A stretch of DNA of 64,000 nucleotides from positions 832,001-896,000 of the forward strand of contig CAWBNQ010000003.1 in NCBI GenBank assembly GCA_963790205.1, given 5' to 3'. The notes under the pieces were generated by a model. That model saw only the letters and a program-made list of their open reading frames with translations. It was not told the origin of the DNA and ran no database searches. Shown one piece after another: positions 1 through 64,000 of this stretch. The stretch's first letter is position 1, and each line of letters begins with the position of its first letter. The position numbers and the translations under genes were made by a program. This DNA comes from Nitrospirota bacterium (lineage in GTDB: Bacteria; Nitrospirota; UBA9217).

Positions 1-774
1 GCGAAACACGTGGGCGCGCGGGTGATCGTCGTGGACATGGGTGTTGACCACGACTTCGAACCGTCAGAGGGGCTCGAGATCAGAAAGATCGGCCGCGGCA
101 CGCGCAACATGACCAAGGGACCGGCCATGACTCGCGATGAGGCCGAGCGAGCCGTGCTTGCCGGCGTCGAGCTGGTCGAGAAATACCGGGACGGGCTCGA
201 CCTTCTTGGGACGGGGGACATGGGCATCGGCAACACAACACCTTCCTCGGCCATCGTGTCCGTCATCACCGGCACGGACCCGGAAAAAGTGACGGGCCGC
301 GGCACGGGCATCGATGACGAATCGCTCAGGAACAAGGTGGCCATCATCAAAAGGGCGATCGCCGCGAACAACCCCGACCGGACGGACGCCCTCGACGTTC
401 TTGCCAAGGTCGGCGGGTACGAGATCGCCGGCATTGCCGGCCTCGTGCTCGGCGCCGCGCTCTATAAGATACCGGTCGTGGTCGACGGGTTCATATCGAC
501 GGCGGGGGCGCTCATCGCCGCGGAGCTGAATCCTCTGGTCAAGGGCTATATCATCGCCGCGCACCAGTCGGTCGAGATCGGCCACCGGAAGATGCTTGAA
601 CACCTTGAGCAGATGCCTCTTCTGGACCTCAACCTCAGGCTGGGCGAAGGCACGGGGGCAGCCCTCGGCATGTCGCTCGTTGAGGCCGGGGTAAGGATCT
701 TGACGGAGATGGCGACCTTTGCCGATGCGGGCGTCGCGGAGAAAAATGAGGAGCCCGTGAAGCGCGGGGCGTAA
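1..774 (+). CDS. cobT: Nicotinate-nucleotide:dimethylbenzimidazole phosphoribosyltransferase (5' end outside window)
   Basis: Motifs [27 protein letters not shown] and [11 protein letters not shown]; frame is open from base 1; followed by cobS and cobC. Confidence 0.95.
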
Positions 775-815
775 GGCGCACGGGGTGGACGGCACGGGAA
801 CAACGAGGAGGAAAA

Positions 816-1590
816 ATGGTCAGAAATTTCATCAACGCTGCGCAGTTTCTCACGATTGCTCCCGTGAGCAAAAAGCATGAGATCGAGGAGGGGAGCCTGG
901 CGAGGTCCATGGTTTACTTTCCGGTCATCGGTTTTCTGATCGGCTTTCTTCTCGTCTACGCTGACAAGGCGATGACGCTGATCAGCCCTGCCTCAGACCA
1001 TTGCCAATGTCCTGCTTATCGCGCTGTCCGTGCTGGTCACCCGCGCGCTCCACATCGACGGTCTCGCCGACACGCTCGACGGCCTCATGGGCGGTCATGA
1101 CCATTCCTCCCGGCTTGCCATCATGAAGGACAGCAGGCTGGGGACCGCCGGCGCGCTCGGCATCTTCTTCGTCCTGGCCATAAAATACGTTGCTTTCAAC
1201 AACCTGTTCGAAAGCGAGAAGGTCGCGGCGCTCCTGACCGCTCCGGTGCTCGCCCGCTGGTCGCAGACGCTCATGGTCTTCAAGGCGAACTACGGCCGCG
1301 AGGCAGGGATGGGCAAGGCCTTCGTCGGGCATCTGCGGGCAAGCGGGATGGCCGCTGCCTCCGCGCTCGCGATCGGGCTGTCGGCGTTCGTGGTTGTGCG
1401 GCTGGATGTGCTTTCCGTGGTCCTTATAGTCAGCCTGGTGGTCGGCGTGGTGCTCATCACCTTCCTGGGACGATGGTACCTTGTCCGCAAACTCGGCGGG
1501 GTGACGGGAGATGCGATCGGCGCCGTGAGCGAAGTGAATGAAGTGCTGGTGTTTCTCCTGTTTGTGGTATTTTCAAGCGGAAATCAATAG
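816..1590 (+). CDS. cobS: Adenosylcobinamide-GDP ribazoletransferase, split by a +1 frameshift near 984
   Basis: N-terminal FLTIAP...FPVIG in ORF 816; LHIDGLADTLDG, IMKDSRLG and GGVTGDAIGA in ORF 1030; removing one base after ATC 981-983 joins them; SD GAGGAGG. Confidence 0.92.
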
Positions 1591-1591
1591 C

Positions 1592-2189
1592 ATGTCGGTA
1601 AAAGTATATCTGATGCGCCACGGAGAGGTGACCAACGGCGGTGAGAAACGCTATAACGGGCACATCGATGTGGATATCACGGAGAAGGGCGTGGAACAGA
1701 TGCACCACCTGGCGGGGCTGCTTGCGGGAAAGCCCGTCGCGGCGGTGTATTCCAGCGACCTTATCCGCTCGGTCAGGGGCGCGGAGATCATTGCAAAAAG
1801 CCTCGGCCTGACCTCCACCCCTCTGAGATCGCTCCGGGAACGGAGCGTCGGCGTCTGGGAGGGGCTCACTGCCGGGGAGATCAAGGAGCGCTATCCCGAC
1901 GAATACTCATGCCTGGAGGGCCGACCTTCTCAACTACCGCCCTCCGGGCGGCGAGTGCCTGGTTGACGTCCAGGCGCGGATACTTCCCGCTTACCAACAG
2001 CTTGTGGCCGCCCATCCCGATCAGGAAATAGCCATGCTGCTCCACGGCGGCGTGAACCGGGTCATTCTTGCCGACGCGCTCGGCCTTCCTCCCTTGAACC
2101 TCTTCCGGATCGACCAGTCCTTCGGTGCGCTCAATGTCATCGATCATTACGAGGACGGTATGGCTGTGGTCAAGCTCGTGAACGGGTAA
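1592..2189 (+). CDS. cobC: Alpha-ribazole phosphatase (histidine phosphatase family), frameshift near 1908
   Basis: LMRHGE, YSSDLIRS and LRERSVGVWEG motifs; continues in another frame as AWRADLLNYRPPGGE...LHGGVNR; cob gene context. Confidence 0.88.
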
Positions 2190-2204
2190 ACAACCGAAAA
2201 GCTG

Positions 2205-2233
2205 TTGACTTTGGCCTCGTCATGCCGTATTCT
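2205..2233 (+). promoter_or_regulatory. Sigma70-type promoter of the thi operon
   Basis: TTGACT (2205-2210), 17-nt spacer, TATTCT (2228-2233), directly upstream of the riboswitch. Confidence 0.7.
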
Positions 2234-2242
2234 AGAACATAA

Positions 2243-2325
2243 AGCTGGGGGAGCCGCATGGCTGAGAGTCCTTCGGGACGACCCTTGGAACCTGATCCGG
2301 GTAGTGCCGGCGTAGGGAAGGCGTG
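2243..2325 (+). promoter_or_regulatory. TPP (THI-box) riboswitch aptamer
   Basis: Conserved blocks GGGGAGCC...GGCTGAGA, GACCCTTGGAACCTGATCCGGGTAGTGCCGGCGTAGGGAAG, upstream of thiS-thiG. Confidence 0.95.
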
Positions 2326-2352
2326 TAGATCAATTCTTTTATAACCTTTCGA

Positions 2353-2383
2353 GCCGTATCCTTCCGGATACGGTTTTTTGTTT
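2353..2383 (+). terminator. Intrinsic terminator, expression platform of the TPP riboswitch
   Basis: Hairpin GCCGTATCC-TTCC-GGATACGGT followed by TTTTTGTTT. Confidence 0.85.
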
Positions 2384-2401
2384 AAAGATAAGGACCCGGG
2401 C

Positions 2402-2617
2402 ATGCTGATCTCATTGAATGGCGAAAAAAAAACAGTGCCTGATGACTTGACAATCATCGCATTGCTTGAGCATCTAAAGATTCAACCGCAGCGTGTCGCC
2501 GTTGAGTTGAATCTGGACATCGTGAAGAAGGACAATTACGCCGCGACGGTCGTAAGGGACGGTGACAGTCTGGAAGTGGTGAGCTTCATGGGAGGGGGAG
2601 AATGTAGTCCGGAGTAG
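2402..2617 (+). CDS. thiS: Thiamine sulfur carrier protein, with a C-terminal extension after the Gly-Gly motif
   Basis: MLISLNGE...[10 protein letters not shown]...[13 protein letters not shown] then ECSPE*. Confidence 0.92.
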
Positions 2618-2672
2618 GGAGTTCGGAGTTCGAAGTAAAGCGAAACGGGAATACTCAAGGAGTAAGTACATT

Positions 2673-3453
2673 ATGAACGATGACAAGCTGGTAATTGCGG
2701 GAATCGAATTTCAGTCCCGGCTCTGGGTGGGCACGGGAAAGTACAAGGACTTTGCTGAGACGCAGACAGGCCATTGAGGCCTCAGGCACGGACGTGGTGA
2801 CCGTGTCCGTCCGGCGCGTGAACATTATCGACAAGTCCAAGGAAAACCTGCTCGACTATATCGACCCGAAAAAGTACAAGATCCTCCCGAACACCGCAGG
2901 CTGTTACAATGCCAAGGACGCGATCCGGACCGCCATGCTCGCGGCGGAGGCGGGGATCACGAAGCTGGTGAAGCTCGAAGTTCTCGGCGACCAGAAGACC
3001 CTGTACCCGGACAACGAAGCCACGCTCGAGGCCGCGAAAGTGCTGGTGAAGGAAGGGCTTATCGTGCTCCCGTACACGAGCGACGACCCGATCATGGCGA
3101 GGAAGCTTGTGGACATCGGCTGCCCCGCGATCATGCCGCTCGCAGCGCCCATCGGCTCGGGCCTCGGCATCAGGAACCCTTACAATATCCGGATCATCAT
3201 GGAGACCGTAAAGGTCCCTGTTGTGGTGGACGCGGGCGTGGGAACGGCCTCGGACGTGGCGCTGGCCATGGAACTCGGCTGTGACGCGGTTCTCCTGAAC
3301 ACGGCGATCGCCGGCGCCAAGGAGCCGATTGCCATGGCGGAAGCGATGAAGTACGGTGTTCTCGCCGGCCGACTCGCGTATAAGGCCGGACGCATACCGA
3401 GAAAACTTTATGCTACGGCCAGCAGCCCGATCGAGGGGATGCTTGGGAACTGA
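2673..3453 (+). CDS. thiG: Thiazole synthase, frameshift near 2763
   Basis: From ATG 2673: [24 protein letters not shown]; continues as RQAIEASG...LPNTAGC...KLEVLGD...[10 protein letters not shown]...DAGVGTASD. Confidence 0.95.
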
Positions 3454-3599
3454 GTGATTCAATATTCGTTATTCGTCGTCTCCGCATGCTCCTATCGGGG
3501 ACCCAGGGACGTTGATTCTGGCGCCTCTGGATTCCCGCGAGGACCATGCGGAAATGACTGATGGGGCTAAACACTGCGGAATGACCAACGGTTCTTGCA

Positions 3600-4256
3600 A
3601 TGGCTATTGACTTCAAACTCTATCTCATCACGGACCGGAAACAGACGAAGGTCCCGCTTTCCGAAGCAGTCCGGCTGGCTCTCCAGGGCGGTGTTCGGGC
3701 GATCCAGCTTCGGGAAAACGACCTGCCGATGAAGGAACTGCTTGCCCTTGCGCATGAACTGAAGACGATGACGAAAGAGTATGACGCAAAGCTTTTCATC
3801 AATGACCACGTTGATGTTGCCGTGGCGGTTGATGCGGACGGCGTTCATCTCGGTCATCAGAGCATGCCGGTGTCGGCGGCCAGGAACATCGTCGGTGGGA
3901 AGATGATGATCGGTGTGTCAACGCACACGCTTGAGGAGGCCCGGGCGGCGGAATCCGCCGGTGCTGATATGGTGACGTTCGGCCCGATCTATGAAACGCC
4001 GTCGAAAGTCCCGTTCGGCGCTCCCGTGGGTCTGGAAGCGCTTAGAACCGTGACAAAAGCCGTCGATATCCCGGTCTTTGCCCTGGGCGGCATCAGGAAC
4101 AGGAATATCGGCTATGTCTTATGGGCCGGCGCATACGGGGTCTCGATGATATCCGCGATTTTCTGCGCGGAGAACATAAAGAAAGCTGCAAAGAACATGA
4201 CTGAAATGGTCCAGATCGTTGACCGGTCGATCTGTGTTCAGTGCGGTCGCCGCTGA
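3600..4256 (+). CDS. thiE: Thiamine-phosphate synthase
   Basis: LYLITD, IQLREND, INDHVD, DGVHLG, GVSTH, FGPIYETPSK and ALGGI motifs. Confidence 0.92.
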   Translation: MAIDFKLYLITDRKQTKVPLSEAVRLALQGGVRAIQLRENDLPMKELLALAHELKTMTKEYDAKLFINDHVDVAVAVDADGVHLGHQSMPVSAARNIVGGKMMIGVSTHTLEEARAAESAGADMVTFGPIYETPSKVPFGAPVGLEALRTVTKAVDIPVFALGGIRNRNIGYVLWAGAYGVSMISAIFCAENIKKAAKNMTEMVQIVDRSICVQCGRR

Positions 4257-4304
4257 CAGTATGCCGGCGGGATGCCGGGAAGCCGGAACGAATAGAGGTG
4301 CGGC

Positions 4305-5604
4305 ATGACTCAGATACTTGAAGCGCGAAAAGGAAACATCACTCCCGAGATGGAGGCCGTGGCCAGGGCCGAAGGGGTGGGCCTTGACCATGTTATCGAA
4401 GGCGTGGCGAACGGCACCATCGTCATAACGAGAAACGCAGGACATACGTCTATCACCCCGCTCGGCATCGGCCGCGGACTGCGGACGAAGATCAACGCCA
4501 ACATCGGCACGTCCAAGGACCGGATGTCCATCGAGGATGAGATCGAAAAACTGAAGGTCGCCGTGTCCGCCGGGGCCGACGCGGTCATGGATCTTTCGAC
4601 CGGCGGACCGATCATCGAAATTCGGAAGGCGATCCTTCAGCATTCTACGGTCGCCATCGGCACGGTGCCGATCTACCAGGCCGCGGTCGAGACCGTGGAG
4701 CAGGGGCGCCCGATCGTCCAGATGGACCCCGAGACGCTCTTCCGCGTGATCGAAGAACAGGCCGAGGAAGGCGTCGACTTCGTGACCGTGCACTGCGGCG
4801 TTACCATGGCGAGCATAGAACGGCTCAAGCGCCAGGGCAGGATCATGGACGTGGTGAGCCGCGGCGGCGCGTTCCATCTCGAGTGGATCATCTACAACGA
4901 AGCTGAAAATCCGCTTTATACGCACTACGACCGGCTTGTCGAGATCTGCGAAAAAATACGACATGACGCTTTCGCTCGGCGACGGCATGCGGCCGGGGTG
5001 CCTTGCCGATGCAACGGACCGGGCGCAGATCGAGGAACTGATCACGCTCGGCGAACTGCGCGACATTGCCCTTGAGGCCGGCGTGCAGGTGATGATCGAA
5101 GGCCCGGGCCATGTGCCGATCAACCAGGTCGAGACGAACATGAAGATCCAGAAGGAGCTCTGCAAAGGCGCTCCGTTCTACGTGCTGGGGCCGCTCGTGA
5201 CCGACGTGGCGCCGGGCTACGACCATATCACCTCCGCCATCGGCGGCGCGATCGCGGGCGCGGCCGGGGCGGATTTTCTGTGTTACGTCACCCCGTCGGA
5301 GCACCTTCGCCTGCCGGACCTCGAAGACGTGCGCGAGGGAGTGATCGCCTCACGCATCGCCGCCCATGCAGCGGACATTGCCAAGGGCGTGAAGGGCGCG
5401 ATGGACTGGGACAAAGAGATGGCCCGCCGCAGGAAAGCGCTCGACTGGAAAGGCCAGATCGAGCTTTCGATCAATCCTGAACGGGCGCGGAAACTTCGCG
5501 AGTCCAGCATGCCCAAGGAATCCGACGTTTGCACCATGTGCGGCGAGTTCTGTTCCATGAAGGGCGTGAGCCAGTATCTGAAAAAGGAAGTAAAACAGAA
5601 ATGA
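4305..5604 (+). CDS. thiC: Phosphomethylpyrimidine synthase, frameshift in the A-run near 4951-4956
   Basis: [36 protein letters not shown] and a C-terminal CTMCGEFC radical-SAM motif; one extra A in CEKYD. Confidence 0.96.
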
Positions 5605-6476
5605 ACTCAATGCGGAATAAAAAAATAAATACATCGCTGAAGTTTGCAGTTCTGTTCCTGTCAGTATTGTACCTGCCGCAAATCGGCCACGCGGGGACGA
5701 TGCAGCAGCCAAAGATCATCCTGAAGCCGAAAACTCCCGGGCCCGGGGACATCATGGTCGTTACCGTGAAGGGTGTCGACGGGCCGGTGGAAGGAAAATT
5801 CGGGGACAGAAAAATTTATTTTAATCCTGCCAAGGAATCCGTCGAGGCGGTCGTGGGCATCGACCTTTTCACGGAACCGGGCGACTACACGCTCGCACTT
5901 TCGGTAAACGGCGCTGCTCTCATCCGTACGGTGAAGGTCATCAAGAAAAAATATCCCGTGCAGAGACTTACGCTCCCGAAAGACATGGTGGAGCTTTCTC
6001 CTGAGAATGAGGCACGTGCGGAGCGCGAAGAGAAGGAAATCTCCGCGATATGGCCGAATGAGACGGCACGCGACTGGGCCGGAGATTTCGTCAACCCCCG
6101 GCCCGGCAAGATTAGCACACAGTTCGGGGTGCGGAGGATTCTGAACAATATCCCCAAAAGCCCGCACAGCGGCGTGGACGTTGAAGCCGAGGAGGGCGAT
6201 GAAGTGCACGCGCCCAATAACGGCATCGTCGTCATGACGGATACTCTGTTCTATACCGGCAATTCGATCTTCCTTGACCACGGCCAGGGGGTCTATACGA
6301 TGTTCTTCCATCTCTCCAAAATACTCGTAAAGCCCGGCCAGGCGGTCAAGAAGGGCGATGTGATCGGTCTCGTGGGCTCCACGGGACGCTCGACCGGCGC
6401 GCACTTGCACTGGGGCGTACGTGTGCAAGGCGCGCGTGTTGACCCGCTGGAACTGGTCCATCTCAAGCTGGAATAA
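5601..6476 (+). CDS. Exported M23-family (LytM) peptidoglycan metallopeptidase
   Basis: Signal peptide; HSGVD and STGAHLHW zinc motifs; ATGA overlap with the thiC stop. Confidence 0.88.
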
Positions 6477-6562
6477 AGAAAAGTAGGAAGTAGAAAGCAG
6501 GAAGTAAGGGCATTCAGAAGCACCTGTCCCGTTTCTCATTTCACTTTTCATAAGACGCGCAC

Positions 6563-7387
6563 ATGATCAAAGTCCTCTCCATAGCCGGTTCCGACCCTTC
6601 GTCCGGCGCCGGGATCCAGGCCGACCTCAAGACCTTTCAGGCGCTCGGCGCTTTCGGCATGGCCGTACCCGCGGCGCTCACGGCCCAGAACAGCAGGGGA
6701 GTTTTCGGCGTCGCGCCTGTTCCTTCGCGCATGCTTAGGAAGCAGCTTGAGTCGCTGCTCTCCGATATCAAGCCGGCTGCGATAAAGACCGGCATGCTTC
6801 TCACCAGACAGAACGTTGATGTCGTGGCATCTATCGTAAATAAATTTCGAGCAAAGAACCTTGTCGTCGATCCCGTTTTGCGGTCCAGTTCCGGGAAAAA
6901 ACTGCTTGATGCCACAGCTCTTTCATCTCTCAAAAAAAAGATATTTCCCCGTGCCCTCATCATCACTCCCAATATTCCCGAGGCTGAAACGCTCACAGGC
7001 CGTACAATCAAAAGTGAAACTGACATGGATTTCGCCGCAGGCAGGCTGCTCGATCTGGGGCCGTCGTATGTTCTGATCAAGGGCGGACATCGAAACGGGC
7101 CTGCAATTGACACTCTGTATGGGGGTAAAACCGTACTCAGCTTTTCCACAGCCCGAAGAAAAGGCGAGTTTCACGGCACCGGGTGCGTACTTTCTTCGGC
7201 CATCGCGGTGTTTATTGCCCGGGGATTGCCTGTGGAAAAGGCTGTGGAAAAGGCGAAACAATTTGTGGATTCGCTGTTGAAAACCGCGAAGCCGGTGGGA
7301 AGGGAAGGACGAAGTATTTTCAATTTTAAGGAAACGCTCTCCCTCCTAGCCTGCCTTCCAATCGAGAACCTCCCCGCAGTGCGATAA
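6563..7387 (+). CDS. thiD: Hydroxymethylpyrimidine/phosphomethylpyrimidine kinase (true stop may be 7329 if there is an indel near 7303)
   Basis: SIAGSDPSSGAGIQADLK, IKTGML, VVDPV, TPNIPEA, KGGH and HGTGC motifs. Confidence 0.94.
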   Translation: MIKVLSIAGSDPSSGAGIQADLKTFQALGAFGMAVPAALTAQNSRGVFGVAPVPSRMLRKQLESLLSDIKPAAIKTGMLLTRQNVDVVASIVNKFRAKNLVVDPVLRSSSGKKLLDATALSSLKKKIFPRALIITPNIPEAETLTGRTIKSETDMDFAAGRLLDLGPSYVLIKGGHRNGPAIDTLYGGKTVLSFSTARRKGEFHGTGCVLSSAIAVFIARGLPVEKAVEKAKQFVDSLLKTAKPVGREGRSIFNFKETLSLLACLPIENLPAVR

Positions 7388-7684
7388 TCAGTAATTACAT
7401 TTACCTTGTCCAGCGCGTAAAATTCTGTTAAAGTCCAAAAGGCTATTCAATATTTTGTGCCCGAATTCAGAGGGCGCTATCCGGACCCACGAATATCGGA
7501 TTTCCGGTGCTGTCGGAGCAGATTCCATTCAGCTAATTTGGTTAGTCAACAAAAAATCGTTGGATGAATATGCATCATCATAATCATAACCCCGATAGCT
7601 TTCATGTATCGTTTCTGATTGCGATGACGCTGAGTTCTCTGCGGCGAATTTTTACAATACGGGTCCATTGCATAGGGGGAAGAC

Positions 7685-8392
7685 ATGCGCGTTGACGGCA
7701 GGAAAGCGGACGAACTCCGCAGGATCAAGATCACCCGGAACTATCTTAAGAACGTCGAAGGCTCGGCCCTGATCGAGATGGGCGACACCAAGGTGCTCTG
7801 CGCGGCCACGGTCGAAAATTCCGTGCCGCCGTTCCTCAGGGGCAAGGGAACGGGCTGGGTGACTGCGGAGTATGCCATGCTCCCGCGTTCGTCCGCACAG
7901 CGGATATCGCGCGAGCGTAACAAGGTGGGCGGGCGGACGCACGAGATCCAGCGGCTCATCGGCAGGTCGCTTCGTTCGGTCGTCGATATGGCCGCTCTCG
8001 GCGAGCGCTCGGTATTGATCGACTGCGACGTGGTGCAGGCCGATGGCGGCACACGCACGGCATCGATAACCGGCGCCTACATTGCGCTTGTGGACGCGCT
8101 CCGGTTTGTCGCTCAAGAGGGCCGGATCGATACCATTCCGGTCACGGACTACCTTGCAGCCGTAAGCGTCGGAATCCTCGGGGGGAAACCGATGCTCGAT
8201 CTTTGCTACGCGGAAGATTCAGCGGCTGAGGTGGATATGAACCTCGTGATGACCGGCGCGGGCACGATCGTTGAAGTGCAGGGAACGGCGGAGGGAGAAC
8301 CCTTCTCCAAAGACGAACTCGGCAAGCTCCTTGCCCTTGGAGAGAGGGGGATCAAGGTGCTCATCAAAAAACAGAAAGATCTGCTCAAGTGA
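7685..8392 (+). CDS. rph: Ribonuclease PH
   Basis: [39 protein letters not shown] and EVQGTAEG motifs. Confidence 0.97.
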
Positions 8393-8955
8393 TTGCCTTT
8401 CTCACTTCCCTCGCCATCGTATTCCTCGCCGAAATGGGCGACAAGACGCAGCTTTTGGCCATGGCCTTTGCCGCGCGCTTTCGCTGGCAGACCGTCCTGT
8501 GGGGTGTGCTTGCGGCGACGGCGGCAAATCATTTTTTTGCCGTTGTCGTCGGGAATTATCTTACGAACATCATTCCTCTTACGTATATCAAGATTGCCGC
8601 GGCAACGTCTTTCATTCTCTTCGGTCTCTGGACCCTTCGGGGCGACGAACTGGGCGGCGAGGACAAGAAATTCAACTTTTCTCCCTTCTGGACGGTGACC
8701 AACGCCTTCTTTCTCGCGGAAATGGGGGACAAGACCCAGCTTGCAACCGTGGCGCTTGCCGCCGAATTTCATACAATCGTGCCCGTATGGGCAGGTACCA
8801 CGACAGGCATGCTGATCGCCGATGCCATAGGGATCATCGCCGGCATCGTTCTGCACAAAAAAATACCGGAAATGCAGATCAAATGGTTCGCGGCCCTCGT
8901 GTTCATCGGGTTCGGCCTCTGGGGTTTGTATGACTGCCGTCCGACGGGCAACTGA
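8389..8955 (+). CDS. TMEM165/GDT1 (UPF0016) Mn2+/Ca2+ transporter family protein
   Basis: Two copies of the family motif [11 protein letters not shown]; hydrophobic; GTGA overlap with the rph stop. Confidence 0.92.
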
Positions 8956-9079
8956 CAAATCCCGTTCCATTTGACGGCGATTTCAATAGTGCCCCCCTGA
9001 GTCCTCGCGCTGCATTTTACGGCAGGCTGATTTCCGTCAAACCATGAATGGCATGGCGCACCGGGGTTTTGCCGCCTGA

Positions 9080-9360
9080 TCATTTCCGCCCGGACGTTCG
9101 GCCAAGCTCACCGATTTTTTCCAGACATGCCAACGCGGAATAGGTACTCGGCGGGGTCGTACCGAGTCCCGGTTCCGGTCCGAACCCGCCGTTCTCCGGG
9201 ACATAGAGCGATTCGACGAATTGGTACACGCTGTATTTGTTGATTACGTTCAGCGAGGAAAGTTCCGCCAGCGCTTCGACCACCGCTGCCATATCCTGCA
9301 TGTTCGGCAGGGTTGAATACGTGTTATGCTTCAGGGATGGGAATATTTCATGATGGTTTA
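9080..9360 (-). pseudogene. C-terminal remnant of a prenyltransferase/squalene-cyclase repeat protein
   Basis: FVESLYVPENGGFGPEPG...STYSALACL resembles that repeat; no credible N-terminus or SD; the ORF runs into the rhodanese promoter. Confidence 0.45.
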
Positions 9361-9412
9361 CATGACACAGCGAAAGTCGTGATCTCACGCGCCATATCGC
9401 CTCTGTTTTGCC

Positions 9413-9441
9413 TTGACAAATTTCTGCCTGCGTCATAGTAT
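9413..9441 (+). promoter_or_regulatory. Sigma70-type promoter for the rhodanese-IclR genes
   Basis: TTGACA (9413-9418), 17-nt spacer, TAGTAT (9436-9441); SD AAGGAG before ATG 9480. Confidence 0.65.
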
Positions 9442-9479
9442 TAAACACCTGTTTTAAAATTAAAGGAGAAAATTATATT

Positions 9480-9899
9480 ATGATAAAAAACAGGATTATC
9501 ATGCTGTTATTTGGTTTTTTATTCGTTACAGCAACCTCAGCAATTGCCCAGGTTCCCACGATTGACTCTGAACAACTGAAGGCATGGATGCATGGGAAGC
9601 AGAAAGCGGTTCTTATCGATGCGAGGCCGGCCGATGAGTACCGGGCAGGCCATATTCCGGACGCGATCAATACCTATGCTGAGAATATAAAGGCCGAGGC
9701 AAAACGCCTTCCAAGGGACAAAACGACCCCGATTATTTTTTATTGCAGGGGAGAGGGTTGAGGCCTCAGCCGTATGGCCGCGGGCGCGGCCGCAGAGATG
9801 GGGTATACGAACCTTATGATCTACCAGGCAGGCATTCCTGACTGGCTTCTGAAGGGATACTCTGTGCAGAAGGGGAACCGGCCCGGGAAGATGCAGTAA
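9480..9899 (+). CDS. Exported rhodanese-domain protein, probable selenoprotein (in-frame TGA 9759-9761, residue 94)
   Basis: Signal peptide; IDAR...EY...GHIPDAIN; FYCRGEG-TGA-GLSRMAA...GYTNLMIYQAGIPDWLLKGY completes the rhodanese fold; hairpin just downstream of the TGA. Confidence 0.85.
9759..9792 (+). promoter_or_regulatory. Candidate bacterial SECIS element
   Basis: Stem GGCCGC (9776-9781) / GCGGCC (9786-9791) with a G-first loop GGGC that begins after a 20-nt spacer from the TGA. Confidence 0.65.
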
Positions 9900-9923
9900 G
9901 TGGAAGGGAATCTGGAAGAACGT

Positions 9924-10730
9924 ATGGTCACGAAGAGAGAGAAAGTCAACTATACGATCCAGTCCGTATCGCACGCGCTCGATATCCTTGAATCGTTCAC
10001 GAAAGCCGAGAACGAACTCGGCGTGACCGAGCTGTCGAAGAGACTGGGCCTGCACAAAAACAACGTGTTCCGCCTGCTCGCCACACTTGAACACCGGGGC
10101 TATGTCGAACAGAACAAGGCAACTGAGAATTACCGGCTCGGCCCCAAGACACTTCAGATCGGCTCGATCTTCATCGAACAGCGTGAATGCCGCCGTCAGG
10201 CGAGGCCCATCCTCGAGAACCTCATGGCTGCCTCGGGCGAAACGGCGGTGGTGGCCGTGCTCCGTGCGAACAAGGTGATCTACATGGACAGCGTGGAGAC
10301 CGACAGGACCGTGCGCGCTGTTTCACGCATCGGCGCCATGCTTCCGGCGCACTGCACCGCCGTGGGAAAGTCACAGCTTGCCGCATTGTCTCCCTCCGAG
10401 CTTGAACGTCTCTATCCGGAAATGGACCTGCCGCCGCTCACGGAGAGGAGCATTAAAACGCGTGACGCCCTTCTGGCGGAGCTGAAGAAAATCGCTGAAA
10501 AGGGGTACGCGCTCGAAAACGAGGAATGCGACCTGGAAGTCAGGAGCATCGCGGCACCGGCCAGGGATTTTTCCAGGAACGTGATCGCGGCCATAGGCAT
10601 CGTGGCCCCTGCCTCCCGGCTCACCGATGAACGGCTCGACAAGGGCGGGGTCATAACCCTGCTTCTGGAAGCGGGCCGGGCCCTCTCCGCCAAGTTGGGG
10701 TACAGCACGCCGTCGGGGAAAAAACAGTAG
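9924..10730 (+). CDS. IclR-family transcriptional regulator
   Basis: IQSVSHALDILE...GVTELSKRLGLHKNNVFRLLATL HTH; PAHCTAVGK; ENEEC...SIAAP. Alternative GTG start at 9900. Confidence 0.93.
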   Translation: MVTKREKVNYTIQSVSHALDILESFTKAENELGVTELSKRLGLHKNNVFRLLATLEHRGYVEQNKATENYRLGPKTLQIGSIFIEQRECRRQARPILENLMAASGETAVVAVLRANKVIYMDSVETDRTVRAVSRIGAMLPAHCTAVGKSQLAALSPSELERLYPEMDLPPLTERSIKTRDALLAELKKIAEKGYALENEECDLEVRSIAAPARDFSRNVIAAIGIVAPASRLTDERLDKGGVITLLLEAGRALSAKLGYSTPSGKKQ

Positions 10731-10905
10731 CCGCTCATCGAGCAGTGCTTTGGACCTGGAAAGAAGCCGTATCTTCAGGGACCGGCATGACTTGCCATGA
10801 CCTGTTAGCGCCGCCGAACACGTCGGAATGGATCGATCCAGGTCTTTGGATCGGTACGCAGTAGTTTATTGACACCCCTGTTTGTGCTGTGTTATTATCG
10901 TCCCG

Positions 10906-11733
10906 ATGGTGATTGAACAAAAATGGGAGCGTCTCAAAACACTGCTCCAGGAGCTGCAATGCGCGGTGCTCGCCTATTCCGGCGGCGTGGACAGTTCCCT
11001 TCTGATGAAGGCGGCATCGGAGGTGCTGGGACCTCGCCTCATCGCGGTCACCTCGGTTTCAGAGACCTATCCGCCCGGCGAACTCGATGCAGCGAAGACG
11101 TTCGCCCGTTTGCTGGGCGTAACGCACCGCATTCTACGCACCACGGAACTTTCTTCCGAAGATTTTGTGCAAAACTCAACGGACCGGTGCTACTTCTGCA
11201 AGAAGGAGCTTTTTGAAAAGATCAGGCAGATCGCCGATACCGAGGGCATTCCCGTCATTCTCGACGGGTCGAATGCCGACGATCTTAAGGACTATCGTCC
11301 CGGCACGAAAGCCGCGAAGGAGTATTCCATCAGGAGCCCGCTCCAGGAAGCGGGGTTCACCAAGTCCGATGTCCGCGACTGCGCGCGCCTGCTGGGCCTG
11401 CCGGTCTGGGACAAACCGTCGCTCGCCTGCCTCTCTTCCCGCATCCCCTACGGAACGCGGATCACCCCCGGGATATTGCAGACCGTCCATTCTGCCGAAG
11501 AACACATGCGCTCGCTCGGGTTCCGCGAGGTGCGTGTCCGTCATCACGGCGATACTGCGCGGATCGAGGTTCGGAAAAGCGATTTCGAACACATGCTCAC
11601 GGGCGATACAGCGCGAAAGCTGATCGCGGCGCTCAAAAAACTGGGCTACACGTACATCTGCCTGGACCTCGAAGGGTATCGCACGGGAAGCATGAATGAG
11701 GGGCTTAAGATACCAGTAGGAAGTAAGAAGTAA
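10906..11733 (+). CDS. larE: LarE-family ATP-dependent sulfur transferase (PP-loop)
   Basis: AYSGGVDS, RCYFCK, DGSNADD..DYRPG, KPSLACLSSRIPYG, RVRHH and GYRTGSMN motifs. Confidence 0.9.
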   Translation: MVIEQKWERLKTLLQELQCAVLAYSGGVDSSLLMKAASEVLGPRLIAVTSVSETYPPGELDAAKTFARLLGVTHRILRTTELSSEDFVQNSTDRCYFCKKELFEKIRQIADTEGIPVILDGSNADDLKDYRPGTKAAKEYSIRSPLQEAGFTKSDVRDCARLLGLPVWDKPSLACLSSRIPYGTRITPGILQTVHSAEEHMRSLGFREVRVRHHGDTARIEVRKSDFEHMLTGDTARKLIAALKKLGYTYICLDLEGYRTGSMNEGLKIPVGSKK

Positions 11734-11771
11734 GGAATTTGGAAGTATTCTTGAATTCAAGGAGTATAGGG

Positions 11772-13049
11772 ATGAGGGTACTGGTGGTCGGCGGCGGCGG
11801 CCGGGAACACGCACTGGTGTGGAAGATCTCGCAAAGCCCCCGGGTGACGAAGATCTACGCGGCCCCGGGGAATGCGGGGATGGCGCAGTTTGCCGAATGC
11901 GTGCAGCTCAGAGCCGAGGACATACCGGGTCTCCTTGCCTTTGCCAGGGCGCAGGCTATCGACCTGACCGTTGTGGGGCCGGAAGGTCCCCTCTCCATGG
12001 GCATTGTGGACGAATTCACCAGAGCGGGTCTGCGTATTTTCGGCCCGAGCGGCAAGGCGGCCGTGATCGAGGCCAGCAAGCAGTTTTCGAAGGACCTGAT
12101 GAAAAAATACCATGTCCCGTCCGCGGAATACGGCGCCTTCACCGACCGGGCGGCGGCCGAAGCATATGTGCGCGGGAAAGGTGCTCCGATCGTGGTCAAG
12201 GCCGACGGACTGGCAGCGGGCAAGGGCGTGGTGGTTGCCGAGACAGTCGAGGAGGCGCTCAAGGCCCTGGACCTGATCATGTCGCAGAAGGCCTTCGGCA
12301 CGGCGGGAGACCGCGTCGTGATCGAGGAATGTCTCAAGGGAGAAGAGGCGTCGTTCATGGCCTTTACCGACGGCAGGACCGTGGTGCCCATGGCTTCGTC
12401 GCAGGACCACAAACGCGTGTTCGACGCGGACAAGGGGCCGAACACCGGCGGCATGGGCGCCTATTCACCGGCGCCGATCGTGACGAAGAAACTTGAACGG
12501 AAGATCATGGAAACGATCATGGTCCCCACCGTGCGGGCCATGGAGAAAGAGGGGCGCCTGTTCAAGGGCGTGCTGTATGCCGGCGTCATGATCTACGAGG
12601 GAGAGGCAAAGGTGCTCGAGTTCAACGCGCGCTTCGGCGATCCGGAAACGCAACCGGTCATGTCAAGGCTCGATACGGACCTTATCACGATCCTCGAGGC
12701 GATCGTGGACGGCACGCTGTCCAAGATCGAGATCGCCTGGAAGTCCGATTCCGCAGTCTGCGTGGTCATGGCCTCGGGCGGATATCCGGGCAATTACGAG
12801 AAGGGCAAGGAGATCACGGGCCTCGACAAGGCCGCCGGGCATGAGAACGTCATGGTCTTCCACTCGGGGACCTCGCAGAAGAACGGCAAGATCGTGACCG
12901 ACGGCGGCAGGGTGCTTGGGGTCACGGCGCTGGGGCCGGTGGTGGCAGCGGCCATCGACAAGGCCTATGCGGCGGTGCGGGACATCTCCTTCGAAGGAGC
13001 GCACTACCGCCGGGACATCGGCGCGCGGGCGCTCGAAACGGGGAATTAA
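11772..13049 (+). CDS. purD: Phosphoribosylamine-glycine ligase
   Basis: GGGGREHAL, VVKADGLAAGKGV, QDHKR..D.D.GPNTGGMGAY and EFNARFGDPETQ motifs. Confidence 0.98.
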   Translation: MRVLVVGGGGREHALVWKISQSPRVTKIYAAPGNAGMAQFAECVQLRAEDIPGLLAFARAQAIDLTVVGPEGPLSMGIVDEFTRAGLRIFGPSGKAAVIEASKQFSKDLMKKYHVPSAEYGAFTDRAAAEAYVRGKGAPIVVKADGLAAGKGVVVAETVEEALKALDLIMSQKAFGTAGDRVVIEECLKGEEASFMAFTDGRTVVPMASSQDHKRVFDADKGPNTGGMGAYSPAPIVTKKLERKIMETIMVPTVRAMEKEGRLFKGVLYAGVMIYEGEAKVLEFNARFGDPETQPVMSRLDTDLITILEAIVDGTLSKIEIAWKSDSAVCVVMASGGYPGNYEKGKEITGLDKAAGHENVMVFHSGTSQKNGKIVTDGGRVLGVTALGPVVAAAIDKAYAAVRDISFEGAHYRRDIGARALETGN

Positions 13050-13105
13050 AATTAACCGCAGATCGCAGAGGGAACGTACGTTTGCGTTTGTACGAAACTT
13101 ATCTA

Positions 13106-13870
13106 ATGAAGAAAGCAACCGTCAAGAATATCAGCGATTTTCTGAACAGGACGCTGCGGGTCAAAAAAATACGTGACGCTTCCGTGAACGGCCTGCAGGT
13201 CCGGCCTCGTAACGCCGGTGAAATAGCCACGGTCGGTTTTGCCGTTGATGCTTGCGTCCCGACCTTTGAAAAAGCGAAAAAGCTCGACGTCGATCTCCTG
13301 GTGGTGCACCACGGCATCAAGTGGAGACCGCAAAAAGACAGGGTCCTTGCGGAGAGGAGAATGGCGTTCCTCAAGAAAAACAACATGGCGCTCTATGCCG
13401 TGCATCTGCCGCTTGATCTGCATGAGGAATACGGGAACAACATCCAACTGGCCCGGTTCCTGGGTCTTCGGGGCATCCGGAAATTCGGCAGGTATCACCG
13501 CGTACCGATCGGCTACGCGGGAGCGCTCGGGAAGGCGACGAGTCTCCATGCAATCGCCGCGCAGGTGCGGAGACATTTGCAATCGTCTTGCCGGTCGCTT
13601 TCCTTCGGCAAAGACCGCGTGCGGACGATGGGTATCATCTCCGGCGGGGGCGGCAGCGTGCTGATCGACGCGGTAAAGGAAAAACTCGACTGTTTTCTGG
13701 TCGGCGAGATCGATCTTGCGGCGTATAACGCGGCAAGGGACCACGCGATCAACCTTATTGTCGCCGGCCACTATGCAACGGAAACGGTCGGAGTAAAGGC
13801 CTTGATGCCCCTCATCAAGGAGACCTTCGGTGTTGAAACGGTCTTTATCGAAGATAAAAAGAAACTCTAA
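13106..13870 (+). CDS. NIF3/YbgI-like dinuclear metal-centre protein
   Basis: NGLQV, VHHG, HLPLD.H..GNN and AGHYATE motifs. Confidence 0.92.
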   Translation: MKKATVKNISDFLNRTLRVKKIRDASVNGLQVRPRNAGEIATVGFAVDACVPTFEKAKKLDVDLLVVHHGIKWRPQKDRVLAERRMAFLKKNNMALYAVHLPLDLHEEYGNNIQLARFLGLRGIRKFGRYHRVPIGYAGALGKATSLHAIAAQVRRHLQSSCRSLSFGKDRVRTMGIISGGGGSVLIDAVKEKLDCFLVGEIDLAAYNAARDHAINLIVAGHYATETVGVKALMPLIKETFGVETVFIEDKKKL

Positions 13871-14018
13871 CATAAAAAATCGCAAGTCGTTCTTGTCGCA
13901 GTGAACGCGGAGGACGCAACGGTAAGGCCTTTTACCGTGTTAGCGTCCTCAGCGGTAAAAAATTTGTTTTCAGCATAAGCACCTCGTTATCAACGAAGAG
14001 CTGAGAAGGGAGTTCATC

Positions 14019-14645
14019 ATGGCTAAACCGCTTGTAGGGATATTGATGGGGAGCGATTCAGACCTGCCGATCATGCAGGAAGCAGCGGCCATGCTCCAGG
14101 AGTTCGGTATCGAATACGAGATGACGATCGCATCGGCGCACCGGACACCGAAGAAGGTCCTCGAATACAGCCAGAACGCAGAGAAACGCGGGCTCAAGGT
14201 GATCATTGCCGGCGCGGGCTGGGCCGCGCACCTCGCGGGTTTCGTGGCATCGCAGACGACGCTGCCGGTGATCGGAGTACCGATCGATTCCTCGCCGCTC
14301 AAGGGGATCGACGCGCTCCTGTCCACGGCGCAGATGCCGGGGGGCGTGCCGGTAGCGACTATGTCGCTCGGCAAGTCCGGCGCAAAGAACGCCGGCGTGT
14401 TCGCAGCGCAGATCATCGCAATCGGCGACGTGAAGATCGCCAACCGCCTCAAAGTCTACAAAGTCGAGATGGAGCGAGAGGTCGAGGAGAAGTCAAAGCG
14501 GCTCGTTGCTATTTCGTCGGTTGTGGCGCCGCTCAAAGAGGCCGCTGCCGTCGCCCCGGCCGGGCCGGCCAAGAAAAAATCACGCCGGAGACGGCGGAAG
14601 AAAAAAGCCGACGGTACGGCGCCCGTCCAGGGACCGGCATCGTGA
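14019..14645 (+). CDS. purE: N5-CAIR mutase with a basic C-terminal tail
   Basis: MGSDSD, SAHRTP, AGAGWAAHL and QMPGGVPVAT motifs; tail contains KKKSRRRRRKKK. Confidence 0.96.
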   Translation: MAKPLVGILMGSDSDLPIMQEAAAMLQEFGIEYEMTIASAHRTPKKVLEYSQNAEKRGLKVIIAGAGWAAHLAGFVASQTTLPVIGVPIDSSPLKGIDALLSTAQMPGGVPVATMSLGKSGAKNAGVFAAQIIAIGDVKIANRLKVYKVEMEREVEEKSKRLVAISSVVAPLKEAAAVAPAGPAKKKSRRRRRKKKADGTAPVQGPAS

Positions 14646-15502
14646 AGACCGAGCTCGAATGCCTGCCCTGTTTTTACGGGCAGATCGCGCGTACGCTCGC
14701 CTATGCTGGCATAAACGGCGACCGCGGCAGCCGCATCAAACGCAAGGCCGAAGCGGTCATTGAAAGCGCGTCCCTCGACGAGGTGCCGGCGCGCACGACC
14801 ACCCTCATTCACCGGATCCTGCGGCAGGAAACAGGCGTTGATCCGTATAAAAAAGTGAAAGAGACCTATAACCAGATCGCGCTCGAGAAACTGTCTGGTC
14901 TCAGGAAGCGGGCTTTCGAAAACGCCGATCGCCTCGAAGGAAGCGTTCGCGCCGCGATCGCGGGGAACGTGATCGACTTCGGCATCTACGAACAGATCGA
15001 CCTTGATCGTTCCATCGACGAAGCGTTTCTCCTGCCGCTGTCCACTGCCGGGTATCGGTCTTTTTCGGCCGCCGTCAACAGCGCTCATCGTATTCTCTAC
15101 CTCTGCGACAACGCGGGCGAGCTCGTCTTCGATCGGGTCCTTCTCGAAATCCTGCGGGACAGGGAAAAAAACGTGACCGTTGCGGTCAAGGGGGCGCCGG
15201 TGATCAACGACGCCACGCTCGCCGACGCGGAATTCGCCGGTCTCGCCGAGTGTGCTACGGTCATCGACAACGGCAATGACGGCATCGGCACGCTGCTGGA
15301 GGCGTGCTCGCCGCGTTTCATGGACGCCTATCGTGCGGCGGATCTTATCATCAGCAAAGGCCAGGCCAATTACGAAACCCTTGTTCAGTCCGGCGATGCG
15401 CGCATCTTCTACCTGTTCAAAGTTAAATGCCCGGTTGTTGCAAACGCGCTCAAACGTGAGAACGGCGACATTGTGGTGATGGGCGGAATTAGTAAAAAGT
15501 AA
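14642..15502 (+). CDS. DUF89/ARMT1-like damage-control phosphatase
   Basis: ECLPC, AIAGNVIDFG, CDNAGE..FD, INDAT, SKGQANYE and KVKC motifs. Confidence 0.9.
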   Translation: MKTELECLPCFYGQIARTLAYAGINGDRGSRIKRKAEAVIESASLDEVPARTTTLIHRILRQETGVDPYKKVKETYNQIALEKLSGLRKRAFENADRLEGSVRAAIAGNVIDFGIYEQIDLDRSIDEAFLLPLSTAGYRSFSAAVNSAHRILYLCDNAGELVFDRVLLEILRDREKNVTVAVKGAPVINDATLADAEFAGLAECATVIDNGNDGIGTLLEACSPRFMDAYRAADLIISKGQANYETLVQSGDARIFYLFKVKCPVVANALKRENGDIVVMGGISKK

Positions 15503-15582
15503 GAAGTAGGAAGTAGAAAATAAGGGGTAAGTAAGGTAAGGAACGAAGAAGAATGAATCGCGAGTCGTGATGCGGTGAATAC

Positions 15583-16197
15583 ATGAAGAAGGATGCCGAG
15601 ATCGTCAAAATAGACCCTGCTCACCCCGAGCACGCTTTCGCCCGATGCAGGGACGTAATATTCGCGGGCGGCGTGATCGTTTATCCGACCGACACTTTTT
15701 ACGGCCTCGGTGCGGACCCCGGCAATGCCGCTGCGATCCAAAAACTTTTTGCGATCAAAGACAGACAGATCGACCGGCCTATTCTGCTTTTGATAAAGGA
15801 CGCCGGTCAGGTGCCGAATTGGGCGGCCGAAATTCCCGCGAAGGCCGAAAAGCTGATGCGGCAGTACTGGCCCGGCCCGCTTACGCTCGTGTTTAAGGCA
15901 AAGGAGTACGTACTGCCCGAACTTACGGCGGGCGCCGGTACGATCGGGCTCAGGGTTCCCGGCAGCGTGCTTACGGTGCAGCTCCTTGCCTTTCTGGGTA
16001 CGGCGCTCACCGGCACGAGCGCGAACACCTCGGGCGGCCCCAGCCCCCGGACGGCGGAGGAAGCCATGGAGGCCGTGGGCGGCGCCGTTGATCTGATCGT
16101 CGACGGCGGCAGGACCTCAGGCGGCAAACCGTCCACCGTGGCGGATGTAAGCGCCGGTCAGGTCACGGTAATACGTGAAGGCGCGATCAAGCTGTAA
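15583..16197 (+). CDS. tsaC: L-threonylcarbamoyladenylate synthase (YrdC/Sua5)
   Basis: YPTDTFYGL, IKDR, WPGPLTLV, TSANTSG and PSTV motifs. Confidence 0.93.
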   Translation: MKKDAEIVKIDPAHPEHAFARCRDVIFAGGVIVYPTDTFYGLGADPGNAAAIQKLFAIKDRQIDRPILLLIKDAGQVPNWAAEIPAKAEKLMRQYWPGPLTLVFKAKEYVLPELTAGAGTIGLRVPGSVLTVQLLAFLGTALTGTSANTSGGPSPRTAEEAMEAVGGAVDLIVDGGRTSGGKPSTVADVSAGQVTVIREGAIKL

Positions 16198-16291
16198 AAC
16201 TTGTGAAATAGAGACAACGGTCGCGCGTTTCGAGTTGCAGTTTCGAGTTACCGTTAAATTTCTATTTTACTATTATTGAAAAGGACGGACG

Positions 16292-17609
16292 ATGAAGAAA
16301 GTATTTGTGCTGGACACCAATGTGCTGCTCCACGACCCTCGGGCGATCTTTTCCTTCGAGGACAACGATGTGATCATCCCGATCGTGGTGATCGAGGAGC
16401 TCGACAAGTTCAAGAAAGGGATCGATGAGATCGGCAGGAACGCGCGCCAAGTGTCGAGGATCCTCGACGAGTACCGGCAAAAAGGCAAGCTATCCCAGGG
16501 GGTCAAGCTCGACGGCGGCGGCGATCTCCGCGTTGAGTTGAACCACCAGTCCACGGAGCATCTGCCGCGCCGAACTGATCGCGACCAAGGCGGACAACCG
16601 GATCCTCGCCACGGCGCTGAACCTGAAGCACGACAACCTCCCGGTGATCCTCGTGACCAAGGACACGAACCTGCGCATCAAGGCCGATGCGGTCGGTCTC
16701 AATGCCGAAGACTACGAATCGGACACCATAACGCTCGACGAACTCTATTCCGGCGAGATGGAACTTGCCGTTGGGCCCGGCGCGATCGAAGAATTCTACA
16801 CCAAGGGCGAGTTGCAGACCCCTGATCCCAAACCCCACCCAAACCAGTTTGTGCTCATCAAAAACACGGCCAATCCGTCACAGACCGCGCTTGCCCGGTA
16901 CAGCCAGCAGAAGCAAGCCCTGGTCCCTATCCTGAGTGTCAAGCACGGGGTCTGGGGCATCACGTCGCGCAACAAGCAGCAGCAGTTCGCGCTCGACCTG
17001 CTCCTGAACGATGATATCCGTCTGGTGACGCTCGTGGGCAAGGCCGGTACCGGCAAGACGCTCCTGGCGCTGGCCGCGGGCCTGGACAAGACCATCGAAG
17101 CACGGTCGTTCCAGCGGCTCGTCGTCTCCCGGCCGGTGTTCCCCATGGGCAAGGACATCGGGTTCCTGCCCGGCGATATCGAGGAGAAGCTCAGGCCCTG
17201 GATGCAGCCCATCCGTGATAACCTCGACTTCCTCGTGGGCTCCTCGGGAGGACCCGGACGGGTCAAGGGCAAGAAGGACCTCCAGAGCCTCTTCGACCTC
17301 GGCATGATCGAGGTTGAGCCCCTCACCTATATCCGCGGGAGGAGCATGCCGAACCAGTACCTCATCGTGGACGAGGCGCAGAACCTCACGCCCCACGAGA
17401 TCAAGACGATCATCACCCGCGCGGGCGAGGGGACTAAGGTCGTGCTGACCGGCGACCCCTACCAGATCGACAACCCCTACATCGACTCGGAGAGCAACGG
17501 CCTCACCTTCGTGGTCGAGCGCTTCAAGGAAGAGCCGATCGCGGGACACATCACGCTTATCAAGGGCGAGCGTTCGGACCTCGCGGAACTTGCGGCAACG
17601 CTGTTGTAA
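16292..17609 (+). CDS. PIN-PhoH fusion (PhoH2-like ATPase), frameshift near 16568
   Basis: VLDTNVLLHDP PIN start; DNRIL...VTKDTNLRIKA; GKAGTGKT; IGFLPGD; RGRS; DEAQN; GDPYQID. Confidence 0.93.
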
Positions 17610-17660
17610 GAGCACACGGGAATTTAAATCCATATCAGCTCACACGTAAGGAGGCCATTG

Positions 17661-18119
17661 ATGGTCAAGCAGGCATGCCCAACACCGGGTTTTGAGAGAT
17701 TGCTGGTTGCAACGGACGGGTCCGACTTCAGCAAGGCGGCAGTAGAGGAGGCGATCAAGATCGCCCGCGTATGTTCGAGCATGCTGTACGTTGTGCTGGT
17801 GATCGAGATCAGCGCCGAAATAGAGATGTGGGACGCGCAGTCCGCGGACAAGCTTGAAAAGGACATGCGACATTATCTGAACGGCATTCGATCAAAGGCC
17901 GCCAGGGCAGGCGTCAAATGCGAGGTCATCCTGCACCTGGGTGACGAGCCTTACAAGGATATTGTTTCCGAGGCGAAAAAACGGAAGGTCAGCACGATCA
18001 TCATGGGCAGCCACGGACGCACCGGGCTTACGCGGCTTCTGATGGGCAGTGTGGTTTCAAGGGTCATCGGTCATGCGCCGTGCAAGGTGCTGGTGGTCCC
18101 GGTAAAAGTCAAAAAATAG
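17661..18119 (+). CDS. Universal stress protein
   Basis: LLVATDGS, IMGSHGRTG...MGSV and APCKVLVV motifs; SD AAGGAGG. Confidence 0.93.
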   Translation: MVKQACPTPGFERLLVATDGSDFSKAAVEEAIKIARVCSSMLYVVLVIEISAEIEMWDAQSADKLEKDMRHYLNGIRSKAARAGVKCEVILHLGDEPYKDIVSEAKKRKVSTIIMGSHGRTGLTRLLMGSVVSRVIGHAPCKVLVVPVKVKK

Positions 18120-18251
18120 CCTTTTCTGCAGTAATACTTTTGCCGGTGCTTTGCGCTCTGTCCGGAATTTGAACAGTTGACAGACGTTTCTCTTAGCTCT
18201 AATATCTGAATATGGTTTCTGCTCCAACCTGATAAAGCAGAAAAAACAGCC

Positions 18252-20912
18252 ATGTTGAAAAATTCCGGATCGTCCATACAGTTCCTGCCGATTTTTTTGG
18301 TGTTTTTGTTGCGTTCGGGCTCTATGCGAGCAGCCTGTACAGCTACCTGCTTTTTCACAGCCTTGTCGAGCTGTTCAGCGTCCTTGTCGCCTTCGTGATT
18401 TTCGTTCTGGCCTGGCACACCCGTCGTCTTCTGGACAACCACTATCTGCTCCTTATTGGTATCGTTTCTCTGTGCAGCGGCGCCCTGGACCTGGTCCACA
18501 TCCTGGCTTATCAAGGGATGGGCGTTTTCCCGGGTTATGATGCAAACCTCGCCACGCAGCTCTGGATCGCCTTCCGGTACGTCTTCAGCGTTTCCCTCCT
18601 CCTGGCGCCCTTTTTCGTCAGCAGGAAATTACATCCTGAAAAGACCTTGGCGGTCTCCCTGACCGTCACGGTATTTCTTCTCGCAGTCGATCTTTCTGCG
18701 ATGGTTCCCTGATTGCTTCGTCGAGGGCAGCGGGCTGACCCGATTCAAGATCGTGAGCGAATACGTCATCTGCCTGATCTTCCTTGCCGCCCTTGCCGCG
18801 TTATTCGTAAAACGCCATGCGTTCGACCGCATTGTTCTGAAATTGATGGCGCTCTCGATCCTGAGTTCCGTTGTCTCGGAATTGAGTTTTACGCAGTATG
18901 TGAGCGTGTACGGGGCGGCCAATATGGCGGGCCATTTCTTTGAACTTCTTTCGTATACGCTCATCTACCGGGCTCTTGTCGTTACCGGCGTGGTCTATCC
19001 TTCAAACCTCCTGTTCAGGAACCTGAAACAGAACGAAGACGCGCTCAAAGAGAGCGAAACCAAATATCGTTCTTTGTTCGAGAGCATGATCGACGGTTTT
19101 GCGTTCCACAAGATCATCATGGACGAAACGAGAAAGCCTGTTGATTACGTTTTTCTGGAAGTCAATGGCGCCTTCGAAAGGCTCACGGGGTTGAAGAGGC
19201 AGGATGTCATCGGGAAAAGGGTAACCGAAGTAATACCTGGCATCGAGCGCGGCCCCGCAGACTGGATAGGCGTTTATGGACAAGTTGCGTTGACTGGAAA
19301 AGAGATCCGCTTCGAACAACATGCTGAACCTCTCGGCAAGTGGTATTCTGTTTCCTCATACAGCCCGATGAAGGACCACTTTGTTGCTGTTTTCGAGGAC
19401 ATCACTGCGCGCAAACAAGCGGAAGAAGCCTTGCGCAGGTCACATGAAGAACTCGAAGAAAGCGTTCAGGGCCGGACCGCGGAACTCGTAAGGGCTAACG
19501 AGGAGTTGGAAGCCGAAATAGCCGAGCGCATGGAGGCTGAGGGGGCGCTCCGGGCCTCGTCAGAGGAGATACGCGTCCTCTATAACAACAGCAGGGTCAC
19601 GAATGACCTTCTGCAGCTCTATACTCGGAAGTTTTCACATAAGGAATATCTGGACGCCGCCGCGGTTTTGATCCGGGATTGGAGCGGCTGCCGCCATGTG
19701 GGATTGCGGATAGCTGATGAGGACGGGATAATCCCCTTTGAATCGTGCGTGGGCTACGATCAAAAATTCCTCGACTCGGAGAGCGCGCTCTCGCTTGAGC
19801 GCGACCAGTGCGCGTGTATCCGGGTCATTCAGGGTGCGCCGGAACCTCAGGACCTGCCCGCCATGACCAGCGCCGGTTCGTTTTATTCCAACAATAGTAT
19901 GGCCTTCATGGAAGGTCTTGCGAGCGAACAGACGACGCGATTCCGGGGTGTGTGCATGCAGAGAGGATTCACCTCACTGGCCGTGGTCCCCATACGATAT
20001 CGCGAGAAAATTCTCGGGGCCATCCATATCGCGGACGAGCAGGAGGGCAAGGTGCCGCTCAAGAACGTCGAGTTCCTTGAGCACATCGCATTCATCATCG
20101 GGGAAGCCTTGTTCCGGTTCGGCGTCGAAGAGGAATTGCGGAAGCTGAACAGGGAACTCGAACAGCGCGTTGTTGATCGCACCGCACAGCTCGAGGCCGC
20201 GAACAGGGAACTGGAGGCCTTTGCCTATTCCGTGTCGCACGACCTCCGGGCGCCGATCCGGGCCATTGACGGCTTCAGCCGCATTATTGAGGAGGAGCAC
20301 GCTGAAAAGCTCGGCGCTGCCGGAAGAGACTACTTCCGCCGCGTGCGGGCGGCGGGGCAGAGGATGGCGCAGCTTATCGATGCCATGCTGAGCTTGTCGC
20401 GCCTGACGCGTGGGGAGCTCAACCGCATCCGGGTGGACCTCGGACCGTTCGCGAAGACCGCGGCCAATGAACTTAAAAAGGGCCAGCCTGACCGCAGGGT
20501 GAAGTTCGACATAGCCGATGGAATGATGGCGGAGGGAGATCCCGTCATGGTGCGGATGGTCGTCGAAAACCTCCTGGGGAACGCCTGGAAATTCACCTCG
20601 AAGACGGAGCATGCGCGGATCGAGTTCGGGTCCTTCGAATGTGGAATGCCGAATTCGGAATTCGGAAAGAAAGCACAAGAGAGGTGCGAAAAGGGGAAGA
20701 CCGTATACTTCGTGCGGGACAACGGGGCCGGGTTCGATATGACCTATGCGAAGAAATTGTTCATGGCGTTTCAACGGCTCCATACTGCCGATGAATTTCC
20801 CGGTTTGGGAATCGGCCTGGCCACGGTGCAGCGCATCATCCATCGCCACGGCGGCAGGATCTGGGCCGAGGGAGAACCGGATAAGGGAGCGACGTTCTAT
20901 TTTACGTTATAA
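18252..20912 (+). CDS. MASE3-PAS-GAF sensor histidine kinase, frameshifts near 18312 and 18687
   Basis: [12 protein letters not shown]...[14 protein letters not shown]...NLATQLWI (MASE3-like); PAS; Cys-rich GAF; SHDLRAP H-box; DNGAGF and GLGIGL. Confidence 0.85.
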
Positions 20913-20941
20913 AACAGTTAAGATTTTTAAGGATCTCAATC

Positions 20942-23233
20942 ATGCCTCTTAAATCAAAACTTATTCTTCTGTTTTTCGCCTTCACTCTTCTTCCGCTGGT
21001 GTTGTTCGGCGCGGTCGTTTTTTCTCAGGCGAGGAATATCCTGCAGACGGTCCGCATGGCCCAGTTGGACACCATCGCCGACTTAAAGAAAGACAAGATC
21101 GAGACGTTCTTCCGCGAACGGGAGGGCGATCTCCGGTCGGCCCAGGATTTCCGAAACGTCAGAATGAACTTGCCGGTCCTGGTCAAACACGCGGGCGACA
21201 GGACCGCACCGGCGTACGTAAAGGCCAAAAAAGAGCTGGACGATCAGATAAGGACGTTTCAGCGGTCATACGATTATCTGGATGTGATGCTCCTCGACCC
21301 TCACGGAAAGGTTGTATACGTCAGTAACGAGCAGCTCGCTGCGCATCTGGGCAAGCCGTTGCGCAGCAGGAAGTTTTTTGAGGAAGGCAAAAAAAGAATT
21401 TACTTTACCGACGTCTTTTGGGGCGCGGAAGGGGACCGGCGCGTTGAAATGATCGGGATTGCGCCGGTACGCGACCTGCAAGGCGCATTCGCCGGCGCGG
21501 TCGCCCTTGAAATTGATATGGCCCCGATTTTCAAATTTATCCAGGACACCACCGGTCTGGGAACAACGGGTGAAACGTTGATCGCCAGAAAGGAAGGGAA
21601 GGAGACGTTATTCTTGAGTCCCCTGCAGCATGAGCCGAACGCGGTATTAAAGAAGGTTGTTTCTTTGCAGGATAAGATAGCGATCCCGGCAATAAAAGCG
21701 GCCCAGGGAGAAAACGGTTCCGGCATTACGTACGACTATCACGGCGAGGAGGTGCTTGCCGCATGGCGTTATATTCCCTTTTTGCGATGGGGGCTGGTGA
21801 CGAAGATGGATGCATCGGAAGTGTTTGCCCCTGTCCGGAAGCTGCGGGCCCTCGCGATCTCCGTCGGTATCTTCATAGTGTTTATCGGAGCGCTTGCGGC
21901 GCTGGTGATCTCCAGAACGGTTACCGGTCCCATAGTGTCCCTGCAAAAAGGCGCTGAAGCCATAGCTGCCGGAGACCTGAGCAACCGGGTCGGTACCCGC
22001 GCCCAAGACGAGGTCGGCCGGCTTTCACGGGCTTTTGACGCGATGACCGCCGCGATTGACCGGAGGGTACGGGAGCGGACGATTGAACTGGAAAATGCCG
22101 TCGCCGAGCGTAAAGAGGCGGAGAAAATCGTGAGGCTGGCGAATGCCTACAACCGGAGCTTGCTTGAGGCCAGCCTCGACCCGCTCGTGACCATCGACGC
22201 AAACGGCAAGATCACGGACGTGAACGTTGCCACGGAGAGGGTGACCGGCCGCTCGCGCGAAGAACTTATCGGCACTGAATTTTCCGATTACTTCACGGAC
22301 CCGGAGAAGGCCAAGGCCGGATATCAACAGGTGTTTCAGGAAGGCTCGGTGATGGACTACGCGCTCGAGATTAAGCGCCGGGACGGGCACACCACGCCGG
22401 TCCTGTACAATGCCGCGGTGTACAACGACGAGGCCGGAAGCGTCCTCGGCGTGTTTGCCGCGGCCCGGGACATCACCGAGCGCAAGCGGGCGGAGGAAGA
22501 AATCCGGAAGCTGAACCGGGAACTCGAAGCGCGCGTGATCGAACGCACGGCCCAGCTCGAAGCCTCCAACAAGGAACTCGAAGCCTTTGCGTACTCTGTG
22601 TCCCACGATCTGAGGACGCCGCTTCGGGGTATCGACGGTTTCAGCCTTGCGCTCCTTGAAGACTATGCCGACAAGCTGGACGAGAGCGGCAAGGATTACC
22701 TCCAGCGCGTGCGCGCGGGCGCCCTTAAAATGGGACAGCTCATCGATGCGTTGCTGAACCTGTCCCGCCTGACACGCAGCGAAGTCAAGCGCGCTCCGGT
22801 GGACCTGAGCGCGCTTGCGAAGAATGCGGCCGAGGAACTAAGCAAGTCGGAGCCCGGCCGGCGGGTGGAGTTCGTCATCGCCGGCGGCGTGACGGTCAAG
22901 GGCGACCCGGTGATGCTCCGTGCGGTCATCGATAATCTTCTTGCGAACGCGTGGAAGTTCACGGGAAAACGTGATGCGGCGCGGATAGAGTTCGGCGTAA
23001 AAAAAGCCGACGGCAAGACGGCTTACTTCGTGCGAGACAACGGCTCGGGATTCGACATGACCTATGCAAACAAGCTGTTTACCGCATTTCAGCGTCTGCA
23101 CGGTACAGCCGACTTTCCCGGCCTAGGCATCGGACTCGCCACGGTCCAGCGCATCATCCACCGTCACGGCGGCCGGGTCTGGGCCGAAGGCGAGGTTGAG
23201 AAGGGCGCGACGTTTTATTTTACGCTGTCCTGA
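20942..23233 (+). CDS. Cache-HAMP-PAS sensor histidine kinase
   Basis: Two TM segments around an extracytoplasmic domain; HAMP ([13 protein letters not shown]); PAS; SHDLRTP H-box; HATPase boxes. Confidence 0.92.
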
Positions 23234-23348
23234 GTAAAAAATAATGTTTTGACATAGCCGCTGAAATGAATACAATGGGCATAGGGTCCCGGCGGACAAG
23301 TATCGTTGAGATTTCGGTTTTCATAAAATAAAAGATAAGGAGCATGGA

Positions 23349-23780
23349 ATGAAGAACAAGGTCATTTTACTGGCTGAAGACAATCCGGACGACGTAAAGC
23401 TGACGATGCGGGCGCTCAAGAAGGCCAATGTCCTGAACGAGGTCGTGGTGGCGCAGGACGGGACTGAGGCGCTCGATTATCTCTTCGGCACGGGCAAATA
23501 TGCGGGCCGGGATATCAATCAGAAACCGCAGGTGGTGCTGCTCGATCTGAAAATGCCCAAGGTGGACGGCCTGGAAGTCCTGCAGCGGATACGGGGCGAC
23601 GAGAGGACGAGGCTTCTCCCGGTGGTCGTCCTTACGACGTCGAGCGAAGACAAGGACCGGGTCAGCAGCTACAAACTCGGCGCGAACAGCTACGTGCGCA
23701 AGCCCGTGGACTTCAACCAGTTCACGGAAGCGGTGAGGCAGCTCGGGCTCTACTGGCTGCTCTTGAATGAAGGGCCGTGA
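23349..23780 (+). CDS. Single-domain response regulator
   Basis: [24 protein letters not shown] and [11 protein letters not shown]; candidate promoter TTGACA-16-TACAAT at 23249-23276. Confidence 0.95.
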
Positions 23781-23822
23781 ACCAATTGCGGATTGCCGAT
23801 CTGAAATCGTAGATCGAATAAT

Positions 23823-25295
23823 ATGCCTAAGCCTCTCAACATATTGATTGTCGAGGATTCGGAAGAGGACACGCTGCTTCTGCTGATGGAACTTCGGCGG
23901 AGCGGCTATGAGCCGGACTTCAGGCGCGTGGAAACGCACGAGGCCATGAAAGAGGCGCTTCAACAGCGCGAATGGGACGTCGTAATCTCGGACTACGTCA
24001 TGCCGAAGTTCAGCGGCCTCGAAGCCCTGGCCACGCTCAAAGAGAGCGGGCTTGATCTTCCGTTCATCATTGTTTCCGGTAATATCGGTGAAGATATCGC
24101 CGTCGAAGCGATGAGGGCGGGGGCGCACGATTACATCCTAAAAGGAAACCTCACGAGGCTCCTGCCGGCGGTCGAGCGGGAAATCCGCGACGCGGAAGTA
24201 CGGAGGGCGAGAAAACGGGTGGAGGAGGAGCGTATCCGTCTCGCCGCTGCGGTCGAATCCGCTGTTGATGCCGTAGTCATTACCGACCCCCGTGGAATCA
24301 TCCGGTATGTGAACCCGGCCTTCGAGAAGATCACGGGCCATTCACGGGAAGAAGTCGACGGACGGGAACTCAGTATTCTCGAGGGCGACCTGCATACAGG
24401 ACCGTTCTCACACGACGTTCAAGAGGCGATGAAGCGCAACGCGCCCTGGACCGGCCGCCTCACCGGCAGGAAGAAGGACGGGACCCTGTATCAAGAAGAG
24501 TGCGCGTACGCCCCGATCAAGGCACCGTCGGGAGATATCGTGAACCATCTTTTCATCAAGCGCGACATTACGGAGAAGCTCAGGCTGGAGTCAGTGGCGC
24601 AGGCTGTGGACACCATGAACAATATCGGCTATATCTTTTCCGGGGTACGGCACGAGATCGGAAATCCCGTGAACGCGGTGATCATGAACTTGAGCCTGCT
24701 CAAGGCAAAGCTCGAAACCATCGACAAGGCGGCCATCGAAAAATATGTGGACCGCGCCCTGGAAAGCTGCGAAAAAGTCGAATATCTTCTCCGGAGCCTC
24801 CGGAGCTTCAATCTTTACGAAAAACCCGATCTCCACAACCTGGATATGGCGGACTTTATGGAAAAATTCATCTCCCTGGTGAATGAGGATTTTGAAAAGA
24901 GAGGCATTGCGATCGATGCCGTCGTGGATAGGGTCCGGGCATATGCCGACGCGAGGGTGCTTCAGCAGGTCTTGCTGAATCTATTCACCAATGCCGCTGA
25001 CGCGCTCAATGGACGTGAAAACCCGAAGATCACGATCAGTGCATCACGGGCCGGGGAGATGGTGCGGGTCCGCGTACACGATAACGGACAGGGGATACCC
25101 GAAGACCGGCTGAAGGAGCTTTTCAAGCCGTTTCATACTTCCAAGCCCACAGGCACCGGACTCGGCCTCGTGATCGTAAAAAAGATGATCACCATGATGA
25201 ACGGCACCGTGGTAATCGCAAGCGCTGCGGGCAAGGGGACCAGCGTGGACATTTTTATTCCTGCCGGCAGGGAAGTTGAACCATCCGAACGGTAA
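23823..25295 (+). CDS. Receiver-PAS-histidine kinase hybrid
   Basis: VEDSEED...SDYVMP receiver; PAS; RHEIGNP H-box; NAADA; DNGQG; GTGLGL. Confidence 0.92.
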   Translation: MPKPLNILIVEDSEEDTLLLLMELRRSGYEPDFRRVETHEAMKEALQQREWDVVISDYVMPKFSGLEALATLKESGLDLPFIIVSGNIGEDIAVEAMRAGAHDYILKGNLTRLLPAVEREIRDAEVRRARKRVEEERIRLAAAVESAVDAVVITDPRGIIRYVNPAFEKITGHSREEVDGRELSILEGDLHTGPFSHDVQEAMKRNAPWTGRLTGRKKDGTLYQEECAYAPIKAPSGDIVNHLFIKRDITEKLRLESVAQAVDTMNNIGYIFSGVRHEIGNPVNAVIMNLSLLKAKLETIDKAAIEKYVDRALESCEKVEYLLRSLRSFNLYEKPDLHNLDMADFMEKFISLVNEDFEKRGIAIDAVVDRVRAYADARVLQQVLLNLFTNAADALNGRENPKITISASRAGEMVRVRVHDNGQGIPEDRLKELFKPFHTSKPTGTGLGLVIVKKMITMMNGTVVIASAAGKGTSVDIFIPAGREVEPSER

Positions 25296-25515
25296 AAGAG
25301 GGAGTCAGCTCTCTGACAGCGAAACCATTTCTTGAACGATGGTTACCTATAAATAACGAGGCCGCTCACGGTCCTTAACGGCAGCTCATTGCCGCGCCCT
25401 CCCCGCTCGCATTTTTTTCGCAACGTCCTTTCAGCGCTCCTGCAGCCTGAAAAGGGCACAAACACCTTGACAGCGCTCAGGTCATTATGTTAGTTTAACG
25501 GCACATTTATTCAGT

Positions 25516-27042
25516 ATGCCGGGAGGACAGGCGTTGGAAAATCAAAAAGGATTAGTTGAAATTGTCTCGGAGAAGATATGGAAGTTTCTTTCCTCCGTCA
25601 AGCTTGCCGTGGTTCTGCTCATCATCCTGGCGATCGTGTCGGTCATCGGCACGCTCATCGCGCAGAACGAAGCCCCGGAGCGATATCTGCGGGAGTACAG
25701 CCAGACCACGGTGAACCTTTTCGAGGCGCTCGGGTTCTTCGACATGTACCATACCTGGTGGTTTGTATTCCTTCTCTTCCTGCTCACCGCGAATCTTACG
25801 GTCTGTACTCTTGATCGCTTCCCCCACACCTGGAAAATCATCACCGCCCCGCTCAAGCCCATCGGAGACGAGGGCCTGAAGGCCCTGCCTTTCAAGAAAG
25901 ATATTACCTTCAAAGGCGGCACGGACAAGGCCGAAGAACGCGCAGCCAAGACGCTTGCGGCGCACGGATACCGCTTCATCGAGTCCCGTGAGGGGGCAAC
26001 GATGCAGCTCCTCACGCAAAAAGGGGTGTACAGCCGTTTCGGCGTCTACATCACCCATGTCAGCATCCTGCTCGTTTTCACCGGCGCGCTGATCGGCGCC
26101 TTCTTCGGGTTCAAGGCCTTTTTAAACCTGCCCGAAGGCAGGGCGTCCAAGGTTGTCTATCTCAGGAACGAGCCCATGTGGGACAGGATCATGGCGACCC
26201 TCGGGATCGCGGAGAGCCCGGTCATCCCGAACCCGCAAGACGGCATGCCTGCCGCCATGCCGCTCGGCTACTTTGTCCGCTGCGACAATTTCGATGTGGA
26301 TTATTATCTGGATGCGACGGGAATGCCGACCGGCATGCCCTCGGAATACCACAGTACGCTGAGCATTTTCGACCTGGAGGGCCAGAAGATTTTCGATAAG
26401 CGAATCCGGGTGAATGATCCGCTCACCTATCACGGCGTCACCTTCTACCAGTCGAGCTATGGGACCATCCCCGACATGACGGGAAAGGTCATTCTGAAAA
26501 TTATTCCCAAGAACAATCCGTCGGAAGGCGAGACGATTACCATCGATCCGGGACAGGCTCAATATGTGCCTTCCATCGACCGGACGATCAAGGTCCTCAA
26601 CTTTGCGCCCTACGGAGTAAAGGACCCTGCCACGGGTCAGGTCGCGTTTTACCATACCGAGAACGATGAATTCATCAATCCCACGGTAGAACTCGGTGTG
26701 TACAAGGGCCCGAAACAGGTGTATAAAACCTTTGTCATGAAGCACGAAGCGGGAGAACCGTACATGCCCGAGAATTACGTCATCAGGTTCGTGGAGGTAT
26801 GGGGCGCCCGCTACACCGGCCTCCAGGTCACCAAGGATCCGGGCGTGTGGGTGGTCTATACCGGTTTTATCCTGCTTTGCATCGGGCCGCTCATAGCCTT
26901 CTTCGGATCCCACAAAAAGCTCTGGATACGGATTCAGGACCATAAGGGACAGGCTGTGATCACGGTAGCGGGTTCCGCAAACCGGAATCGGATCGGTTTC
27001 GAGCGTGAATTCAACAGGATCGTCGATGAGATCGCGAAATGA
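25516..27042 (+). CDS. resB: System II cytochrome c biogenesis protein ResB/Ccs1
   Basis: FLSSVKLA...GTLIAQ, YHTWWF, VCTLDR, YITHVSIL, RVNDPL, YQSSY and TGLQVTKDPG motifs; candidate promoter TTGACA-18-TAGTTT at 25467-25496. Confidence 0.92.
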   Translation: MPGGQALENQKGLVEIVSEKIWKFLSSVKLAVVLLIILAIVSVIGTLIAQNEAPERYLREYSQTTVNLFEALGFFDMYHTWWFVFLLFLLTANLTVCTLDRFPHTWKIITAPLKPIGDEGLKALPFKKDITFKGGTDKAEERAAKTLAAHGYRFIESREGATMQLLTQKGVYSRFGVYITHVSILLVFTGALIGAFFGFKAFLNLPEGRASKVVYLRNEPMWDRIMATLGIAESPVIPNPQDGMPAAMPLGYFVRCDNFDVDYYLDATGMPTGMPSEYHSTLSIFDLEGQKIFDKRIRVNDPLTYHGVTFYQSSYGTIPDMTGKVILKIIPKNNPSEGETITIDPGQAQYVPSIDRTIKVLNFAPYGVKDPATGQVAFYHTENDEFINPTVELGVYKGPKQVYKTFVMKHEAGEPYMPENYVIRFVEVWGARYTGLQVTKDPGVWVVYTGFILLCIGPLIAFFGSHKKLWIRIQDHKGQAVITVAGSANRNRIGFEREFNRIVDEIAK

Positions 27043-27072
27043 TCTGAAGTAATTTCAGGGAGGAAATGATTG

Positions 27073-28311
27073 ATGGATAGCTCCTTACTCTTTAATATCG
27101 CAACGCTGTCGTATCTGTTTGCCATGGTGCTCTATATCAGCTACCTGGCTTTCAAAAAGGACGGGATCGGCAAGACGGCTTCGGCCGTCACGTACCTTGG
27201 TTTCGCCATACAGACCATCGCCTTGTTTCTGCGGTGGAGGGAATCCTATCAGATGGACATCGGCAGGGCGCCGTTGTCCAACCTTTATGAATCCCTCGTC
27301 TTCTTCACCTGGAGCACGGTACTCATCTACATCATCGTCGAACTCAAGTACAAGACCAGGGTCTTCGGCGCCTTTGTCCTGCCGGTGGCGTTTCTCGCGC
27401 TTGCATTCATCAATGTGGCGGGCATCAGCACCGAAATAACTCCGCTGGTGCCTGCACTCAAGAGCAATTGGCTTTTTTACCATGTGCTCGTGAGTTTCCT
27501 TGGGTATGCGGCCTTCGGGATCGCCTTTGCCATCAGTATGATCTATATCCTTATGGACACCGAGGAGCGCGGACCCTCTTTCAACCTGGTCTACGGCGTT
27601 GTTGCCCTCATCGTGCTTGCTTTCCTCGGCTATATCATGACCGGTCAGGGAATGAAAACGACTTTCTGGATGGGGCTCGGGGCCCTGATCCTGGCCTGGT
27701 TCATATTCCTGATCATGTCCGGGGCCAAGCACAAGTCCCAGGTTTATGTGTTCTGGTCTTTCTGCGTTACCCTGGCGATCTCGATGCTTGCGGCCATGGG
27801 GATCGACTTCCTCTACCTCATCTCGTTTCAACACCTCGCTGCCGGTGAATCGTTCAAACAACATATGTTCGAAGCGACTTTTGCCAGCTCCTCGACGCCC
27901 GTTATTCTCATAAGCTGGGCTGCGGTCGTGTTCCTGCTCGTTGTCATCTGGTCTCAGGGCATGCGGCTTAAGGGTTTTTTTAAGCAGTACATGCCTCCGC
28001 TGAATCAGCTCGACGACGTGACGTACCGTATGATCGCGATCGGCTGGCCGCTGCTCACCGCGGGCATCATTACCGGAGCGGTCTGGGCCAACAGCGCCTG
28101 GGGCACCTATTGGGGCTGGGACCCGAAGGAAACCTGGTCGCTCATCACTTGGTTTGTCTATGCGATATACCTTCATGCCCGGTATGTTCGCGGATGGAAG
28201 GGCAGTCAGATGGCCGTGATTTCCGCAGTAGGTTTTCTGGCCGTGATTTTCACCTATCTTGGCGTCAACCTCGTGCTTTCGGGCCTCCATTCTTACGGGG
28301 GAATGAAGTAA
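27073..28311 (+). CDS. ccsA: System II cytochrome c biogenesis protein CcsA/ResC
   Basis: PLSNLYES, PALKSNWLFYHV, WWD domain GAVWANSAWGTYWGWDPKETW and GLHSY. Confidence 0.95.
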   Translation: MDSSLLFNIATLSYLFAMVLYISYLAFKKDGIGKTASAVTYLGFAIQTIALFLRWRESYQMDIGRAPLSNLYESLVFFTWSTVLIYIIVELKYKTRVFGAFVLPVAFLALAFINVAGISTEITPLVPALKSNWLFYHVLVSFLGYAAFGIAFAISMIYILMDTEERGPSFNLVYGVVALIVLAFLGYIMTGQGMKTTFWMGLGALILAWFIFLIMSGAKHKSQVYVFWSFCVTLAISMLAAMGIDFLYLISFQHLAAGESFKQHMFEATFASSSTPVILISWAAVVFLLVVIWSQGMRLKGFFKQYMPPLNQLDDVTYRMIAIGWPLLTAGIITGAVWANSAWGTYWGWDPKETWSLITWFVYAIYLHARYVRGWKGSQMAVISAVGFLAVIFTYLGVNLVLSGLHSYGGMK

Positions 28312-28345
28312 ACATTTTTTGCTCCTTTTGTTGTATCTTTGTTCC

Positions 28346-28386
28346 AACGCCGGTTGACGATACGTTAACCGGCGTTTTTGTTTTGT
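28346..28386 (+). terminator. Intrinsic terminator after ccsA
   Basis: AACGCCGGTTGACG-ATA-CGTTAACCGGCGTT followed by TTTGTTTTGT. Confidence 0.85.
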
Positions 28387-28554
28387 CTTGCGAGTCGCCC
28401 GGCTTTCTATGCTGTTATACAATCCTGCCGTTGATAAATCGGGGAAGGAACTCTCCCGGCTGAAGGACAGAACACTCTCTACGATGTAAGCGTGATATAA
28501 TTAAAGTCAGGCAGGGTTCATGTATTAGCCGATAGAATGAACGGGAGGTGTATT

Positions 28555-28959
28555 ATGAGAGAATTCAGATGCGAAAGCCTGGGGAACAAATGCTCATGGA
28601 AGCATATTGCAAAGACCGAGGAACTGCTTGCCGATGTTGTGGCCATCCATTTGCGTGAAGTTCACGGCGTAAAAGAGGTCGGGCCCGATATGCTGGGGAA
28701 GATAAAAAACCTTTTTCTGTATCCCAGTGCAGTCGATGCAGCAGGAGCAGAGGATCTCGTTTTGAAGGAGTATGCCTGCAAGATGGATCCGGCGTGCGCC
28801 TGGCGGTATATAGCCATGACCGAAGAGCTGATCGCAGACGGCGTGGCTGTCCATGCCAGGGAATCCCACGGGATCAAGGAGTTTACGCCTGCAATGATAG
28901 CCAACGTCAAGAAGTCGGTCCATGAATGGGACCTGGTGAAAGAGAGGAAAGTAGCGTAA
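28555..28959 (+). CDS. Tandem DUF1059-like small metal-binding protein
   Basis: Two repeats of C-x5/6-C.W...A.TEEL.AD.VA.H.RE.HG; SD GGAGGTG. Confidence 0.8.
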   Translation: MREFRCESLGNKCSWKHIAKTEELLADVVAIHLREVHGVKEVGPDMLGKIKNLFLYPSAVDAAGAEDLVLKEYACKMDPACAWRYIAMTEELIADGVAVHARESHGIKEFTPAMIANVKKSVHEWDLVKERKVA

Positions 28960-29126
28960 GCAGTTTGTCGAAAAAGGTCTATAAAGAAAGATCAAATGTC
29001 CTTCTGGGCGAGAGTGCAGGATTTGGGTTTTCACCACTGAGGATAGGGGAGGGGGAGTCTGTCGCCATGCTGAACAATCGGGATATTGTCCTGTTTTCAG
29101 GATGAGAGATGAGTTTCTAACAGCGG

Positions 29127-30785
29127 TCAGCGCTTGACCTCGATATCCAGGCCTTTGTCAATGGAATAGATGGGATAGATTTTAAAATCCTTGACCCAGG
29201 GCTGAATGACGAAGTAATCTGCTTTATGCCACATGAACATCCACGGTGCGTTCTTTATGATGCGTTCCTCTGCCCGGCGATAGAGGCGATAACGCTGTCG
29301 TTCATCCATGGTACGTTGAGCGGTCTCGATCAAACGATCGAGTTCCGGGTCAAGGCAGCGCGTGCGGTTTCCGCCGGGACCGACGCTCGCTGAATGGAAC
29401 AGGGGAAAGAGGAAGTTTTCCGGGTCGGGGTAGTCCGCCCACCAGGACATCCAGAAGGCGTCCGGCTCGCCTTCATTCACGGCCTGTTTTAATGCGCTCC
29501 AGTCACGCTGGACGATTTCCGGTTGGAGCCCCGCTGTTTTTAAATATTCGTCAATTACTTCTACAATATCGATGACATCCTGCTCGTTCGAGATGTATAT
29601 CCTGATCTTCTTCCCGGTCGCCCCCGCCTCCTGAATCAGCTTTTTCGCCTGACGGGGGTCGTAGCGGTAACCGTCTGAAGCCGGCGCTGCAATGCCGTTC
29701 TTCCACAGTCCCGGAGGGATGGGACCGGATGCCAGTACGCCTCGTTTTTCTAAGATAGTGTTTAAAATTTTCTGCCGGTCGACGGCCATATTGACCGCAC
29801 GTCGGACACGGACATCGTTAAATGGCGGCCGCGTACAGTTGAGCCCGAGGTAATAGGTGTTGAGCCCCGGTTTGCCGAATACGAGGTCTCGCCACGCGGG
29901 ATCGGTCGTATAGCGATGATATTCAGACGAGGGAATGAGCAGCACGTCGAGCCGACCGGTCTCGAATTCCATCACCGCCGTGAGGTCCTCGGGAATGATC
30001 TTGTAGTAAATACCGTTCAACTTCGGCCTGCCTTCAAAGTAGTCCTTGTTTGCCGTGAGCATGAGATACTGGCCGTGTTTCCATTCGGTGAGGACATACG
30101 GGCCGCTGCCGACGGGGTGGGTGCCGAAATCCTGTCCCAGCCGATCGACCTCTTCCCGGGGAACGACATAGGCTGTGGTCATGGCGAGAAGCGACAGGAA
30201 GGGGCCGAACGGTTTGTCGAGCTTGAGCACGAGAGTGTGGTCGTTTTCAATCCGGATGCCCGATATGTTTGTTGCCTTGCCTGCAAGAAAAGCGTCGGCC
30301 CCTTCGATCTTGTCGAGGACCCAGGTGAGCGGGGCCTTGGTACCCGGCGTCAGCACGCGCTCGAAGGAATAACGCACGTCCTTTGCCGTGACTTTCCTGC
30401 CGTTACTGAACCTGACCTCCCGTCTGAGATGGAACGTATAGGTTCTCTGGTCAGGGGAAAGGCTCCAGGACCGGGCAAGGTCGGGGACGATGTCGAGGTT
30501 TTCGTTGAAACGGATGAGACCGCTAAAAAGCTTTGCGGCAATATTGCCGCCGATAACATCGGTTATCAAGGCAGGGTCGAGTGTGGTAGGGTTGCTGTTG
30601 AGCCGGAGGTACAGGTATCCCGGGAAACGTGCGTCGTCGGACTTACGGCAACTCGTGCCGGATAGAAAGACAACGATCAGGAGGATGACGGATAACAGTG
30701 AAGACCCTGACCATGCCTTTTTGCGGAGGTTATTTTTTTGACGCGCTGACAAACGCCTCGAAGAGTTTCCTGGTATATCGATCAT
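29127..30785 (-). CDS. ABC transporter substrate-binding lipoprotein, family 5 (peptide/nickel); start uncertain
   Basis: TLDPA, PDLARSW, YTFHLR..V.FSNG, PVGSGPY and W.ADYPDPENFL motifs; lipobox-like GTSC. Confidence 0.9.
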   Translation of the reverse strand: MIDIPGNSSRRLSARQKNNLRKKAWSGSSLLSVILLIVVFLSGTSCRKSDDARFPGYLYLRLNSNPTTLDPALITDVIGGNIAAKLFSGLIRFNENLDIVPDLARSWSLSPDQRTYTFHLRREVRFSNGRKVTAKDVRYSFERVLTPGTKAPLTWVLDKIEGADAFLAGKATNISGIRIENDHTLVLKLDKPFGPFLSLLAMTTAYVVPREEVDRLGQDFGTHPVGSGPYVLTEWKHGQYLMLTANKDYFEGRPKLNGIYYKIIPEDLTAVMEFETGRLDVLLIPSSEYHRYTTDPAWRDLVFGKPGLNTYYLGLNCTRPPFNDVRVRRAVNMAVDRQKILNTILEKRGVLASGPIPPGLWKNGIAAPASDGYRYDPRQAKKLIQEAGATGKKIRIYISNEQDVIDIVEVIDEYLKTAGLQPEIVQRDWSALKQAVNEGEPDAFWMSWWADYPDPENFLFPLFHSASVGPGGNRTRCLDPELDRLIETAQRTMDERQRYRLYRRAEERIIKNAPWMFMWHKADYFVIQPWVKDFKIYPIYSIDKGLDIEVKR

Positions 30786-31458
30786 CGATCGTCTTTTCCG
30801 GATGCCACTGCACGGCAATGAGGAAGTTGTTCTTGGAGCGGGTTTCCAAGGCCTCGAAAACGCCGTCGGGTGATACCGCAGAGAGCCTCAAGCCCCGGCC
30901 CGGGTTCTTGATGCTCTGGTGATGGGAGCTCCGCACCTTGATGCAGCAATCACCGGTCGGCCGGCAGTCTCCCATAATATGGCAAATTTTGGTGCCCTCG
31001 AAAATAGTAACGGGGTGAAACACCCTGTCGCCCGATTTTGCAGGGCCGTGCTTGAGGGTTTTTGGTATCTGCAAGGAAATATCCTGGTACAGGGTGCCGC
31101 CCAGTGCGATGTTTATGAGCTGCGCGCCATGGCAGACGGCAAGCACGGGTCTCTTTTCCTTTACCACGGCCTTGAATAATTTTATCTCGAACTGCGTGCG
31201 TGCGTCGGGAGAGAGCGTCATCCGTGCGCTGGCAAGCGGTTTTTCCTTGTAGAACCGGGGGTGAACGTCGTCGCCGCCGGTGAACAGGAACCCGCCGAGC
31301 TGTTTGACAAGGTCGGGGATCGATGTCTCGATACCCACGATCGGGACCGGGATTCCGCCTGCTTGCGCCACAGCCTTGCCATAATCTTGATCGAGAATAT
31401 TGAAGTTCCTGGCAGGCTGGACCTCTAAATTCATGGTGATGCCGATTAAAGGTTTCAT
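30730..31458 (-). CDS. Peptidase C26 / gamma-glutamyl hydrolase (PuuD-like)
   Basis: KPLIGIT, TGGDD, AVCHGAQ, SSHHQS and VQWHPE catalytic motifs. Confidence 0.9.
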   Translation of the reverse strand: MKPLIGITMNLEVQPARNFNILDQDYGKAVAQAGGIPVPIVGIETSIPDLVKQLGGFLFTGGDDVHPRFYKEKPLASARMTLSPDARTQFEIKLFKAVVKEKRPVLAVCHGAQLINIALGGTLYQDISLQIPKTLKHGPAKSGDRVFHPVTIFEGTKICHIMGDCRPTGDCCIKVRSSHHQSIKNPGRGLRLSAVSPDGVFEALETRSKNNFLIAVQWHPEKTIDDRYTRKLFEAFVSASKK

Positions 31459-31649
31459 GCACATACCTCCGCACTGTGATGGCCAACGCCCACTTCGTTA
31501 TGTATATCACAGTCGGGGAGGAAAGTCAGCGTGAGATTATAATTTGAGACTTATTGCCGCCAGATTTATAACTCATCGCATTCTTTTTTCGTGTAAAAAA
31601 ATCTGAAGGCATGCAGGATGCGTTGCCGTTCATTATATTATATTACCTG

Positions 31650-32570
31650 TTACCCCAGCAGCATCTCGAGCACCGCTTTCTGGGTATGGAGCCGGTTTTC
31701 CGCCTGGTCGAAAACCGCCGATTGCGGCCCGTCGATCACTTCGGCAGCGATCTCCTCGCCCCGGTGCGCCGGCAGACAGTGCATCACGAGGGCCTTCGGA
31801 TCAGCCAGCTTCATCAGTTTCTCATCGACCTGGTACCCCCGGAAAGCGTTCACGCGTTTGGCATGTTCGCTTTCCTGGCCCATGCTCGCCCAGACGTCGG
31901 TATATACGATGTCCGCGTTGGTGACGGCTTTCCCGGGGTCGTTCGAAAGCCGCACCTCTGAACCGGTTTGGACTGCTGCCAGCTTCGCTTCGCGCATGAT
32001 ACCCGCGTCGGGCTCGTACCCGGGAGGGCAGGCAAGGGAAATGTGCATACCCGCCTTGACGCAGGCCTCTATGAGCGAGTGGGCCATGTTGTTTCCGTCG
32101 CCCACGTATGAGAATTTCAGCCCCTTGAGATCGCCGCGTTTTTCCCTGATGGTAAAGAGATCAGCCAGCGCCTGACAGGGGTGATGGAGGTCTGTCAGGC
32201 CGTTGATCACCGGGACAGAAGCATGGCGCGCCAGTTCTTCTGCCGTGGCCTGGGCGAAGGTGCGGATCATGATGCCGTCGAGGTATCGAGAAAGGGTCCG
32301 TGCCGTGTCGGCAATAGGTTCACCACGGCCGATCTGGAGGTCGTTCGCGGACAGGAACAGGGCCTGGCCGCCGAGCTGGTACATGCCGACCTCGAAGGAC
32401 ACCCGCGTTCTTGTCGACGACTTCTCAAAAATCATGCCGAGGGACTTGCCTTTGAGCGGCTGGTGCATCCTGCCCTGTTTCTGCATTTTTTTCAGGGACG
32501 CGGACAGCTTGAGCACCTCATCGAGCTCCCTGGAGGTAAGGTCTGAAATGGCGAGCAAATCTTTTTTCAT
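31650..32570 (-). CDS. argF: Ornithine carbamoyltransferase
   Basis: FEKSSTRTR, HPCQ, TDVWASMG and HCLPAHRG motifs. Confidence 0.97.
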   Translation of the reverse strand: MKKDLLAISDLTSRELDEVLKLSASLKKMQKQGRMHQPLKGKSLGMIFEKSSTRTRVSFEVGMYQLGGQALFLSANDLQIGRGEPIADTARTLSRYLDGIMIRTFAQATAEELARHASVPVINGLTDLHHPCQALADLFTIREKRGDLKGLKFSYVGDGNNMAHSLIEACVKAGMHISLACPPGYEPDAGIMREAKLAAVQTGSEVRLSNDPGKAVTNADIVYTDVWASMGQESEHAKRVNAFRGYQVDEKLMKLADPKALVMHCLPAHRGEEIAAEVIDGPQSAVFDQAENRLHTQKAVLEMLLG

Positions 32571-32640
32571 TCGTTCTCCGGATAACGTCTTTAGCTCATA
32601 GCTCATGGCCCATAGAAAAATCTTCCCGCTATGAGCTTCA

Positions 32641-33834
32641 TTACCGCTTCGCGAATATCCCGTCAAGGGCATCAAGAAGCAGGTCGATCTCTTCCTCGGT
32701 GATGATGAGCGGCGGCATGAACCGCAGCACCCGGTCCATGGTGCAGTTGATGAGGAAGCCTTCCCTGATACAGGAGGCGACGATGTCCTTGCCTTCGAAG
32801 TCAAGCTCCATTCCGATGAGCAGGCCCTTGCCCCGCACGTTCTTCACGAAACCGTATTTTTTCTTGAGCGCGGCGAGCCCTTCCATGAACTGCCTGCCGA
32901 GCTGGTCCACTGCCTGAATGATGATATTGTCTTCGAGCAGAGCGTCGAGAGAGGCCAGGGCCGCCGCGCAGGCGAGCGGGTTGCCGCCGAAGGTGGAACC
33001 GTGCGAGCCTGGGGTGAATGCCTGGGAAGCCTTGTCCGTAGCAATCAGTGCTCCGATGGCCATGCCGGCGCCGAGCCCCTTTGCGAGCGCGGCCGCATCC
33101 GGCGTAATGCCGGAATGTTCATAGGCATAGAGCCTTCCGGTCCGTCCCATGCCGGTCTGTACCTCATCGAGCATGAGCAGGATGTTGTGACGATCGCAAA
33201 TATCCCGGAGCGCTTTCAGATAGCCTTCAGAAGGCACGTTCACTCCGCCTTCGCCCTGCACGGGTTCGACCAGCACGGCGCAAGTCCGTTCGTTTACCGC
33301 CTCTTCGACGGCTTTCGCGTCGTTGAACGGCACGTATCGGAACCCGGCGACGAGCGGTTCAAAGGATTTGTGGATCTTTTCCTGGGCAGTGGCCGCAAGT
33401 GCGCCCATGGTCCGGCCATGAAACGAGCCGTGCATGGTGATGATTTCGTACCGGTCTTGTTTTAAAACCTCCCGGCTGTAGCGCCGCGCGAGCTTGATGG
33501 CGGCCTCGACGGCCTCGGTGCCCGAATTACAGAAAAACGCCTTGTCGGCGAAGGAATTCTTGACCAGCGCCTTTGCAAGGTTGATCTGCGGCTCGTTATG
33601 GTAGTGATTTGACACATGCATCAACCGCTGGGCCTGCTTCTGGAGCGCGACGACCACCCGCGGGTGGCAATGACCGAGATTATTCACGGCCACGCCGGAG
33701 ACGAAATCGAGGTACTCCCTGCCGTCGGAATCGTACACCTTTGCGCCACGGCCTTTAACAAACACGAGCGGCTGCCGCCCGTAGGTGTTCATGATATATT
33801 TTTGAGAGTCTGCAAGAATGTCGCTTGTAATCAT
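32641..33834 (-). CDS. argD: Acetylornithine aminotransferase
   Basis: NSGTEA, SFHGRT, EPVQGEGG, DEVQTG, AKGLG and HGSTFGGNP motifs; adjacent to argF. Confidence 0.96.
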   Translation of the reverse strand: MITSDILADSQKYIMNTYGRQPLVFVKGRGAKVYDSDGREYLDFVSGVAVNNLGHCHPRVVVALQKQAQRLMHVSNHYHNEPQINLAKALVKNSFADKAFFCNSGTEAVEAAIKLARRYSREVLKQDRYEIITMHGSFHGRTMGALAATAQEKIHKSFEPLVAGFRYVPFNDAKAVEEAVNERTCAVLVEPVQGEGGVNVPSEGYLKALRDICDRHNILLMLDEVQTGMGRTGRLYAYEHSGITPDAAALAKGLGAGMAIGALIATDKASQAFTPGSHGSTFGGNPLACAAALASLDALLEDNIIIQAVDQLGRQFMEGLAALKKKYGFVKNVRGKGLLIGMELDFEGKDIVASCIREGFLINCTMDRVLRFMPPLIITEEEIDLLLDALDGIFAKR

Positions 33835-33879
33835 GGTGACCAACGTAGCATAATCATTATGAAAAATCAAATAAAAACT

Positions 33880-34062
33880 GGCCCTGCAGCAGGAATGAGG
33901 ATCCTCGGTACGAAGCGAAGTGCCCCGGGGATCGTTGAGGCGCGTCGATCGTTAACGAGGCTGGAAAGCGCCCGGCGGGACCTTACTCCACCCGGGCCTG
34001 GCGACGAGGGGGCGCTGGCGCCCATTGCAACCCGGCTGCAGCCATGGGTCCCGTCTTTTTTT
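33880..34062 (+). ncRNA. Structured RNA candidate of about 170 nt, rod-like with an internal bubble (possible 6S RNA)
   Basis: GC-rich block between AT-rich flanks with nested pairings CTGCAGC/GCTGCAG, AATGAGG/CCCATT, AGTGCCCC/GGGGCGCT, TCGTTG/CGACGA and AGGC/GCCT; G-U pairs favour the + strand; T7 run at 34056-34062. Confidence 0.5.
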
Positions 34063-34125
34063 GCAAAATTGTTTTATTTCCCGTTATTTTCAGCCCTGCC
34101 TGACAAGTATCCCGAGTATTTTTTA

Positions 34126-34154
34126 TTGACAAAACAGGGATACTGTTTTATTAT
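34126..34154 (+). promoter_or_regulatory. Sigma70-type promoter of the hom operon
   Basis: TTGACA (34126-34131), 17-nt spacer, TATTAT (34149-34154). Confidence 0.7.
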
Positions 34155-34355
34155 CAATTTTACTTTTTAAATTGCGCGGTTAGATGAATAAACTGTTTGA
34201 TAAAGAAAGAGATAGCCATGTCTGAGCGCTTTGCCGGGAGCAAGAAGCTGCCGTCCTGCGTCTTTGCGATTGTTCTGTGTCAATCAGCGTCAAAAGATTT
34301 CCTCTGTGTCTGAGTGCCGTGGTAATATCTATTTCATAAATTTCAGGTGGAAGAG

Positions 34356-35669
34356 ATGACATCGAAGAAATCAATCAACGTCGGCATCATCGGTTTCGGC
34401 ACGGTCGGCACGGGAACGGCACGCATCCTGATCGAGAATGCAGACATCATCAAGCGCAGGCTCGGCGCGCCGGTCGTGCTCAAGATGATATCGGACCTCG
34501 ATGTAAAGCGCGATCGGGGCATAAATCTGAGCGGGGTTAAGCTCACGAGCGATGTGAAGGATATCATCAACAACCCCGGCATCGATATCGTCGTGGAGCT
34601 CATCGGCGGGTATAAACCGGCTAAAGAGTTCATCCTCGAGGCGATCAAGAACAAGAAACACGTGGTGACCGCGAACAAGGCGCTCCTGGCCGTCCATGGA
34701 GAGGAGATATACTCCGCAGCGGAGAAGGCCGGCGTCACCGTCGGATACGAAGCCTCTGTCGCGGGTGGAATCCCGATCCTCGCCGCCGTGAGGAGCGGAC
34801 TTGCAGCGAACAACATCAGGTCCATCTACGGCATCGTGAACGGCACCTGCAACTACATCCTGACGCTCATGACGAGCGCCGGCAGGAAGTTCGATGAGGT
34901 CTTGAAGGAAGCCCAGGCAAAAGGCTACGCCGAGGCCGATCCGACTTTCGATATCGAGGGCATCGATTCGGCTCACAAGCTTGCGGTCCTCACGATGCTC
35001 GCCTTCGGCACGCCGGTCAGGTTCGACGACATCTACACCGAGGGCATCTCAAAGATAACACCGCTCGATATCGATTTCGCGAGGGACCTCGGCTACAAGA
35101 TCAAACTCCTCGCCATTACCAAGACGGTGAATGACGAGATCGAAGCCCGCGTCCATCCGACCATGCTGCCCGAGACCTATCCCATTGCCACCGTTGACGG
35201 TGTGTTCAATGCGCTTTCGGTGGTCGGCGACGCGGTCGGCCCTACCATGTTCTACGGCCGGGGCGCCGGCGACATGCCCACGGGAAGCGCTGTGGTAAGC
35301 GATATCATCGACATCGGCAGGGACATCCTTGCGGGCTGTACTGACCGGTCGCCGGTCACGGCTTTCCGTGAGCGTAAGCCGCTTAAGATACGAAAGATGG
35401 ATGATATTACGTCGTGCTATTATCTCCGGTTCTCGGTTCTGGATAGACCGGGCGTTATGTCGCGCATTACGGGGGTGCTCGGCAGGAACAATATCAGCAT
35501 CTCCTCCATGATCCAGAAGGGACGCAAGGTGGACGAGGCCGTACCGGTCGTGATGATGACCCACGAAGCTATAGAACACAACGTTCGCAAGGCGCTCGCC
35601 GAGATCGATACCATGGACTGCGTGGCAGGGGCCACGGTCGTCATCAGGGTGGAAGAGGGAAAGCAGTAA
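34356..35669 (+). CDS. hom: Homoserine dehydrogenase with ACT domain
   Basis: GFGTVG, VVTANK, EASVAGGIP, NGTCNYIL, GYAEADPTFDIEG and GRGAG motifs; ACT DRPGV. Confidence 0.97.
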   Translation: MTSKKSINVGIIGFGTVGTGTARILIENADIIKRRLGAPVVLKMISDLDVKRDRGINLSGVKLTSDVKDIINNPGIDIVVELIGGYKPAKEFILEAIKNKKHVVTANKALLAVHGEEIYSAAEKAGVTVGYEASVAGGIPILAAVRSGLAANNIRSIYGIVNGTCNYILTLMTSAGRKFDEVLKEAQAKGYAEADPTFDIEGIDSAHKLAVLTMLAFGTPVRFDDIYTEGISKITPLDIDFARDLGYKIKLLAITKTVNDEIEARVHPTMLPETYPIATVDGVFNALSVVGDAVGPTMFYGRGAGDMPTGSAVVSDIIDIGRDILAGCTDRSPVTAFRERKPLKIRKMDDITSCYYLRFSVLDRPGVMSRITGVLGRNNISISSMIQKGRKVDEAVPVVMMTHEAIEHNVRKALAEIDTMDCVAGATVVIRVEEGKQ

Positions 35670-35755
35670 TTGCGGATTTCAGATTTCGGATTTCGGATTG
35701 ACAGGCAAGCACGCTGCTTATAATATTCCGCAATTCGCAATGCGCAATCCGCAAT
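35669..35755 (+). repeat. Inverted heptamer tandem-repeat cassette with a promoter between the arms
   Basis: ATTGCGG ATTTCAG ATTTCGG ATTTCGG ... CCGCAAT TCGCAAT GCGCAAT CCGCAAT; TTGACA-17-TAATAT inside. Confidence 0.8.
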
Positions 35756-35765
35756 GGAGGTTTCA

Positions 35766-36026
35766 ATGGCTGACGACATTAAAGTTGATAAGTCGCTCGA
35801 CATAAAAGGCCAGGTCTGCCCGTATACGTTTGTCCGTTCGAAGCTCGCCATCGAGAAAATGAACCTTGGCGAGGTCCTCGAGATCGTCACGGACCACAAA
35901 CCGGCATCGGAAAACGTTCCCCGGAGCATGGAGAACGAGGGCCAGAAAGTGTTGAAGATCGAGCAGACCGCTGAAAAAGAGTGGCACATTTTCGTGAGGA
36001 AGGACAAAGAAAAGAAAAAGGCATGA
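35766..36026 (+). CDS. TusA/SirA-family sulfurtransferase
   Basis: LDIKGQVCPY motif, GEVLEIVTD; SD GGAGG. Confidence 0.92.
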   Translation: MADDIKVDKSLDIKGQVCPYTFVRSKLAIEKMNLGEVLEIVTDHKPASENVPRSMENEGQKVLKIEQTAEKEWHIFVRKDKEKKKA

Positions 36027-36104
36027 AATGTGAAGAGTGAAACGTGCATGATCAATTTCCAGAACCCTTTCCCGGTTCACGTTTCACGTATCACGAGGTA
36101 ATCT

Positions 36105-36908
36105 ATGGAATTTACCGAAGACCAGATACTGCGTTACAGCAGACATATTCTCTTACCCGAGGTCGGGGGCGACGGGCAGGAGAAGCTCCTGAACGCCAGG
36201 GTCGTGCTCGTGGGCGCCGGAGGGCTCGGCTCTCCGGTGGGGTACTACCTTGCCGCAGCAGGTGTGGGCACGATCGGCGTGATCGACAATGACCGCGTGG
36301 AGATATCGAACCTCCAGCGCCAGATCGCCCATAACACGAGCAGGATCGGGGTGTTCAAGGCGGACTCGGCGAAAGAGACCTACGAGACGCTGAACCACGA
36401 TGTTAAGGTCGTTACCCATAAGGAACGTCTCACGTCTGCGAACATCATGGATATCATCAAAGATTACGACATCGTGGTTGATGGAAGCGACAACTTCCCG
36501 ACGAGATATCTCGTGAACGATGCCTGCGTGATGCTCAAAAAGACGCTCGTGAGCGCAGCGGTCTTCCGGTTCGAGGGACAGGTGATGACCATCTTCCCGG
36601 GCCAGGGTCCGTGTTACCGCTGCCTGTTCGAGGTACCGCCTCCGCCCGGCATGGTGCCGTCCTGCCAGGAGGCGGGCATTCTCGGCGTGGTGACCGGTGT
36701 GATCGGGACCATCCAGGCCACCGAGGTCATTAAAGCGATCCTCGGCATCGGTCATCCGCTGAAGGGGAAGCTCCTGCTGTGGAACGCGCTTGACATGAGC
36801 TTCCGCACGGTCAAAGTGCCGCGGAACAAGGAATGCCCGGTGTGCGGAGAGAAACCTACCATAACGGAACTGATCGATTACGAATGGTTCTGCTCGATGA
36901 GCCATTGA
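36105..36908 (+). CDS. MoeB/ThiF-family E1-like adenylyltransferase (no rhodanese domain)
   Basis: RYSRH, GAGGLG, SNLQRQ, DNFPTRY, CYRC, SCQEAG and CPVC motifs. Confidence 0.95.
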   Translation: MEFTEDQILRYSRHILLPEVGGDGQEKLLNARVVLVGAGGLGSPVGYYLAAAGVGTIGVIDNDRVEISNLQRQIAHNTSRIGVFKADSAKETYETLNHDVKVVTHKERLTSANIMDIIKDYDIVVDGSDNFPTRYLVNDACVMLKKTLVSAAVFRFEGQVMTIFPGQGPCYRCLFEVPPPPGMVPSCQEAGILGVVTGVIGTIQATEVIKAILGIGHPLKGKLLLWNALDMSFRTVKVPRNKECPVCGEKPTITELIDYEWFCSMSH

Positions 36909-36980
36909 GAAATGCGGAATGCGGTATGTTTGGAACTCGCAAGGCGTTAATGGGCCGCGGCGTCCTCCCCGGAAAAAACG

Positions 36981-37391
36981 ATGTTGATATTAAGGAAATC
37001 CGATCTCCAAAGTATCTTCGAACATTGTGACCGTGAATTTCCTAATGAGGCATGTGGAATTCTCGCTGGCAGGGACAGGACGGTTGAAAAAATATATGCC
37101 CTCGCGAGCGAGAAGCCGAGTCCGATCGCTTACCGCATAGACTCGAAAGAGCATATTCGTGTTATACGGGAGATGCGCGACGAGGGGAGAGATCTGGTTG
37201 GCATCTATCACTCGCATACGGGCAGCCCGGCATACCCGTCTTCAACCGATGTAGAACTCGCGTACTATCCGGAAGCCGTGTATGTGATCGTATCGCTCCT
37301 GGACAGAAAGGACCCCGCAATAAAGGGGTTTCACATTATTGAAGGCGAGATCACGGAAGTGCCGGTGGATGTTATTTCGGAGGGGAAATAG
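36981..37391 (+). CDS. JAMM/MPN+ (M67, Mec+-like) metallopeptidase
   Basis: PNEACG and YHSH-x7-S-x2-D (YHSHTGSPAYPSSTD). Confidence 0.93.
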   Translation: MLILRKSDLQSIFEHCDREFPNEACGILAGRDRTVEKIYALASEKPSPIAYRIDSKEHIRVIREMRDEGRDLVGIYHSHTGSPAYPSSTDVELAYYPEAVYVIVSLLDRKDPAIKGFHIIEGEITEVPVDVISEGK

Positions 37392-37394
37392 CAG

Positions 37395-38627
37395 ATGACG
37401 TACGTAAAAGGCTTGCGGTGTGTCGAGTGCGGCAGGGAATACAAGATCGACCCCATTTATGTGTGCGATTTCTGTTTTGGACCGCTTGAGGTGACCTACG
37501 ATTACGAGCGGATCAAGAAGGACATGACAAGGCAGAAGATCGAGTCGCGGCCGCACAATATGTGGCGGTACCGCGAGCTCCTCCCGATCGACGGAGATCC
37601 GGTCACGGGTTTCGATTCCGGCTTCACGCCGCTCATGAAAGCCAACAACCTGGCCAAGGCATGGGGCGTGAAGGAAATTTATATCAAGGACGACTCCGTG
37701 AACCACCCGACGTTGTCGTTCAAGGACCGGGTCGTGGCCGTGGCGGTCACCAAGGCCAGAGAGTTCGGGTTCGATACGGTGGCGTGCGCATCCACGGGCA
37801 ATCTGGCGAATTCCGTTGCAGCGCAGGCGGCCCGGGCGGGCATGAAGCGCTTTATTTTCACGCCGTCGGACCTTGAGCTGTCGAAGACCATCAGCTCCCT
37901 TATCTATCAGCCGAACCTGGTGACCGTGGACGGCAATTACGACGAGGTGAACCGGCTCTGCTCCGAGGTCGCGAACAAGTATCGGTGGGCCTTTGTGAAC
38001 ATCAACATCCGGCCGTTCTACGGCGAGGGTTCCAAGTCCCTCGGTTTCGAGGTCGCGGAACAGCTCGGCTGGAAGACGCCGCACAACATCGTTGTGCCCA
38101 ACGCCAGCGGTTCGCTCATGACGAAGATCTGGAAGTCCTTTAAGGAACTTGAAAAGCTCGGGCTTGTTCCGCCGGTGAAGACCAGGGTGTTTGCGGCACA
38201 AGCCACGGGTTGCAATCCGATCACCACGGCGATCAAGGAAGGGAGCGATGTCATCAAGCCGGTTAAGCCCAGGACGATCGCCAAGTCGCTCGCCATCGGG
38301 AACCCGGCTGACGGATACTATGCGACGAAGGTCACGCGGGACACCGGCGGGTATGGCGCCGATTCCTCGGACCAGGAGATCGTGGACGCGATGAAGCTCC
38401 TTGCCGAGACCGAAGGAGTGTTTGCCGAGACCGCGGGCGGCGTGACCGTGTCCGCCGCCAAAAAGCTCGTGGAGTCGGGAAGGATATCGAAGGACGAAAC
38501 GCTTGTCATCTGCATCACCGGCAACGGGCTCAAGACCACCGAGGCTGTCGTAGACCATCTTCGGAGGCCGACGCCGATCAAGCCGAACCTCGAGTCGTTC
38601 GAGGAACTGTTGAAGAAAATACAGTAG
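37395..38627 (+). CDS. thrC: Threonine synthase-like PLP enzyme (fold type II) with an N-terminal zinc knuckle
   Basis: CVEC...CDFC; PTLSFKDR PLP-lysine motif; CASTGN; EGSKS; ITGNGLK. Confidence 0.88.
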   Translation: MTYVKGLRCVECGREYKIDPIYVCDFCFGPLEVTYDYERIKKDMTRQKIESRPHNMWRYRELLPIDGDPVTGFDSGFTPLMKANNLAKAWGVKEIYIKDDSVNHPTLSFKDRVVAVAVTKAREFGFDTVACASTGNLANSVAAQAARAGMKRFIFTPSDLELSKTISSLIYQPNLVTVDGNYDEVNRLCSEVANKYRWAFVNINIRPFYGEGSKSLGFEVAEQLGWKTPHNIVVPNASGSLMTKIWKSFKELEKLGLVPPVKTRVFAAQATGCNPITTAIKEGSDVIKPVKPRTIAKSLAIGNPADGYYATKVTRDTGGYGADSSDQEIVDAMKLLAETEGVFAETAGGVTVSAAKKLVESGRISKDETLVICITGNGLKTTEAVVDHLRRPTPIKPNLESFEELLKKIQ

Positions 38628-38745
38628 TTTTTTCGCCACAGAGAGCGGAGAAGAAGGACCGAAGGCTAAAACTCAGGATTTTAATTTCGGTGCTCTCAGC
38701 GTGCTCTGCGGTAAATTTTGAATGCTGTTTCAGGAGGAGTACCAG

Positions 38746-39024
38746 ATGGCAATTAAAGTAAGAATCCCGACCCCGCTGCAGAAACTCACGAACGGCAAGG
38801 CCGAGGTGGAGTGCAGCGCGAAGAACATCCTCGAACTCGTCGATGCCCTTGAAAAGGACTATCCCGGCATGAAAGAGCGTTTGTCGGACGGCGGGAAGAT
38901 CCGGCGGTTCATCAATATCTACGTGAACGAAGAGGACATCCGATTCGTGAACAAGGAAGAGACCACACTGAAAGACGGCGACAACGTCTCGATCGTACCT
39001 GCCATAGCAGGCGGACGCGGGTAA
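38746..39024 (+). CDS. MoaD/CysO-like ubiquitin-fold sulfur carrier ending GG-RG
   Basis: VRIPTPL...[13 protein letters not shown]...[24 protein letters not shown]. Confidence 0.93.
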
Positions 39025-39139
39025 GAAAGCCAGAAGAGGTGAAGATGAGAGGTTGAGAAGCTGAGCATTCGCAGCTTTCGTCGTATCGCGACTTCCCAAT
39101 TTCCCAGCTTCTTAATTTCTGTTTTACCAAGGAGGGAAC

Positions 39140-39382
39140 ATGGCAACGAAGAGAGTCAAACTGACGTTTCCGCAGGAACTGATCAAAGAACCCGTGGTCT
39201 TCACCATGGCAAAAAAGTTCGACGTGATGCCGAATATCCGCCGTGCCAAAGTCACCGAGAGCGTGGGCGAAGTGGTGCTTGAGCTCGAAGGCGCTGAAAA
39301 GAAACTTGAAGAAGGTATTAAATATCTCAAAGAGCGCGGCGTAAAGGTTGAGGCGGTTGAGGGAGATGTCGTAAGTTCATGA
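39140..39382 (+). CDS. Stand-alone NIL-domain protein
   Basis: KLTFPQELIKEPV...PNIRRAKV...GEVVLELEG...GVKVE pattern; SD AAGGAGG. Confidence 0.85.
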   Translation: MATKRVKLTFPQELIKEPVVFTMAKKFDVMPNIRRAKVTESVGEVVLELEGAEKKLEEGIKYLKERGVKVEAVEGDVVSS

Positions 39383-39537
39383 TTGTGCCTTTGGTTGTTG
39401 TTTTCATGCTATAAACGATTGTGTCGCCCGGATGCTGGCGGTTTCAAATGCCAAAGCCCAAAGTGTAACTGTTTCGGATTTGAATTTTATTTTTGTGTTT
39501 GATGTGAACTTCGTTCTTTGCCATTTTTCTTTGAACT

Positions 39538-40767
39538 ATGAAATATATCATCTTACTCGGTGACGGGATGGCCGATAGGCCGCATGCGGAACTTGGAGGC
39601 AAAACATGCCTGCAGGCGGCAAGGACGCCGAACCTCGACCAGCTTGCGACCTTGGGGCAGGTGGGCATGGTGCATACGGTGCCCGAGGGGTTTCCGCCGG
39701 GCAGCGACGTGGCCAATCTCACGGTCATGGGCTATGACCCGAGAAAATACTATACCGGTCGTTCTCCACTTGAGGCGGCAAGCATCGGCGTGGAACTGGG
39801 GCTCGATGACGTGGCTTTCCGCTGCAATCTGGTTACACTCAGGATCAGCGGCGGGAAATCCGCAACCGGCGTTAAAGGGCGCCATGCGATCATGGAGGAC
39901 TTCAGCGCCGGCCACATTACCACGCAAGAGGCGCGTCTGCTTATAGAAGAGATCGACAGTAAACTCGGTTCCGATCGCATCCGTTTTTATCCCGGCGTAA
40001 GCTACCGGCACCTGATGGTCTGGAAGGGCGGGAAGGACAAGATCGAGTGCGCGCCTCCCCACGATATCCAGGACAAGGACATCCAGGACTATTTTCCGCG
40101 GGGTGAAGGCGATGAGACCATCAATTCCCTGATGGAAGCATCGACCGATATACTCATGGCCCACCCCATAAATAAGACGAGACTAGAAAACGGCAAGCGT
40201 CCCGCGAACAGCATCTGGCTCTGGGGCCAGGGAAAAAGACCGACCATGCCGACCTTCCGGGAAAAGTACGGTCTCGAAGGCGCCATGATCTCGGCGGTCG
40301 ACCTCACCAAGGGTATCGGCATCTACGCCGGGTTCGAGGTGATCACCGTGCCCGGCGCAACGGGTTGGCTCGACACGAACTACGTGGGCAAGGCCGAGCA
40401 CGCGCTCTGGGCGCTCAAAACAAAAGACATCGTGTATGTCCACGTCGAGGCTCCGGACGAAGCAGGCCACACCGGCGACCTCAAGAACAAGATCAAGGCC
40501 ATAGAGGATTTCGATGAATTCGTGGTCGGGAACATCATCCACGGGATGAAGCAGTTCGATGAATACCGGATCATGGTCCTCCCGGACCATCCGACGCCGG
40601 TCGAGATCAGGACACACTCGAGTGAACCGGTGCCGTTCGCTATCTATGCTAACACCGAAGAACGTAAAGGGGGTCCCGTGACCTACGACGAGCGGATCGC
40701 GTATCGGAAAGAAGCCCTGGTGTTCAAAGAGGGCTACAGGCTGATGGATTATTTTTTGAAGAAGTAA
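39538..40767 (+). CDS. apgM: Cofactor-independent phosphoglycerate mutase family protein (ApgM type; proposed homoserine kinase)
   Basis: GDGMAD, PGSDVAN, TGRSPLEA, PPHD, HVEAPDEAGH and DHPTP...RTH motifs. Confidence 0.9.
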   Translation: MKYIILLGDGMADRPHAELGGKTCLQAARTPNLDQLATLGQVGMVHTVPEGFPPGSDVANLTVMGYDPRKYYTGRSPLEAASIGVELGLDDVAFRCNLVTLRISGGKSATGVKGRHAIMEDFSAGHITTQEARLLIEEIDSKLGSDRIRFYPGVSYRHLMVWKGGKDKIECAPPHDIQDKDIQDYFPRGEGDETINSLMEASTDILMAHPINKTRLENGKRPANSIWLWGQGKRPTMPTFREKYGLEGAMISAVDLTKGIGIYAGFEVITVPGATGWLDTNYVGKAEHALWALKTKDIVYVHVEAPDEAGHTGDLKNKIKAIEDFDEFVVGNIIHGMKQFDEYRIMVLPDHPTPVEIRTHSSEPVPFAIYANTEERKGGPVTYDERIAYRKEALVFKEGYRLMDYFLKK

Positions 40768-40853
40768 CAAGTTTGCCACGAAGTAACACCGTTACGAAGC
40801 AGCCCCGGATTTCTTAGCGGCTTGGTGACTTAGCGGCGAAAGTGAGGAAATAA

Positions 40854-42071
40854 GTGCTGATCGTTCAGAAATACGGCGGTACGTCGGTGGGAAACCCGGA
40901 GCGGATCAAGAACGTGGCAAAGCGTGTCGTCCGCACCAAGGAAGAGGGCCATGATGTTGTGGTGGTCCTCTCGGCCATGAGCGGCGAGACGGACAAACTG
41001 ATCAACCTTGCCAACCAAGTGAGTGAGAACCCGGATCCCCGTGAAATGGACATGCTGGTGTCCACGGGCGAGCGCGTGACCATCGCTCTTCTGGCCATGG
41101 CGATCCAGTCGCTCGGCCACAAGGCGCAGTCGTTTACCGGAAGGCAGGCGGGGATCGTCTCGGACAGCGTGCATACCAAGGCGCGGATAGAAAAGATCTC
41201 CGGTGAGCGGGTCAAACAGGCGATCAGGGAAGGGAAGATCGCCGTGGTCGCAGGATTCCAGGGCATCAACGAGCAGTCCGATGTAACGACGCTGGGCCGC
41301 GGAGGATCGGACCTTTCCGCCGTAGCAGTTGCGGCTGCGCTCAAGGCGGACCTCTGCGACATCTATACGGACGTGGACGGCGTGTATACGACGGACCCGA
41401 ACATGGTGCCGCAGGCCAGAAAACTCGACAAGATTTCCTATGACGAGATGCTTGAGCTGGCGAGCCTCGGGGCCAAGGTGCTCCAGACACGCTCTGTCGA
41501 GTTCGCTAAAAAATATAATGTTCCGGTAAGGGTACTCTCGAGTTTCAACGATAACCCGGGGACCCTCGTGACCAAGGAGGATCCTGATATGGAAAAAGTG
41601 GTGGTGTCCGGCGTGGCGTACGACAAGAACCAGGTAAAAGTGACGGTAACGGGCGTGCCGGACAAACCCGGCGTGGCAGCGAAAATATTCAACGAAATCT
41701 CGAACAACAATATCATCGTCGATATGATCATCCAGAACATCGGCGAGGGCGGGCTTACGGACATGTCCTTCACCGTGCCGAAGACGGATTCCAAAAAAAT
41801 CATGGAACTCATGAAGAAGGTCGTTGCCGAGATCGGCGCCAAGGGCGTTGCCGTGAAGGAAGATATAGCCAAGATATCGATCGTCGGCGTGGGTATGCGG
41901 TCCCACTCGGGCGTCGCCGCCAAGATGTTCTCCGCCATGGCCAAAGAGGGGATCAATATCATGATGATCAGCACGTCGGAGATCAAGATCTCCGTCGTGA
42001 TCGATGCCAAGTACACCGAACTCGCCGTCCGGGTGCTTCACGAAACCTTTGAGATGGACAAGGCCGCCTGA
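40854..42071 (+). CDS. lysC: Aspartate kinase
   Basis: [28 protein letters not shown] and two ACT domains. Confidence 0.97.
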
Positions 42072-42152
42072 TTGCGGATTGTAGATTGCGAATTGCCGAA
42101 TAAAGACCTCTATTGATCGAAGCTTTTTAATCCGCATTCCGCAATTCGCAAT
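42071..42152 (+). repeat. Empty inverted heptamer tandem-repeat cassette
   Basis: ATTGCGG ATTGTAG ATTGCGA ATTGCCG ... CCGCATT CCGCAAT TCGCAAT. Confidence 0.8.
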
Positions 42153-43833
42153 GAGGATATTTGAAAAAGCGAATGATATTTCACAATACGATATGAAACC
42201 AAGCGTACAGCTCTACGATACCACGCTCCGCGACGGGGCGCAGGCCGAGGACGTGAACTTCTCGGTAGAGGACATGGTGCGCGTGGCCAGGAAACTTGAC
42301 CAGTTCGGGGTGCACTATATCGAAGGCGGATGGCCCGGATCCAACCCACGGGATGTGGAGTTTTTCAAGGAGATGCGTCGTGTCAAGCTGACGCGGGCCA
42401 AGCTCGTTGCCTTCGGGGCCACCCGGCGGGCCCGGCTCAAGGCACAGGAAGACCCCAGCCTGAAGGCCCTCGTTGCGTCCGGTGTCTCCGCGGCGACCAT
42501 CTTCGGCAAATCATGGGACCTCCATGTGCACAAGGCGCTCAGGACCACGCTCGACGAGAACCTTCATATGATCGCCGAATCGGTGGCGTTCCTGAAGAAG
42601 CATCTGGACAAAGTGTTTTATGACGCTGAGCACTTTTTCGACGGCTTTAAGGCGAATCCCGATTACGCAATCAAAAGCCTCCTGGCTGCGGAGCAGGCCG
42701 GGGCGGACTGCCTGGTGCTCTGCGATACGAACGGCGGCACATTGACGGCCGATCTCGAAAAGATTATCGCGATCGTCAAGCAGGGGATCAATGCGCCCTT
42801 CGGCATCCATGCCCATAACGATGCCGAGGTTGCGGTGGCAAATTCCCTTGCCGCCATCAGGCTGGGGGCGGTCCAAGTCCACGGGACGATCAACGGCTAT
42901 GGAGAGCGGTGCGGGAATGCCAACCTGTGTTCCATCATCCCGGCGCTTAAGCTTAAGATGGGGATGGACTGCATATCCGGAGCGAACCTCGCGAAGCTCC
43001 GGGATGTCTCCCGCTACGTCGATGAACTGGCAAACCTGCCCCATCGCAAGCGTCAGCCCTACATCGGCGACAGCGCCTTTGCGCACAAGGCAGGCGTTCA
43101 TGTCGATGCCGTGGCAAAGAGCCCGCTCACGTACGAGCACATCATTCCGGACCAGGTTGGGAACAAGAGGCGGATCCTCGTGTCCGACATGGCCGGGAAG
43201 AGCAACATCCTCCAGAAGGCCGCGGAACTGGGCATCCAACTTTCGAAGGACAGCCCGGAACTCGGCGCGATCCTCCGGAAGGTGAAGGAACTGGAGAACG
43301 AGGGCTACGAATTCGAAGGTGCCGAAGGGTCGCTCGAGCTCCTCATGCTGCGCGCAGGACACAATTACGAGTCTGTTTTTACCATGTTCGACCGCATCGA
43401 CTACCGTATCCTGACGGAAAAGCGGAAGGTCGACCCGCATCCCGTGAGCGAAGCGACCGTGACCGTCGAGGTGGGCGGGAAGGTGGAGCACACCGCTGCC
43501 TGGGGCAACGGGCCGGTGAACGCCCTGGACAAGGCGCTCCGCACGGTGCTGCCGAAATATTTCCCGGGCAGGGGCCTGGAGAACGTACGGCTGCTCGACT
43601 ATAAGGTGCGGGTGCTGACCGCTGCCGAGGGCACGGCCGCCCGGGTGCGGGTGCTCATCGAGTCCGGGGACGGCAAGAACAAATGGGGCACTGTCGGCGT
43701 GTCGGAAAACGTGATCGAGGCGAGCTGGCAAGCGCTCGTGGACAGCATCGAATACAAGCTTTTACGAACAGCGAAACAAACTTCAAAAAGAAAGCGGGTT
43801 CAGCCGCAAAGTCACAAAGCCACGAAGAAATAA
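42151..43833 (+). CDS. cimA: Citramalate synthase (start may be ATG 42193)
   Basis: YDTTLRDGAQ, EGGWPGSNP, FGKSWDLH, DAEHFFDG, HAHND, GERCGN and GNGPVNALD motifs. Confidence 0.93.
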   Translation: MRIFEKANDISQYDMKPSVQLYDTTLRDGAQAEDVNFSVEDMVRVARKLDQFGVHYIEGGWPGSNPRDVEFFKEMRRVKLTRAKLVAFGATRRARLKAQEDPSLKALVASGVSAATIFGKSWDLHVHKALRTTLDENLHMIAESVAFLKKHLDKVFYDAEHFFDGFKANPDYAIKSLLAAEQAGADCLVLCDTNGGTLTADLEKIIAIVKQGINAPFGIHAHNDAEVAVANSLAAIRLGAVQVHGTINGYGERCGNANLCSIIPALKLKMGMDCISGANLAKLRDVSRYVDELANLPHRKRQPYIGDSAFAHKAGVHVDAVAKSPLTYEHIIPDQVGNKRRILVSDMAGKSNILQKAAELGIQLSKDSPELGAILRKVKELENEGYEFEGAEGSLELLMLRAGHNYESVFTMFDRIDYRILTEKRKVDPHPVSEATVTVEVGGKVEHTAAWGNGPVNALDKALRTVLPKYFPGRGLENVRLLDYKVRVLTAAEGTAARVRVLIESGDGKNKWGTVGVSENVIEASWQALVDSIEYKLLRTAKQTSKRKRVQPQSHKATKK

Positions 43834-43891
43834 AAGGTTCGTTTTTAACTTAGTGTCTCGGCGTTTTTGCGGCTAGGCTTGAGGTATTACC

Positions 43892-44320
43892 ATGATCGAA
43901 GAAGAAGGCATCGTTGCTGAAGTGGAAGGCGACCTCGCCAAAGTTGCGATTCTGACGAAGAGCGCCTGCGAGAAGTGCGCCGCGTCGGGGGTCTGCCATC
44001 CCGGCGACCAGGAGTTCATGGAGGCCGTAAATCCGCTCGGCGCAAAAAAAGGGCAAAAAGTCAAAGTGGTCGTTGCCCCTCAGCTCTACCTCAAGGCTTC
44101 CCTCATACTCTACGGCTTCCCCATGGCGGCGTTCATCAGCGGGGCCATCATTGCCAAGAACCTGGCCGTGAAATACGGGTCTGAAGCGAATTCCGACCTC
44201 TGGGCCTTTTTCGCGGGAGCGGCGTGCCTGCTGGTTTCTTTTATCTTCATACGAGCGTATAATAAAAAGGTCGAAAAGACCCAGACGTACAAACCGAGGA
44301 TCGTCGAGATACTTTCCTGA
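43892..44320 (+). CDS. RseC/MucC-family membrane protein
   Basis: EEGIV...SACEKCAASGVC...N.LGAK.G..V followed by LYGFP and two TM helices. Confidence 0.85.
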   Translation: MIEEEGIVAEVEGDLAKVAILTKSACEKCAASGVCHPGDQEFMEAVNPLGAKKGQKVKVVVAPQLYLKASLILYGFPMAAFISGAIIAKNLAVKYGSEANSDLWAFFAGAACLLVSFIFIRAYNKKVEKTQTYKPRIVEILS

Positions 44321-44353
44321 GGAAGTCCACATTCAAGATAGGGCAGTGCATTT

Positions 44354-44620
44354 ATGAGACTTATTAAAACTCCCGATGAGGCAAAGAGGCTCGCCCGTAC
44401 CATTCTCTCTGATATTTTGCTGTACAATCAGGCAAAAGTCAAAGAGGGAATAGAGAAAGACAGCCTTTTCCAGGTTCTGACTGAAGAGCTCGCCGAAGGG
44501 AAAAAATACTACGAGAGCATGGTGGACCAGGAGGTTCGTCAGGCGACCAATTTTTTCAACGAGGCGGTCGTCGACGTGCTGCTGAAACAGGGGGGGAAGA
44601 TAAAGTCCGAGATATGGTAG
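44354..44620 (+). CDS. Hypothetical small helical protein
   Basis: 88-aa ORF filling the gap between the RseC-family gene and fusA2; protein-like composition. Confidence 0.75.
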   Translation: MRLIKTPDEAKRLARTILSDILLYNQAKVKEGIEKDSLFQVLTEELAEGKKYYESMVDQEVRQATNFFNEAVVDVLLKQGGKIKSEIW

Positions 44621-44668
44621 TCCCGTTCATAAGATAAACTAAAAAATATCAGCGAAAAGGAGCGTCTT

Positions 44669-46786
44669 ATGAAAAATACCGATATCAGGGAAATACGCAA
44701 CATCGCCATCCTGTCGCACGGCGCCGCGGGCAAGACGTCGCTTGCCGACGCCATGCTCTTCGCCGGGGGCGCGGTCGATCTTCAGGGCAGCGTCGACAAC
44801 AACACGTCGGTGTTCATGCACGAGCCCGAGGAGATCGCCAGAAAAATCACCATTACTGCGGCATTGGGCTTCGTCGACTGGAAGGGCGTGCGCATCAACA
44901 TTATCGACACTCCCGGCTATATCAACTTCCTCGAGGAAACCAAGGGTACGCTCCGCGCTGCTGACGGCGCTATCGTTATCGTGTCCGCGCTCTCCGGCGT
45001 CAAAGCCGAGACCGAGAAGATCTACAAATTCGCCTGCGACTACGAGATCCCCCGCATCGCCTTCGTGAGCAAACTCGACAAGGAGCGCGCCGATTTTTTC
45101 CGCGCCGTGGGCGACATGGAGAAATATTTCTGCAAAGGCTCCCTCATTCTTCAACTCCCCATCGGCCGCGAAGAGAATTTTATGGGCGTCATCGATCTGA
45201 TCAGGATGAAGGCGCTCTTCTTTGCCAAGGACGACAGCGGCAAGGTGGAGGAAAAAGAGATCCCCGGCACCATGAAGCAGGACGCCGCCGACTACCGGAA
45301 AAAACTGGTTGAACAGATCGCCGAGACGGAAGACAGTCTGCTCGAAAAATATCTGGAAAAGGGCGACCTCTCGCAAGAGGACCTGATCGCCGGGCTCAAG
45401 CACGGCACCCTGGGCGGCGGGCTCTTGCCGGTCCTGTGCGGCTCACCGGTCAGGAACATGGGCATACAGCAGCTCATGGATGCCGTGGTCATGTGCCTTC
45501 CGTCACCGGCTGAACGCGCCGGAATCGTGGCGATCAAAGGGAAGGACCCGAAAACCGACCAGGAGATCGCGCGCAAACCGAATCCCGATGAACCTCTCGC
45601 CGCGCTCGTTTTCAAGACCGTCATCGATCCCTTTGCCGGCAAGCTTTCCCTGGTACGGGTTTTTTCCGGTACGCTTAAGTCGGATTCCGCTGTTTATAAT
45701 TCGACGAAGCAGATAAAAGAAAAGATCGGGTCCTTGTTTCATGTCCAGGGGAAAAAGCAGGTTTCAGCGCAAGCGCTTTCCGCGGGACAGATCGGCGCCG
45801 TGGCCAAGCTCAAGGAAACATTGACCGGTGACACCCTCTGCGCCGAGGCCCAGCCGATCGTGCTCGATTTTGCGCATTTCATCGATCCGGTGATGTCTTT
45901 TGCCATCGAGCCGAAGTCACGGGGAGACGAAGACAAGGTAAGTTCGGGTCTCCACAAGCTTCTCGACGAAGACCCCACGCTCAGCTTTGCCTTTGACGAC
46001 CAGACCAAGGAAATGATCCTCTCGGGCATGGGCCAGGTGCATCTCGAGGTGACGCTCGAAAAGCTTAAGCGGAAATTCGGCGTTGACGTGAAGATGAAGA
46101 CCCCGAAGGTCCCTTACAAGGAAACCATCAGGACCAAAGCGAGCGCACAGGGCAAGTACAAAAAGCAGACCGGCGGCCACGGCCAGTACGGCGACGCGTG
46201 GCTCGAGATCGAGCCGCTGCCCCGCGGGAGCGGGTTCGAGTTCGTCGACCGGATCGTGGGCGGCGTGGTTCCCCGGCAGTATATACCGGCAGTTGAAAAG
46301 GGCGTGGCCGAGGCCATGCATGAAGGCGTGCTTGCGGGATATCCCATCGTGGACGTCAGGGTCGCGCTCTACGACGGCTCCTATCACACGGTGGATTCGT
46401 CCGAGATGGCGTTCAAAGTTGCCGCGTCCATGGCCTTCAAGAAAGCCATGGAAGCGGCCAAACCCGTCCTTCTCGAGCCCATTATGAGCGTCGAGGTGAT
46501 CGCGCCCGACGATACCCTGGGCGCCGTGATCGGAGACCTGAACTCGCGGCGCGGCAAAGTACAGGGAGTGGTCCCGCAGGCGAACGGGCAGACGATAAAA
46601 GCCATGGTCCCGATGTCCGAAATGCTTACCTACGCTCCCACGCTCAACTCTCTGACGAGCGGCAGGGGAATGTACTCCATGGAATACTTCGGCTATGAAG
46701 ACGTCCCGAGCCATCTGGCGCAAAAGATCATCCAGGAACGGGCCGCGCAACACGGCCACGCAAACCACAGCCAGAAAGAGAAATAA
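44669..46786 (+). CDS. Elongation factor G paralogue (EF-G2-like)
   Basis: EF-G architecture with divergent G motifs SHGAAGKTS, RKITI, DTPGY and SKLD; GMGQVHL; KQTGGHGQYG; HTVDSSE. Confidence 0.93.
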   Translation: MKNTDIREIRNIAILSHGAAGKTSLADAMLFAGGAVDLQGSVDNNTSVFMHEPEEIARKITITAALGFVDWKGVRINIIDTPGYINFLEETKGTLRAADGAIVIVSALSGVKAETEKIYKFACDYEIPRIAFVSKLDKERADFFRAVGDMEKYFCKGSLILQLPIGREENFMGVIDLIRMKALFFAKDDSGKVEEKEIPGTMKQDAADYRKKLVEQIAETEDSLLEKYLEKGDLSQEDLIAGLKHGTLGGGLLPVLCGSPVRNMGIQQLMDAVVMCLPSPAERAGIVAIKGKDPKTDQEIARKPNPDEPLAALVFKTVIDPFAGKLSLVRVFSGTLKSDSAVYNSTKQIKEKIGSLFHVQGKKQVSAQALSAGQIGAVAKLKETLTGDTLCAEAQPIVLDFAHFIDPVMSFAIEPKSRGDEDKVSSGLHKLLDEDPTLSFAFDDQTKEMILSGMGQVHLEVTLEKLKRKFGVDVKMKTPKVPYKETIRTKASAQGKYKKQTGGHGQYGDAWLEIEPLPRGSGFEFVDRIVGGVVPRQYIPAVEKGVAEAMHEGVLAGYPIVDVRVALYDGSYHTVDSSEMAFKVAASMAFKKAMEAAKPVLLEPIMSVEVIAPDDTLGAVIGDLNSRRGKVQGVVPQANGQTIKAMVPMSEMLTYAPTLNSLTSGRGMYSMEYFGYEDVPSHLAQKIIQERAAQHGHANHSQKEK

Positions 46787-48042
46787 TGTACAGAAAAGAC
46801 ACCCTCTCGAACGGCATACGGGTCGTGTCCGAAACCCTCCCGAAATCACGCTCCGTATCCATCGGCGTGTGGGTCAAGGTGGGCTCCCGGCATGAGCCGC
46901 CGGAGATCGGCGGCATATCACACTTCATCGAACATCTTTTTTTCAAAGGCACGCAGAAAAGGACCGCCAAGGACATCGCCATCGAGATGGATTCCATCGG
47001 CGGCGAGATGAATGCCTTCACTTCCCAGGAAACGACCACCTATTACGCAAAGGTGGTGGATGAGCACCTGCCCGTGGCCATCGATATCCTCTCCGATATT
47101 CTCCTCGGTTCCAAGTTCGATCCCGTGGAGATGGAGAAGGAGCGAAAGGTCATTCTTGAAGAGATCAAGGGGGTGGAAGATACGCCCGACGACTATATCC
47201 ACGAGCTCTTTACGAGCACGGTGTGGCCCGACAATCCGCTGGGCAGTCCCATCCTCGGGACCAAGGACACCATCAAGTCGCTTAAACACGAGAACATCAT
47301 AGCCTATATCGACAACTACTACAGCCCGAAAGAGATCGTGATCTCCGTGGCCGGCAATTTCGAGCATGCCCGTCTGATCGAGCTCCTGAACATGAGTTTC
47401 GGCAGGCTTTCGAGGACCGGTATTCCCAAAAAAGAGGGGACCCCGGCGTTCACCCGGGCAGTGGCGGTAAAGAAAAAACAGCTCGAACAGGTCCAGCTCT
47501 GCATCGGCTGCAAGGGTTTGAACTATACCCATGAAGACCGCTACGTGATCTCCGCGCTCAACACCGTGCTCGGGAACAGCATGAGCTCCCGTTTGTTCCA
47601 GGAAATTCGCGAGCAGAACGCGCTTGCCTACTCCATTTATTCTTACGTGACGTCTTACCGCGATACAGGACTCCTTACCGTGTATGCGGGAACTGATCCG
47701 TCGAACGCCCTTGAAGTGGCGCGGCTCGTTCTCAAGGAGTTTAAGAAAATAACCGAGGAGGGGATCACGCCCGCGGAAGAAACGAGGGTGAAGAACCAGA
47801 TCAAGGGGAGCCTCGTCCTCTCCCTCGAAAGCAGCAACAGCCACATGAGCCGGATCGCGCGGCAGGAAATGTATTACGGCAAATATGTGTCCATGGACGA
47901 CATCATCAGGGGAGTGGAGAAGGTCACCGCCGAGCAGGTGCAGCGCCTGGCGCAGCAGCTGTTCAGCCGGGAAAATCTTTCCCTGACCATCCTCGGACCG
48001 TTGAGCAGGGCTGATGTGCCGGATTCGGTGCTGGAGGTATAG
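46786..48042 (+). CDS. M16 (pitrilysin-family) zinc peptidase, cytoplasmic
   Basis: HFIEH inverted zinc motif, NAFT, MSSRLFQEIRE. Confidence 0.93.
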   Translation: MYRKDTLSNGIRVVSETLPKSRSVSIGVWVKVGSRHEPPEIGGISHFIEHLFFKGTQKRTAKDIAIEMDSIGGEMNAFTSQETTTYYAKVVDEHLPVAIDILSDILLGSKFDPVEMEKERKVILEEIKGVEDTPDDYIHELFTSTVWPDNPLGSPILGTKDTIKSLKHENIIAYIDNYYSPKEIVISVAGNFEHARLIELLNMSFGRLSRTGIPKKEGTPAFTRAVAVKKKQLEQVQLCIGCKGLNYTHEDRYVISALNTVLGNSMSSRLFQEIREQNALAYSIYSYVTSYRDTGLLTVYAGTDPSNALEVARLVLKEFKKITEEGITPAEETRVKNQIKGSLVLSLESSNSHMSRIARQEMYYGKYVSMDDIIRGVEKVTAEQVQRLAQQLFSRENLSLTILGPLSRADVPDSVLEV

Positions 48043-48049
48043 ATAATAA

Positions 48050-48511
48050 AGTCAGGAGTCTCTAGTCAGGAGTCAAGAGCCAGAAGATAAGAAAAAATGG
48101 AAAAGGCGCAGATCAAAACATGTAGAGATTTGATCGTTTGGCGGAAGGCTCATGTACTTGCTAGAAAGGTTTTAGCGATAAGCAGAAACTTTCCAAAAAC
48201 TGAGGAAGCAAAAATCATTAGAACCCAACTTATCAAATCATCAACATCGGTCCCGGCGAATATAGCCGAGGGTTTTGGGGAGAATAAATAAAGGAAAGGT
48301 ATTTCAAAATTGTCTGACAATAGCCAGACGGGAGGCGGGTGAAACCGACTACTGGCTGTTGTTGAGCTTGGAGGAAGGATTTATTGAAGATAAAAGCATA
48401 CAGGAAGATACGGAAGGCGGCTATCGGGATGTCATCGCAATGTTATCCTCTTTAATTTCAAAAATGTCGAAGTTTTCCAACTCCTGACTTTTGACTCTTG
48501 ACTCCTGACTT
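48050..48511 (+). repeat. Inverted heptamer tandem-repeat arms flanking the four-helix-bundle gene
   Basis: Left arm AGTCAGG AGTCTCT AGTCAGG AGTCAAG AGCCAGA; right arm CCTGACT TTTGACT CTTGACT CCTGACT (reverse complements). Confidence 0.85.
48097..48487 (+). CDS. Four-helix-bundle protein (23S rRNA IVS protein / bAvd-like family), frameshift near 48280
   Basis: DLIVWRKA...FPKTE...QLIKSSTSVPANIAEGFG, then FQNCLTIAR...ETDYWL in the next frame. Confidence 0.88.
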
Positions 48512-48964
48512 ATGAGTGATCACCTCGTTGTTCACATAACGCAGCTCAGGAATTCCAGCGGGCTCCCGATCCCTCACTATCAAACCGAACATTCCGCAGG
48601 CGTTGACCTCTACGCGGCAGTGGAAACCCAGGCGGTCATTGATGCGGGAACGTGGAAGCTCGTACCGACCGGGATTGCCATTGCCATCCCCGAGGGGTAT
48701 GAGGGGCAGGTGCGGCCCCGGAGCGGACTGGCGCTCAAGCACGGCATCGGCATGCTGAACGCGCCTGGCACCATTGACGCGGACTACCGCGGCGAGGTCA
48801 GCATAATCCTGTTCAATTTCAGCGATACGCCGTTTACGATCCATCGAGGAGATCGTATTGCGCAGCTTGTGTTTGCAAAGCTTGAAAAGGCGCGGTTCGA
48901 GATAGTCGATAACCTGTCCGCAACGGCGCGGGGCACAGGGGGGTTCGGGCATACGGGAAAGTAG
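48512..48964 (+). CDS. dut: dUTP diphosphatase
   Basis: AGVDL, RPRSGLA, PGTIDADYRGE, RIAQL and RGTGGFGHTG motifs. Confidence 0.97.
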   Translation: MSDHLVVHITQLRNSSGLPIPHYQTEHSAGVDLYAAVETQAVIDAGTWKLVPTGIAIAIPEGYEGQVRPRSGLALKHGIGMLNAPGTIDADYRGEVSIILFNFSDTPFTIHRGDRIAQLVFAKLEKARFEIVDNLSATARGTGGFGHTGK

Positions 48965-49069
48965 CATGTTCTCATTTCATCGCTGTATATTCGTTGACAG
49001 CTATGTTTACCTGTGGTAGAAAACATAAGCTTGTTCATTCTTTCAATCAAACTGATTGGAGATCCAACT

Positions 49070-52000
49070 ATGCGGGCTTTCTTTAGGGCTTTGAAGACTG
49101 TATCCGTCATTACCCTGGTTTTCTTTTCGTGGACCTATCTGCCCCTTTATCAGATTGCTGCATATGCGGCAACGGAAAAGCAGGTGGCGGCAAACAGTGG
49201 GTTGGAGCCAATAGAAAAGCAAAAAACTAAAAAATCTGAGGAGAAAATCGAAAAAGCGCTTACTGACATTCGGGAGAAAACAACGAAGGTAGGCGATAAA
49301 GCTGCGCGGGGCGAAGATACGTCTGCTGAGATAGACGCGATCAAATCTCAAAAAACTGAAATAGAAGCGATAGACAGCGACCTCAGAAAAAATTTTGCCG
49401 CAACAGAGCAAAAACTCAAAGCAGCGAACCTTCCGAAAGAAATCCTCAGCCGTCATTATAAATTCGTCAAGAACTACGAGGATAATCTTGTCCAACTCAG
49501 GGCTAATATCGATACCATTGAGCAGGCAAAAACGCCTTCTGCCTTAACAACCGCAATTGCCAAAACCAATAAGTATCTCGATAAAGTGAAACCCCCGAAA
49601 AAAAGAAAGCCATTTGATCCGAACAAGCTTCCGAATAGAGGGCACCAGATAAAGCACGCTGCGCTAGAAGAGAAAAAGCCTGAGGGAAAAAAGATAAACT
49701 CCATTTCACCTTTAAGAAAAAGCTCAGGACTTAATCCCATAATTGAGCAGAAAACGGCTCAAGCTCGCCGTCCGATACTCGTCGCGTCAAATGGGCCGTT
49801 GGATGGTCTACTTTCAACCTCGCAGACAGAGGATCTGTCTTCACACGAACAACTTGCCAATCTTACCACAGACAGCCTCATAATGAATTCCGTAATCGCG
49901 GCCACGCAGCCTGCATCAGCAGCGGACCTTGCGGAAACCCCGGAAATCCAATTTACGCCGGCGATAAAAGCAAAAGCCCAGGAACTTGAGAACAAGCCAC
50001 TGAAAATATACGAATGGGTCAGAAACAACATCGAATTCGTTCCCACCTACGGCTCCATCCAGGGGGCCGATATGTGCTTCCAGACAAAACAGTGCAATGA
50101 CATTGACACAGCCTCGCTTCTTATCGCGCTTTTACGCGCTTCAAACATCTCCGCTCGTTACGTCTACGGAACCATAGAGATTCCAATAGATAAGGCTAAA
50201 AACTGGGTAGGCGGAGCAACCGATCCGAATATGGTCGGGACAATCCTAGCCACAAACGGCATACCCGCAAAAACACTAATTTCCGGCGGAACAGTCACCG
50301 CCGTACAACTTGAGCACGTTTGGGTAAATGCTTGGATAAATTACATACCCTCTCGTGGTGCAGTACACCGACCTGGGCATGAAGACACATGGATTCCGCT
50401 CGATGCAAGCTTCAAACAGTACGACTATACGCAGGGTATCGACATCTCATCGGCCGTACCATTTGACACCAACACCTTCGTAAATCAGATCCAATCAACG
50501 GCAACGATCAACCAAACTGATGGTTCAGTCACAAACGTAAACTCCACCTATGTCCAGCAGACCATGCAGGACTATCAGACTCAAGTACAGAATTACATAC
50601 AGCAGAACTATCCGAACGCCACAGTCGGAGACGTGATCGGCAAGAAGGAAATCATTCAGAAGAACTATCCAATTCTTGTTGGCACGCTTCCGTATAAAAC
50701 CATTCAGGTCAGCTCAGAATTTGCCCAAGTACCCGATAATCTGCGATACAAAGTAACTTTTGAAATCCGGGACTCAAACGCTACTGGGACTTCCCTTTCT
50801 TATACAATCGGCATCTCGGAATTAGATGGCAAAAGGGTTACTCTCTCCTATACGCCAGCCACTGCAAACGATGCCCAAGTTATAGACTCCTATAATGGGA
50901 TTTTTAATGTCCCCGCATATTTGGTTAACATGAAACCCCAGATAAAAATTGATGGAGTTGTAGCTGCGACCGGGAACCCAATCGGACTTGGAAACGATCA
51001 AACATTCAATATGCAATTTGTCAGTCCTGCTTACGGAACTGAAAGTGTATCAAATATTGTAACAGCAGGAGCGTATTATGGAATAGGAATCAATCCAAAC
51101 AAAGTGCCGCAAGAATTATTGGCTCAGAGAAAAACGAATCTGGAATCGGTCAAAGATACGACCTGTGTTAATAGCCCGTATGCTGATGAGTGCAGCGGTG
51201 AGTTACTTTATGCTACAGCGATGGGATACTTTTTTGTGGTCAATGGATTTGATGATATATTTGCACAGTCAAATGGCATAATCAAGATGAAAGACGTGTC
51301 AGAAGCCATCGTGTCAGATGGTGTAAGTGCGTCCAATTTATTTGGCATTCCCACGGGGATTACTGAGACCGGTTTGATGATTGATGTCGATAGAAATATA
51401 TATGTTGCTTTTCCCAAAGATGGTAATCAATCGAGGGTCCGTCAGTTCATGATGTCTGCTGGTCAGATGAGTTCTGCCATGGAGCATGGTATATTTGAAT
51501 CCATGTATCAGGAAAAAGGCGTTTCTACAGTACAAGTCTTGAAGCTTGCGAATGACCAAGGGATACCCATATATACCATTACCCAAAACAATATCTCCTC
51601 CATTTTACCTGCGTTACAGATTTCAGACGAAGTAATAAACGATATTCAAAATGCAGTCAATGCAGGCAAGACTGTTATTGTCCCGAAGCAAAATATCACA
51701 TACTACAATTGGACAGGCACCGGCTATGTCGTAATGGATTCACAAACGGGAGCGGGTGCTTATATGATTAGTACAAGCTTGGCAGGGGGAGGTTGTTGCA
51801 TTGCCGCTGGAGGATTGCCTGTTGGATGTACAATCATAGATCTCGAGCATAAAATGACTCCACTGTATTTTCTCGCCGTGATTGGAACCGCAATCGGGAC
51901 TGTGAGTATGTTGGTATGGGGCCTAGGGGCTTTGGTTAGTGCCGGATTATTTTTAGCTTTTGCCGTACTTGCTCCCATTGTACTGCTGATCGCTATTTTG

Positions 52001-52252
52001 GCGGCATTCATTATAGCTGCCATGGTTATGGCATTGATTGGCTATTATAGTAATCAAGCGGCCATCTTCCCAAGTAAAAGGAGAAAAAATGAAATTAGAA
52101 ATCAATTTGCACTTTGTCCTAATTATATTTTTGATAATGGTATGGCTTGGCGTAATATATATAAAAGCAGTGGTTCGTCAATTGAAAAAGCAGATAAACG
52201 CGGCAACCGATATAGAATATATAGGCAAATCACGGTGCGAATCTGCGGCTAA
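49070..52252 (+). CDS. Large exported protein with a transglutaminase-like domain and hydrophobic C-terminal tip (putative polymorphic toxin)
   Basis: Signal-like N-terminus; coiled region; IYEWVRNNIEF..YGS, CNDIDTASLLIALLRA...ARYVYG, HVWV and WIPLDAS; SD GGAGA; candidate promoter TTGACA-17-TAGAAA at 48994-49022. Confidence 0.8.
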   Translation: MRAFFRALKTVSVITLVFFSWTYLPLYQIAAYAATEKQVAANSGLEPIEKQKTKKSEEKIEKALTDIREKTTKVGDKAARGEDTSAEIDAIKSQKTEIEAIDSDLRKNFAATEQKLKAANLPKEILSRHYKFVKNYEDNLVQLRANIDTIEQAKTPSALTTAIAKTNKYLDKVKPPKKRKPFDPNKLPNRGHQIKHAALEEKKPEGKKINSISPLRKSSGLNPIIEQKTAQARRPILVASNGPLDGLLSTSQTEDLSSHEQLANLTTDSLIMNSVIAATQPASAADLAETPEIQFTPAIKAKAQELENKPLKIYEWVRNNIEFVPTYGSIQGADMCFQTKQCNDIDTASLLIALLRASNISARYVYGTIEIPIDKAKNWVGGATDPNMVGTILATNGIPAKTLISGGTVTAVQLEHVWVNAWINYIPSRGAVHRPGHEDTWIPLDASFKQYDYTQGIDISSAVPFDTNTFVNQIQSTATINQTDGSVTNVNSTYVQQTMQDYQTQVQNYIQQNYPNATVGDVIGKKEIIQKNYPILVGTLPYKTIQVSSEFAQVPDNLRYKVTFEIRDSNATGTSLSYTIGISELDGKRVTLSYTPATANDAQVIDSYNGIFNVPAYLVNMKPQIKIDGVVAATGNPIGLGNDQTFNMQFVSPAYGTESVSNIVTAGAYYGIGINPNKVPQELLAQRKTNLESVKDTTCVNSPYADECSGELLYATAMGYFFVVNGFDDIFAQSNGIIKMKDVSEAIVSDGVSASNLFGIPTGITETGLMIDVDRNIYVAFPKDGNQSRVRQFMMSAGQMSSAMEHGIFESMYQEKGVSTVQVLKLANDQGIPIYTITQNNISSILPALQISDEVINDIQNAVNAGKTVIVPKQNITYYNWTGTGYVVMDSQTGAGAYMISTSLAGGGCCIAAGGLPVGCTIIDLEHKMTPLYFLAVIGTAIGTVSMLVWGLGALVSAGLFLAFAVLAPIVLLIAILAAFIIAAMVMALIGYYSNQAAIFPSKRRKNEIRNQFALCPNYIFDNGMAWRNIYKSSGSSIEKADKRGNRYRIYRQITVRICG

Positions 52253-52529
52253 GAATTCCAATGTAATGGCTAAGTTTCACAAAATTGTCGTCGCAGTCAT
52301 GCTTATTTTGATTGTTGTTTTTGTTGGCGATGAACTGGGGCGAATATTTGTTTTTTTTAGAAACTCGTCCGCGATAGATGAACCTAGTATCTCGAAACTG
52401 TCAAGACTTATTAACGTTAGTTGGTTGTTAGGCTTACTGGCCTATGGCGGGTTTTGGTATATGGTTCGTATTGTACGTGACTACAGCGTTGATCTCGTGA
52501 AAAAATGCAAAGAATTACAACAGCGATAA
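52089..52529 (+). CDS. Hypothetical 3-TM membrane protein (candidate immunity protein)
   Basis: SD AGGAGA before ATG 52089; three hydrophobic segments; overlaps the upstream ORF tail by 164 nt. Confidence 0.65.
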   Translation: MKLEINLHFVLIIFLIMVWLGVIYIKAVVRQLKKQINAATDIEYIGKSRCESAAKNSNVMAKFHKIVVAVMLILIVVFVGDELGRIFVFFRNSSAIDEPSISKLSRLINVSWLLGLLAYGGFWYMVRIVRDYSVDLVKKCKELQQR

Positions 52530-52538
52530 GAGATATTC

Positions 52539-53225
52539 ATGGCTGTTCCTTATAATTTTTATACCGGGTTCAAATGTAAGACAACGTTCATGGCGGCCGG
52601 AACGGGTCTCTTGATGGGATATTTTGCGAGTATCTTTGTCCCGCTGCGGTCCCATCCTTTGGTCAGCTTCCTACCTGTGCCACTAGGTGGACTAGTGGCG
52701 ATGATTGCTAATCTGTGGGTTGTCAGAAGTTATATCAAGGGTAAAAAAAGAGGACTCTTTGAGTATGTTTACAGAGAGTCACATCTTGATCCCATACTAA
52801 AATCGAAAATTGCGAATGCCTGGCCGGGGGCGTTTAATGCAGTGGTTGAATTAGAGTCGCTGGCACTGTACAAAGCGCTGATGGCCCAAGCAGATCACCT
52901 GATCGACGACACACGTTTCCTGCTCTATATGGCTGCCGCGAGGGTTGCCTCAATTGGGAGCGAAGACAAAAATGCCATAGAAGCTCTCAAGCATGCTCTC
53001 ATGATTAAACCATATGATGTAATCGCAAATTTCAGACTTGCCAGATCATTCGAGCGAATCGATTCTGCTACGGAGGCGATAAAAGCATATGAAACTGCTC
53101 TTCTTGATCCAACTATCGATGCAGAAGAACTCAAGGCGTTTATTTCGGATCAGGTGCAGCGGGTAAGAGAAAAGGGGCCAGAACAGCGCTCGCCGATTCC
53201 CGGGCTTATATATCAATTAATGTAA
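52539..53225 (+). CDS. Hypothetical protein with two TM helices and TPR-like repeats
   Basis: N-terminal hydrophobic pair; AIEALKHALMIKP...LARSFE...EAIKAYETALLDP TPR-like pattern. Confidence 0.7.
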   Translation: MAVPYNFYTGFKCKTTFMAAGTGLLMGYFASIFVPLRSHPLVSFLPVPLGGLVAMIANLWVVRSYIKGKKRGLFEYVYRESHLDPILKSKIANAWPGAFNAVVELESLALYKALMAQADHLIDDTRFLLYMAAARVASIGSEDKNAIEALKHALMIKPYDVIANFRLARSFERIDSATEAIKAYETALLDPTIDAEELKAFISDQVQRVREKGPEQRSPIPGLIYQLM

Positions 53226-53255
53226 TTGTCGGACTTTAAGGAAGGAAATTGTGTG

Positions 53256-54578
53256 ATGAGATGTTTTGAGCATATTATTATTTCATTTCTACTCATATTG
53301 TTAGTTTATGCGAAGCCAGTGCCTGCCCAAGACCTCAAGGTCACCGAGAAGGTGCTGCCGAACGGGCTCAAGGTGCTGCTCAAGGAAGAGCACAAGGCCC
53401 CCGTGGTCACCTTCCAGGTATGGTACAAGGTCGGTTCGCGGAATGAAAAGCTCGGTACCACGGGGATGTCTCACCTCCTTGAGCACATGATGTTCAAAGG
53501 CACGAAGAAATACGGTCCCAAGACCTTTTCCCAGACCGTCATGCGGAACGGCGGGAACGATAACGCTTTTACGGGTAAGGATTACACGGCCTATTTTGAA
53601 ACGTTCGCGGCCGATCGTATTGCCATCTCGCTCGAGCTGGAGTCCGACCGCATGCAGAACCTGCTTCTTGATCCGAAGGAGTTCCGGTCCGAGCGGGAAG
53701 TGGTCAAGGAGGAACGCCGCATGAGGACGGACGACGACCCGACCGCGACCATGGTTGAACAGATGACTGCCGCGGCTTTTATCGCCCACCCCTATGAGTG
53801 GCCCGTGATCGGCTGGATGGCGGACATCAACAACATCACCCGCGACGATCTTTATAGTCATTACCGTCTGTATTATGCTCCGAACAACGCGACTATCGTT
53901 GTGGTCGGTGATTTCAATACACAGGCGCTGCTGCCGCAAATCGAAAAATACTTCGGCAGGATCCCACCAGGACCAAGGGTCCCCACAGTCGCGGCAATCG
54001 AGCCGAAACAGCTCGGCGAGCGCAGGATAATCGTCAAGAAACAGGCCGAGCTCCCGGCCGTTTTCGCCGGGTACCACACCCCTGACCTCAAACATCCCGA
54101 TTCCTACGCCCTTGAGGTCCTTCAAGGCGTCCTTTCATCGGGTAAGAGCTCTCGATTGTACAAGTCTCTCGTATACGAGAAACAGCTCGCGTCGTATGCC
54201 GGCGGAGATTACGATGACATCGCCAACGACCCGAACCTCTTCACCGTCTACGCCGGGGTGATGCCGGGCAAGACCGCCGACGAGGTGGAGAAGGCGCTGT
54301 ACGCGGAGCTTGAGAAGCTCAAATCAGCCCCCGTCACCGACGAAGAGCTGCAAAAAGCGAAGAACCAGATCGAGGCTTCCTTTATTATGGGGCAAGACTC
54401 CATATTTTACCAGGCCATGCTTCTGGGGCAGTACGAGACCGTTGCGAACTGGAGATTGCTCGAAAAATATGTGGACAACATCCGCGCGGTCACGAAGGAA
54501 GACGTCCAGCGGGTGGCAAAGGAATATTTCTCCGAGGACAACAGGACGGTGGGGATATTGGTCCCGATAAAACAATAA
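53256..54578 (+). CDS. Exported M16B peptidase, catalytic subunit
   Basis: Signal peptide; HLLEHMMFKGT; NAFT; EERRMR. Confidence 0.93.
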   Translation: MRCFEHIIISFLLILLVYAKPVPAQDLKVTEKVLPNGLKVLLKEEHKAPVVTFQVWYKVGSRNEKLGTTGMSHLLEHMMFKGTKKYGPKTFSQTVMRNGGNDNAFTGKDYTAYFETFAADRIAISLELESDRMQNLLLDPKEFRSEREVVKEERRMRTDDDPTATMVEQMTAAAFIAHPYEWPVIGWMADINNITRDDLYSHYRLYYAPNNATIVVVGDFNTQALLPQIEKYFGRIPPGPRVPTVAAIEPKQLGERRIIVKKQAELPAVFAGYHTPDLKHPDSYALEVLQGVLSSGKSSRLYKSLVYEKQLASYAGGDYDDIANDPNLFTVYAGVMPGKTADEVEKALYAELEKLKSAPVTDEELQKAKNQIEASFIMGQDSIFYQAMLLGQYETVANWRLLEKYVDNIRAVTKEDVQRVAKEYFSEDNRTVGILVPIKQ

Positions 54579-54661
54579 AGGTGAAAGGTACCCTGCTCTT
54601 GCTTGCGGCCGCGATAGGGCAACGGCAGGCCACGAAAGCACGGGCATAAACGGAGTGCGGA

Positions 54662-56008
54662 ATGCGAAATATACATCAAAGAAGAAAAGCCAGAACCTGT
54701 GTAATCATCCTTTTTGCCATGCTGATGTCGGCAACGGTATCGTTCGCCGCGGAGCCGCTCGGCAAGCGCATCCTGCTCGAGAACGGCATGGTCCTTCTGC
54801 TTTCCGAAAAGCACGACATCCCGATGGTAACGGTGAACATGGCGATCAAGGCGGGCAACACGGCGGTTCCGGGCGACAAACCAGGGCTCGCATCGATTAC
54901 CGCTTCGCTCCTCACGCAGGGGACAACAAGGCGCACGGCGAACCAGATCAGCCGCGAGATCGATTTCATCGGAGGATCGCTTTCGACCTCAGGCGGAGAT
55001 GACTTCGCCTCAGCGGGCCTGCGGGTTCTCAAAAAAGACATCCGTACCGGCCTGGACCTGCTCTCGGACGTGCTGCTGAATCCGGTTTTTGATCAGAAAG
55101 AAATAGACCGCAAAGTCAGGGAAACGCTTGCCGAAATCGAGCGGCAGAAAGAAGAGCCCGGCACGGTGGCCCAGGAAGCGTTCCAAAAGGCGGTATACGG
55201 CGGTCATGCCTACGGCATCAGTAGTGAGGAGGTCGCCGCCTATTTGCCGAAGCTGACGCGACCGGACGTCCTTGATTTTTACAAGGCGAGGTACAGCCCG
55301 AACAATACGATCATTGCCGTGGTCGGCGATGTGACCGAGAAAGAAATTGTTTCGCTTTTGAACGATTATTTCAAGGGCTGGAAACGGAACGATACGCCTC
55401 TGCCCGCCGCGGTGCAGCCTCCCGTCATGAATACGCTTGTTGTGAAGAAGATCGACAAAAACATCACCCAGGCGAACATCGACATGGGGCATATCGGCGT
55501 CAGCAGGGAAAACCCCGATTTTTATTCCATCATGGTCATGAACTATATCCTGGGCGGCGGCGGATTTTCCTCCCGGCTTATGGATAATATCCGGGATAAC
55601 AAAGGCCTGGCCTATGACGTGCGCAGCGGCTTTGCCGCAGAGAAAGAGACAGGCGCCTTCGAGGTGAGCATCCAGACCAAGAACGAGTCGGCGAATGAGG
55701 TTATTGCCGAAACCCTGAAGGAGCTGAAAAGGATGCAGGCCGAACTTGTCTCGGAAAAGGAACTTGCCGATGCCAAGGCATACCTGACCGGAAGTTTTCC
55801 TCTGAGAATGGATACTTCATCCAAGATAGCCGGCCTGCTTGCCTCCATCGAAATCTACAACCTTGGCCTCGACTATCCGCAAAAATATGCCAGCCTGATA
55901 AATTCCATTACCCGGGAAGATATTCAGCGCGTGGCGAAAAAGTATCTTCATCCCGACAAACTGGTGATCGTCGTAGTCGCGAACCAGGAGAAGGCGAAAC
56001 TGAAATAG
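54662..56008 (+). CDS. Exported M16B peptidase, non-catalytic partner subunit
   Basis: Signal peptide; no HxxEH; GGGGFSSRLMDNIRDNKGLAY (R/Y pair). Confidence 0.9.
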   Translation: MRNIHQRRKARTCVIILFAMLMSATVSFAAEPLGKRILLENGMVLLLSEKHDIPMVTVNMAIKAGNTAVPGDKPGLASITASLLTQGTTRRTANQISREIDFIGGSLSTSGGDDFASAGLRVLKKDIRTGLDLLSDVLLNPVFDQKEIDRKVRETLAEIERQKEEPGTVAQEAFQKAVYGGHAYGISSEEVAAYLPKLTRPDVLDFYKARYSPNNTIIAVVGDVTEKEIVSLLNDYFKGWKRNDTPLPAAVQPPVMNTLVVKKIDKNITQANIDMGHIGVSRENPDFYSIMVMNYILGGGGFSSRLMDNIRDNKGLAYDVRSGFAAEKETGAFEVSIQTKNESANEVIAETLKELKRMQAELVSEKELADAKAYLTGSFPLRMDTSSKIAGLLASIEIYNLGLDYPQKYASLINSITREDIQRVAKKYLHPDKLVIVVVANQEKAKLK

Positions 56009-56010
56009 TA

Positions 56011-57287
56011 ATGAATCTCCGTGGTGACCGAAGCGCCCTTGGGAAAGCGGACGTTGTGAAAATAAAGGCTTGGACTGCTATACTGCTGAGAAAGAAAGCG
56101 GGCGTTCCCGTTTTTTTCGTAGTCCTTTTGGGTCTGGTGTTGATCTCGGGATGCGCCCGTCCCCGGTCACTATCGGTGCTCGACGACGACGCCCTGAACC
56201 GTGAGCAGGGATTTGAGTCCGTTGTCTTCTGGCGTGTGAAGGTACTGGATAAGACCGGCACGATCACTTCGCGGCCGCGCTTCTTAATCTACCGGCCAGG
56301 ACCCTCGAAAGAGGGAGGACCGAACTTCGATAAGCCGATTCCGGAACATACCGGGGTGGACGGGGAGTGGACAAAACGGGACGTATTCCCGTGTTCGAGA
56401 GCATGGTTGCTGCCGCCTCAAAGCCGGAAACGTATCTGTTTAAAAACGCCACCTTTTTCCTCTATACCGATTATCTGCCGAACTACTTTACGGGACGCTA
56501 CGAGGAAAGAAGCGTGTTTTTCACGGTGCCGCTGAACAGGCTCTGCACCATACCATCCGGCAAACTGGTCTATCTCGGAGAGATTTTGATCGAATTCCTG
56601 AAAGAGGAAAAAGCCGGGTATTCCTATCGCGTAACCATTGTGCAGGATAGCGATAATTTCAACGATGCGGTGAAGCAATTTCGCGAGTCCTATCCCGGCC
56701 TGTTCAAGAGGTTCGACAGATCTGTCGAGCCGGTTTCCTGGAAGATCCTGCTCGTCGATAATTTTAACGCAAACGAGAACGCCTGGGCTGTCCCGTCGGG
56801 CGACAAGCACGTTTATGCCGGGTTCAGCAATGGGGAATATAGTATCCAGTCCAAAAATGATGAATGTCACTGGGCGGGAATTACTCCTTCATTTAACAGA
56901 CCCCACAATTTCGACATTGAACTCGTGAGCGCAGGCACATCGAAAGCAGATGTGCAAGGGTACGGGCTTGCTCTGGGGAACGACCGTGAAAATGCGTACA
57001 ATTTTCTTTTTACCGGAAGCGGGCAGGCAATAATCGAGCTTTATAAAAACGGGGACTCTCAGCCGTCGCTCGTGACCGGGAAAGAAGGGGCTGTCGAAAA
57101 ATCGTTTGATAGCCCGATCATTCGGCAGAAAATCGAAGCGCGCGGTGATATACTCCGGTATTATTTAAATGATCGTTTGATCGGAGAAATAAAGAATGAG
57201 CTCGACATGAAAGCGTGGTATCTCGGTCTCGCGGTATGCGGGAAACAAACGGTCGAGTTCGATCAGTTCAAACTGATCGAGCGCTGA
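56011..57287 (+). CDS. Hypothetical lipoprotein, frameshift near 56375; start uncertain
   Basis: Lipobox LISGC; the second frame carries GKLVYLGEI and a beta-rich C-terminal domain. Confidence 0.6.
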
Positions 57288-57347
57288 GAGCTCAAGAGCA
57301 GGATGCGTGTGCGGCATCTTATGCCGATCGCATGATAGAGTCCCTGT

Positions 57348-59156
57348 ATGAACCAGAAGATCAAAATACTTCCCGAGCACGTCATCAATAAGATAGCCGC
57401 CGGCGAAGTGGTGGAACGGCCGGCATCGGTTGTCAAGGAGTTGATCGAGAACTCGATTGACGCCGGCGCGACCCGGATCTTCATCGACATTGAACAGGCC
57501 GGCAGACGTTTCATCCGCCTTACGGACAACGGCGGCGGCATGTCGAAAGAAGACGCGCAGATTGCGTTTGAACGTCACGCAACAAGCAAAATAACGAGCG
57601 ATTCCGACCTCGAAGCCATCAAAACGATGGGATTTCGCGGAGAGGCGCTTTCAAGCATAGCCTCGGTCGCCCAGGTCCGGATGCTTACAGCCGAAGGGGA
57701 AGCGTCCTCGGGCACGATGGTCGAAATCGAGGGCGGCAGCGTCAAGACAGTGTCCGATGCGGCCGCTTCGCAGGGCACGTCCCTCGAAATAAGCCACCTG
57801 TTCTACAACACGCCCGCCCGGCTTAAGTTTTTGAAAAGCCCGGCAACCGAGTTTTCTCATATCCTGACCGCCGTATCGCGCCAGGCCATGGCCCATCCCT
57901 CCATCCGGTTCAAGCTCACGAACAACAAAAAAATAGTGCTCGATCTGCCGGCCTCGTCGAACGTGAAGGAGCGGGCGTTTCAGTTATACGGTGGAGAGAT
58001 CGCGGAAAACCTGGTCGGGTTTTCGGGCGGGAGAGATGCGATACGGATAGAGGGTCTTCTCGGCCGTCCCGGTTTTACCCGTGCGGACAAGACCTATCAG
58101 GATTTTTATGTAAACCGCCGCGCAGTGAAGAACCCTTCGCTCACTCATGCGCTTTATGCCGCGTACGGCGACATGCTTATGCGCGATCGCCATCCTGTCG
58201 GCTTCATCTTTATCGAGATCGATCCGTCCTTTGTGGATGTGAACGTGCATCCGGCCAAGACGGAAGTGCGTTTTCGAAACCAGTCACAGGTTCATGATCT
58301 CGTCCGGGACGTGATCAGGGAGAGTCTGCGTGCGCAGGGCCTGCCCGGACAAGGGAGGACGGTATCTGCACGATTTGATCCGGAAGGCGTAAGGGAGGCG
58401 CTCTCGGAGTATTTCCAGATGGAGCCGGCTGCAAGCAGTATAGCGGACTCAAGGAAATCCTCGATCCTGTTCGGCCGGCGAAAGAGCGACGTGAGGGCTC
58501 TTGACATGCAATTCGACGAAGAGAGACCTCAACAACAAGCCCCTTCTTCGAAGTCGGCTCCTCCTGTCATAACGCCCGCCGTTTTTTTATCGCCTCTTGC
58601 GCAGGTCCATGATTCCTTTATTATCACCCAGTCGCGGGACGGCATGGCGATCATCGATCAGCATGCGGCGCACGAACGCGTGCTTTTCGAGGAACTCCAG
58701 GACCAATTCGGGAGCGAGAACCTCGCCATCCAGCATCTTCTTATCCCGCAGCAGATTGAACTGGGCCCTGCTCAAAGCCATCTGCTTTCAGAATATTTGC
58801 CCGACATCAATAAACTCGGCATTGCCGTCGAGGACTTCGGCAACGGCACGTTCATGATCAAGGCCGTTCCGTCGCTTCTCGTCGGCGCGGATTATAAGAA
58901 ACTGCTCCTCGACATCCTCGATGAAATATTCGTCCACGGAAAGAGCAGAAAGATGGACGACATGCGCAACGAGGTCCTGAGCGTCATGGCCTGTCATCCG
59001 GCGGTCAAGGTCCATCGAAAACTGGATATGCGGGAAATGGAAAAATTGATCGAGGACCTTTTTAAATGCCGCATGCCGCACACCTGTCCTCACGGCAGGC
59101 CTACGGTGGTAAGGTTTTCAATAGAAGAGATAAAAAAAATGTTCAAGCGGGTATAG
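57348..59156 (+). CDS. mutL: DNA mismatch repair endonuclease MutL
   Basis: IAAGEVVERP, GFRGEAL, DVNVHPAK, DQHAAHER and CPHGRP motifs. Confidence 0.98.
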   Translation: MNQKIKILPEHVINKIAAGEVVERPASVVKELIENSIDAGATRIFIDIEQAGRRFIRLTDNGGGMSKEDAQIAFERHATSKITSDSDLEAIKTMGFRGEALSSIASVAQVRMLTAEGEASSGTMVEIEGGSVKTVSDAAASQGTSLEISHLFYNTPARLKFLKSPATEFSHILTAVSRQAMAHPSIRFKLTNNKKIVLDLPASSNVKERAFQLYGGEIAENLVGFSGGRDAIRIEGLLGRPGFTRADKTYQDFYVNRRAVKNPSLTHALYAAYGDMLMRDRHPVGFIFIEIDPSFVDVNVHPAKTEVRFRNQSQVHDLVRDVIRESLRAQGLPGQGRTVSARFDPEGVREALSEYFQMEPAASSIADSRKSSILFGRRKSDVRALDMQFDEERPQQQAPSSKSAPPVITPAVFLSPLAQVHDSFIITQSRDGMAIIDQHAAHERVLFEELQDQFGSENLAIQHLLIPQQIELGPAQSHLLSEYLPDINKLGIAVEDFGNGTFMIKAVPSLLVGADYKKLLLDILDEIFVHGKSRKMDDMRNEVLSVMACHPAVKVHRKLDMREMEKLIEDLFKCRMPHTCPHGRPTVVRFSIEEIKKMFKRV

Positions 59157-59193
59157 GATATTGAGACGTTACCTTGAAAAGTGAGAATGCTCT

Positions 59194-59927
59194 ATGGATT
59201 GGCTTCTTGACCCCCAAGCATGGATTGCGCTCCTGACGCTTACGGCACTGGAGATCGTTCTCGGTGTCGACAATATCATTTTTATTTCCATCCTTGTGGG
59301 AAAATTGCCGCAACGACAGCAGAGCAAGGCGCGAGTTCTGGGGCTTGGGCTCGCTATGCTCACCCGCATCGCCCTCCTGTTGGCCATTGTGTGGGTGATG
59401 AAGCTGACGGCGCCGCTCTTCAACGCTTTTTCTCGGGAAATTTCCGGCCGGGACATCATCCTGATCACCGGCGGCCTGTTTCTGCTCTGGAAAAGCACCA
59501 TTGAAATTCATGACAGCCTCGAAGGCGCGGCCGGAGAAAAAAAGGGAGGGTGGTCGCCGGGTTCGGCGCCGTCCTGGCGCAGATCGCGATCCTCGACATC
59601 GTTTTTTCGCTCGATTCAGTGATTACGGCCGTCGGATTGGCGAGTGAGGTCGCGGTGATGATCATCGCCATTGTTCTTGCCGTGATCGTGATGATGTTTT
59701 CAGCCGGGGCCATCGGCGCTTTCGTTGACAAGCATCCCGCCATCAAGATGCTCGCCCTGAGCTTTCTCGTCCTTATCGGAGTCACCCTGATCGCGGAGGG
59801 CTTCGGGCTCCATGTCCCGCAGGGCTACGTCTATTTCGCCATTGCATTCTCCGTTGCCGTAGAACTGCTGAACATGAAGGTCCGAAAGAATGCCCGCCCG
59901 GTGAAGCTCCACAAGTCAGTTGACTGA
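59194..59927 (+). CDS. TerC-family membrane protein, frameshift near 59545
   Basis: LEIVLGVDNIIFI, GGLFLLWK, DIVFSLDSVITAVG and GYVYFA motifs across two frames. Confidence 0.9.
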
Positions 59928-59937
59928 TTCCGGGGTA

Positions 59938-60888
59938 ATGATGTCCACTAAAAAACCTATCCTTATTATTGCCGGGCCGACGGCCGTTGGCAAGACCGAT
60001 GCCTCCATTCTCCTGGCCCAGGAACTCGGGGCGGAGATCGTGAGCGCTGACTCCATGCAGATCTATCGCGGGATGGACATCGGCACGGCCAAACCCACCA
60101 AAGCGCAGCGGAAGCTCATTTATCACCATATGATCGACATCGCGGAGCCGGACCAGCCCTACAGTGTCGGTGACTATCTCCGAGACGCGCGGACGTCGAT
60201 CGACGGCATTATTTCATCGGGCGGGATTCCCATCGTTGTCGGCGGGACCGGGCTTTACCTACGCGCGCTCACACGAGGACTCTTTCACGGCCCGCCGGCA
60301 GACCTCGAACTGCGCGAGCGGTTGCTTCAGCGGGAGTCCGAGGGCGAGCCGGGCGGACTTTATTCTGAGCTGGTGAAAGTCGATCCCGAGTCGGCGATCA
60401 AGATACACCCAAACGATCTCCGGCGCACGGTCAGGGCACTTGAGGTGTTTTACCTCAGAGACCGGAAACTATCCGAGTATCAGCGCGAACACGGATTTAA
60501 GGACAGGCTGTATGCTTTTCGTTTCCTCTTTCTCGTACGAAGCAGGAGCGAACTCTATCCCAGGATCGAGCAGCGCGTGGACCAGATGCTCGAGGAGGGC
60601 CTCGAAGCGGAAGTGAGGGCGCTGATGGAACGGGGGTACCGTCCGGATAGTTCCTCCATGCAGGGGCTTGGGTATAAGCACTTCTTCGATCATTTTCTCG
60701 GCAAGACGACGCGGGACGAGGCTGTGACGCTGCTCAAACGCGATACCAAGCGTTATGCCAAGCGCCAGTTCACCTGGTTCCGGCGAGAGCCCGCGGCGAT
60801 CTGGGTGGACATCACCGGCCTCTCAAAAACAGGAGAAATTGTGCAGCGTATAAAGAAAAACATTGAAATTTCAAATAAGTTGGTATAA
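59938..60888 (+). CDS. miaA: tRNA dimethylallyltransferase
   Basis: [33 protein letters not shown] and YAKRQFTWF motifs. Confidence 0.97.
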
Positions 60889-60958
60889 AATCAAAAAAAT
60901 ATTTGGTTTGAAGCAGGAGCAGATTTTGCTGCTCTTGCCGCTGCTTCACGGAGGGTGG

Positions 60959-61225
60959 ATGGGAAAGTCGCAGGTGAATCTTCAGGACATATTCTTGAAC
61001 CAGATGCGCAAGGAAAAGATCCCGGTAACCATGTATCTCGTGAATGGCGCGAGACTCACGGGAACGATCAAGGGATTCGACAACTTCGTGATTCTCATGA
61101 AGCAGGAAAATCAGCAGCTCGTGTATAAACATGCCATCTCCACCATCATCCCGGAAAAACCCGTGGAAATCCTGGAGCCCCTAGAAGTGAAGAAGCCCGA
61201 ACAGGAGCAGCCAGCGCAAGGGTAG
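60959..61225 (+). CDS. hfq: RNA chaperone Hfq
   Basis: NLQDIFLN...YLVNG...FDNF...[10 protein letters not shown]; follows miaA; candidate promoter TTGAAA-17-TAAAAT at 60863-60891. Confidence 0.97.
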
Positions 61226-61384
61226 GTCGAAAGCGGATTTTACCTGCTCTTGCGATAACGCGGGTACAAGCGGATTGCGGAACGCGGAATAAAAATCGAG
61301 AACCGCAGGAATAAGAGTGCGGATGCCTTCATCGACTCCGTCTCTAAAAATGCGCTTCTTCAGTTTATTAAGGAATAATCAAGA

Positions 61385-62275
61385 ATGGCGAAGCGGAGTG
61401 CGAAGACGGACACAATAAGCATCGGCGTGATCGGCGGCAGCGGTTTGTACGAAATGGACGGGCTAACGCAGGTCAAAACCGTAAAGATCGCGACGCCCTT
61501 CGGTAAGCCTTCGGATGATTACATCATCGGCATTCTTCACGGCAAACGGGTGGCATTCCTTCCCCGACATGGCCGTGGTCACCGCCTCCTTCCCACGGAC
61601 ATCAATTACCGGGCAAACATCTACGGCATGAAAAAGCTCGGCGTGGAACGCATCATCTCGGTCAGCGCCGTGGGCAGCATGAAGGAAGAAATCAAACCGG
61701 GCGATATCGTTATCCCGGACCAGTTCTACGATCATACGAAACACCGGCGAAGCACTTTTTTCGGGAACGGTGTCGTCGCACACGTGGGGATGGCCGATCC
61801 GGTCTGCGCCGGGCTGTGCAAGGTATTGATAGAGGCGGGGAGGCACGTCGGGGCCGCAATCCACCGGGACGGGACCTATCTCTGCATGGAAGGACCGCAG
61901 TTCTCGACGAAGGCAGAGTCGCTCACCTACCGCACATGGAACGTGGACGTGATCGGCATGACGAACGCAACCGAGGCCAAGCTTGCCCGCGAAGCCGAAA
62001 TCTGCTACAGCACGATCGCCCTGGCAACGGACTATGACTGCTGGCACCATAGCGAAGAACCGGTAACCGTCGAGGCCGTGCTCGCCGTTATGAAACACAA
62101 CATAGAGACGTCGAAATCAATGATCCGCGAGGCCGTGCGCAGGCTGACGGGACCCCGGGGCTGCAGGTGCGGAGAAGCGCTCCGGAATACGATCATGACG
62201 CCGGAAAAGATGATCCCGGCAAAGACGAAGAAAGACCTCGCGCCGATCATCGGGAAGTACATGAAAAAGATATAA
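61385..62275 (+). CDS. mtnP: S-methyl-5'-thioadenosine phosphorylase
   Basis: IGGSGLY, PRHG.GH, SAVGSM, EGPQFST.AES, GMT and TDYDCW motifs. Confidence 0.93.
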   Translation: MAKRSAKTDTISIGVIGGSGLYEMDGLTQVKTVKIATPFGKPSDDYIIGILHGKRVAFLPRHGRGHRLLPTDINYRANIYGMKKLGVERIISVSAVGSMKEEIKPGDIVIPDQFYDHTKHRRSTFFGNGVVAHVGMADPVCAGLCKVLIEAGRHVGAAIHRDGTYLCMEGPQFSTKAESLTYRTWNVDVIGMTNATEAKLAREAEICYSTIALATDYDCWHHSEEPVTVEAVLAVMKHNIETSKSMIREAVRRLTGPRGCRCGEALRNTIMTPEKMIPAKTKKDLAPIIGKYMKKI

Positions 62276-62396
62276 CAAATTTTACCACAGAGATCGCAGA
62301 AGGAATCCTTCAGCAAATAATATTTCAGCTCGTATGACTTTTTTGATGTTCTCTGTACTCCCTGTGATGAATGAGTTTTATTTTTTGGAGGTTTGC

Positions 62397-63305
62397 GTGA
62401 GTCTGCTCGTTGTCGGTACGGTAGCCCTCGATTCGGTCAAAACGCCTTTCGGGAAGGTTGATAATGCACTCGGCGGTTCAGCCACCTATTTTTCCACCTC
62501 TGCCAGTTATTTCACCGATGTGCGGCTCGTGGCCGTAATAGGCGAGGACTTCCCCCGGGAACATATACAGTTTCTCAAGAGCAAGAACATTGACACGCGC
62601 GGTCTTGAAGTCCAGAAGGGAGAAACCTTCCGCTGGAAAGGCGAGTACGGGTATGATCTGAATGAGGCCCATACGCTCGCCACGCACCTGAATGTCCTGG
62701 CGACGTTCAAGCCGGCAATTGTCGAGGACTACAAGAACACCGATGTCGTGTTTCTGGCGAATGTGGACCCGGAGATACAACTGGACGTCCTCAGGCAGGT
62801 CAAGAAGCCTCAGTTGGTAGCCTGCGATACGATGAACTACTGGATATCGAGCAAACCCGAGGCCCTTAAACGAACGCTGAAAGAAGTAAATCTGCTGACC
62901 ATCAATGAAGCGGAGATCAGGCAGCTTGCCGGCGAAGCCAGCCTGGTCAAAGCCGCAAAGATCGTGCAGGCCATGGGACCGAAGACGCTCGTTGTGAAGC
63001 AGGGGAGTTACGGCGCGCTCATGTTCAACGGCCACAGCGTTTTCAGCGCGCCCGCGTATCCACTGGAGTCCGTATTCGATCCCACGGGCGCCGGGGACAC
63101 GTTCGCGGGCGGCTTCATGGGTTATCTTGCCAGCACCATGAACTTTTCCGAAGAGAGCATGAGAAAGGCCGTTGTTTTCGGCAGCGTCATGGCGTCTCTG
63201 AACGTAGAGGCCTTCAGCCTCGACCGGCTCAGGAGTCTGGACTACAAGGAGATCGAGGGAAGATACAGGGAGTTCAAGCGCCTTACACACTTTGAAGATA
63301 TATAA
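62397..63305 (+). CDS. PfkB-family sugar/nucleoside kinase
   Basis: VGTVALD, GGSATY and DPTGAGDTFAGG motifs; SD GGAGG before GTG 62397. Confidence 0.92.
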   Translation: MSLLVVGTVALDSVKTPFGKVDNALGGSATYFSTSASYFTDVRLVAVIGEDFPREHIQFLKSKNIDTRGLEVQKGETFRWKGEYGYDLNEAHTLATHLNVLATFKPAIVEDYKNTDVVFLANVDPEIQLDVLRQVKKPQLVACDTMNYWISSKPEALKRTLKEVNLLTINEAEIRQLAGEASLVKAAKIVQAMGPKTLVVKQGSYGALMFNGHSVFSAPAYPLESVFDPTGAGDTFAGGFMGYLASTMNFSEESMRKAVVFGSVMASLNVEAFSLDRLRSLDYKEIEGRYREFKRLTHFEDI

Positions 63306-63388
63306 TTTACTGCAAATCCTGACATCGAATAACGAAATTCTAAATGTTTAGGATTTAGAGCTTCGTATTGAGAACTTGCATCCCATTT

Positions 63389-64000
63389 ATGTTTACCATC
63401 GATACCAATATAGCTGATCTGAAAATCAAAGAGCGGAACCTGCACAAGGTGCTCTTCTCCGTGAACATTCATCAGGTTGCCACGCCGGAACTGAACGCTG
63501 AGGACGCCAAAAGTTACATTTTCTTCTTCCGGGAAGGCGGTAGGTATCTGTCCTATATCGGTCTCCACTTCCTTTATACCGACCGTAAGATGTATTACAG
63601 CTATTCCGCGAATCCCTTCGCCGAGAGCGAGTTACCGGCTGTCGAGGACGAGGCGCGGAGTTTTACCGAGGACATGGGCGCGATGCTGGATGAATTAGGC
63701 CTCGCAAAAATGTCCGATATGGAAAAAGACCGCTGGATAGATGAACAGGACATATTTTCCTTAAAGAAGAAGGCGGACGAGCAACCGGCAGCTGCAGGTG
63801 TCGCTCAACACCGGCAAGCAGAAGAATCAGCGCCTGCCGTGCAGCCGGCCCCTGCTCCACAGCCTGCGCCTGCGGTCCAGTCCGCACCACCGGAAAAGAG
63901 CGCGCCGGTCCAACAGACGCCTGTCCCGCTGCCTGGACCTCTCGTGCCATCGATGCCGGACCCAGGAACCGCTCCCGCCGGTCAATCCAAGGTCGAGGCG
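63389..64000 (+). CDS. Hypothetical protein with a Pro/Ala/Gln-rich linker (runs off the window; absent from the ORF track)
   Basis: Open frame MFTIDTNIADLKIKERNLHKVLFSVNIHQV...EDEARSFTEDMGAMLDE...PAVQPAPAPQPAPAV with no stop before 64000. Confidence 0.75.
   Translation, partial: MFTIDTNIADLKIKERNLHKVLFSVNIHQVATPELNAEDAKSYIFFFREGGRYLSYIGLHFLYTDRKMYYSYSANPFAESELPAVEDEARSFTEDMGAMLDELGLAKMSDMEKDRWIDEQDIFSLKKKADEQPAAAGVAQHRQAEESAPAVQPAPAPQPAPAVQSAPPEKSAPVQQTPVPLPGPLVPSMPDPGTAPAGQSKVEA

Follow-up and report, generated by a model that had tools for sequence, protein, structure and literature searches.

A probable MetM/MetO-type homocysteine operon in a Nitrospirota genome, with a sulfur carrier that outlasts its enzyme in close relatives

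Introduction

What does a ubiquitin-like sulfur relay do between the genes for homoserine dehydrogenase and aspartokinase? An initial annotation of this locus proposed that a homologue of threonine synthase (ThrC) combines O-phosphohomoserine with a thiocarboxylated carrier to give homocysteine, by a pathway not known to have been shown biochemically. The first part is supported here by orthology, a residue signature and genome complementarity. The second is out of date, and the core chemistry is not new: the MetM/MetO/Mec/MoeZ thiocarboxylate route of Streptomyces albulus, which uses O-phosphohomoserine, was published by Hasebe et al. 2024 (AEM 90:e01247-24), as represented in the works that cite it (10.1101/2024.10.14.618325, GapMind; PMC12172450; 10.64898/2026.09.15.751699).

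Results

Within the window, by which we mean the whole 64,000-nt stretch analysed, nine open reading frames run from hom to lysC on the + strand with gaps of 3-155 nt, in the order that the initial annotation gave. The homoserine dehydrogenase gene hom, with an ACT domain (34347..35669; PRK06349, 565 bits against a cut-off of 205; the ATG at 34356 is a possible start), is followed by genes for a TusA-like sulfurtransferase (35754..36026; PF01206; CPYT, Cys22), an E1-like carrier adenylyltransferase of the MoeB/ThiF type (36105..36908; PRK05690 MoeB, 304 versus 266) and a JAMM/Prok-JAB peptidase (36981..37391; PF14464; motif E..HSHT..S.TD). Next come the MetM-type ThrC homologue (37395..38627), a MetO/CysO-like sulfur carrier of 92 amino acids (38746..39024; PF02597), a stand-alone NIL-domain protein (39140..39382; PF09383), an ApgM-annotated HomK homoserine phosphotransferase (39538..40767) and the aspartokinase gene lysC (40854..42071), after which lies cimA. 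The gene order is not chance, because the ThrC-like gene, carrier and NIL gene are consecutive in all 20 phylum loci fetched, one of them with a carrier-NIL fusion; the full order hom-TusA-E1-JAMM-enzyme-carrier-NIL was seen in 6 of the 20.

A sigma70-like promoter match (TTGACA-17-TATTAT, 11/12; 34126..34154, + strand) precedes hom, and a second, promoter-like one (TTGACA-17-TAATAT; 35698..35726, + strand) precedes tusA. The first is no more than a consensus match; the second, from which the relay genes may have their own transcription start, is weak, such sites numbering 9 against 5.8 +/- 2.7 in shuffles. No SAM riboswitch was found in the window, and no Rfam match of any kind in 33800-42200 at E<=1. 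In six phylum loci no SAM riboswitch lies directly 5' of the operon; a SAM-II match in locus L059 is about 3 kb off. Intergenic repeats occur near 35669-35755 and 42071-42153.

The ThrC-like enzyme has an N-terminal CxxC/CxxC pattern, the PLP lysine Lys110, and L137, R206, Y209 and A237-S-G-S240. It is 51.2-53.4% identical to 59 Streptomyces proteins, which serve as a proxy for MetM, S. albulus being absent from the 80 actinobacterial titles compared. All 59 have a carrier gene downstream, the carriers being 43-51% identical to that of the window, and all 20 Streptomyces orthologues tested have a SAM-I riboswitch 5' of the gene. The L / R..Y / ASGS signature is common to the window enzyme and these riboswitch-linked genes. 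Scores of the window enzyme are 170-191 bits to the best solved ThrCs and 458 bits to a riboswitch-linked Nonomuraea gene. In a quick tree, 43 MetM-like proteins (a group defined by score to the window protein, and including the Nonomuraea gene) form one side of a branch with SH-aLRT 99.

L137, R206 and Y209 are present in 43/43 MetM-like proteins, and the same positions hold T, N and R in all 6 Bacillus-type and all 11 plant-type ThrC. Read off an alignment to solved structures, T88, S155, R160 and the G187-N-x-G-N loop of Thermus ThrC become L137, N204, Y209 and A-S-G-S-L in the window enzyme. We take T88, R160 and N188 of Thermus ThrC to bind phosphate. The signature L137, R206, Y209 and ASGS separates MetM-type enzymes from true ThrC. 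Foldseek places an AlphaFold model of the enzyme (pLDDT 82.9) with the threonine synthase fold, a match that fails to tell MetM from ThrC. The window enzyme falls below the cut-off for cysteate synthase (TIGR03844, 58 versus 325).

Among the relay proteins, the E1 has ThiF as its sole Pfam domain and no rhodanese domain; its C-terminal Cys263 is invariant in 17/17 aligned E1s. The genome has one other E1 homologue that we found, adjoining nif genes, and tblastn found no second JAMM copy in it. The carrier ends in ...AIAGG-RG, a masked Gly-Gly that the initial annotation missed, and a tail beyond the GG is present in 37 of 41 Nitrospirota carriers. Therefore the JAMM peptidase would first have to unmask the Gly-Gly by trimming the tail; a role of the peptidase in carrier maturation is described in GapMind 2026. 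Release of homocysteine by JAMM, as the initial annotation had it, may be a further role. By analogy, TusA is probably the persulfide donor, standing in for the rhodanese domain, a role that has been proposed for SirA (PMC1779556).

The ApgM protein was said earlier to supply O-phosphohomoserine. The gene is there, and its identity can be refined to the characterised HomK / ThrB2 / TIGR02535 family, which includes BT2402 (GapMind 2026, Appendix 3). It exceeds the TIGR02535 cut-off (573 versus 446), counts as next to hom, and has D9, the catalytic serine S56, E304, D350 and H351, of which E304 corresponds to the Glu determinant E299 of BT2402 by motif spacing rather than direct alignment. D9, S56, the D-H pair, the Glu determinant and a nearby hom are all common to the known family, and no difference was found. 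No thrB scored over cut-off in the genome.

The rest of the genome, which is 98.3% complete, differs from the contrary picture considered at the outset, that of a sole thrC beside a normal methionine pathway and an unconserved linkage. Besides the conserved gene order it holds a second thrC, of plant type, at C3:458107-459453, and no metA, metX or DUF39 was found in it (PF01837, 0 matches). A plant-type cystathionine gamma-synthase (CGS; C3:459446-460654) forms with the second thrC a pair unlinked to the operon (C3:458107-460654), its best solved match being tobacco CGS (1i41, 359 bits versus 302 for the next), and CysE, CysM (unlinked, on C1) and a second cysteine synthase are present; neither Cys/Met-family enzyme of the genome passes TIGR01326, the MetY-type profile. 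A true cysteate synthase lies at C1:560353. A core methionine synthase candidate, presumably MesB-like, is a weak match at C8:96539-97582.

Outside the genome's own family, a MetM-type gene occurs in 103 of 113 phylum genomes, plus one fragment, and in 97 of the 103 no metA, metX, DUF39 or CGS orthologue was found. Among the nine enzyme-negative genomes six have DUF39 and two MetX, a complementarity that rests on few events, seven of the nine being one family. The DUF39 and MetM routes do not co-occur in the phylum sample. MetM/MetO looks like the default Nitrospirota homocysteine route, hidden under the threonine synthase label.

Within the family, the enzyme is absent from 27 of 37 relatives, and an intact, conserved carrier is present in 25 of those 27. 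At 23 loci the enzyme gene alone is gone with carrier and NIL conserved, and NIL is kept at all 26 assembled loci; the TusA, E1 and JAMM genes, the last with an 8-residue insertion, are also kept after the deletion. Loss of the whole relay together with the enzyme was considered and rejected, as carrier and NIL persist without it. This persistence, which the initial annotation had not foreseen, means that linkage in the family alone does not tie carrier to enzyme; NIL occurrence there tracks carrier and E1, not the enzyme. One relative (G057) has a separate Wolinella-type cluster. The plant-type ThrC and CGS pair is present in 34/37 family genomes. A second Cys/Met-family enzyme was not found, with one query, in 17 of the 26 enzyme-negative, CGS-positive relatives, and PatB was over cut-off in none of the 37 genomes.

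Discussion

We conclude that the operon very probably makes homocysteine by the MetM/MetO route, which best explains the sequence comparisons. Its support comes from gene content, the masked GG, the residue signature, orthology to riboswitch-linked Streptomyces genes and genome complementarity. O-phosphohomoserine would come from LysC, Hom and HomK. Once JAMM had removed the RG tail of the carrier, E1 with TusA would turn its Gly-Gly end into a thiocarboxylate. The ThrC-like enzyme would then swap the phosphate of O-phosphohomoserine for carrier sulfur, giving homocysteine. Threonine would most likely come from the plant-type ThrC on C3, and methionine from the weakly matched MesB-like core synthase.

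Could the enzyme instead be a second or moonlighting threonine synthase/deaminase, beside a general ThiS/MoaD activation module that happens to share its operon? It passes the canonical threonine synthase cut-off (TIGR00260, 281 (280.7) versus 167 (167.1)), and it occupies the place in hom-homK-lysC at which one would look for thrC. The Microcystis homologue acted in vitro as a threonine synthase and as a deaminase, and in cells it brought no rise in methionine (PMC12172450). A ThiS ending GGG-ECSPE and a MoaD that runs on into MoaE are likely further clients of E1 and JAMM, and the relay outlasts enzyme loss. Against this, the window enzyme has L, Y and S in place of T88, R160 and N188 of Thermus ThrC, and a true ThrC is found adjacent or elsewhere, a Bacillus-type thrC following NIL directly in the same operon in 5 of 20 phylum loci. 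SAM riboswitches control the Streptomyces orthologues, and the occurrence of the enzyme across genomes complements that of DUF39 and MetX. We consider this reading improbable; MetM is often misannotated as threonine synthase (GapMind 2026, 10.1101/2024.10.14.618325).

Use of O-phosphohomoserine with free sulfide, leaving the carrier to serve something else, would fit the dsrB over cut-off in the genome and the uncoupling of carrier from enzyme in the family. It is hard to reconcile with the carrier's presence in 103/103 enzyme-positive genomes outside the family and absence from 8 of 9 negative ones, or with a carrier following the enzyme in 80/80 actinobacterial loci, and we give it very little credence. 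A CysO-type cysteine system, with O-phosphoserine or O-acetylserine as the substrate of either the ThrC-like enzyme or the CysM of this genome, is highly improbable. In its favour, 4n6e_B and 3dwg_C are the solved structures that match the carrier best, and one genome (G003) has a CysM orthologue after lysC in the same run. Against it, the ThrC-like enzyme reaches 31.5 bits for cysteine synthase A, the genome has its own CysE, CysM and second cysteine synthase, CysM orthologues occur without a carrier in 7/7 genomes of family f3 and in G015, and the relay-linked synthase of locus L055 is CysK-like. CysM as an obligate carrier client is rejected on these last observations; it could be a second client.

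With the MetM/MetO route as the preferred reading, the family amounts to a natural deletion experiment, and narrows two questions, the other client of the carrier and the ligand of NIL. To judge from gene content, the MetM route is dispensable in this family, where a plant-type CGS offers another way to use O-phosphohomoserine; MetM flux may be small because this genome also has that CGS. A second carrier client is likely, because most close relatives deleted the enzyme and kept the carrier genes. One candidate is the plant-type CGS itself, which might have taken over the thiocarboxylated carrier to make homocysteine directly from O-phosphohomoserine. If so, carrier-dependent homocysteine synthesis would have a third type of enzyme, one that joins the substrate of MetM to a MetB/MetY-type fold; retention of relay and NIL, and the lack of a detected beta-lyase in most genomes, would be explained, and NIL would sense methionine on behalf of the carrier/E1 step and not as a partner of MetM. 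We think this unlikely: G015 has CGS without the carrier, and the family genomes may use free sulfide.

Neither in the literature searched nor in the GapMind main text did we find NIL or TusA described as part of the MetM route, or MetM described in Nitrospirota; Hasebe et al. 2024 may do so, and the GapMind supplements may list MetM homologues or NIL. Several known systems share parts of the proposed route. The unlinked C3 pair resembles plant CGS and threonine synthase, in a bacterial host and in a family where a beta-lyase was often not found; the substrates of plant CGS are O-phosphohomoserine and cysteine (PMC13257386). The DUF39 and NIL/ferredoxin route, from aspartate semialdehyde (PMC5764234), likewise ties a NIL domain to homocysteine synthesis, but no DUF39 was found here and the window NIL has no ferredoxin. 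Mycobacterial CysM/CysO/Mec+ (PDB 3dwg) has a closely similar carrier (E 3e-19), a phospho-activated substrate and a JAMM peptidase; here the carrier-linked enzyme is ThrC-like, not CysM, and the product would be homocysteine.

The protein-thiocarboxylate route of Wolinella reportedly uses O-acetylhomoserine and a MetY-type enzyme, whereas no metX was found here and no enzyme over TIGR01326. Its HcyS/HcyF/HcyD/MetY system, together with operon type 4e (PMC1779556), has as here a masked-GG carrier, a JAB peptidase and a rhodanese-less E1 with SirA/TusA.

The closest likeness is to Streptomyces MetM/MetO, in a ThrC homologue followed by a MoaD-like Gly-Gly carrier, a supply of O-phosphohomoserine, an E1 and a JAMM-type peptidase. 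MoeZ of that route, as we take its domain make-up to be, carries a rhodanese domain, whereas the window E1 has none and is adjacent to TusA. The Microcystis homologues are 51.6% and 47.25% identical to MetM and MetO of S. albulus, whose metM is under a SAM riboswitch that the Microcystis homologue lacks (PMC12172450), as does the window operon. The carrier tail is RG here and variable in Nitrospirota, and is none or C in Streptomyces. Unlike Streptomyces MetM/MetO, the window has a NIL gene and places the whole relay inside hom-homK-lysC, and its family treats the enzyme as dispensable.

Gene order and enzyme identity

All nine ORFs at 34356..42071 lie on the plus strand, 3-155 nt apart, in the order hom, TusA, E1, JAMM, ThrC-like enzyme, carrier, NIL, ApgM and lysC; the initial annotation was right on both arrangement and family assignments. 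Close homologues carry the Nitrospirota label. The carrier gene begins at 38746, and its product has the C-terminus ...AIAGG-RG, which leaves the Gly-Gly masked. ApgM is HomK, since it exceeds the TIGR02535 cut-off and retains S56 and, by motif spacing, the Glu determinant. The E1 (36105-36908) has a C-terminal Cys263, invariant in 17/17 relay E1s, that might carry a persulfide instead of a rhodanese domain. Mutually related, short intergenic inverted repeats of ATTGCGGATT-type occur at 35669-35755 and 42071-42153, one of which encloses a promoter-like site ahead of tusA. Elsewhere in the window, a tandem DUF1059 protein is encoded at 28537-28959.

The operon very probably encodes a MetM/MetO-type homocysteine route, in which the ThrC-like enzyme (37395-38627) would use O-phosphohomoserine and a thiocarboxylated carrier. 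This mechanism, proposed in the initial annotation, draws support from MetM-type identity to Streptomyces genes, tree placement, a residue signature and genome complementarity. A Nonomuraea gene whose product is 54% identical to the window enzyme is preceded by a SAM-I riboswitch and followed by a GG carrier. With this gene as query, 80 actinobacterial loci were fetched, 59 titled Streptomyces and none titled S. albulus. Identity to the 59 Streptomyces-titled proteins is 51.2-53.4% for the enzyme, and the carrier is 43-51% identical to Streptomyces carriers; the SAM-I riboswitch was present in 20/20 Streptomyces loci tested. Bit scores were 118-191 with solved threonine synthases versus 458 with the Nonomuraea gene.

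By these sequence comparisons the enzyme belongs with MetM. A quick tree was built from 73 rows, in which a branch with SH-aLRT 99 separates the 43 MetM-like proteins, a group defined by score to the window protein, from the rest. What this tree tells is therefore the placement of the actinobacterial gene within the preset group and of both ThrC types outside it. At Thermus ThrC positions T88, N157 and R160, residues that we take to bind phosphate, 43/43 MetM-like proteins have L, R and Y, and T, N and R occur in 6/6 Bacillus-type and 11/11 plant-type ThrC rows; this comparison excludes two divergent plasmid proteins and the 11 rows of cysteine/cysteate synthases.

Genome and phylum context

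The window's genome (98.3% complete) does contain a second thrC, for which a search had been suggested. It is of plant type (C3:458107-459453) and lies immediately ahead of a Cys/Met-family enzyme gene, the product of which has tobacco cystathionine gamma-synthase (CGS) as its best solved match; the plant-type pair spans C3:458107-460654 (L001:13107-15654). Neither metA nor metX, also among the genes suggested for the search, was found in this genome, nor were DUF39, a MetH or MetE domain, or thrB over cut-off. A 347-aa protein with a weak methionine synthase match (C8:96539-97582; L110:6539-7582) is probably a folate-independent, MesB-like core methionine synthase. On contig C14, dsrB exceeds its cut-off (L111:2606-3679); cysE and a dsrA-like frame lie close to it. 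A cluster at C1:553193-562721 (L002:1193-10721) encodes an MtaA/CmuA-type methyltransferase, a corrinoid protein, a corrinoid activator and an Hdr-like Fe-S protein, together with a cysteate synthase that passes its cut-off and a fused sulfopyruvate decarboxylase; these are coenzyme M-type biosynthesis genes adjoining a methyl-transfer system in a bacterium.

The phylum sample comprised 150 genomes, 37 relatives within the organism's own family and 113 outside it. Outside the family, the enzyme occurs in 103/113 genomes, plus one fragment. DUF39 is present in six of the nine negatives and MetX in two, and DUF39 is in 0/103 positives; metA is in 0/151 genomes. In 97 of the 103 positives no metA, metX, DUF39 or CGS orthologue was found. 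Seven of the nine negatives belong to a single family, so the complementarity represents about three events, not nine. One MetX-bearing negative (L137:7271-9298) retains a diverged carrier (46%), NIL and homK.

Among 20 fetched phylum loci, nine have the order E1-enzyme-carrier-NIL-E1-JAMM, and five carry a Bacillus-type thrC behind NIL as part of one operon. Tails of variable sequence extend beyond the GG in 37/41 Nitrospirota carriers, consistent with a trimming role for JAMM. In G118, carrier and NIL are fused in one frame with the GG internal (L057:9229-9741), so JAMM would need to cut a polyprotein. A second, Wolinella-type cluster (L138:10476-16510, in G057) holds two MetY-like genes, a GG carrier, E1, JAMM and a TusA-like gene.

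Carrier retention after enzyme loss

Within the own family the enzyme is found in only 10/37 relatives; plant-type ThrC (35/37) and CGS (34/37, versus 5/113 other phylum genomes) adjoin each other. The relay was not lost along with the enzyme, as 25/27 negatives keep the carrier. All 24 carriers read are intact (mean pN 0.086, pS 0.67, uncorrected). The homK locus was recovered from 26/27 negatives; NIL is present in 26/26, and in 23 of the 26 JAMM abuts the carrier, the enzyme gene being cleanly absent. G015 keeps hom-E1-NIL-homK and lacks TusA, JAMM and carrier. An 8-residue JAMM insertion occurs in 21/22 negatives versus 1/11 positives. Because this insertion follows enzyme status while the HomK tree interleaves the two groups, the JAMM-enzyme segment may move as a unit.

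E1 and JAMM likely have other work, to judge from a ThiS with a tail and a MoaD running into MoaE. At 2237-2617 of the window a TPP riboswitch precedes a ThiS with the terminus GGG-ECSPE, likewise a masked carrier, which would need the JAMM. At L004:6760-7426, on C14, MoaD continues past its GG into MoaE-like sequence in another frame, an apparent MoaD-MoaE fusion with a frameshift. Carrier and NIL need a client beyond the deleted enzyme. Nearly all of the best 120 longer NIL homologues are carrier fusions and two are E1 fusions, some of which may be read-through of neighbouring genes; a PALP domain is listed for none of these 120.

CGS is the carrier's other candidate client in the own family. 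In 17/26 enzyme-negative, CGS-positive family genomes the CGS query found no second Cys/Met-family enzyme, and PatB is over cut-off in 0/37, so the cystathionine route looks incomplete; G015, however, has CGS and no carrier. Free sulfide is an ordinary alternative, since the window's genome encodes DsrB. CysM was rejected as the obligate client, as its occurrence does not track the carrier. The lead from this family is a second client of the carrier, and also a partner of NIL.

Comparison with known systems

The initial annotation knew of no biochemical demonstration of a carrier-dependent ThrC-like route; one has already been published. In Streptomyces albulus a thiocarboxylate pathway converts O-phosphohomoserine to homocysteine (Hasebe et al. 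2024, as listed in the GapMind 2026 preprint, 10.1101/2024.10.14.618325), its listed parts being the carrier MetO, Mec for MetO maturation, MoeZ and MetM, which is described there as frequently misannotated as threonine synthase. E1s without rhodanese are reported to accompany SirA/TusA in sulfur-assimilation operons (PMC1779556). A Microcystis homologue, 51.6% identical and with an adjoining carrier at 47.25%, is reported to have threonine synthase and deaminase activity in vitro, methionine in cells not being raised (PMC12172450). The same source reports a SAM riboswitch on S. albulus metM; we found no riboswitch at the window operon. The Microcystis activities and the missing riboswitch both speak against the MetM reading of the window enzyme.
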